In this document: positions 1 to 42,971 of the stretch, one piece after another
How positions within the stretch are numbered: position 1 is the stretch's first letter
How the letters are laid out: the number at the start of each line of letters is the position of its first letter
Origin: Bigelowiella natans CCMP2755
Taxonomy: Eukaryota; Protista; Cercozoa
Assembly (NCBI GenBank): GCA_000320545.1
Contig: ADNK01002252.1
Location: 1-42,971, forward strand
Reading direction: 5' to 3'
Length of the DNA stretch: 42,971 nt
Program-made: the position numbers and the translations under genes
Notes under the pieces: generated by a model
Databases searched by the model: none
What the model was told of the DNA's origin: nothing
What the model saw: only the letters and a program-made list of their open reading frames with translations

Positions 1-15
1 CCGCAAGAGGTATAC

Positions 16-60
<45 letters not shown>

Positions 61-297
61 GCATGTATTATATAGCTGCTACTGCTGCTGCTGCGTGTGC
101 AAGTGTGGTGGTTAGAATGGGATTTGAAATGATTTACCAGCATGGAGTTTGTGTCTCAGTAGAAAATCCCGCCCCTCTCCCAGTCCCCATCCCCTCGACG
201 TTTTCTGCCCTCACGACCCCCCCTCCCCCACCCCACTCCGTCCATGAAGCTTTCTATTTCCGCTCAGTATTTCCCCCCTGATGATTCTTACATATAG

Positions 298-1240
298 GCA
301 AGTACAACGATGGTATCCCTGCTGGCTCGAGGTGATGGCAGAGAACTACTCCTTTCTTTCTTTCTTTCTTTCTTTCTTTCATGAACACGATAGCATGATG
401 ATAATGACATAACGACGATGTAGCATGATGATAATGATGATTACATAACGACGATGTAGCATGAATTCACCCTTCATCGGTTGTCAGATTTGAGATCACA
501 GGTATTTCACAAAACAGCCACATGCAACCTCTATTTCCCTCGTTAATGAACCTGCTGAGGCATTTATCCGCATCATCATCGTCATCATCATCATCATCAT
601 CCTCACCATCTTCACCATCTTCACAATCACCACCACCATCATGACAACCAAAATCACCAGTACCACCATCGTTTGGTTTTTAACAGACTTGCCTCCCCAT
701 CGTACAAATGGCTTGCTGTCCGATTGGAATCATGGAAAAAGGAGGGCAAGGTGGGGGTGTGGGAGGGGGGTGGGGGTGGGGGTTGCAGCGCAATGTCCAA
801 CCAATATTTCATCTGGCATATGCGTGTTGTTTTTCCCGGTCGGTGATCGAAAAGCCCTCCTGTACAAAAGTAGTCCATCACCACATTCTCAATATTACTG
901 CCAGATTCATAAAATCAGAGAGCTCACCAATATTGCTGAGAAGGTACCCACAGCGATCACGTGCCCCCCCCCTTCTTCTCTCTGTAAAATCCCTTCTCCG
1001 CACACATTGTGGCAAGGGAGCATGCCATGCAAAACACGAAGTTTAATGTCAATGTCTTTGAAGGAACTTGGGTGCTCGATGTCGCAGCTAGCAATCGCAT
1101 GGTGCCTCAAGGTAGTTGTCATGTGTTCTATATCATATATTGCTAAGATATCAAACATAGGAGGTGTATTTACATATTACACGTGTTCTACTTACCTCGG
1201 AATTTTCATTCTTCCTCGCCTGGTCACCCTCTATTCACTC

Positions 1241-1282
<42 letters not shown>

Positions 1283-1984
1283 TTCTGCCGGGCTTTTACA
1301 AAACACATCATCTACATGCGAGCGCACTCCCGTCCAAATTGCGGCGTTTCCTGTCCGATGTTTTCTGTTCAGAACCCGAACGTTTCCACCGTGCTGCTGG
1401 GAGCAAGCAAGCCCGAGCAGCTCCAGGAGAATATCAAAGCGGTGATGATTCCACAACCTTATGCTAACACGCACGCACTACCAGTGACAATGCTCAGAAG
1501 GAGACTAGTTGTCACCGAATAACTATCCGCTTGATTAGCTAATGGATATGGGATGGTACCTGACAATATGAGCCATAGTACATACTGGTTTTCTTCGGAT
1601 TATATATAGCCACAAGTGCCTCCGCTGCTGCTGTATTGACGATTTTTTCAAAAATGGCGTGTCCCCGTTCCGTTTGTGACAGTCCGGATTTGACTGGTGC
1701 GTATGCTGCATTTTTTAATCTGAATTGCATCGCGCCCATCTAGGTGGATGTGGCAAAGAAACTTGATGAAGCTACGATGGAGAAAATCAATGGGATTCTC
1801 GGCAACCAGCCTTATCCCTACCAGGTTCAATAGTATACGTGCATCGATCAGAACACGAACGTGTAAATAATGATCCCACTGATTTGAAAGCCAGGTTTTG
1901 TTCTCATGAATTCTGAATATTTCCATCGTATCGTCGTAGGGTTACGGCGGAGCGGGTCGTCGCCAGATCAGAAACAAGCTTTGA
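298..1984 (+). CDS. Voltage-gated K+ channel beta subunit / aldo-keto reductase family protein, 3' part (multi-exon, 5' end lies upstream)
   Basis: GT-AG exons join to [147 protein letters not shown] is the typical Kv-beta/AKR6 C-terminal motif. Confidence 0.9.
391..464. repeat. Imperfect ~30-36 bp tandem duplication inside an intron
   Basis: TAGCATGATGATAATGAC-ATAACGACGATG is repeated with a small insertion, followed by a third TAGCATGA. Confidence 0.7.
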
Positions 1985-2189
1985 ATGGAACGTGCTTCTA
2001 AGAACTGTGAAATTGAATCTATAGAAATCATTATATCGAGAGTTGATTACACTAGCATAGTACACGCGCATATGGCGCAGTATTTGCAATGACACACTAC
2101 CACTATCCATGTGCGGCAGTATCTAATCACGGCAAGATAGATATACATTAGCATACGCCGCCGTCGCATGCAGAGCGACAATAATCATG

Positions 2190-2398
2190 GCTATACTTCA
2201 ATCTATCATCACAATGCATATCTAGCTAGCTAGGGTCAAACTGCGAGTCCTAGATCACTAGATCAGGCAGGCGCATATCTTGATATTTACACGTCTAGAC
2301 GTGTCTGGTGTGGATGTACATCTAGACATATGACACATTCTAGCATTCTAACATTGATTGTGCCGCGCATGTGTACACACACACACACACACACACCT

Positions 2399-2432
<34 letters not shown>

Positions 2433-2720
2433 CTGGACTTGTAGATGAGCACCGTACTACTTTGCTTCAACGCTGCTGTGCCCTGTTCGCCTATCAGCGC
2501 TGCGCATGTTATCGCACAATGTTTTGCCGGCCCGAGTATGCACCATTCTAGCATTCTTCGAACATTTGACACATGCAACAGCGTATTCTACGTGTTACAC
2601 GCGTCATATAGTACGCCTATATGTACGTGGTGTCTAGTTTCGGCTGGCTTCACAACAATATTGAAATATGAAAATACTTCAAATTGTTTTGTAGAATCTA
2701 GTACCAGGCATTGAGGCGAC
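2190..2720. other. CTAG/TGCA/CATG-rich spacer block between convergent genes (two CATTCTAGCATT copies, one ACATCTAGACAT, 16 bp palindrome)
   Basis: CATTCTAGCATT at 2336-2347 and 2544-2555; ACATCTAGACAT at 2318-2329; perfect palindrome ACACGTCTAGACGTGT at 2289-2304. Confidence 0.6.
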
Positions 2721-2849
2721 GCAGTACACGTGCTGCTATTGTGTCACGATGCTACATGTACATATCCTCGGTGAGTGTGCCCTCGTTGCTCCAACATCGA
2801 TCGATCTAAAGACGAAGCAAAGGACGAAGGGCATGCCTGCGACGACGAC

Positions 2850-3467
2850 GTCGACGACTGTTGAAAGCGACAAAGTGATCGAGGTTCCGTGCATCATCAT
2901 ATCCAGATATCACACCCGACCGGTGCACAGTCTAATGAGGTGGCATAATGAATTCCCCTACGTTTTTTTCTGGCCACTGTGCTCTATCCGCATCGCCATA
3001 AGCTTCATCGGTCACCTTTTTATTCGCGTACACAGGCGGTTCGAATTTGAATCACAGCACACCGTTTCTCGTGCCCATGATACAATTTTTTCTAAATTCT
3101 ACTTTTTTAGTTTTTCTTACGATCGGCAAGTCGGCGTTGAGTTCATGTTCGCCTTCGAGGGCAAAGTGCCAGAACCATGTCGTATCCAACTTACAACGGA
3201 GCACACACAGCGGCAATGAAATCATGAAGACTGCACATATATCCGCAAGCACGATGATGTATGGTTTGTTTCAAAGTGTGTCTGTCTCCCACCTTTTTAA
3301 GGATGACTCGCAATACCCGCAAAGAGTGCAAATCTTCGATGGCTGCGTAGCAAATGCAATTCCCCGACTTCAGGTGAAATCGATTCAAGTGAAAATTTCG
3401 AGACAAAGACAAACTAAAGCGTTCAAATAGCAAAAAATATTATACAGCAAAGGGTGTGCTACTACCG

Positions 3468-3500
<33 letters not shown>

Positions 3501-4450
3501 TTTCTACATCACTAAATTGAAAGGACTGTTGCCAGAAATGGCGACTAATAACTATTAATGAGTTTAGAGATACGATTGTGGATTGTACTGAGATGTTCTC
3601 ATTATTATTATGATTATTGTCATCATCATTATTAGTACCCCATAGACTGTCTTCTGTTTTGACTACTTGATGGAATCTTCCTGCGACATCGTAGTAGAAA
3701 CAAGCAAAGGTCTAAGATAAGGTTATAAAGAGAAGGCCGCCCCAAAAAAATAGCATTTACGCGAATAATTGAGATTAGCGACAACGCCTCGTACGTAATG
3801 TTGAATTTGAAAGGAAAGTGGGGCAAGAATGAAAGGACGATGCGGGAGGGAGGAGTAACCAACCGGGCGATAGAGCATGAAATCACTAGTCTAAATATCA
3901 TCTCTAGAACAGGATCTCTCTTTGCCGTAGAATACCTTCTAGCTACTCACTACTTCCACACTAGAATCAACCCCAACACATAACGCCCTAGCTGTGATAT
4001 CTTTACCGCTGATGATAAGTTTGTCAGAAGCGAAGCGATCCAGCTTGTGGTCATTAACATCACGATTACCACTGCCACCAGTTCTTTGACCCCGCTCCTC
4101 CTCCTCCTCCTCCTCCTCCTCCTCCTCCTTCTCCCTTTTTGTGCTCTTATCCTTCTTTATCCATACCCGTAGGTCCCACGTAGTGATCTCCACCTAAATT
4201 GACAGGATCTTTATAGGATGCGATGGTGCAGATAAGGCATAATACCACCAGCAGCTCGAGTACCACATAACCCAACAATCAAATCAAAAAGTGCAAATAG
4301 TGCAAATATAGTCTACCTATCATCTATTCAATCAATATTCTCATCAGCAGTATGGCTGGGGATAATGAACGTAATCGAAGTATCATCGAGTCATCGTCGT
4401 TTGCCACCGCAACGACCATCACTTAGTATTACTAATAGCATTGTCATCAT

Positions 4451-4481
<31 letters not shown>

Positions 4482-4772
4482 AGCAACAACAACTTTCAGA
4501 TCTTTGCTGCCGATATGTGAGTCAATCTGATGTGGTGAGGAAGTGTGATAATTACGAAGTAAAGAGTATGATAACGATGATGATTGTGGCGATGATGATG
4601 ATGGCGACGATCATAATGAAAGGGTTTTTGACGATTGTGATAATAAGGATGAGAGGATCTCCATATCAATAGCGGAGTCACAGAATACGTATTTCTTAGT
4701 GTAAGTTTTAATTATCTCTCACTGGAATGTAAATATTGACATATCCCAGATTTCCTGATGGATACGATAGAT

Positions 4773-4803
<31 letters not shown>

Positions 4804-5494
4804 AAGAAAAATATCCTTTCACTGCTGCTTCATAATGACGACGATGATGATTATGATCATGGTAAAAAACATTACCGGATTCGTCGTATTTTTCGTCCCA
4901 AAAGTAGAAGGTCTGGTTGCTGCAGCATGATAGGTACAACGTTATTATCAGGAATGAGATGCTCGACGCCTCTTTATTGATTCTTACTGCAGCTAGCTGC
5001 TGTCTGCTACGACTAACGAATCACTATGATCAATACCGTCGCCAGTAGCATTTATGAAGGTTTGGGTCTTTGTTGAACTCAGGAAATACTATGTGATCAA
5101 GCTCTGATAACGACGACGACGACGATGATGATGAAGGCAGAGGGGGGGGGTGATATAAATAAGGAAGGAACAGGGCGATGTGGATAATAATGATAGCAGC
5201 AAATATCACAGCATAATCCTGATTTCTTCTTCTTCTTCTTTTTCTTCTTCTTGTTCTTGTTGTTCTTCCTCCGTTTATTCTTCTACTGCTCCTCATACTA
5301 CTACTGCCAGTACTAAAGCTATTATTTTACTATTAGCAGTAATAGTCATAGTAGTAGCAGTAAAAATAATGATGACAATTATAATAAAACGATATTATAC
5401 AAACTTGCCGGTACTACCCTTATTTCGTATTGCTACAACAACACTCACCATTTGTTGAAGATTCACCACCGCCACCACCACCCACCCAACCACC

Positions 5495-5539
<45 letters not shown>

Positions 5540-7300
5540 TACCTTCTTTAATCATCTTGTTCGCATAATGGTGCAAGGGGCCCGTCTCTACAATAAGAGA
5601 AAGAGAAGGAGAGCGCAATTGAGACGATGACGACGACGTGCTTGGTAATACTACTCACCCCACACCATTAATACTTAGGAATCACCCAACGTTCATCTTG
5701 GTAGTCTTCAATTGTTCCAGACAGGCCTTAAAAAAGGGGAGGAGGGGGGGGAGAGGAGGGGAGGAGGAGGAGGAGAAATATGGAGGTACTTCATATCCCG
5801 AACAGCTGAAAATCTTTGCTGCAGCATTTCTTCATTTTGTAATCGTCACCCATTCACACGTACAACGAAAATACCAACCTTGCGTTCAGCATCCAGGCCT
5901 TCTGTTTTACGGTACATCACCTCATATCTGTTGTCCTTGTTCCAGGCCTCAGTGAGATTTTTAAAGCTTTCATCCTTCTCCTTTCTCGAAGACGACGACG
6001 ATGATGACGACCTAAATTTTCAAACATTAATAATATCCCAATACACAAGCAATTGCCTGCATTATCCTCACTGGCGGTCATCACATGGAAATAAATCATA
6101 CATCAAGCAGCCTCCGCGAAGTAGCCGGAATGATTCTCCCCCCTTTTTGGCATTCAAAAACTGATTTTAGATGCAACCATTTCAAAGTATTTTAGTCGGA
6201 AAACAAAAACACGATGTCAGGTCGACGGCTACAACAGCTCGCTCACTCACCAGTGCTGCTAAGTTCTGATTCCCCAGCGACGCTATCATCAGTTGATGCT
6301 CTTGTTGTAATGACTTCGTTCTTTCCCTTCTTCTATTAGGGCTGGTGGTGATGTGCCGCCTTCTCGTTTCTGTTTGAAAAGAAGACAGAGAGGAAGTATT
6401 TGGCATTAAGTAGCTGCTTGTGTGTGCTACACACGTCGTGGTAGTATGTATTTAGTAGCTGTGATCTTACAGTCACTACTACAACAGTGCGATTTAATGG
6501 TGGACAAAACTACGAAGTAACTTACATGTCAGGATTACCCGATGAATCTATTATTATAAACCGTCTAAGGGTGAGGGCACTAACTGTATTGTGCCAGCAC
6601 GGACTGACCGTAAGGATGTAGTCGAAGGAGGAGGAGGACGAGTAACAGGAGGAGTATGACTACAAAGCTGCCCCCCCTCTTCGATTTTGAATTACACCTA
6701 ACCAGCCACCTTGAGGAAGGGAATCAATAATTAGAAAGAAACTTGGCGGTAAGGACGAAAGAAACTTTACGTGTTTATCATCTCTAAATCCTGTGCCTCA
6801 GTAATTGCAAGCGTCCTCCGGCTGCGGGGAGGATGTAGGAATGCACTTTTTCCGGATTGACCTATCGTCAAATCTCCTCAGCTCCCTCCCATAGCTTTGA
6901 GAGGCCTATGTTGCAGCTTGGATTCTAATCGGTTTTAACGGTGGAGAAGCGACATTCCTCCTCCTCCTCGTGATAGCAGCCTGTAAGCTTTAGTGGCACG
7001 TGGGAGAGGAGTTGGTAAATGCGATTCATCGGATAAAGAAAAGAAACTTAAATCCTTTAAAAAAATGCTACATTATAAAAGAAAAAGGATGGGGTTTATG
7101 TTGTGCGACTAGACCCTGGACTCCAATTTGGCGAAAGCTAATTCATGTCATTTTGATTAAGCGACAACGAATTTGCAGCATAATTGACTGGAAGAATACC
7201 ACGCATCTCCATCTCTCGCCGGGGAAGCAAGCAGACCAACCACCAGGCAGGATGGCAAAGCCGACCTGTGGCATTTGCGAGGGGCCAATCCAATCCCAGC
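2850..7300 (-). CDS. Hypothetical multi-exon protein (boundaries approximate, function unrecognised)
   Basis: A series of AG/GT-bounded, protein-like segments separated by microsatellite introns on the minus strand, e.g. SRRTLAITEAQDLEMINT, RFIIIDSSGNPD, VFECQKGGESFRLLRGGCL, TGPLHHYANKMIKE, NQTFYFWDEKYDES|GNLGYVNIYIP, IDSHIGSKDLK, TFACFYYDVAGRFHQVVKTEDSLW. Full frame continuity was not resolved. Confidence 0.5.
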
Positions 7301-7615
7301 CTATAAGGTTTTTAATTAAATAAATGCAGCTTGGAAGTGTTGTCCTTGTTGTTGTTGTTGCTGCTGCTGTAAAATGCTATTGTGCTGCCGTGTGCCGGTT
7401 GGATGAAGAGTAGTTTGTGGAATGAAAGTCGTGGAGTGTCACTTGATACGACTCGTTGTTTATTTCGCTTAGGGCTTCGTGCGGACACGTATTTCGCAAA
7501 TCGTGTATTCGAGATTATGTAAAGGTAGCTGCCGATGCTGGTTGGTAGTTGTGTTCTCTCTGTCAGTTGAGTGCGAAGGCGCTGCCCAACATTACGTCTT
7601 ACATACACACACACA

Positions 7616-7655
<40 letters not shown>

Positions 7656-7827
7656 CATGCACTGAATATATTTTGTGTATAGGTGTGTCCACATATGTAA
7701 AAAATATTACAATGTAATTAATGTTTCATTTTAACCGTTCGACGTGATCTTGAATTCATACGTTAATCTTGGTGTAGTGATAGTGATTGACAGCCTAAAC
7801 TGTCTGGTTTAAACGCAGACAACGGGA

Positions 7828-9480
7828 ATGGCAGGCCTAACCTGCCCGGTCTGCTTCGACATCATAACGTTGACGACAACGAAGAAGATAAAGAAAAAAA
7901 CAAGACCGAGGTCTCTTGAAGGAGAAGGTGATGACTAAATAAGAAAAAATGAAGCTGAACGCAAAGATCTAATTGTTGATGTCTTTTTTTTCGTTTTAGC
8001 TTCTGGAGTACGTGGTGACAGCGCTGTGGAAACGAAGGAAACTGAACAGGCAGATCGAACTGGAGGAAGTGCTGATTCTCGAGTGGGCAGTACTGTGGGA
8101 GAGAGCAGTAGCTTGAGGAGTGCGGAGGAGGAGGGACAAACATCCCAACTTCCCAGTAGCAGTGGTGACAGTACCTGCAAAAATAGAACCCTTGAGGCTA
8201 GCAGTCCCAGTGATGGAGGAAGCAAAAATCGCAAGCGTCGACGCAGTGTCACATTCGCCGACAAAATTGAGTTAGGGAGGACTGGCATGGGCATAAGGTG
8301 TGGGTTGGTGCTAGCTGCTGTGAGAAGGCTATGATTCCAATCACCCTGGATGATTGCCTCGCGTATGCCACATGATGTCTTCGAGAAGGTTCTTAGCTTT
8401 AGTGGTCTGCGAAGGAGGTCGTTATTCTAATAATGCATTGTTTCGATTGCTGTGTGACAACTCTGTTCAGAAGTTCGCTTGAAAGTGCAAAGAAGAAGAA
8501 GCCGCGACCTATTTTGCGTAGAAGAGAGGGGGACATACCGAAGCAACCAGACGATGAACCTGATTGGTATTGCATAGCCTGCCAAGAGAAAGTCAAGCAC
8601 AAAGACAAGCATTCGCATGTGCTCTCCATCGGCCATAACATTAAAGCCACGGAGATGAAAAATAAGATTAATGGCCCGGGCAAGCTGAACACAGGTTGGA
8701 TCTGTAACAAAGTACAATAAGTACAATGAATGTGCACGCTAGTACTCAGATTGCACCTCTCGTCACAATCGTCATCATATCATTACTATTGCCACAATTT
8801 TTTATCGAAGGCGTTGGAGTAGGCAACAGAGGCTATCAGATGCTAGTTCGACTCGGATGGGACGAGAGAAGCGGATTGGGAGCTGACGGGAGAACAGGAA
8901 TAATGAGACCGATTGCTACCCAACTTCGGTGAGAAGGATTACAACACGTGATGACAATGATGATATGATAATGATAATTATAATATATTAGTAATAAAGA
9001 GATTGAGGCAATAATTTAGCCACATTTTATTTCATATGACATACGTAATAGACACGTGGACGAAATTGGCATGATCCCGAAAAATGTACAAAAGCAGCAG
9101 CGGCGGCCGTCAGCTGCTGTGATATCTGTAGAGATGAGCGACAGAACCAACCGTAGTTTATCAGGAAAAGGCGTGGAGGAATCGGCACGCGACAGCCCAA
9201 ACACCGTGTAACTCATTTCCCTTCACATCACGGAACAGGTCATTCTTTCGTTTGAAAATTCAGTTAGGACGAGCTGTAATTGTCTTAAATTGTTGCAGGC
9301 GAAATATCAAAAGAGGCACTCAGAGCAGTGCAGAGAAGAGCCCCACCCAAATTAAAAACGGAGCCTTCCAAAAAGGAAAAAGCGAAAGCAGCAGCTATTC
9401 AAAATGCAGCCGACATTGCCATTAGAAGAGAGCTAAAAGGATTGGGTGATGTGGCGAATGCAGCTAGGGCTACATTTTAG
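7828..9480 (+). CDS. GPANK1-like zinc-finger + G-patch domain protein (start uncertain)
   Basis: WYCIACQEKVKHKDKHSHVLSIGH (CxxC..H..H), then a G-patch exon ~8811-8929 (NRGYQMLVRLGWDERSGLGADGRTGIMRPIATQLR), spliced to KRRGGIGTRQPKHRVTHFP, and a last exon ending AARATF* at 9480. The order Zn-finger / G-patch / RVTHF matches the GPANK1 C-terminal half. Confidence 0.75.
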
Positions 9481-9882
9481 CAAGCGTGTACATTAGTGAT
9501 GCCACATCTGATAGCAATGATGTAGAGCATGATGGCATTAGGTACACCATGTGGTCCACACGAGGTGCACCATGTTCCAATAACTATTAGTAAACGATTA
9601 CAATTCCATCTCGAACCCAGCGGTCTTCTCATATGTGGGCCCAAGACACATCATTTTGTGTGACATGCATGCGACATGCGACATGACACTTTCGCTCTTT
9701 CGTCATTGCTGCCATAGATGGCAGCCAGTCTAGCAGTAGCGCGCACACTGATCGAGTAATGAGATCATTTTGACCGCCTGGCTTGCAGCTGCACAATGCT
9801 AGAATGTTCACTTACTCTAGTTACTAGATTGCATTGCATTGGAGCAGTGCTACAAAATCATTTTCCTAACCAACATCAATAT

Positions 9883-11120
9883 CTAGATATGATGCTTTTT
9901 TCGAGTTTTTAATTTGTTTGCATGTGATGTAAGAGTGTTACCTACGTTCGGGTTTAGCTTGCACCATCTCTGTTGGAAAACCACAAGTGAACAATGTGTA
10001 GTCTTCTGAATTAAGCACATTGATGACCTTTTGATGGCAAGACAAACCGTGTGCAGTTTTAAATTTTCGATGGCAATAGGTACACATTGTCGAAACAAAA
10101 TCGGAAGCATCAGAGGGAGTTGATAGCATCAGATTGTGAGTACGCATTTCAGCCTGCTTTAGTTCTCTGCCTCACCAACAAATAACCCGCATCAGACTTC
10201 AATTGACGAATGTAATTAGTTAGCAGGCTGACCTATTCATTGTATTACTTCGCAGCACCAACCTTTCCAGCCTTAATTTAGCATTGTCCCTCCTCTCTTT
10301 CAAGCTTATTGTTAATGTACAAAGGTACATTTAGCAAAACAGCAAAACCCTATCAAGATCAATATTGTATTTTTAGTTCATATACCGAGCCAATCGATCT
10401 TCAAATTTTGCCTTATCCATTAGCAATTTTTGTAAGATACTCTTGGTAGCCAATGGATGAACCTTCTTTAGCTCATTAATTTCGTCAGAGACGACCAGAA
10501 TGCTAAATTTTGCTGTTTCAATGTTTTCTGTGGTAGCTTCAATGTTTTGCTCAACTTTCCTTTCGGTTTCGAAGATATGATTTTTTTTTTCTTTCAGTAA
10601 TTTAAGTTCTTGCTCTTCCTGTAGCCGCCTATGTTTTATGGATTCTTCTATTTCATGAGTGTATGCAAATGCATCTCGTTGAACATCTAATAGAATCTGG
10701 GAATCTAAAAGCTCCGATCTAACTTGATTAAACTGCTCTTTCAAGGTATCAACAGTTGTTTTAAGTTGTTGTTGTTGAGCCTCCAATTTAGCACTATAGC
10801 AACCTAAGTTTCTGATAACAGCTTGTGTCTCCAAAAGTTTGATCTCTTTCTCAGCTCGTTGCTGAAACAGAAGCTGGACCTGGTTAATTAAACTTGTTCG
10901 TTTGTCTGGATTAGTCTGAGTTTAGATATTTACCTCATTTCGGATAGATTCGCACTGCTCTCGAATCTTATTCGTTAGAAGACGAACGTTATCAAAAGAT
11001 TTAGCAGCAGAGGAGGTTTTATGCGCGAGTCTTTTATTTTCAGATTGAAGTTGCTCGATTTCTTGAAGAAGCTTGCTTGATTGCATTGTCATTGATTGTC
11101 TCTCTCCCTCTATCAAGAGG
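9883..11120 (-). CDS. Hypothetical coiled-coil protein with C-terminal CxxC-H-C zinc-finger-like motif (5' end not resolved)
   Basis: ORFs 10922-11116 and 10373-10834 are E/Q/K/L-rich heptad sequences. The 3' exons splice to CTYCHRKFKTAHGLSCHQK|RWCKLNPNV...KKHHI*. Confidence 0.6.
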
Positions 11121-11429
11121 CTTCATTAGTATGGTCCCACGACATATTATTCACTTCGAAAAGTAGGACAGCTTGGCAATGTTTATGTGTAGATTGAATG
11201 TGTATGAATTGGATTCAGCTTACGTTTAAGGAGCCATTGAACAACAAAAATTGCTCCACGTGAAAGGATGAAAGGTTAGTTATAAAAATCGGAGTGTTCC
11301 AAATCATAAAAATGCAGGCTGGTCGATTATAGCGTCATAGAATTTAGAGGAATAAGTCTAGAAGTTGATAGTACGAGAACAAATTTATTCCATTCCAACT
11401 TCCCTAGATCTGATCTAGTTCTTTCTGCC

Positions 11430-12770
11430 TGTGCGATGAAGGCAATGTTGCATTTGTTGTGTCATTCAAAATGACAAAGAGATATCATACCCTGAAAACA
11501 TCTAAGGAATATGTCTCAATATCTTGGTAAAAACTAGAACTAAATTAATGGATATTTCACCGATCCATTAAGTTAAAATAAGTTCTGCACTCGCAGCAAA
11601 TTTGTCCCAATAGGTGGAGGAGGGGAGGAGGATGATGGGGGAGAAAGCTGGGGTGAAACACAAAGAGTAGGTTTGTATCTCGAATTGCACATATGAGGAT
11701 AAAAAGGTTGAGTGCAGTGTTGGGAAGATGTGTGATATTTCCGCATCTCCTGACCATTCACCTCATGCTGCTCTCGGGACATGCTTCTGGGTTGAGTAAG
11801 GACCAGAGTAGCGCCAAGTCTATTGATAAGTCTAGACCCTATGGATGTCCGTCAACGCTAGCCTCAGTATCACAAGAAGAGGAACGTTCTGCAGGTAAAT
11901 CATATCTTTGAGTCAAGATTTTTCCTTCCGAACTAGTGTTTTTTGTCGTGTAGATAGGAAAATGCAGAGGCAACGCTTCCAAAGTGTTGAGCTACAGTAC
12001 TTGTCGATGCTTCATGAGGTAGACATAAATCTCTGGGCCTGCGTAGTCGATTCGCTTTATACATACATACTTTTTCGTTGCTATTCTCCTGAAGGTCAAC
12101 GATGTCTTGGATGTACCGCCAATGTCAGGTAAAGGAATGTTATGAATTAACTGTCCTTGCCCACCTTATGTAAGTAGAACCACAAAAACTCTGAGGGCGT
12201 ACGCCTAATTGGCAAATGTATACATGTGAAAATAATAAATCAATGTTGCAGATGCAAATTTAGAATATCTGGAGAAAGAGCGAAAATTTCTATGCCGAGA
12301 GAAAAGGGAGAAAAAGCAGACGAGCATTAAAGAAGGATTGAATCGAATCCCTTCATTTGGCTACGATTCGCGATGGAGGAGCAAAAACACGTCCAAAAAA
12401 GAATCAGGATTTTTGCCAGTAGCAACACCAGCCAACCGTAGTGCAAACCTCTTTTCAATTTGATAATCGTGGTGCTAGAGTAATTCTGACAGCTTCATCT
12501 GTTTTTTTAATTTTGTAGGAAAGAGGAGGAAGCAGTCCCAACCACAGACAAGACATATTGAGGGAAGAAAGCAACACGATAAGAGGAAGAAGGATGCCAA
12601 CGTACAACTCAGGGATGCTGAGGATAATGGAGCCCGAGGAGTACTTCTAAACTTATTTGTTTTCGAAGCCGTTGTGCGCAGCATAGCTGGCAGTGTGCTA
12701 ACCATGTGATTCGTTTGCCAATTAATGCTTAGGAGTGGAAGCTGTATCAACATCTGGACGTAGACTGACG
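11430..12770 (+). CDS. Possible hypothetical multi-exon protein (boundaries approximate)
   Basis: AG/GT-bounded charged segments such as DRKMQRQRFQSVELQYLSMLHE|, DANLEYLEKERKFLCREKREKKQ and RKRRKQSQPQTRHIEGRKQHDKRKKD. No recognisable domain. Confidence 0.35.
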
Positions 12771-13645
12771 CTTAAGATATAGTAAATACTCAGAACATCG
12801 TGCGACCCACATAACGTAACGACGAATGTTCCAACAGAGCACGCTCTGAATGTACTGGGTTTAATTAGCGTGTCACGCACTGCCACAGATCGGATATCAG
12901 TAGCACATCGCTAGATCGACTCGCTAAATAATGATATATAGTGTCCATGCATTTCTTGCTAATTGAAGTACAATGATTTTTTAATTGCATATTGAAACGG
13001 GATCCGATGAGCGTAGCGAGATGCCGAGCATTGGCTCTTGTCAAATAATGTTAAAATTGCATAATGTTTGTGCATTTGCATTGGCCCGTGGCATAACCTG
13101 CAGCTACTACCTTTCACTTTGCTGCGCTTCCAAAGTAACAGCTACAACAAATGTGAAACACACAAACTTTCACAAATTAATTACACATACGATATACGCA
13201 TGCACGACTGCTTGGTGGATCGCAAAAAAATGGCGGTCAGGCGGTAAAGGGCGGCTGCCTAAACAGCTTTGGTCGTCGTCTCGTTGTCATGAAAAAGAAA
13301 CCATTTCATCTTTGCTAGTTTGCAATTTGGTCCGGCTTTACGCCGGCCTCGATCCTGCTAGCCTGGCATTTCAATAACGCGCAATAATACCATGATTTCA
13401 TCTGAAGTTCAATGTTGCATGGCAATCGCAGAAGGCACTGGCAGTCCCATATCTAGCCATGTGATGTTCATGTAATGTCGCACTTGCGGGTCCGAAAATC
13501 TCTTATATATCCAAGGTGTGTAGCTGTTTGCGTTTCCTATTTGCGTGTCTGCATTCTATGCCGGACCCCGTCACCATGATACACAATGCATGCTCGGTAA
13601 TCAAAGATTTTTTTATTAAGCTGCTTGTCATAGATTCAATAACAT

Positions 13646-13681
<36 letters not shown>

Positions 13682-13752
13682 GAATAATGCTGCGACGGGA
13701 TGCACACGCATGCGATTCAGCGCTTATTACTATAATGAGCGGTTACTATTTC

Positions 13753-14615
13753 TTAAGATTTTGCGCCAGCTTCCGTCGATGCCTCCAACTCTTTCGCCGC
13801 TTCCTTGAAATCGGGGGTGAGGGAGAAATTCTCGTGAAGAGTTTTACGCATGGCCTCTATTTTATCTGCAGGGAGTTTCAGCGTCTTGACAAATGCGAAT
13901 GCCTCCACAGACGCTCCCAGATCCATCGCACACTCGGCGAATTTTCCTTCGTGAATTGCCTCGTAGGCTTTCTCGGCGCCTGCGTTGCACACAGGAAGAG
14001 ATCGTCAATTCCCACACCACTTCATTTCGCAACAATTTGACGGAAAGGGCAACGAAGAAACTTCGTACGATGGAATCTCGTGGATTCTTTAATAAGCTAA
14101 ACGCTGAGCTGCGTCATAATTATAACCATAATAATAATAACTATTATTATTATAATCATCCTATATCACCATCGCTTCTACCTTGTCCAAGGAGGACCCG
14201 ACATTTAGCCGCAACAGTCCTGTGGCGCAGGGACGCAAGATTTGCTTTAAGGTAGCTGTCATTGAATGCTGCGAGATCATCGGACGATTTTGGGATCCTG
14301 ATTGGAGTTAATACGCGTGTGTGATATGCGTGTATGCGTGTATGCGAGCGCGTGTGCCGGATAAATTATCATCATATAATAAGTCCCCTCCCTCCCCCCT
14401 TCTTGTCACCACTATCATGTGAAATACTACTGTGGCATATCCTCCGTCTCCAAGTTGATGATCTTGACCACGGTAGGATGGATATCCTTCTCCTAAACGG
14501 CAGAGAAGCACGGGGAGGGGGGGGGGAGGGTATGAGGGGGGAGTCCTAGCATCTCCGCTATAGACATACATGTTCAACTGTGCCCGTCGTCTTTCTATCT
14601 CGAGCTACTACACTA

Positions 14616-14656
<41 letters not shown>

Positions 14657-14748
14657 CACCTCTTTCAATGCCTTGCCGAGAAGAATGCTATGGTAGTGGA
14701 CCTCAGGAGGAGGGGGGGAAGCGCTCGATGCCAGCTTCAACGTTCTAC

Positions 14749-14781
<33 letters not shown>

Positions 14782-15102
14782 GGTGTTCACCAAATGTACT
14801 TCATTAACGACAAGAATTAAAAAAGAGGGGGGGGGGGATACAAGAATATTCCAAAATTAGTAGCAAGAGATTACTACTCTTCCTCCCATTAATAGTAACA
14901 CAATAATCATACACTTTCAGCAGCCGCCACTACTGCCAAGCAATCAGCACACGTATCTGCCAAAAACTCATCTACCTCTTGATGGCCTGCAGCAACAGCA
15001 AATAGCGCTTCTTCCTCGAATACACCTTCATATTTGTTGGGTGTCGTATAAATGTGAGAGCGAGCGTCTGTCTGCAATGCCAATGCATGTACAACGTGTA
15101 CC

Positions 15103-15147
<45 letters not shown>

Positions 15148-15988
15148 GTGAGACAACGACGATCACGACGACGATGATGGCGCGTTATTGCGGAACAGCG
15201 GGCCATCATATGTGTGTGTGTGTGTGTGTGTGTGGGTATTATATATATATCATCTGTGTTTCTACTTACTGACTACTACTACTGCTGCTACTGTTATATA
15301 CCTCCAGGGCACAGAGATGGGATTGCACTTGATTCGGGGCGTAGCGTTGCATCTGTTTGACCATCTTCGTGGCCTCTCCTAGAGGGTCCTGGGCCTCGGC
15401 ATACTTGCCCCCATCTGGGATCGACTCCTTGAGCGAATTGGCTTTGGTTGCCTCCGAGGAGGCGGTCGCGCTCTGCGAAGCCTTCTCAGGGTCAAGATAG
15501 GTAGGTAGGTTGATAGGAAGATCGATCGATTAATCGATGGAAGAAGTCGAAGAAGATGGGCGATGAGGGGAGAGGAGAAGAGGGGGGGGGGGGGGGGGGG
15601 AAGAGGGGAAAGGAATATTGATTGATTTAGCAGAACGATCATGTCTTGCATCAAAGGCCATCCCTTTCCTCACGTCTTCTGCCTTCTTCTTATTTTTCCT
15701 CCTCCTCTTCTTCTTTCTTTCCTCTCGTTGTTGCTTCATCCTGTTGTTCTTGTGGTGTGGACGACCTCTTTCGACTTCTGTGCCTCCAGCTCAGCCCTCT
15801 TCTTCGCCTCCGCCTCCTCCTTGTGATTGGGATAGGGATAGTGATAGTGGATAGTGATAGGTCAGGAGACGACGACGATGATGATGATGATGGTGGTGGT
15901 GGTGGTGGTGGTGGGAGGCGCAGGAAGAGAAGGAGAAGACGGAGGACGATGGCTATCACTCTTTCTCACTTTATCTCTCTCTCTCCCT

Positions 15989-16054
<66 letters not shown>

Positions 16055-16442
16055 TACCTCTCGCACCCTACCCCATCTCCATCTGTTTATATCTCTCTGA
16101 CGTTCGATATCTTCTCAGTAGTTCTGGCTACAACAGCAGTGGCGGTCGTGAGCAGTGCTCGTAGTACCTTCTTCTTCGCTTTAGCAGCGAGGCGTTTCTG
16201 GCGCTTCTTGATGGCTCTGCGCTCCTTGGCTGTGAGCTTGCTAAGGTCCGCCTCGCCGTTGCCAGCACCTGCTGCCTCCTCTCTCTTTGGCTTGTCGTAC
16301 AGCGTAACAAAAACCTTGATGATCTCGCTCGCGGCCTTGAGGAAGAACCTGTGCCCCCTGAGGTTCTCTTGGTACTTGAGCATGTCCACGTATGCGCGAA
16401 GCGTTGTCTTCCTGAGACACCACCTGAATGTATACAAATATA

Positions 16443-16482
<40 letters not shown>

Positions 16483-18423
16483 TGCTGTGTTGTTTTGATT
16501 ATGTCGCGGCGTGCTGCTGCTGCTGCTGCTGCGAAGAAATGGAAGGAATTCGATGGGTGAACGATGATGATGACGACGACGACGACGATGATGATGATGG
16601 TCTGAGTTGTGACTGGGGGATAACTCTCTCTGCCAGAGTGTAAGGCAGAGCGTCGTGTTCATTACACAGGTCAGCCTCATCAGATGCACAAGAGGCCGCC
16701 CCCTTATTGTTGTTTCGCACTTTGCTCACTGCTACTGCTACTGCTGCTGTTGCTGACTACTCTACTAGCTGTGACGACGTATGTATTACGTGTGGAAGTC
16801 GAACTGATCCTCGGAAATGTCTTCGAAATGCTTCTCCACGGAATACAATCTAAACACAAGAAGAACAAGAAGAAGAAGAAGGAGGAGGAGGACAAGCCAC
16901 AAGAACAGCACCAATGAGATAAAGATAGAGAAGGGAGGCGCTGACATCTTCGGAGACTGTCTGAAGGAACCGATGTTTGTATCTTCGCTGATTGTCTACT
17001 ACGTTTTCCCCATTTAATAAAAAACCGACCCCACGAAGTGCCCCGACCCCCTACATCCATCATCTAGAGAAATATCAAGAAATGGACTCGTCGCCTCCAT
17101 CGAGAGGGGCAACACACACACACACACACACACACATACACACACGCATATACGAACACACCGACGTCCCCGTTGTCGCAGCTAACTAATGCTGGGCGGT
17201 TCTACTACTTCGTTAGAGCTTTTGCGTAGTTCCCGAGCTTAAGCTGACTCATCCCGTACGAGAGCTCATACCTTCGAGAAAGAGAGGGTGAAACCGAAGA
17301 ATATAAGCAGCATTATCATGGATCTTTTATAGAAAGAAGAATGTTCACATTTGGGTATTTCATTTCATGCTGAAAGCAACAATCGTATCTGCCCTGACAG
17401 CCATGAGTGCTTTCGGTTATATATAGTACTCGTTTTATCGTATACTGCTTTGGTGTTCTTATTATTCATGTTGTGGGTGTGTGCACACGCGTCGTCTTGT
17501 TTTCGTTCCTACATACCACATAGCTTGCATTTCGAAGAGGCTGTCTAACGTGTCGGAATCCCGTAGGAAGAGCTTCACAATCCTCTCTCCGTCCTCCACC
17601 TAATATATATCATCATCAGTCATTATAGTCATCGTTATCATCGTTTTTATTAACAACTATCATCATCATTCTTCCGCTCCTTCTTTCCTCCTCCTCCTCC
17701 TCCTCCTCCTCCTCCTCCTCCTCCTCCCTCATCTATCCTCCCACACAGATTTTAAAGAAGGTAGAAGCAGACGGTAGTAATAGTAGTAGTAGAAGTAGTA
17801 GTAGTAGTAGTAGCGAATAATACAGAGAATGAGGCTACCTTCCCAGCTCTGAAAGCGTATCGTACGCACTTGGTATTGAGGTACCTGGTTGTTGTTGTTG
17901 TTGGAAACAGGATGGTGACGACGACGATGAGGAATAATAATATCACCACCACCACCACCACCACCATCATCAATCATCATCATCATCATCATCATCATCA
18001 TTATCATGACCATCATCACTACTGCCGTTGCTACTGCCGCTGTTACCTATCCGCGAGATCCAGCTCCCTAGCGTAGTTGAGAATGTCGTATGCCTTTTGG
18101 AAGTCCCTCTGGTGCTTGAAGGTCCGCGCCCTCAGCACGTGGAGGTCTATGGCCGTCGGCGTGTGCTCAATCCCCTCGTCGAGGAGCTTCAGGGCCTCCA
18201 TCGGTCTGCCCAGGAACTCGTGGTGGCTGGCGAGGAAGTACAGCACCCAGACGAAGACGTTGGGGGTCTCGGAGTCGACCTCGTCGCTGGGCGAGAAGCG
18301 CCTGTCTTTCTTGAGGTTTTCGTAGTACGATTTGACGGTCTCCTCGATCGTCTTTACCTTCTCCTTGTCGCCGTAGCTGGGTATACATTCGCAACACAGA
18401 CATACACGCGTATATGTACGTAC

Positions 18424-18467
<44 letters not shown>

Positions 18468-21400
18468 TATATCTTCCCATTCGCCCCCGTCTGCACATAT
18501 GCTTTTCTTCATCATCACCATCATCACCATCTTCTTCTTCTTTTCTGTGAGCGGTACACTACTCCTCCTCCTCCTCCTCCTCCTCCTCCTACTACTACTA
18601 CTACTACTACTGCTACTGCTACTGCTGCCACTCACAGCGACTTGAGGTCCCGGAAGAGAGATGGTACTCCTTTCCGCAGCTTAGGCCTCATGTACTCATC
18701 GACGCGCTCGGAAAATGCCTTGCCGGTGGTGAACGTCAGGGGAAACCGTTTCGCATAGCTACAGTACTTCCACTTGGCTGATGATGAGGACGATGTAGAA
18801 TATGAAGATGATAATGAAGACAATGAAATAACGATGTTTACTGTGATCATCAATTTTGCTAGTGTGGTGGTCTGTGCTGTGCTCACTACCCTTGAAGTCG
18901 TCGTACATCTCGCATAAGCTTTTGGTCTGCTCCTAGAATAGACAAGCGACAGTAAGAGAAGAAGTTTGCGGGGGGCGGCGGGGGGGGGGATGATTGGACC
19001 TCATCGCACCCAATCTCCATACATATAAGTATGTTAACCGCTGACTCCGCTTAACTTGCTTGGAAATTGTTTACTGCGCCAAGACCACCACCATCTCCCC
19101 CCCCCCACTAAAATCTACCACTAACCTCTGTCCATTTGCCGTCCTTCGAGGGGGAGAGGCCAAGGGATTCCTGGAGACCTGTATGATAGGCCTTGTTCTC
19201 GTTGTTGACCTCCAGCAGCTTACGATATACAGCCTCCGCTGCGGCCTTTTGTCCAAGCTTGATCTGAATTCTTGCACGCGTTTGCCTGGTGGTGGAGGAA
19301 ATATGAGGTGTATTATCACTGTGCTTTCTCCCCCCCCCTCTCCTCTCTCTGTGTCTCTCTCTCTGAAATTATACCATCGTGTGCTTGTATGTGTGTGGTA
19401 TGTGAAAAACGCGTCGGGTTTTCGGGACTGGGGGTGATCGTAATCTAGCATGATTAGCGTGTGACAATTGGTCGTACATGCGCAAGGATAGATGAGGAGA
19501 GACGACGACGGCAGCGACGAAGATGATGATGACGACGATGATAAGCATACCAGACATACTGCTTGTCCAGAGCGTCAGCTTCAATCTTTTTAAGATTCGC
19601 GAGAGCTCCCTAACATTATGCCAACAAAAACCGCTCGTCGTCAGAATTGCAGTATATCAGTAAAAACGAGCGGCGCAATTGGTAATCTCGAGGAATGTAC
19701 CTGCCCGCCCCTTATCCCCCCTCTCTCAGACTATAACTACTCACACGACTATCCTCTCTCTCTCTCTCTCTCTCACTGACTTTTAAATCCCCCGACTCTT
19801 CAATGATGCGATTTCGATACAGAAACATCTCGCTATCCTGGTAGTCCCAGACCTGAAGCACGCACGCACACCATGGGGTGGGGGGTCAACAAAGGCGACG
19901 ATATACATTCAGCAGCGTGTGCATTTATCCACAAAAGAACCGCGGACTAGGTAGAGAAGAAGTGAAAGCACGCATGTCTTCTGTCTGACCCTTGATGTGA
20001 TCCTCGTTCTAATCATTTGTTTTGTACAGTTGGTTGGCTTTGCTACCTTATCCTTATCAAGGGTCTTGATGAACGTATCGAGGATATGCAAACACTTCTG
20101 GTGGTCGCCGCACATGTGATTCCCAACTGCGTACGCGATCCAGTTAATCCTCTAGAGGGGGGGGGGGGGGGGGGGAGAGGTTGAGACAGAGACAGACGAT
20201 GAGCAATCTGTCAGCAAAATGCCGTTTAAAGCGCTCTTCTCCCTCCAATAATACCTGGTCAGATTTAAGGACGAGGATTCTACGCCGCGTTTCCTGAAAT
20301 CCATCGTAGACTCCTCTTTGAATTTGTAGCAGTGATAGGTCCTGAGAACACAGCATCAAGCATGGTGTTAATGATGCCTGTTAATGATGTCTCCCCCCTC
20401 GCCGTCCAATGTTGATAAAAAGGACAAGACCTTCAGGATAAGGAGGTTATCTTTATCCCATTTCAGTGCCATCGTGTAGCTCTTAATCGCGTCTTCGTAC
20501 CTATGAAAATATAAAGTAAATGGAAGTGGGAGGGGGGGAGGGGGGGGAGAAAACTCTAAGTTCATCTGAAATAGAAAATATTCTGAAATCTAATCGATGA
20601 GTCGGATAGTCGTACTTCCTGTCAGATCGATGGATAAGGCCGTACACGTGCCAACACACATGCGACTTGAAGTTCGCTTTCAGTCCCTTTTGTGCGTATT
20701 CGACAGCCTCTTTCTTCCTGCGTGATTAGAGAGGAAATGCTGTGTGTGAGATGCTTGTAAGAGGGAGCGAAAGTAATACACTGACAGTAATTATTATAAG
20801 AATAAAATACCGTTTGAGACAGTTTAAGATCAGCCCCTTCATCGCCAGGGTTTCTAAAATCATTATCCGTAAATTAGTTTCTTATTTTTTTGGGATGTTT
20901 GCACAGGCCTGTATGACTCCGCCATGTTTGAGGAGACCACACACACCACTGCACGGTAGTGATAGCGATAGCATTGAAAACGTAATCGAGATAGTCATAC
21001 CTCCATGGTTTGAGTGTTTTTTCAAGATCTGGTCCGCATTTCGCAGTCCCTTCTTGTATTGCTTCTGCTCGTAGCATTTCTGTGGAGAGAAGGTATTAGT
21101 ACAATCCGTGAAGAAATCGGTCGAACAGCCCTAGTACAGCCGGGGACACATATCGCAAGCACGCCCCGCGTTCCGGTGATTAATCGAATATAAATTTGTT
21201 ACAATTACATTGAACGTTCAACTGAAATATGCTAGACTCTCTCCATGCTACCGTGCTATTTATAACACAACATTGTTCTATCGCTCTCATCTCCCTTCAT
21301 TTTCCAGGCGAACGAACCCCAGTTAAGCGCGCATGCATGCATGATGCAAGTCTCTTGTCTCTGCAGCGCAGTGGCGGTGTGCACATATCGTTTTCTCTTC

Positions 21401-21508
21401 AATCCCAAACTTAATGCGGAGAATCAAATGTGTAAAATTCAAGAGATTGATAACCATGACGGTCTTGAAGACGCCCTGCTCCCTCTTGGGAAGCTCCTGC
21501 GTTTTCAT
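13753..21508 (-). CDS. NAA15: N-alpha-acetyltransferase 15/16, NatA auxiliary subunit (TPR + NARG1), many exons
   Basis: [18 protein letters not shown]|[26 protein letters not shown]|[13 protein letters not shown]...[15 protein letters not shown]...[23 protein letters not shown]|DLSLLQIQR...[15 protein letters not shown]...[20 protein letters not shown]...ARELDLADR|[14 protein letters not shown]...[31 protein letters not shown]. Last exon ends EAGAKS* at 13753. Confidence 0.95.
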
Positions 21509-22345
21509 CGCAATTTCGAGATGATCCTAGCCGATCAGCCGTGTAATTTCGCTTCTGGATAAATGTGCAACAAGCGCAAGGTTCTTCTCCCTTATCTATG
21601 ACCCAATAGCCCCCTTGGAACAGAAACTGCAAAGAAACGCGCTCTGTCGTTGCCACCGCACTTCCCTGACGGCGCTCTCGACGTGTTTAGGTTCGAAATT
21701 CAATTCAGATCAGGAGCAATCAGAGCTTCTCGTCGCTGCATGGTGATCGTCATAAAATTCCATCTAAATGTCAATATTTTCATGTCGCATGAAGTTAATA
21801 CACCCTTTTGGTATCCCTTCGCTGCTCCAACACAAGTTGAATCCTTGGTCTGCGTGAAATGGGGTTGGACCCGAGAGCGGCCTTCTGAAATGTAAATCTG
21901 TGATAATTACAGGTAGTTCTACGAAATTGTGGAACGAATTTGAAGTCGTAGATGTCAAATCAAAACGTATTCGCAAGCGCATGCTCTCTCTAGTGCTGTC
22001 TAAGGGCGACGTACAAAAAATCCCTGGCGAGTCCAGTCGGGGCTAATCCTTCTACGACAAAAAAAAAAGTGTGTCGCTAGAAATAATCAAAGTACATTCA
22101 TGAACGATTTTCAGCGCTGCTTGACCTGCTTCGATTTCCAGCCTAAGAATTTTAATAGTTGATATAAAATTATCCATATTTACCGGTAAAAGTTGAATTT
22201 TAGATGTCGCATAGATAGATTATAATATGTATTAATATTTCCGATCTGCGAAGATAGACAGCGGAGGCCTTACTTCTAGTTCTGCTCCTGCAGCCCCCCA
22301 CCTGAACGAACGCAGGAGGATTAGGATTTCTATTTCGTCTGGACT

Positions 22346-23096
22346 ATGTCAGAAGAAGTCCCTGCTTTTCGCAAAGGTAAGAAACTTCTACATATATCTA
22401 GTTGAGTTCTATATTATTTCTTGGAGGTTCTAAGAAGGGATGGTTTTTACCTGGACATCAAATCTTATTCCATGACCACGGGTTACGGTTGGGGGAGAGA
22501 TAGCAAAAGACACTGCATTTTAAGATTGTAAAAGGGGATGAATGGACAATTTTAGCTAAATTGTGAGTATGGGAAGAACCTGGCTTGTGTTTAGTGGACT
22601 AAGTTAATGATACTGTTGCTTTACGTGGTCCCATGGATGCGCAATTTGCAAGTTTGTTGCCCTACTTTTCAAACTATATGATTGGCCCATTGGAATTATT
22701 CTTCGCCAAATTTAATATCCCTGTGAAATGGAATAATTTCTAAAATATTTATCTTCTATCCAGTCTCGCTCAAGGAGCTTGAGGACAACCGTATCGATTT
22801 CCGCTTCCGTGATGAATGTGCTCACATCCTCATTCCTCTGAACGCGTGCCGTCGTCGAACTGGATTTAGTGTGCTGAAGTGTGTTGATTTGAGGCATGCG
22901 TATGAAGCTTGTCAATACGAAAGGTAAAAATAGAACGTAGGTAGACCTCTGACAGATATAGGCGCATATTTTGTTTCTTTTTCGAAAGTGAACTCTGTAT
23001 TTCACAATTGTTGACGATGGGTTTCTGTTATTGTGGAAAATTAGATACAAACAAAGGGTAAAGGCTAGAATGGATGCGAAGGCTAAAGCACTTTAG
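22346..23096 (+). CDS. NDUFB7: NADH:ubiquinone oxidoreductase subunit B7 (B18)
   Basis: Exon 22764-22923 reads SLKELEDNRIDFRFRDECAHILIPLNACRRRTGFSVLKCVDLRHAYEACQYE (RDxCAH-x-LIPLNxCR...C..RHxYExCQY, twin CX9C), then YKQRVKARMDAKAKAL*. Upstream exons MSEEVPAFRK|VNDTVALRGPMDAQFA are inferred. Not present in the ORF track. Confidence 0.9.
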
Positions 23097-23164
23097 ACCA
23101 GCTTTCTTCTTACGAACAACATTATTTGGATACTGCTGCTGTTAAAATAAACCTAACAGTAAGC

Positions 23165-23810
23165 AGACTGCACCATCTCTAGATCTACATATTGCATGGA
23201 TGATGCCAACTGCCTATTCGAAACGGTTTGTACTTATGCTATGCGCGCGATTCCAGCCAAATGCAATGCGAAAGCTTTAGTGCAAATACAATTTTTGACG
23301 CTAACCACAACGCTGAACGCTGGCTTTATAGCTAGCAGTTTAGGGCCATGTCGTATACGTACGCTGCTAGTAAGGCTGCTGGTGCGCGCAGCAGCGCCAT
23401 ATTGTAACTATTGTGGGTACGTAGGCTAGCAGGGTGCGTGCGACCGCACAACACAATGAGCAAAAAACAAGCTGCTGACGTGCAATGCTAGAATGGACAC
23501 ATCCAGCATGCATGCACTGTAGAAGTCATGCTAGCATGTGCATGCGCTGCGTCGCATTCATGTTCTATTGCGATGCATAGACAGTGCGTCGTGCAGAACC
23601 CTAGAACCAGGCACTGCGGCTGGCAACTACATGCTGCCAAGCATAAGCTAACATGTCCAAAGCTATTTACTGACCAATACCGAAATATCTATACTGTGAT
23701 TATATGATCGCTACATTGCGCCAAAAATGATAAGATCTGCTTAGCTCATCCGGTCGCACAAATGCCTATTGTTGTATTGTATAATTGAATAGCTAGCTGC
23801 TACAGCCCGC
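23165..23810. other. CTAG/TGCA/CATG-rich spacer block between convergent genes
   Basis: AATGCTAGAATG at 23484-23495; many GCTAGC, GCATGC and TGCA words. Confidence 0.55.
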
Positions 23811-23841
23811 TGTATCGATAAAGTTTTTGTCTTCTCCCTGA

Positions 23842-25646
23842 TCATCCGTTGCTCTCTCTTTCCACAACCCGAATCATTTTCAAAGTCCCAGCTGTATGTA
23901 TCGGATACCAACCGTGCAGCGCCATAAACTCAACCCAGGCCTATGTTATTCAAGATTAAAACAAGTGACTACGAAATGTTGAACGAAACATGTGATACCC
24001 CAGCCGCAACTCAGTTTTAAACATTTTTATTCGATCATTTGAGTTGCAGCATCCCTTGGCTACTATTAATCATTGAGCATAAAAAAAAATACGAGACTGA
24101 ATTCAACGCACACCTTCTTTGCTTCCGGACACTGCGTTTGTGAGTTATTTCCTGAGTATTAAAACACCTCAAAATCCAATCACCAATCTAAGTGAAAAAG
24201 CCCTTGTCATTTTTATAAGTGCTTGTTCTTACGTCTTTTTGGATGAAAGTCTGGGTAGTGTTGAGCGCAAGCTTCAGACTGGAGGATATAACAACAATTT
24301 CGGTGAACGCGACAAAGCCAACGGAAAGTAGGCTTCTTCAATTTTAAAACAAAATGCCAACAGAGAGGGCTTTTATTATGCGGTCGGAATAGGCAGTGCT
24401 AGAGTGTCTGTCCGGCAAAAAAAACAGCCTTTGGTGCTAAGTTTTGTTGCATGCCTCATGAAATGCGGCGGTATTGTCATTGAAGAATGGCAACCAAAAA
24501 TAGTGCTGCAAAGCTCAAACACCCACAACACGGAAATCGATCGAATCCATCCATCCGTGCACTCGAATAAGTTTCGGAATGAATTTTGTTTGGTTTGCAG
24601 ATAAACCTCCTTGAACTCCTCAAAAAGCGATTCTGGTAGCTGACGCTCATATGTCCGCACTTTCCCTTGAGATTAACACATTAGAAGTCATGAATGGATG
24701 AGGCGCTCTATTTTGCTGAAAGCGATGCTTGTGAGGAGAAGTCTACATAGTTCAAGCTGAGACATGCAGCCAACGCTATGATTGTCATCTTCTTTTGAGT
24801 AGTAGCGGGAAAATTTCCTTCTCACCCGTTTGGTTGATCCAGAAGCAGTACGGAGGGATGCGCTCCGTGATTGTAAACCTATGGTCGTCGCAGTATAGAG
24901 GACCGCGGCAAAGTAATGGACACAAGAAGGGAACAACGGCGTCGCTCCAATGAAGAATTTCTTTTGACGTCATCATTAGCGCACTATCTCTACATCATTG
25001 TTGTTGATGATCTTGTGGATGTACCACCACCACCATCACCACCATCCACAATCATCATCACTATCATTATCAGCATCATCATCATCGTCGTCGTCATCAT
25101 CATCATCTTCGGTGCTATCACCGACCCCAGTTTCAGATAGTTTTGCCCATCGGACCAGTCCATGCACGAGAACGTCACAATATCCTGAGCGTCATTTGTG
25201 ATTATGGCGGCGGATGGGGCAGCTGCATACTCGTATAGATCATGCTTACATCCAACGAAAAACCCCTTTCAGGATAAGAGGTTAATGAAGAGATAATTCA
25301 ATTTCATCCTCCTCCTAAATGCTACCCTACTGCTATTCCTACCTCCACGCGGGTATCCCTCTCGAAAGCCTGATAGAAAAACTAGCAATCAATCGTTGTT
25401 GGGCATAGCGAGGCAACCACCATGTTTTGATAAGGCAAGCAGGCGAATGACAGCAGGGATGGCGAACAAGTCAGCGGCAATACTGCCCCCCTCCCCACCG
25501 CTTCTCCGATTCTGCATTTTGTCACGCTTTAGAGAGACAAGCAGACAGCGGGTGATGACTTGGTATATAAACAACCGCAGGGGCGATAGCGGCGGCAGTG
25601 TTTAGCGAAGCAATATCAAACATTTGCCACACTCTCGTCTATCATT

Positions 25647-25682
<36 letters not shown>

Positions 25683-27278
25683 TTTTTCCTCTCCTCCTCC
25701 ACACCTTAATAAGTTTCGATAGCCCTCCCAGAATCGTATAGTCTTGGACGGTGCAATGCCGTATCATCTACCATACAAAGAGAGAGAGAGAGAGAGCAGC
25801 AATAATTCGTGAGTGCCTATGCTGGTGTGCTGAATGGCAAACACGGCGGAAGTCGCATTGTGTGGACATCGAAGAGTCTAGAGAGGGGCGGGCTGGCGGG
25901 GAGGAAGAGATCTGGAACGAACTAGTATGCAGGCAAAATATGCGCCATCTTTTCTTTGTTGATGTGTATATTGGGTCATCCTTCTCAATAATAATGCGCA
26001 CCTCGTGTGATCTAGAATCCTTCAAAGGTGGAAGCCCTGGAATATCCCGATCGAATCTAAAGAACAATGCCAGTACAGCCTCAGAGGAATAAGTAACTCG
26101 CTCTTCGCATACATGCACGTACGCATATGACATATGCAGTTTGCTGAATTAGTAGATTGTCACCGCCGTGTGAAACATACTACTCACTTTCTCATGCCAC
26201 TGAAGGATGCAATCGCTAGAAGCTGCTCTGAATATCGATGGTCATTGTCCGTTAAAACACACACACACACACACACGCACACACACCACCACCACCACCA
26301 TCACCATCATCGTCACCAGTAGCAGCAGCAGCAGAAGCAATAGTTCAATATCCATCATGAGAGCAAAGTCAGTATCTGTACGGATTACCCTCATTGTCGG
26401 CAATGGTTTTGTGTGTGCGCGCGCGCGCGCGTGTGTGTGTGCGGTGTTAGGTAAAAGAACAGTCATCTGACCGTCAAATGTTGACTTTTTCCGGTTGAAG
26501 AGCCCGTATCTAAGATGCGGTGAAACGAATCAAGTGAGCAGCATCTTCTTCGAAATTTTCTCTTTCTTCTTCTTCTCTTTCTTCTTCTTCTTCTTCTTCT
26601 TCTTCTTCTTCTTCTTCTTCTTCTTCTTCTTCTTTTTCTTCTTCTTTTTCTTCATAGTGAGAAGCACCCACTTATATCTAGCCCGCGTCGCAGCATTCAT
26701 GTGGTGCTTTTGAAGAAACTTCCTGAGGACGGTGTCATTCACCCTAATTTTTTAAATAATACAATATTGGTCGATGATCATTGCACGCGCTACCGTATCA
26801 TATTGCAGTGGCTAGAATCATCATTATCCTCATTAGCATCCCTCTCAGCGCAGATACTCTGCACGATAGGTGCTACAAGAGTGGGGTTGAAGGTGACGCG
26901 CGTGCGTTTGCATTTGTGTGTGTGCGTGAGGAGAAATAGAGAAAGAGGTATCGAGAATTGGTAGGTTTGTTGAAACCAACCGCTTCACGTCCAACGTCCG
27001 TGCGCCAACCCTCTGTGTTGCTCCTGTTATCGATCTCAGTCGCGATTTCACAAGCTCTTCATCAACGATCCATTGATCTTCCCAGACGTGTATTACTCGG
27101 CGGCTAATGTGTTGGTGGTGCTGCTGCTGCTGCCGATGGTCGTTATTTTTATCCTCTTGAAACAGAACTCCGGGGGCAGATCGCTGTATGAGAGTTTTAC
27201 AACAGTGATAGCACCGTGAGTACAGATCAACGGATTCCACGCTAAAAAAATCAACAGAAAAGAAAGTTAAAAACCACT

Positions 27279-27334
<56 letters not shown>

Positions 27335-27460
27335 GAATGTACACAGAGAGAGAGAGGGGGGGGAGAGTCACCATTGCTTTGGTAAGAACAGCTGACAAAT
27401 TGAAACTGAAGTCGATATCCTCGACTCTGATTTCCAATCATTTCCATTGGAATGATGACA

Positions 27461-27501
<41 letters not shown>

Positions 27502-27508
27502 ACACACA

Positions 27509-27556
<48 letters not shown>

Positions 27557-28875
27557 GTATTTTCCTCCTGCTGCACCAACCTCTTCGGTATTCTGTGGAG
27601 ACATATCGCAATCGAACTGCTCTTCTCCCCCTCGTGTTCTCGCGGTATTAATAGCTTGAATGTATTCAATATTCTTCTTCCACTCCCCTCTTCGCTTCCA
27701 ACACCATCGTTCTGATCGTTTGCAGCATCATAGTCTTTGTTGTCGATAACTTCTTCTTCTTCTTCTTCTTCTTTTTCTTCACTCTCCTGATCGCGGTCTT
27801 GCAGCATGGACGATGATGACAGCAGTTTTTCTTTTTCACTTGTTGTGAGCTCGACCTAAATGTATGTGTGTTGTTAGCAGGCGGTGGTGTATTAATGTGA
27901 GATCGACATAAATGTATGTGTGTTAGCAGGCGGTGGTGTATTAAAACTGTGATGAAAAAATGATTATTTATAGCTGCTGCCGATGTAGCATAGAACTGTT
28001 CATATCGACGAGTTTAATGATAACGGTATCATAGCTGCTGTCCACAACCATATCCCACATCTACATCATCGCTGTGATGTTGAAATCTAACCACAATTGT
28101 ATCTTCGAGACAAAGAAAGGATGATGGGGTCACTACCCATGATTGATGATATACGTGCAACTTATGCTACGATGTAGTAAAGTATAGGGAGTGAGGATGT
28201 GCGTATTACCCAGCCTGCAGGTTTGAGTTCATGCAGAAACTCTAAGTTGCGTCACACCAAGACAACAAACCGTATGAGCGTGTGTCGGTGTGTGTGTGTG
28301 TGTTTTGATAGCATTCATGAGCGCTATACGTCCTTGTTCGTGGACACTCGTAGGTAGATTATCTACCTTGAACATGCGAGAAGAAACCCCTTCCAGCCTC
28401 GCTATATCCTTCTCTGTCCTCACCGGTGTTACTGTTACTATTACTACTACCACTACTACTTCTACACCTGCTACTACTGTGGAGCTCATCTGGAGGGTAT
28501 AACCAACAAAATAATTCAAATGGATGCTAATCAGGATTCTGTGTGATAAACATACATTCTAGAGGCGCAGCAACTTGTCTTCGATTCCTAAAATCTGGTA
28601 TACAAGCAATGGGCTCATGGTTCTGCAGCCTTTCAGAGGAAAACTCTTCTTATCCCCATCCCCCCCCCCCTAGTTGTCCTCAACATACCGTTTCTTCGTC
28701 TCCTCGTCGGAATTTTGATACCAGACAAAGTTCCCCATCCGCACCAAGTTTTCTCCGAGATCGACGCTTGCAGTCGGTTTCGAATGGATGGGAGAGATCG
28801 CGGCACAGCGGCGCGGAGGCGGGGGCTCGTAGACACAGCAGTGGCCACGAGGAGCCACAGCGGCCCCAGCCTCAT
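23842..28875 (-). CDS. Intron-rich homolog of bacterial/phage Hef-like proteins: degenerate Vsr/PD-(D/E)xK-like region plus Mom-related GNAT-fold domain, with putative N-terminal targeting leader
   Basis: Phase-compatible exons give ...RRVIHVWEDQWIVDEELVKSRLRSITGATQRVGARTLDVKR|VNDTVLRKFLQKHHMNAATRARYK|YGLFNRKK...EQLLAIASFSGMRK|FDRDIPGLPPLKDSRSHE|MIRHCTVQDYTILGGLSKLIK|AFERDTRVE|DIVTFSCMDWSDGQNYLKLG|FTITERIPPYCFWINQT...AWVEFMALHGWYPIHTAGTLKMIRVVERESNG*. The motif order matches my recollection of the family consensus IHxWEDxW..VKSR..AR..FL..H..GL..L.A..F..E..R..GG.SKL.K.F..I.SYAD..WS.G..Y..LGF..G......G.LK. A few internal exons (~24000-24700, ~26250-26400) are unresolved. Confidence 0.75.
26563..26653. 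repeat. (TTC)n microsatellite, intronic
   Basis: Long TTC run with a few TTT interruptions; source of the spurious poly-F and poly-K ORFs. Confidence 0.95.
27458..27550. repeat. (CA)n microsatellite, intronic
   Basis: About 90 bp of CA repeat with rare CT/TA interruptions. Confidence 0.95.
27845..27944. repeat. ~50 bp direct tandem duplication spanning a splice acceptor
   Basis: TGTGAGCTCGACCTAAATGTATGTGTGTTGTTAGCAGGCGGTGGTGTATTAA followed by TGTGAGATCGACATAAATGTATGTGTGTTAGCAGGCGGTGGTGTATTAA. Confidence 0.9.
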
Positions 28876-29048
28876 AGTTGGCGTTATTAGAAGTTATGAT
28901 GTCGATATTTCATTGTCGCAAGGGGGAAATCGCATGATTTCGCCTCTAAAAAAAATGGCATTTTTTCGATTTATTCCTTGAGTTTTGAGGAATCACGAAA
29001 GCCCTGCTACATGTACTGCTATGCATCCTCCCCCCCGCCTTCCCATTG
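28876..29048. promoter_or_regulatory. Putative compact bidirectional promoter (173 bp between divergent ATGs)
   Basis: Lies between the minus-strand ATG at 28875 and the plus-strand ATG at 29049; AT-richer than both flanking coding regions. Confidence 0.5.
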
Positions 29049-30131
29049 ATGGACACAAACAAACGTAGTGGCGACGATGGCGACTTCGTCCGGATCAAGA
29101 TCGTGCATGTCTCCGACACGCATGGCATGCACCACGGCATCAAAGTCCCAGAGGGCGACGTGCTGTTCCACACCGGCGATTTCAGCAACGAAGGCGAAGT
29201 TGAGGAGGAGTGGCCCGACTTCAACGATTGGCTTGGGAAGATAAGGAAAAGATTTCGCCTTGGGGTGTATGTCATATTAGGAAACCACGACTGGAAGTTC
29301 TTAGATTCTGGGCGGCCAGCGGTCTCTGAAAAGTTGGTGAGCATTCTCGCAGACGAACAAAAACGGAGGGCGTGGTTAAATCAGAGACTGCCTAACGCTA
29401 CGCGGGTGTTGGACAACGAGATTATAGAATTGGAAGTTACTCCTCCTGATTCTAAAGGCTTGAAACGTGAATCCATATCTTTAACCGGAGGGCCAGCTGC
29501 TACCGCTACAATCTCCATATGTGCTTGTCCGTGGCAACCCTTCAACTATTCACCCACGTATCCTGACCGAGTGCCAAAGGAAGGTGAGAATTCAGGCCAT
29601 CGTAGAGTGTATGATCTTTATTCTAAGAGTTTTTCTAATGAACTTGACGGGTTTTCGGGGGGGGAGGGTGCCTGGTGCTATGAAAATATACTCCGGCCAG
29701 ACTCAAAAGATGCTGCTGCCATTGATGTGCTGCTCTCACACGTTCCTCCAAGAGGTGTATTCGACAGAATGCCCATCATTGGAAGTTGGGGAAGCTCAGA
29801 ATTTCTGAGACACTGCATCATGCGGAGAGAGAAAGCCATCCGATGCCATCTTTTTGGCCATGTGCACGCACAGCGCGGATTCTGGAGCCTGAAGGAGGCT
29901 GAGCAGCGCAAACGGGTCCTACAAGGGGGAGTGGAATACGCGAAAAGGACAGGTGACGAACAATATGTTCTCGAGATAATGGAAGCATCTGGCTTGCACT
30001 TCATGGCGAACACGGCACTGGCAAGTGATAGAACGGTGAATCTATTCGGGAAGAAGCGGATTGCGGGGACCCCGAGAGTGATAAATGGCATTTACAAGAA
30101 GGGGAAATGGCGATTTGATGCCAATTGCTGA
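29049..30131 (+). CDS. Calcineurin-like metallophosphoesterase (MPPED/239FB-like), intronless
   Basis: All five metal-binding motifs in one uninterrupted ORF: HVSDTHGMH, PEGDVLFHTGDFS, ILGNHD, DVLLSHVPP, HLFGHVH. ATG at 29049 (the track starts at the preceding TTG). Confidence 0.92.
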   Translation: MDTNKRSGDDGDFVRIKIVHVSDTHGMHHGIKVPEGDVLFHTGDFSNEGEVEEEWPDFNDWLGKIRKRFRLGVYVILGNHDWKFLDSGRPAVSEKLVSILADEQKRRAWLNQRLPNATRVLDNEIIELEVTPPDSKGLKRESISLTGGPAATATISICACPWQPFNYSPTYPDRVPKEGENSGHRRVYDLYSKSFSNELDGFSGGEGAWCYENILRPDSKDAAAIDVLLSHVPPRGVFDRMPIIGSWGSSEFLRHCIMRREKAIRCHLFGHVHAQRGFWSLKEAEQRKRVLQGGVEYAKRTGDEQYVLEIMEASGLHFMANTALASDRTVNLFGKKRIAGTPRVINGIYKKGKWRFDANC

Positions 30132-30389
30132 CCATAATCTGGTACAACGTCTTCAGTCCAATCTCAATAATCATAGGATTTGTAGCATTTATAAAGACAC
30201 TCACGGACACTCTATCTCCCCCCTCGATCTTTTTTCGAAAAGCGCTTGTTGTATAGTTAAAAGTGGCTTCTTTTCGTCTATCCATCTCGTGCATGTCGAT
30301 GGTGTATGTTCACATGACGTTGCACAGATACAAGCTAACCAAAAATTTATAATTATTAGTTGTATGATTACGCTATAATTTTAATTCGC

Positions 30390-31070
30390 ATCCGTGGCTC
30401 TAGCCTCATTGTTGCATATATCCCCTAATGTGGCTACTAGCTAGCTAGAGCTATGCAAAACTGCAGCTACTAAGTTGCATGCGTTTGTTTCTGCTATGAT
30501 CTATTGATATCATTCGATCGTGCACGTGAATGCAACGGCATGGTTGCATGACTAGCTAGCTAGCTGGCTAGCTAGATGAGTCGTGCTTGCTAGCTTGCGC
30601 AGCATTGTGCGTTTCCTCTGCTTCTGTTGCACAATAAGTCATTTTGTCTTGTCGTTGCGTGCCTTTTACATGATTGCTGTCAGCTTGTTGTTGAGTCTTG
30701 CTTGTTGTACAGCATGCTCTGGGCATGCCTAGATGACAATAGCTAGCATAGGCGTTTCATGCAGCTAGCATGTCAGAATGTGCAACACCAACAGTATCCA
30801 AAAAAAGGCAGTAGCCAGGATCAATGTTTGTAGTAGATTTGTATGTACGTACGCTGACACCGGTCGCATTATAACTAGTTGCTTGCATTGCAAGAAATCA
30901 AACTACAAAGCTTGCCCCGGCCTATCTCGCAGTGCTGCGATGCAAGCGTCGAAATTGACAAATTAGATTCATTGTAGCTAAAGCTAACGCACATTTGCAT
31001 AGCATGTGGCATTGCAAACAATGACAAGCGCATATCAACCTTTGTAGGCTCACTAGCAATGTTAGTCTGT
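30390..31070. other. CTAG/TGCA/CATG-rich spacer block between convergent genes
   Basis: Runs such as CTAGCTAGCTAG (30437 and 30552 regions) and dense GCATG/TGCA. Confidence 0.55.
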
Positions 31071-31158
31071 GCGCAAGAAGTGATCGTACAAAGCACAAGA
31101 GTGAAACTATAATGGCATCTTGTTCCTTTGCCATCCCAGCACGCTGTTTTTTTAAGTA

Positions 31159-31476
31159 TCATGTTTTCTTCTCTAAATCCTCCCCCGAAATTATATTGAC
31201 CTCTTCCCATTCATCTTCTGCAAATATTAAGAGACAGTATTAGAACCACCACAAAGTTCTCTACGATGATTTTTCCTTTAAGGAGGATTGATATTACCGC
31301 CTTTTCTGTAGACGAAGTACAGAATCGACGAATTTGGAACGCTGTACGACTTTACGCTCCGATCGGGATCGAGATCTATATATTTCTGAGTCAAACAAAA
31401 CACAGTTGTGGTTCATACTCGGCGCACCAAATATACGAATTGCACTCCGCACGCACGCAGGCACATAATGTATACA

Positions 31477-31526
<50 letters not shown>

Positions 31527-32499
31527 GTATATACGAAACGAACCACTTCATCGTCTTCCTCCTCCTCCTCCTCCTCCCTAAAAGAGAGCAATGTTGTCAG
31601 AATTAATACACACTGAATCTAGTGTTGTCCTATCGACGAATCAAACACTTTAAACTCTAAATGCATACACTTTTCTGAAGAAAGTGCCCTCTTTCTTGCG
31701 ATATTTTTTCAGTATATCCTACCCGGGAGTAGGTTGCTTTTTCTCAGCTTGCTTCTGAATCTTTATGAGCTCCTTGTCCTTCCCCATAAGTTTGGAAACT
31801 TCTTTCAGCAACACCCCAACCTACCCATCAGAAAACAAAAAACGGCAGAACATCAATCCCGAGTCAAGAAGAAAGGTTTACCGTTCGTGGGAACGTCGGG
31901 ACGAATGAGCATTATGGCAGATCCAGAATAAATTCATCATCATCATGATGCAGCTGCACTAGAATTCTCAGTAGTGGTGATATGACCTTATCATGAGTGC
32001 TGCATGACAAGAAGAGCGTTGTCGCACCCCGTTTCAGACGGACATAGATGTCCTATTTTATGATATTATAATTAAAATTGAGGATGATCCCTTGCAATAG
32101 TGCAGACAATGTCTACAATCTGTTGGAACGCAGTGCCTGTACCCTGACTAGCCGTAATTAACCACTTCGCACAACCAAATAATTCACATACAGACACACA
32201 CACGCGCTCGCCATTCATCAGGACTTCGAAATTTATCGCTAAATTGCATCCCTCTCCTTCAACTGTTTTATCCACAGCCAATGGACGAGAAGAGGAGGAA
32301 TTCATGTGAAATAAGCCATGCGTGTCACAGCCGTTACAGCGACGAAAACGGTGTGTGGAGTTAACAACTCAATCGCCTCACTCCACACTCCAGCTATAAG
32401 GTCACAGTGTACTCATAGGATCGTATGAAAAAGCTTTTGCTTTGTGATCGCAGCTATCCTGCAGAAATTTTCCATTTTTTTGAGAAGGCAGAAAACCAT
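31159..32499 (-). CDS. Elongin B-like ubiquitin-fold protein (start inferred)
   Basis: M|DIYVRLKRGATTLFLSCSTHDK|VGVLLKEVSKLMGKDKELIKIQKQAEKKQPTPG|EEEEEEDDEVVRF|KYIDLDPDRSVKSYSVPNSSILYFVYRKG|EDEWEEVNIISGEDLEKKT*. Resembles the Elongin B N-terminus (MDVFLMIRRHKTTIF) and its C-terminal F/W-E-x-L/V segment. Not in the ORF track. Confidence 0.72.
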
Positions 32500-32910
32500 G
32501 TCGATTGGCGATTCGTTTGCTTGGGTGCGGGTCGGGAGCCCTTCTTGTTTTTTGGTATTATTTTTGATATTCCTGAGTTGGGATTTTTATCAAGTCTTTC
32601 TGCCAAAACGGATGGGGTTTTTTAAGGATGACAATGCCATAAAGAACGACGTGCGTTTCAGAACTGCGACAAGATTCCGAATCCAATTTATCTCATTATT
32701 TTACTTTTCCTTGTACACAACACCTCTCCTCAAAACCCTAGTTTCTCATTAACACACCCTCCGCTCCCCGTCCTCAAGTGAGCCCTACCGCTCACCGTGC
32801 TCAAGTGGACCCTGCACCTCCAATCGAGGTATCCTCTGGATTATTTTTATAGTTATGAACATACGAGGTTCATCCCATTAAACTCTTTTAGGAGCTTTCC
32901 GGGTGCTATG

Positions 32911-32967
32911 TGTGCTTCATGATGCCTGCCCCATACTGTGCTTCATGATGCCTGCCCCATACTGTGC
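32911..32967. repeat. 26 bp perfect tandem repeat (2.2 copies)
   Basis: TGTGCTTCATGATGCCTGCCCCATAC x2 followed by TGTGC. Confidence 0.95.
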
Positions 32968-33088
32968 CGCCTCAGGATTCGCCGACACCGTCCCGATCGA
33001 AACAGGTTTGGCAAAGGCTGGATGCGCTGGGTTGTGCTTCGCACTCCCATATTTTTTTCTAGAGAGGAAAGTGCGGCACGAACTGGAT

Positions 33089-34202
33089 ATGAACGGTGAG
33101 AGCAAGAGCGACGAGGATGAAAGGGTCGGTAAAGTCTTTGGTTCCACACGGTTTGTGTCTCCGGCTCACGTGGATCGCAAAATCTTGCACAGACAGGGTC
33201 GGCGAGACAAGCTAGACAATGGCATTCCAAGTATGAAATTTTATCACAGAGGGTGCCAGTGCGTTGATTTGACGGATGGCTGTGTTTGCTCGTGCGCGCC
33301 GCGAATTCTAACCTTCCAACGGATAATCAAGCGAGTTGAAGAAATCAGCGGGATTTGGGTACATTGTAGAATACTTCCCTGTCCTGCTTGTGGGTGCTTG
33401 AGAATAGCTGGGAGGTCTGCAAACCAAGGGCTTCTCTATACGAAACGCTGTTTTTTGCCTTTCTGCGTCCCGTGTTGCGGACAATGGGATACAAATTGGA
33501 AAACCTCGAGAAGATTGGACAATTCGAACTTATTTCAAAGCGAAGAACTGAACGAATATCCATGCTGTCAGTTAAGCAACGGAGGTTGAGTCATTCTGCT
33601 TTTCTCGAAGTCCTTTTCCCCCTCCCATCTGACGAGTAGGGAAACGAGCGTGATTCGCATTTAGAGTGATTTCAAGCGCCTGAAATTCCCCCTTTACTCA
33701 TGAGCAAAAGATGTGCATTTTTATAAAATTAAATCTATAACTTGAATTTGTGCTGCACTGAACATATAAAAATGTCGAAACGTAAATTTATTCACCGCCT
33801 CTTGCAGATGACTGTCTGCTCAGTAGTGAGGATGCTATCTGTGGGGATGTCTTCAATTGTGGCAACGACACATGCATAGTAGCACGTGGGATATGTGAAG
33901 GAAAGAAAGTTGCTTTCAAATATCTTGACTACTTCAAGACTTCTTGGATTGGCCTTCAAAATTCTGGTTCTTGCAGCTGCAAATTGTGTCCCTCATCGAA
34001 TTGCTGCTGGGATGATGATTTGCCAGATGACGGTGCTGCTCCTAGCAACATTCAAAATACCAGCAAAGCTTTCACGATGGAAAATACTGTAGGTGCTGGC
34101 AGCGATGTTCACAATCCGCATCCTTCCGCCCCGAGCTTCCCTGAGGCCAATAGGCTTAGTGTTTCTGACTACATTGCTGAAACTGCCGAAATCATGATGT
34201 AG
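33089..34202 (+). CDS. Hypothetical cysteine-rich protein (multi-exon, start uncertain)
   Basis: Long open frame containing WVHCRILPCPACGC...CFLPFCVPCCGQW...YPCCQLSNG|, an AG-bounded exon DDCLLSSEDAICGDVFNCGNDTC, and a last exon CKLCPSSNCCWDDD...HPSAPSFPE...AEIMM*. Confidence 0.5.
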
Positions 34203-35043
34203 GCGGTAGTGCCGTCGCACAACGTTGGTTAGCATCGAGTGAAGTTGGATATTGCGAGGAAAGTTGGTGAGAATGCCTTTCTATTAGCGATTGGTCTGTC
34301 TGCTAATGTGAAGCACGAGAAGCAATGGCATCATCGTCATCATGGATCGGGTGTCATCTTTCCAAGTAGTACCACGAGGCCGGGTGTTTGTCAAATGATC
34401 CAGGTTTGCTGTTTCAGATGTTTGCATGCCATGCTTGCATTGCACAAGGCTGTGGCATCTGCACTGGCGTGACGCGAGTTCCGCATGTAAATGAACAGCA
34501 AGACACTGCTGCAAAGAGAAACACGGAGCATCCTAGCATCTTTAGAAGATTTGTTTGCAACAGCTCTAGAGCTATAGGGCACTTATCTCTTAGCAATGCT
34601 TGTCTTTCTCATTGCTCCGAATGAGCTAGTATGAGTGTGCGCTGCGCGAAGTACTAGAGTACGTTTTGTTCGCATTTAGTGCCCTTTAATTCAGTAGTAC
34701 GTCAACACTTTTAAACACTTGTCGTAAGACAAAAACCTCACTGGATCACTGGTCTTGGTACATGTACTCGTTCCAAATCGTCATTTCCGAAGTAAAACAA
34801 GCGAGTTTTACTCGATTTTGACTCTGCGACCTCAAAGCTGTGCATTGAAGTTGAAATTTCACTCTGATATCACTTGATATCCAATTTATCATTTAAAAGC
34901 GATTGATTTGAAGCCTGCGACATGTAGATTGTAGTGAATTCACTCAATGATTCTTTTTGGTGCTGTGAACCGGCGGAACCCAGGTGACCACCCCATAATC
35001 CATCATCTCAACCCTCATAGCTAACGTACCTCTCTACAACAAG

Positions 35044-37605
35044 ATGCGCGTGGCCTCAGTGAGTTCCGTGGAAAATGTCGAAATGAAATTGAGGCAGGAG
35101 TCAAAAGACGTTGAGCCCCAAGGTGTACTGTTTAGGCGTTCGATTGTATGCTAGCAACACTGTTCAACGCTCGTATCAGGTTCCAAAATAGAAGGAATCG
35201 ATCTGACATGGCATGAGGTTTCTGTAAAGACTCCGGCCCCCGCATCAGGGAAGGGAACTGCACGAATAATTCTTAACAAGGCCAGTGGTGTGTAATGAGG
35301 AATGACTTTCATGTCAAACCAGCCTGGAAAATATACAAAATTGTCATTCTGTCTAGGCACAATAAAAAAGGGACAGATGTCCGCAATAATGGGACCTAGT
35401 GGATCTGGGAAAACGACGTTGATGAGCACTTTAGCGGGAAGACAGGATTTAGAATGGTCTGGATATATAGCTGCAAATGGGAGCAAAATTGATCCAGTGC
35501 AATTCCGAAAGAATATCGCATTTGTTTTACAAGAGGAGTCTCTCTTTGCGACACAAACGCCGAGAGAAGCTTTAAAGTTCTCAGCTCAACTGAGGCTTAC
35601 AGGAGAAGTAAAACCAATATTTTTGTTTTTATTCAAGAGACAAGATGAAACTGTGTTGCATACTATAGTTGACTGAACAGGAGCAAAATGAACGGGTAGA
35701 GAACATTTTGAAAGTCTTAGATCTAGACTCTTGCGCAGATTCACTCATTGGAAACGAGTTGATACGAGGATTATCTGGTGGAGAGAAACGTCGTGTCACA
35801 ATAGGAGTTGAATTCATAACAGACCCCAAAATTTTATTCTTGGATGAACCTACATCTGGTCTCGACGCAAGCTCAGCCTACAGCGTAGTTCGATCCTTAA
35901 AGAGTCTTTGCAGGTACATTTGTAATTACCAACATTGGCAACAAATTACAACATTCAACTAATAATACAGGAGAGGATGTAGTGTTGTGACGACTATCCA
36001 TCAGCCTTCGTCAGAAGCATTCCATGCATTCGACAAATGTTTCATTCTTGTTAATGGGGAAACTGTCTACGGAGGATCTATTCCACAACTTAATAAAACA
36101 TTAATTTCTATTGGTACCCCATGCCCAGCTACTTACAACCTAGCCGACCACATCATTACAGTTGTCAAACAGAAGGGGGCCAAAGGTGAAAACGACATTG
36201 AAGATGGAGTGGCTGAAAATTGCTCCGAATACTGAGGTCTCACTCGAGCGAATATATTAGAATTTATCTTCACCTTCGATATTATAATAATCTCAGATCA
36301 AAGACACAGGAGATTCCAATTTGAACACGGCCGCAAAATGCGCTGAGTGAGTCAACCATACATGCAAAAATAAACCATATGTAGATGAATGTGGATGAAA
36401 CAATGATCCAGACATGTTGAATATGCTCACTTCTTTTAGATGTGTAATTGAAGTCAACATTGTCGTATTTTTACATTCTACAAATTATTCATCAATATTT
36501 GTAATATGCACAGATTTGAAATGCGTAGTGGGTTTTTCCAGCAACTCAACGCACTTTTGGTTCGAGACACAAGGCAAAAATTTCTTGTTTAACGTTAATG
36601 TGTACATATTTAACATGAGATACTACTAGAAACGTCATCCGAGATATAAACACACTTGGATTCCGGGTTGGTGCGACAGTGTTTCTCAACGTGCTGTTTG
36701 GAGTTGTTTTCCTTGGAGTTGGTAATGACGATGTCATACAAAGCCGATATGGTAAGCATTTAGAAATTGTTATTTTCCATAAAGCATCATTTACTCTGTA
36801 TTACATATGCAGGTGGGTTGCTAATGGTAGCCATAAATGCAATGTTTGCAACTTCACAGCCTCAACTAACGTCCTTCGTTATCGAGAGGGGTGCCTTTCT
36901 CCGCGAGTTTAGAGTTGGCACATACGGTTGAAGTTTTGGTGACAGAGTTATGAATATGCTAATAAACTTGTGCGTTAAACAGGGATTGTTCCTTACTTTC
37001 TCAGCAAGTTTTTTATCGAGTAAAAACACTTCAAAGGAAATTATTCACTCCTGATTTAATTATTATTTAGCGCTGTTATTACGCTTTTTCAAACACTTCT
37101 GGGATTGGTTTGTTCGGTGTTTGCGATGGAACTTCAAGGAAACTTCTTCGCGATCTGGGGTGCAGTTTACCTTCTTGCAGTCACAGCTCAGTCCTCGACA
37201 ACATTGATAGGGTATGAGTATGAGTTCATGGTCATATAGGGTCACAAAAACTACTATCTATAATCTAATCGAATGGTTTTTAGGTGCATGGTAACAAACG
37301 TGAAAGATGCTATGGAATTATTTCCACTTGCGTTTGTGCCGCAGCTACTCTTTGCTGGTTTCTTCGTGCAAATTAACCAGATTCCTGTGTGGTTAAGATG
37401 GGCACAATGGGTATGTTCGCTGAAGTATTCTGTTAATCTGCTGCTTGTAACTGAATTTACCGAGGACGATGATGAAGTTGATGATCTATTTGACGCGAAT
37501 GACGTTAAACGAGGCGATGCTTGGTTTTATATACTCATGTTGTTCGTGCTGATCATTGTGTTTCGTATTTCCGCTATTTTCGCATTGAACATGCTTGCAA
37601 AATAA
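35044..37605 (+). CDS. ABC transporter G family (White-like) half transporter
   Basis: Walker A MGPSGSGKTTLM, Q-loop AFVLQEE, signature LSGGEKRRV, Walker B ILFLDEPTSGLD, H-loop TTIHQPS, then ABC2 membrane domain (FLRE...TY; PQLLFAGFFVQINQIPVWLRWAQWVCSLKY). Short AT-rich GT-AG introns. Confidence 0.96.
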
Positions 37606-37719
37606 TCGGTTGACTATCTATTTGTAGTTCTTAGACGTCTAAATGTTGATCTACGAAATTTAATCATTGAAAAATGAGTGCTCGATGCAAATTGATATTA
37701 GCATAGCGTGAAACATCTT

Positions 37720-38640
37720 GATTTGCAAATATCTAGGCATGTCTAGATGTACTGGGCTAATTGCATGTTTAGATCTACTTTTGTCGTTTTTGCTTGTCCA
37801 TTGAGCTGTTTATCAGCCACATCAATGTCTAGATTGCAATGGCTCTCTGATCCCTACCTAGCTAGCTTGACCCTGCTAGTCTGCTGAAGCTGAGATGCAC
37901 ATGGCTAGATCAGCGCACTTGACAGCACTGACCAGCTTCTCCCAGTCGCGCCCAAGCTGGCAAGTTCTGCGTGCTGGCTCAGAACATTGAACAATGATGA
38001 TGAACCACGTTTCCAAAGTCTAGAAGTGTTGCAAGACACTTGCAGTGTGCGAAACACAGTACCTCGAACTAGCTTCAGTGAGGACTGACTGGAGAAGCAG
38101 CAGGTTTTTTTTCAAATTGTCGTCTGGCCATCATGCCAGCATGGAACAATGCAACTGACAGCGATGTGGCGGCGTCCTTCGATCCACATTGTAGCATTGA
38201 TTTCAAGAAGCATGGCAAATTCGCCATGCATGTCTAGATGTGGCAGCAGCTGCAAGCTAGTGCACGGAACGCACGCTGCATGCCTTGCATCGCAGAAATG
38301 ATCTCTTGCTAGCTTGGGCCACACCATAGCACACTACTAGACTTGCTAACTTGCACAATGTCACGAATCGTACTCCCTGCTCTGTCTACTTATTCTAGCT
38401 GTGCGCTGCTGGCAAAGTCGCTTGTGCGCGGTACGTCATTCTAGCATTGCGGCTGGCTAGCTGGACTGAAATGAAGTTGACGACCTAGCGACATGCTCTG
38501 ATGCTTCAGAAACAAGCACACAGAATCGACAAGGACAACGTGCAGCGGATGACGACAAGGGGATGCGGTCTAGCGGTGCCAAAATCGGCCACATAAAGTG
38601 CACATCTACCTAGCTAGCAAGCTAGCACTAGAGCTAGGCA
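37720..38640. other. CTAG/TGCA/CATG-rich spacer block between convergent genes
   Basis: ATGTCTAGATGT at 37739-37750 and 38230-38241; CATTCTAGCATT at 38437-38448; CTAGCTAGC runs. Confidence 0.6.
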
Positions 38641-38762
38641 CGTTGCACTCCAGCACTGACTGAGCACCTTAATGGTTTCGACCCCCCAGGATGTGCGACG
38701 TACGATATATATATATATATATATATATATTGCACACAGCAAATAGCTTTTGCCATTCGTCT

Positions 38763-39341
38763 TCAGGCTAAATACCTGTATCCGTCCCCCATGTTGGAAT
38801 CTCGTTCAAGATACCTTGATGATTGGACAAAACGCAATGAAAGTAAGCCACGAGCCACCACCCCCCTCTTCACACATCTATTTTCTCTTCTAGGTGAGGG
38901 TGCAATCCACCGCAAACTTGACGCTTCTATCCTACGACACAGACGCCGAAGATCAGCAAACACTATCGACGTTCTCATTGCATTTACACGGGATTGCACT
39001 GCTGCAGAACCCCTTCGCCGTCGTAGTGTCAGTATATTCTTCTATCGTCTACACATCATGCTTGATTACTCTCGCGCCATGAGGGACTCGATGGATTGCT
39101 TTATTTGTCGTGGATCAGGTCTGAATTGATTTCTGCGCGAAGAACACACCACACACCACACACCATCACGTATTTGCTAGGGATTGTCGCATCATACGCA
39201 ATGCAGTACTCCCGTGCGAATTATGGCAGGGTTGGCGGTGTGCTGCTCATGCTACAGAGCTTTAACAGCATCCTCATCCGTGAAAAGATGAGCGATACAA
39301 GCTATAACTATTATCAGAAACTATCATCATCATCTATTACC

Positions 39342-39375
<34 letters not shown>

Positions 39376-39451
39376 GTTATTACCTTGTTGCTACCAACGA
39401 GATTACTTGCTGGATCAGATCCTATCATTATTTCGCCACACGCACGCACAC

Positions 39452-39485
<34 letters not shown>

Positions 39486-39530
39486 CACAGAATCGGCCAT
39501 CACGTGACTGTTGGGTCAAACAGACAGCGC

Positions 39531-39562
<32 letters not shown>

Positions 39563-39868
39563 CAGTGGTAGCAGTAGTACCTTGTGTCTGATCTTTACTC
39601 TACTCTTCATGATGCGGACGATGGCGCACTCTAGAGCCCCTTTCCTATCCTCACTGACCACGGCCTACCACACACATTAGTATACGATGCATTATTTGCA
39701 ACTATTGTGATTGATCTACGCACTCAATGTAACATCATACATACATATCATGCAAACACGACTACTCAGCCCATGAACCGACCATCATTGCCTTCCTTGA
39801 CTTCGACTTCTTCTCTTTGGCTGCACGGAGAGAGGAAAATAGAGAGACAGCGCAGAGAGAGAGACAGC

Positions 39869-39916
<48 letters not shown>

Positions 39917-40548
39917 AGGGAGAGGGAGAGGGAGAGGGAGAGGGAGAGAGGAAACGACATCAACAGTAACAACAACGACAATAAGAACAACATTGCTAGC
40001 CCCATCAGCAACGACATAAGGCCTGAAGGAAAGGAAAATGAAGCCGAAATACACACTGTTTGCACACAGCAGCAGCTGCAGCAGCAAAATGTAGCAGCAC
40101 AGCTAATCGTATGACTACGTCGACGACTAAGACGACGACTAAGAAGCGTACCGGGAATGTGCGAAGGGACCTTCAATCTCCTCTGGGCAGATGCAAAGCT
40201 TCGATTTGGAAATATCTAAGGAGGAGGAGGATGGTGATGGAGGCGGAGACGACACACTGCACATGCTGCTTCTCTTCTTCTTCTGTTTGTTGCTATCTGT
40301 TGTGTTGTCTCGTCGATTCTCTAACACTACCAGGAGTATACTCGTAAGGCTACTACTTCTACTACTACTATTACTATTCCAACACGTACTCGATCGGAGT
40401 CATTGTAGTCTTTGGCCGGTGACTTTCTCAGGATTTTGGACTTTACGACCAAGCACAACAATACGCGCTTTAGCACCTTAGGGAGGATGGGAAGGAGGAG
40501 TAGAAATCCAACATAGAGGGGATGATGAGAATAAGCGCCAATACGCAC

Positions 40549-40593
<45 letters not shown>

Positions 40594-41182
40594 GTATGTG
40601 CGCGTGTGTATCTTTAGCTACAAACCGACAATCCTTAAAACTCTTCCTCACTTTCTACTGTCCCCCCCCCCCTCTCTCCCCAACTCGAAGAATAATGGCA
40701 ATCAGCCACGTTATACGAATCGTGCACTGGAAGGTAAGGTAGGCAGGCTATATCCACAAATTAAGTTTTAATCTTTTCCGACATCTTGCCCCCCCCCTCC
40801 TCCTCTTCTTCTTTTTCTTGTCGCCACCACCACCACCACCGTCATCATCATCACCATCCTTACTCTCTATCGATATGGATTATTCGCACTCACCCCTGCC
40901 TCAAGCTGCGTGCGGCGCCGTATTGTCGCGATTGTGGCCCCGGTCTCCCCCTTGCAAAAGAGAATGAATGAATGGATGAATGAATGATAGCAGCGAGGAT
41001 TATGACGAGGATGGCGGGGCTAGCGAGGACGTGTTGGGAGGGATACGACGTTAGGGTTAGACACCACAACATCAATGCCCACATTCCACAACATAGAGAC
41101 AGCAGCTTACTCACGTGCTCGTTCAGAGCTAAGAGCACTGCGGCCTGAAAACCATTCACGCTGAACTCGTATCTGTCATTAG

Positions 41183-41228
<46 letters not shown>

Positions 41229-41303
41229 AAGGACACATATGTATTCATCGAATGTGGTTGGTGTCGCAACATACCAGTGTATGAATAATAATATCTTAGA
41301 ATA

Positions 41304-41344
<41 letters not shown>

Positions 41345-41406
41345 CGCGTGTGAGTGTGTGTGAGTGCGTAGGTGTGCAAATGCATGCCAATGAGGGCAGC
41401 GGTGGT

Positions 41407-41441
<35 letters not shown>

Positions 41442-42764
41442 TAGTAGCAGCAGTCCAGTACTATTCGCATCTTACTGGGTTCCAACAGTATTGTAATGAT
41501 ACGTAAGGATATGTGATGGTGATGGGACTACTAATAACTGGTGGATGGTCGTGCAGTGTTTGATTGTTGTTCTCTGTGTTATGTGTGTTGCGATCTCCCC
41601 ATACGCTCTGCTCTTGAAAGTCGCTCCGATCGTAACGGTGGCTACAGAGTGAATCTGAGTAGTAGCAGCAGCAGCAGCAGCAGCAGTGTGGAGATGGAAG
41701 GGAGAGGGGGGGGGGGGGGTAGAGGGAACAGTAACGCAAACAAATCAAAGAAAAACAAGAAAGAAAACAAGAATTAGGACACCAGCATTCCAAGCACGTG
41801 ACAACACACATACACACATTGATGACGTTTCTTCTTCTTCTTCTTCTTCTTCTTCTTCTTCTTCTTCTCAGTGATCTCACTAGTAGTACTGATCATGGTG
41901 CCGATGCTTATTTTGTTGTTAAATGATGATAATAATGACCCCTCCTCTCACGTACTCACCCATTTTAGACGTCTCCTCCTAAACTTGTCCATATAATACT
42001 TCTCAAACTCTCCTGTTATAAATATGCGAGGCGTTTTTGTGTATCTTCACATCGTATGATTCTCTCTCTTCTATTCTCTCTCTAAGATAAACGCTAAAGA
42101 GGGAGAGAAGAGGTTGATCAATGCGTTATTCCTAGCATCCTACTGTCTCCCCCCCCCCCCCCCCCGCTCCTCCTCACTATCATCTCACTACCCTTCTTCT
42201 TCTTCTTCCCTGCTATTCAGGTTCTTGTTGTTGTTGTTGTTGTTTTGTCGTTGTTATTGTTGTTTACCGAGCGTGGCGGTCATATAGTCTGGCAGCACCA
42301 AATTCTCCTCAGGATGAGAAGGCCAGAAACCCGACGTCAGCACTCGGGCATTGAAATCTCCTCCCTAATCAATTGGAGTAGTGATGATGATGACTAATGA
42401 CGATAACAATTGATAAAAAACTTGAGATGGGCAAGGTGAGGGGAGGAGGAGAGGCATGGAAGAGGGATTATTCCCAAGAGATGCATGCAATCATCACCCA
42501 CTATTATGAATGACCAGATCAAACAGGAGAGGAGAGGCCTGCTCACGCCGCGTCGCACCAGAAGCAACTGCAACCACACCGCCAGGAAGGAAGGAAGGAA
42601 GGAAGGAAGGAGGAGGCACCACGGATTTAAGAATTATCCAACACGACGATTCCCGGCTTTTACTACTACTACTACTCTTACTACTACTACTAGTCAAAAA
42701 GGAACAATTATAATAAAGATAATGATCCTTATCCTCCCCCCCCCCACCCCCCAAAAAAAACACC

Positions 42765-42799
<35 letters not shown>

Positions 42800-42971
42800 G
42801 AGGAGGAGAGGAGAAGAATATCTCGAAAACACTCCTCCTTTCCTCCTGGTAGTCTCGATTGGTCAAAAACCCCTTGGTCTTCTTACAGGGAGTACTCTTG
42901 GATAATGGTATACCCGGAGATGTTATGTCTCTCTTACCTACTTGCGAATCATTTGGAAGTGATGATGATAA
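38763..42971 (-). CDS. Cullin family protein, C-terminal part (5' end beyond window)
   Basis: Exons give FNARVLTSGFWPS, FEKYYMDKFRRRRLKW, YEFSVNGFQAAVLLALNE, LKRVLLCLVVKSKILRK, RKGALECAIVRIMKSR (neddylation motif AIVRIMK), IKQSIESLMARE and YLERDSNMGDGYRYLA*. Confidence 0.92.
39870..39950. repeat. Compound (GA)n/(GAGAGG)n microsatellite in a cullin intron
   Basis: GA run switching to a GAGAGG hexamer run. Confidence 0.9.

What the first reader, a model, noticed from the sequence alone, without database searches (positions are those of the whole stretch)
23842..28875. Domesticated, intron-rich eukaryotic homolog of prokaryotic/phage Hef-like Mom-related GNAT proteins: candidate DNA-modifying or DNA-binding factor
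Seen: about 15 or more short GT-AG exons, buried among microsatellite introns, join in phase to IHVWEDQW..VKSRL..GARTLDVKRV..RKFLQKHH..ARYKYGLF..LLAIASFS..RSHEMIR..ILGGLSKLIKAF..DIVTFSCMDWSDGQNYLKLGF..PPYCFWI..GWYPIHTAGTLKM. Knowledge (recalled, not searched): this motif series is characteristic of phage 'Hef-like homing endonuclease' proteins and related uncharacterised bacterial proteins (I recall the closest pattern from Bacteroidetes). Their C-terminal half has a GNAT-like pattern akin to phage Mu Mom (S[YF]AD...G..Y...F), an adenine-modifying enzyme. Inference: a horizontally acquired gene that has been fully intronised and kept intact, i.e. domesticated, and possibly part of an undescribed DNA-base or other acyl-transfer system in a eukaryote.
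Basis: partly seen in the sequence, partly recalled or inferred. Interest (0 to 1): 0.85.

Follow-up and report, generated by a model that had tools for sequence, protein, structure and literature searches.

The report
Bacterial Mom-like gene in an alga
A chlorarachniophyte alga expresses a 19-exon nuclear gene taken long ago from bacteria, which pairs a dead nuclease fold with an acyl-transferase domain like the phage Mu DNA-modifying enzyme Mom; its chemistry is untested and two of Mom's key catalytic residues are replaced.

Summary
It has 19 exons and 18 GT..AG introns. Fifteen junctions are seen directly in spliced transcript contigs from three studies, and the frame stays open throughout.

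Exon by exon it matches phage "Hef-like homing endonucleases". These combine a Vsr/EDxHD nuclease with a Pfam Mom-family GNAT domain.

Its nearest relatives are not phage proteins. They are an uncharacterised protein of another chlorarachniophyte, Amorphochlora amoebiformis (64% identity, all exons collinear), followed by rare ~290-aa chromosomal Bacteroidota proteins.

This whole subfamily has lost the nuclease catalytic residues. A fold model of the Amorphochlora ortholog has Mu Mom (8bv8) as its top Foldseek hit.

Equivalents of Mom H58, R111, S124 and Y159 are kept. R151 is Asp in the whole subfamily, and D149 is Cys in both algae.

In bacteria the gene usually sits directly upstream of a divergent MiaA (tRNA adenine-N6) paralog.

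The algal protein adds a conserved leader resembling a signal peptide plus transit peptide.

Verdict: this is an old bacterial gene transfer that has been kept. It is probably an organelle-directed factor acting on nucleic acid or tRNA. Mom-type DNA modification is unproven. The joined protein was neither searched nor folded.

The parts
23842..28875 (-). Whole coding span, ATG 28875-28873 to stop 23844-23842. 19 exons, about 540 codons.
   Evidence: Frame bookkeeping across the RNA-supported exons. The transcripts reach 28882-28883.
28689..28875 (-). Exon 1. N-terminal leader: hydrophobic core at residues 3-17, then an Arg/Ser-rich stretch (10 K+R against 1 D+E in residues 21-62).
   Evidence: The first 18 residues are 56% identical to the N-terminus of the Amorphochlora model P0129. 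No targeting predictor was run.
28556..28594 (-). Exon 2a.
   Evidence: Joint 28594/28689. Its 3' end is set by the inferred 66-nt intron 28490-28555 (GTATGT..CAG). This is the only candidate that removes the in-frame stop and fits the 162-nt length in the contig.
28367..28489 (-). Exon 2b (Ser-rich).
   Evidence: Joint 28241/28367; see exon 2a.
28210..28241 (-). Exon 3.
   Evidence: Joints in three runs; GT..AG.
27581..27855 (-). Exon 4. Acidic low-complexity linker (25 D+E in 91 residues). Its end begins the degenerate nuclease-like domain, including the subfamily's conserved His.
27372..27426 (-). Exon 5, nuclease-like domain.
   Evidence: Joint 27426/27581. Aligns to Amorphochlora residues 93-109.
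26981..27183 (-). Exon 6. Last strand of the Vsr-like fold (IHVWEDQW), linker helix, and start of the GNAT domain (GAR).
   Evidence: PHROG 3339 E 1e-4; tblastn to phage Hef-like proteins; local profile E 6e-11; A2 profile E 3.5e-6 genome-wide.
26672..26743 (-). Exon 7 (..RKFLQKHHMNA..). Holds the equivalent of Mom H58.
26472..26509 (-). Exon 8.
26188..26227 (-). Exon 9 (LLAIASFS).
26002..26056 (-). Exon 10.
25705..25767 (-). Exon 11 (MIRHC..ILGGLSKLIK). Holds the equivalents of Mom R111 and S124.
   Evidence: The read tool masked this region as a repeat. The exon is inferred from 61-63 nt unaccounted for in the contig and a unique AG|63 nt|GT fit that matches the profile hit.
25343..25369 (-). 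Exon 12.
25126..25184 (-). Exon 13 (DIVTFSCMDWSDGQNYLKL). Active-site strand: Cys at the Mom D149 position, Asp at the Mom R151 position, Tyr at Mom Y159.
24826..24878 (-). Exon 14 (PPYCFWI).
24607..24665 (-). Exon 15. Start of the helical insertion between the last GNAT strands.
   Evidence: The downstream intron 24279-24606 is retained in the contig from run X3.
24233..24278 (-). Exon 16.
24114..24151 (-). Exon 17.
23700..23940 (-). Exon 18/19, the last exon. Final GNAT strands (GWYPIHTAGTLKM), stop at 23844-23842, then 3' UTR running at least to 23700.

Best explanation
This is a nuclear gene of a chlorarachniophyte alga, acquired long ago from a bacterium and since fully adapted to its host. 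Earlier notes of this scan name the alga Bigelowiella natans; I did not verify that.

Architecture:
- A leader resembling a signal peptide plus transit peptide.
- An acidic and Ser-rich linker.
- A core of about 290 residues that belongs to a rare Bacteroidota-type subfamily of the 'Vsr/EDxHD nuclease + Mom-like GNAT' family. Phage members of that family are annotated Hef-like homing endonucleases.

Shown here:
- The exon structure, splicing and expression, and the open reading frame.
- Single copy in the genome, and host-like composition.
- Orthology with Amorphochlora.
- Homology to the subfamily and to the Hef-like family.
- A GNAT fold closest to Mu Mom.
- Loss of the nuclease catalytic residues.
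- Retention of the Mom H58, R111, S124 and Y159 equivalents, with Asp at the R151 position (whole subfamily) and Cys at the D149 position (both algae).

Inferred:
- The dead nuclease fold serves as a nucleic-acid-binding module.
- The GNAT domain transfers an acyl or aminoacyl group to a nucleic-acid substrate, or at least binds one. The most likely substrate is tRNA, or adenine N6 in tRNA or DNA. The reasons are that Mom uses Gly-tRNA to modify adenine N6, and that the bacterial relatives are usually translationally coupled to a divergent MiaA (tRNA A37-N6 prenyltransferase) paralog.
- In the alga the protein is imported into the plastid or periplastidial compartment.
- The chemistry differs from Mom's because two residues essential in Mom are replaced.
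For: Gene structure and expression
- Splice joints occur in three studies, and a true RNA-seq run has reads on the exons. GT..AG fits are unique. The frame is open.
- The gene is single-copy.
- CDS TpA is 0.041 and CpA+TpG is 0.133. The means for all B. natans CDS in preprint 10.64898/2026.01.13.699255 are 0.041 and 0.137.

Homology
- Hits to PHROG 3339 and to phage Hef-like proteins.
- Pfam Mom (PF25680) is found in the phage PTm5 homolog at E 2.5e-7 and in many of the 6,407 relatives.
- The best hit among 1.84 billion representatives is Amorphochlora A0A7S0DIS6.
- The next relatives are 285-290-aa Bacteroidota proteins, E 1e-33 to 1e-38. The ESM Atlas agrees.
- hhalign of the subfamily against Hef-like cores gives probability 100, E 7.8e-52.
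- In the tree the subfamily, including the alga, is separated from the Hef-like group by a branch with 100% support.

Fold and residues
- The Hef nuclease domain matches 3r3p, I-Bth0305I.
- Mom residue roles come from PMC13219725. They are mapped to this protein.

Bacterial context and leader
- A divergent MiaA paralog is adjacent in 6 of 9 bacterial contexts.
Against: - No biochemical data exist for any member of the short subfamily.
- Mom D149 and R151 are replaced. R151A abolishes Mom activity and D149A greatly reduces it, so the protein may be inactive.
- No MiaA2-type partner was found in the alga. Its MiaA-like gene is of the canonical type.
- Three bacterial contexts lack the MiaA neighbour.
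- The leader was not run through a targeting predictor and has no localisation data.
- The strandedness of RNA run X20 could not be interpreted. The gene's strand rests on the splice-site dinucleotides.
Confidence: 0.6

Rival explanations
1. Pseudoenzyme. The protein keeps the two folds only as a nucleic-acid (DNA or tRNA) binding scaffold and catalyses nothing.
For: - The nuclease catalytic Asp and His are absent from the whole subfamily.
- The Mom D149 equivalent is Cys and the R151 equivalent is Asp. R151A lacks detectable activity in Mom.
- The algal branch is very long, 1.96 substitutions per site.
- 16 to 21 of 69 near-invariant bacterial columns are changed.
Against: - Equivalents of Mom R111 and S124, the two residues the Mom paper calls essential for catalysis, are kept, as are H58 and Y159.
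- The Asp at the R151 position is invariant across the bacterial subfamily. It therefore looks like a subfamily-specific active-site residue rather than decay.
- The altered residues (F..C, H, T) are identical in two algal genera, which implies constraint.
Confidence: 0.27
2. One reading: a nuclear enzyme that writes a Mom-like acyl mark on adenine in chromosomal DNA.
For: - The fold is closest to Mom.
- Family members in jumbo phages are proposed to momylate DNA (PMC7824862).
- Another note of this scan (s1-733850) reports a second phage-type GNAT gene in the same genome. I did not check it.
Against: - The N-terminal hydrophobic and Arg/Ser-rich leader is conserved in Amorphochlora, which argues for the secretory or plastid route.
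- Two residues essential in Mom are replaced.
- The bacterial relatives are chromosomal, are not in phage or restriction contexts, and are linked to a tRNA enzyme.
Confidence: 0.08
3. An active or recently active selfish homing endonuclease, a bacterial contaminant, or a dead pseudogene.
For: Phage relatives are annotated as homing endonucleases.
Against: - The gene has 18 spliceosomal introns, spliced transcripts, an intact frame and a single copy.
- Its dinucleotide use is host-like, and it has an ortholog in another genus.
- The EDxHD catalytic residues are absent.
- It has no N-terminal NUMOD or zinc-ribbon DNA-targeting modules like those in the phage proteins.
Confidence: 0.02

Closest known systems
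Amorphochlora amoebiformis uncharacterised protein A0A7S0DIS6 / GAB5364550.1 (P0121, P0129)
   Same: - An ortholog: all core exons align collinearly, with 64% identity over 243 residues.
- It shares the same lineage-specific changes (TFSC..DWSDG, IRHC, HTAGT).
- It has a similar N-terminal start, M-R-x-G-x-L-W-L.
   Different: Its N-terminal region is shorter (403 aa against about 540) and lacks the long acidic and Ser-rich linker. It has no published function.
Bacteroidota ~270-300-aa hypothetical proteins (e.g. Emticicia aquatica EMA8858_00123, E. aquatilis GCM10011514_07560; P0133-P0177, P0127)
   Same: - The same two-domain core.
- The same loss of nuclease catalytic residues.
- The same WED.W, NHL, GGL.KL and D-W-S-D-G motifs, at 33-41% identity.
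   Different: - The bacterial proteins have no leader or linker and no introns.
- They keep Tyr-x-Asp where the algae have Phe-x-Cys.
- Most sit directly upstream of a divergent MiaA paralog, which the alga lacks.
- They are rare: 4 of 301 sampled Bacteroidota genomes.
Phage 'Hef-like homing endonucleases' = REase-Mom fusions (PHROG 3339; Pfam DUF723/DUF7487 + PF25680; e.g. PA5oct gp196, PTm5 ORF-301, AR9 g265)
   Same: Homologous over both the Vsr-like domain and the GNAT domain (hhalign E 7.8e-52). Iyer et al. 2021 (PMC7824862) describe the Mom domain fused to an REase fold in jumbo phages.
   Different: - The phage proteins are about 540 aa, with N-terminal zinc-ribbon or NUMOD DNA-binding modules.
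- Their E..D..E..H nuclease motif and their SYAD.RW motif are both intact.
- The algal protein falls in a separate clade.
Phage Mu Mom (PDB 8bv8), the Gly-tRNA-dependent adenine-N6 DNA-modifying GNAT
   Same: - Top structural match for the ortholog's model.
- Equivalents of H58, R111, S124 and Y159 are present.
- There is an insertion between the last GNAT strands, as in Mom.
   Different: - No significant direct sequence match.
- D149 is replaced by Cys and R151 by Asp.
- There is an extra N-terminal nuclease-derived domain.
- The substrate and donor are unknown.
I-Bth0305I / Vsr (EDxHD homing endonuclease, PDB 3r3p)
   Same: The N-terminal domain of the wider family is homologous to this fold (E 3.9e-9). 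PMC3239194 already lists Hef-type proteins as members.
   Different: In the algal and Bacteroidota subfamily the Mg-binding Asp and the general-base His are not conserved.

Membership tests
Pfam PF25680 Mom protein family | Sequence score above the family's gathering threshold (27.1 bits). | tested here: not met
   - No Pfam hit for the window's exon pieces or for the Amorphochlora ortholog and Bacteroidota relatives at E <= 1.
- The genome-wide six-frame scan with PF25680 did not hit this locus.
- The threshold is met only by the more distant phage relatives (31 bits).
Pfam PF25680 Mom protein family | GNAT fold closest to Mu Mom. | tested here: met
Pfam PF25680 Mom protein family | Catalytic residues shown essential in Mu Mom (R111, S124, D149, R151; supporting H58, Y59, Y159). 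| tested here: not met
   Equivalents of R111, S124, H58 and Y159 are present. D149 is replaced by Cys and R151 by Asp.
Pfam PF25680 Mom protein family | Aminoacyl-tRNA-dependent modification of adenine N6 in dsDNA. | not testable with these tools
   Needs biochemistry or nucleoside mass spectrometry.
REase(Vsr/EDxHD)-Mom-like fusion family ('Hef-like', PHROG 3339, DUF7487/DUF723) | Significant homology across both domains in the same order. | tested here: met
   - PHROG 3339 hits on exon 6 (E 1e-4) and exon 11.
- Collinear profile hits on seven exons.
- hhalign of the subfamily including the ortholog against Hef cores: probability 100, E 7.8e-52 over 267 columns.
REase(Vsr/EDxHD)-Mom-like fusion family ('Hef-like', PHROG 3339, DUF7487/DUF723) | Intact EDxHD-type nuclease active site (Mg-binding Asp, general-base His). 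| tested here: not met
   In the profile alignment the ELDIY Asp, the IE.NG Glu and the YWHS His have no conserved counterpart. The Glu position is His in the subfamily and in the window. No profile hit to nuclease positions 1-86 was found upstream in the window.
REase(Vsr/EDxHD)-Mom-like fusion family ('Hef-like', PHROG 3339, DUF7487/DUF723) | Homing behaviour: free-standing or intron-borne, mobile, multi-copy in phage genomes. | tested here: not met
   The gene is single-copy in the 91-Mb genome. It is a spliced host gene with an ortholog in another genus.
Bacteroidota-type short subfamily (alignment A5) | Full-length similarity and shared subfamily motifs (H in the dead nuclease, WED.W, NH[LM], GGL.KL, D-W-S-D-G, G..K at the C-terminus). 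| tested here: met
   - E 1e-33 to 1e-38 to the ortholog.
- The window keeps 48 of 69 near-invariant columns and Amorphochlora keeps 53.
- The clade has 100% SH-aLRT support.
- ESM Atlas structure matches have TM 0.84-0.91 by target.
Bacteroidota-type short subfamily (alignment A5) | Adjacent divergent MiaA paralog. | tested here: not met
   The only MiaA-like locus found in the alga (contig C2810) is unlinked and closer to canonical MiaA. Short exons could hide a partner.
Chlorarachniophyte plastid/PPC-targeted nuclear proteins (bipartite leader) | N-terminal signal peptide followed by a transit-peptide-like region. | tested here: inconclusive
   - The mean hydropathy of the core at residues 3-17 reaches 2.4.
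- Residues 21-62 have 10 K+R against 1 D+E and 8 S+T.
- The start is conserved in Amorphochlora.
- No predictor or localisation data are available.

The most novel reading that the evidence does not exclude
Chlorarachniophytes keep the first eukaryotic member of the Mom lineage as an active enzyme with a remodelled active site (Cys in place of Asp). After import into the plastid or periplastidial compartment, it uses an aminoacyl-tRNA or acyl donor to place a so far undescribed acyl-type mark on adenine in organellar or nucleomorph DNA or tRNA.

The bacterial gene pair (this subfamily plus a divergent MiaA) would then be an unrecognised two-enzyme adenine-N6 hypermodification pathway.
Probability: 0.12. 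Interest if true: 0.85.

Novelty: new variant of a known kind. Interest (0 to 1): 0.55.

Why it matters
Mom was shown in 2026 to modify DNA adenine with glycine taken from charged tRNA, a new category of GNAT chemistry. Relatives have so far been discussed only in phages and bacteria.

This work adds three things:
- The lineage has a eukaryotic branch. It is expressed, intron-rich, and conserved across two chlorarachniophyte genera.
- That branch derives from a rare, uncharacterised chromosomal Bacteroidota subfamily. The nuclease half of that subfamily is dead, and the gene is coupled to a second MiaA, which points to tRNA or adenine-N6 biology rather than homing.
- The active site is remodelled in a conserved way.

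Together these give concrete and inexpensive tests: localisation in transformable Amorphochlora, nucleoside mass spectrometry, and knock-out of the Emticicia gene pair. They address a family that has more than 6,000 members and no known function outside Mu Mom.

If the protein proves inactive, it is still a clean example of a phage- or bacterial-type nucleic-acid enzyme turned into a host factor by an alga already known for gene transfer.

Tried and rejected
- Pfam on stop-free exon pieces gave nothing relevant. Genome-wide scans with PF25680 and PF18741 hit other contigs only weakly.
After that I worked only by coordinates and references.
- My by-eye alignment of exon 5 with the ELDIY/IEFDG nuclease motifs was wrong. 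The subfamily alignment places that motif's equivalent at the end of exon 4, with His in place of Glu.
- Aligning all short exons as rows with MAFFT scattered them. Only the well-placed rows were kept.
- A word-indexed search with that alignment returned only phage and bacterial proteins and no eukaryote.
- Co-transfer of the MiaA2 partner is rejected. The alga's MiaA-like gene is of the canonical type.
- A link to the TpA hypermutation reported for B. natans was considered. The CDS has normal TpA content and nothing connects the two.
- Contaminant, pseudogene and active homing endonuclease readings are rejected (see rivals).
- The genomic DNA of the Amorphochlora locus was not available, so intron positions and dN/dS could not be compared.
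- The joined spliced protein was not searched or folded, because it has no reference. The only concatenation was done in memory, to count stops per frame. The Amorphochlora ortholog served as a proxy for family scans and for the fold.

Full report
OBSERVATION

Reads were laid on window 23700-29000. Transcript contigs from three independent studies (runs X1, X3, X5) skip 15 segments whose ends read CT..AC on the + strand, that is GT..AG on the minus strand. A true RNA-seq run (X20, sampled at about 6%) places its few reads on exons. After shifts of 0-2 nt every intron has exactly one GT..AG solution.

Three further introns follow from the piece lengths of the same contigs.
- 24879-25125.
- The two around a 63-nt exon, 25705-25767. 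The read tool had masked this region as a repeat. It is the only AG|63 nt|GT fit that coincides with a profile hit.
- A 66-nt intron at 28490-28555 (GTATGT..CAG). It explains why the contig holds 162 rather than 228 nt there, and it removes the only in-frame stop.

The concatenation was done in memory, only to count stops per frame.

All searches used single exons by reference, or the ortholog described below.

WHAT FAMILY

Exon 6 hits PHROG 3339 'homing endonuclease' (E 1e-4) and exon 11 hits it weakly. By tblastn, exon 6 finds 138 phage records, many annotated 'Hef-like homing endonuclease'.

These phage proteins are about 540 aa. They carry zinc-ribbon or NUMOD modules, then a Vsr/MTES_1575-like nuclease region, then a region that reaches Pfam PF25680 (Mom) at E 2.5e-7 in phage PTm5.

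A profile of 24 such cores hits PDB 3r3p, the EDxHD/Vsr-like homing endonuclease I-Bth0305I (E 3.9e-9), and also GNATs. The I-Bth0305I paper already counts Hef-type proteins in that nuclease family (PMC3239194). Iyer et al. 2021 describe Mom domains fused to REase folds in jumbo phages (PMC7824862).

A local profile of 53 cores hits seven exons of the window in collinear order.

NEAREST RELATIVES

A phmmer search with exon 6 against 1.84 billion representatives returned seven hits. The best was an uncharacterised protein of Amorphochlora amoebiformis, a different chlorarachniophyte genus (UniProt A0A7S0DIS6; NCBI GAB5364550.1).

Every exon from E4 to E18 aligns to this protein in order, with 64% identity over 243 residues. 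The first 18 residues of the window's protein also resemble the N-terminus of the NCBI model.

Using that protein as the query, the next relatives are proteins of about 285-290 aa from Bacteroidota (Emticicia species, Prevotellaceae, metagenomes), with E 1e-33 to 1e-38 and 33-41% identity. No other eukaryote appeared. The tools may leave out the window's own organism. The ESM Atlas gives the same picture.

A profile of this subfamily aligns to the Hef-like cores with probability 100 and E 7.8e-52 across both domains. A quick maximum-likelihood tree separates the subfamily, with the alga inside it on a long branch, from the Hef-like proteins by a branch with 100% support. The alga's exact position inside the subfamily is weakly supported, at 81-83%.

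The subfamily is rare: 4 of 301 sampled Bacteroidota genomes. The gene is single-copy in the 91-Mb algal genome.

Its CDS has TpA 0.041 and CpA+TpG 0.133. These equal the means reported for all B. natans CDS, so it is compositionally a host gene.

DOMAINS AND RESIDUES

In the profile alignment the subfamily has no conserved counterpart of the nuclease's Mg-binding Asp or general-base His. The conserved Glu is a His, which is also present in the window's exon 4. The nuclease fold is therefore catalytically degenerate.

The direct sequence links to Mom fail. There is no Pfam hit, and hhalign against the single Mu Mom sequence gives E 0.42.

The 2026 Mom study (PMC13219725) shows that Mom transfers glycine from Gly-tRNA to adenine N6. 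It names R111 and S124 as essential, R151A as inactive, D149A as strongly reduced, and H58, Y59 and Y159 as important. Numbering in the GenBank Mu record is lower by 10.

Mapped through the profile alignments:
- The window keeps the equivalents of H58, R111, S124 and Y159.
- The R151 position is Asp in the entire subfamily (D-W-S-D-G).
- The D149 position is Asp in all 19 bacterial members but Cys in both algae (T-F-S-C).

The two algae share further changes at bacterial near-invariant positions: Tyr to Phe, Phe to His, and Asn to Thr. These predate the split of the two genera and have been kept since.

BACTERIAL CONTEXT

In 6 of 9 contexts examined, the bacterial gene lies directly upstream of a MiaA-family gene, often overlapping it by 8-17 nt. 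All four genomes found in the unbiased sample are among these six.

That neighbour is a divergent paralog, scoring 172-192 bits on TIGR00174. The same genomes carry a canonical MiaA scoring 254-282 bits elsewhere. Three contexts lack it.

The neighbourhoods are ordinary chromosomal ones, not phage or restriction islands.

The alga's only detectable MiaA-like gene is unlinked and of the canonical type.

ALGAL ADDITIONS

Exons 1-4 add about 190 residues that the bacterial proteins lack.
- A hydrophobic start at residues 3-17.
- An Arg/Ser-rich stretch with 10 K+R against 1 D+E.
- Ser-rich and strongly acidic low-complexity sequence.

From general knowledge of chlorarachniophyte import, this pattern fits a signal peptide plus a transit-peptide-like region. 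It was not tested with a predictor.

INTERPRETATION

Shown: an old bacterial gene transfer that became a spliced, expressed, conserved host gene. It encodes a dead Vsr-like fold plus a Mom-like GNAT domain.

Inferred:
- The dead nuclease fold binds nucleic acid.
- The GNAT domain acts on or binds tRNA, or adenine in nucleic acid. This rests on Mom's use of aminoacyl-tRNA and on the MiaA linkage in bacteria.
- The site of action is an organelle.

The replaced D149 and R151 positions mean the chemistry cannot simply be Mom's. An inactive binding protein is the main rival.

ORGANISM

I did not verify the species. Earlier notes of this scan call it Bigelowiella natans or a near strain.

LIMITS

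- The fold and family scans were run on the ortholog, not on the window's own protein.
- Three introns are inferred rather than seen as listed joints.
- The tree is a quick search.
- The strandedness of RNA run X20 could not be interpreted, so the gene's strand rests on the 18 splice-site pairs.

Noticed in passing
L088:8001-9831, L089:8001-9828, L091:6001-7711, L097, L098, L099 (Bacteroidota loci): A conserved bacterial gene pair. The short 'dead Vsr + Mom-like GNAT' gene sits directly upstream of a divergent MiaA paralog, often overlapping it, in genomes that also have a canonical MiaA. This may be an undescribed module acting on tRNA or adenine N6.
   Followed up: partly
window 24279-24606: This intron is retained in the transcript contig of run X3 but spliced out in X1 and X5. 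Lower-depth contigs also retain introns at 23913-24142, 24251-24636 and 25204-25361. These are either unspliced pre-mRNA or DNA carry-over.
   Followed up: no
window 29046-30131 (+): The upstream neighbour is a calcineurin-like metallophosphoesterase ORF (Pfam Metallophos, E 6.6e-10). It lies head-to-head, about 170 bp from the gene's ATG, so the two may share a bidirectional promoter region.
   Followed up: no
window 25018-25116, 25635-25700, 26249-26450, 26540-26650, 27270-27330, 27450-27550, 27745-27775: Nearly every intron carries a long microsatellite: (CAT/CAC)n, (CA)n, (GA)n or (CTT)n. The (CTT)n run at 27745-27775 lies inside coding exon 4, where it encodes a poly-Glu tract.
   Followed up: no
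G000:C3477:26796-26963 (L005): This is the only genome-wide hit of Pfam Mom (PF25680). It is weak (16 bits, one stop inside) and on another contig. It may belong to the ABC-GNAT gene reported in note s1-733850.
   Followed up: no
window 24108: G>A difference in one intron-retaining contig of run X1 (depth about 7). Probably a strain polymorphism.
   Followed up: no
G000:C2810:4568-4912 (L090): A MiaA/IPPT-like gene lying in a 560-codon open frame without stops. It is closer to canonical bacterial MiaA than to the divergent paralog linked to the Mom-like gene in Bacteroidota.
   Followed up: partly
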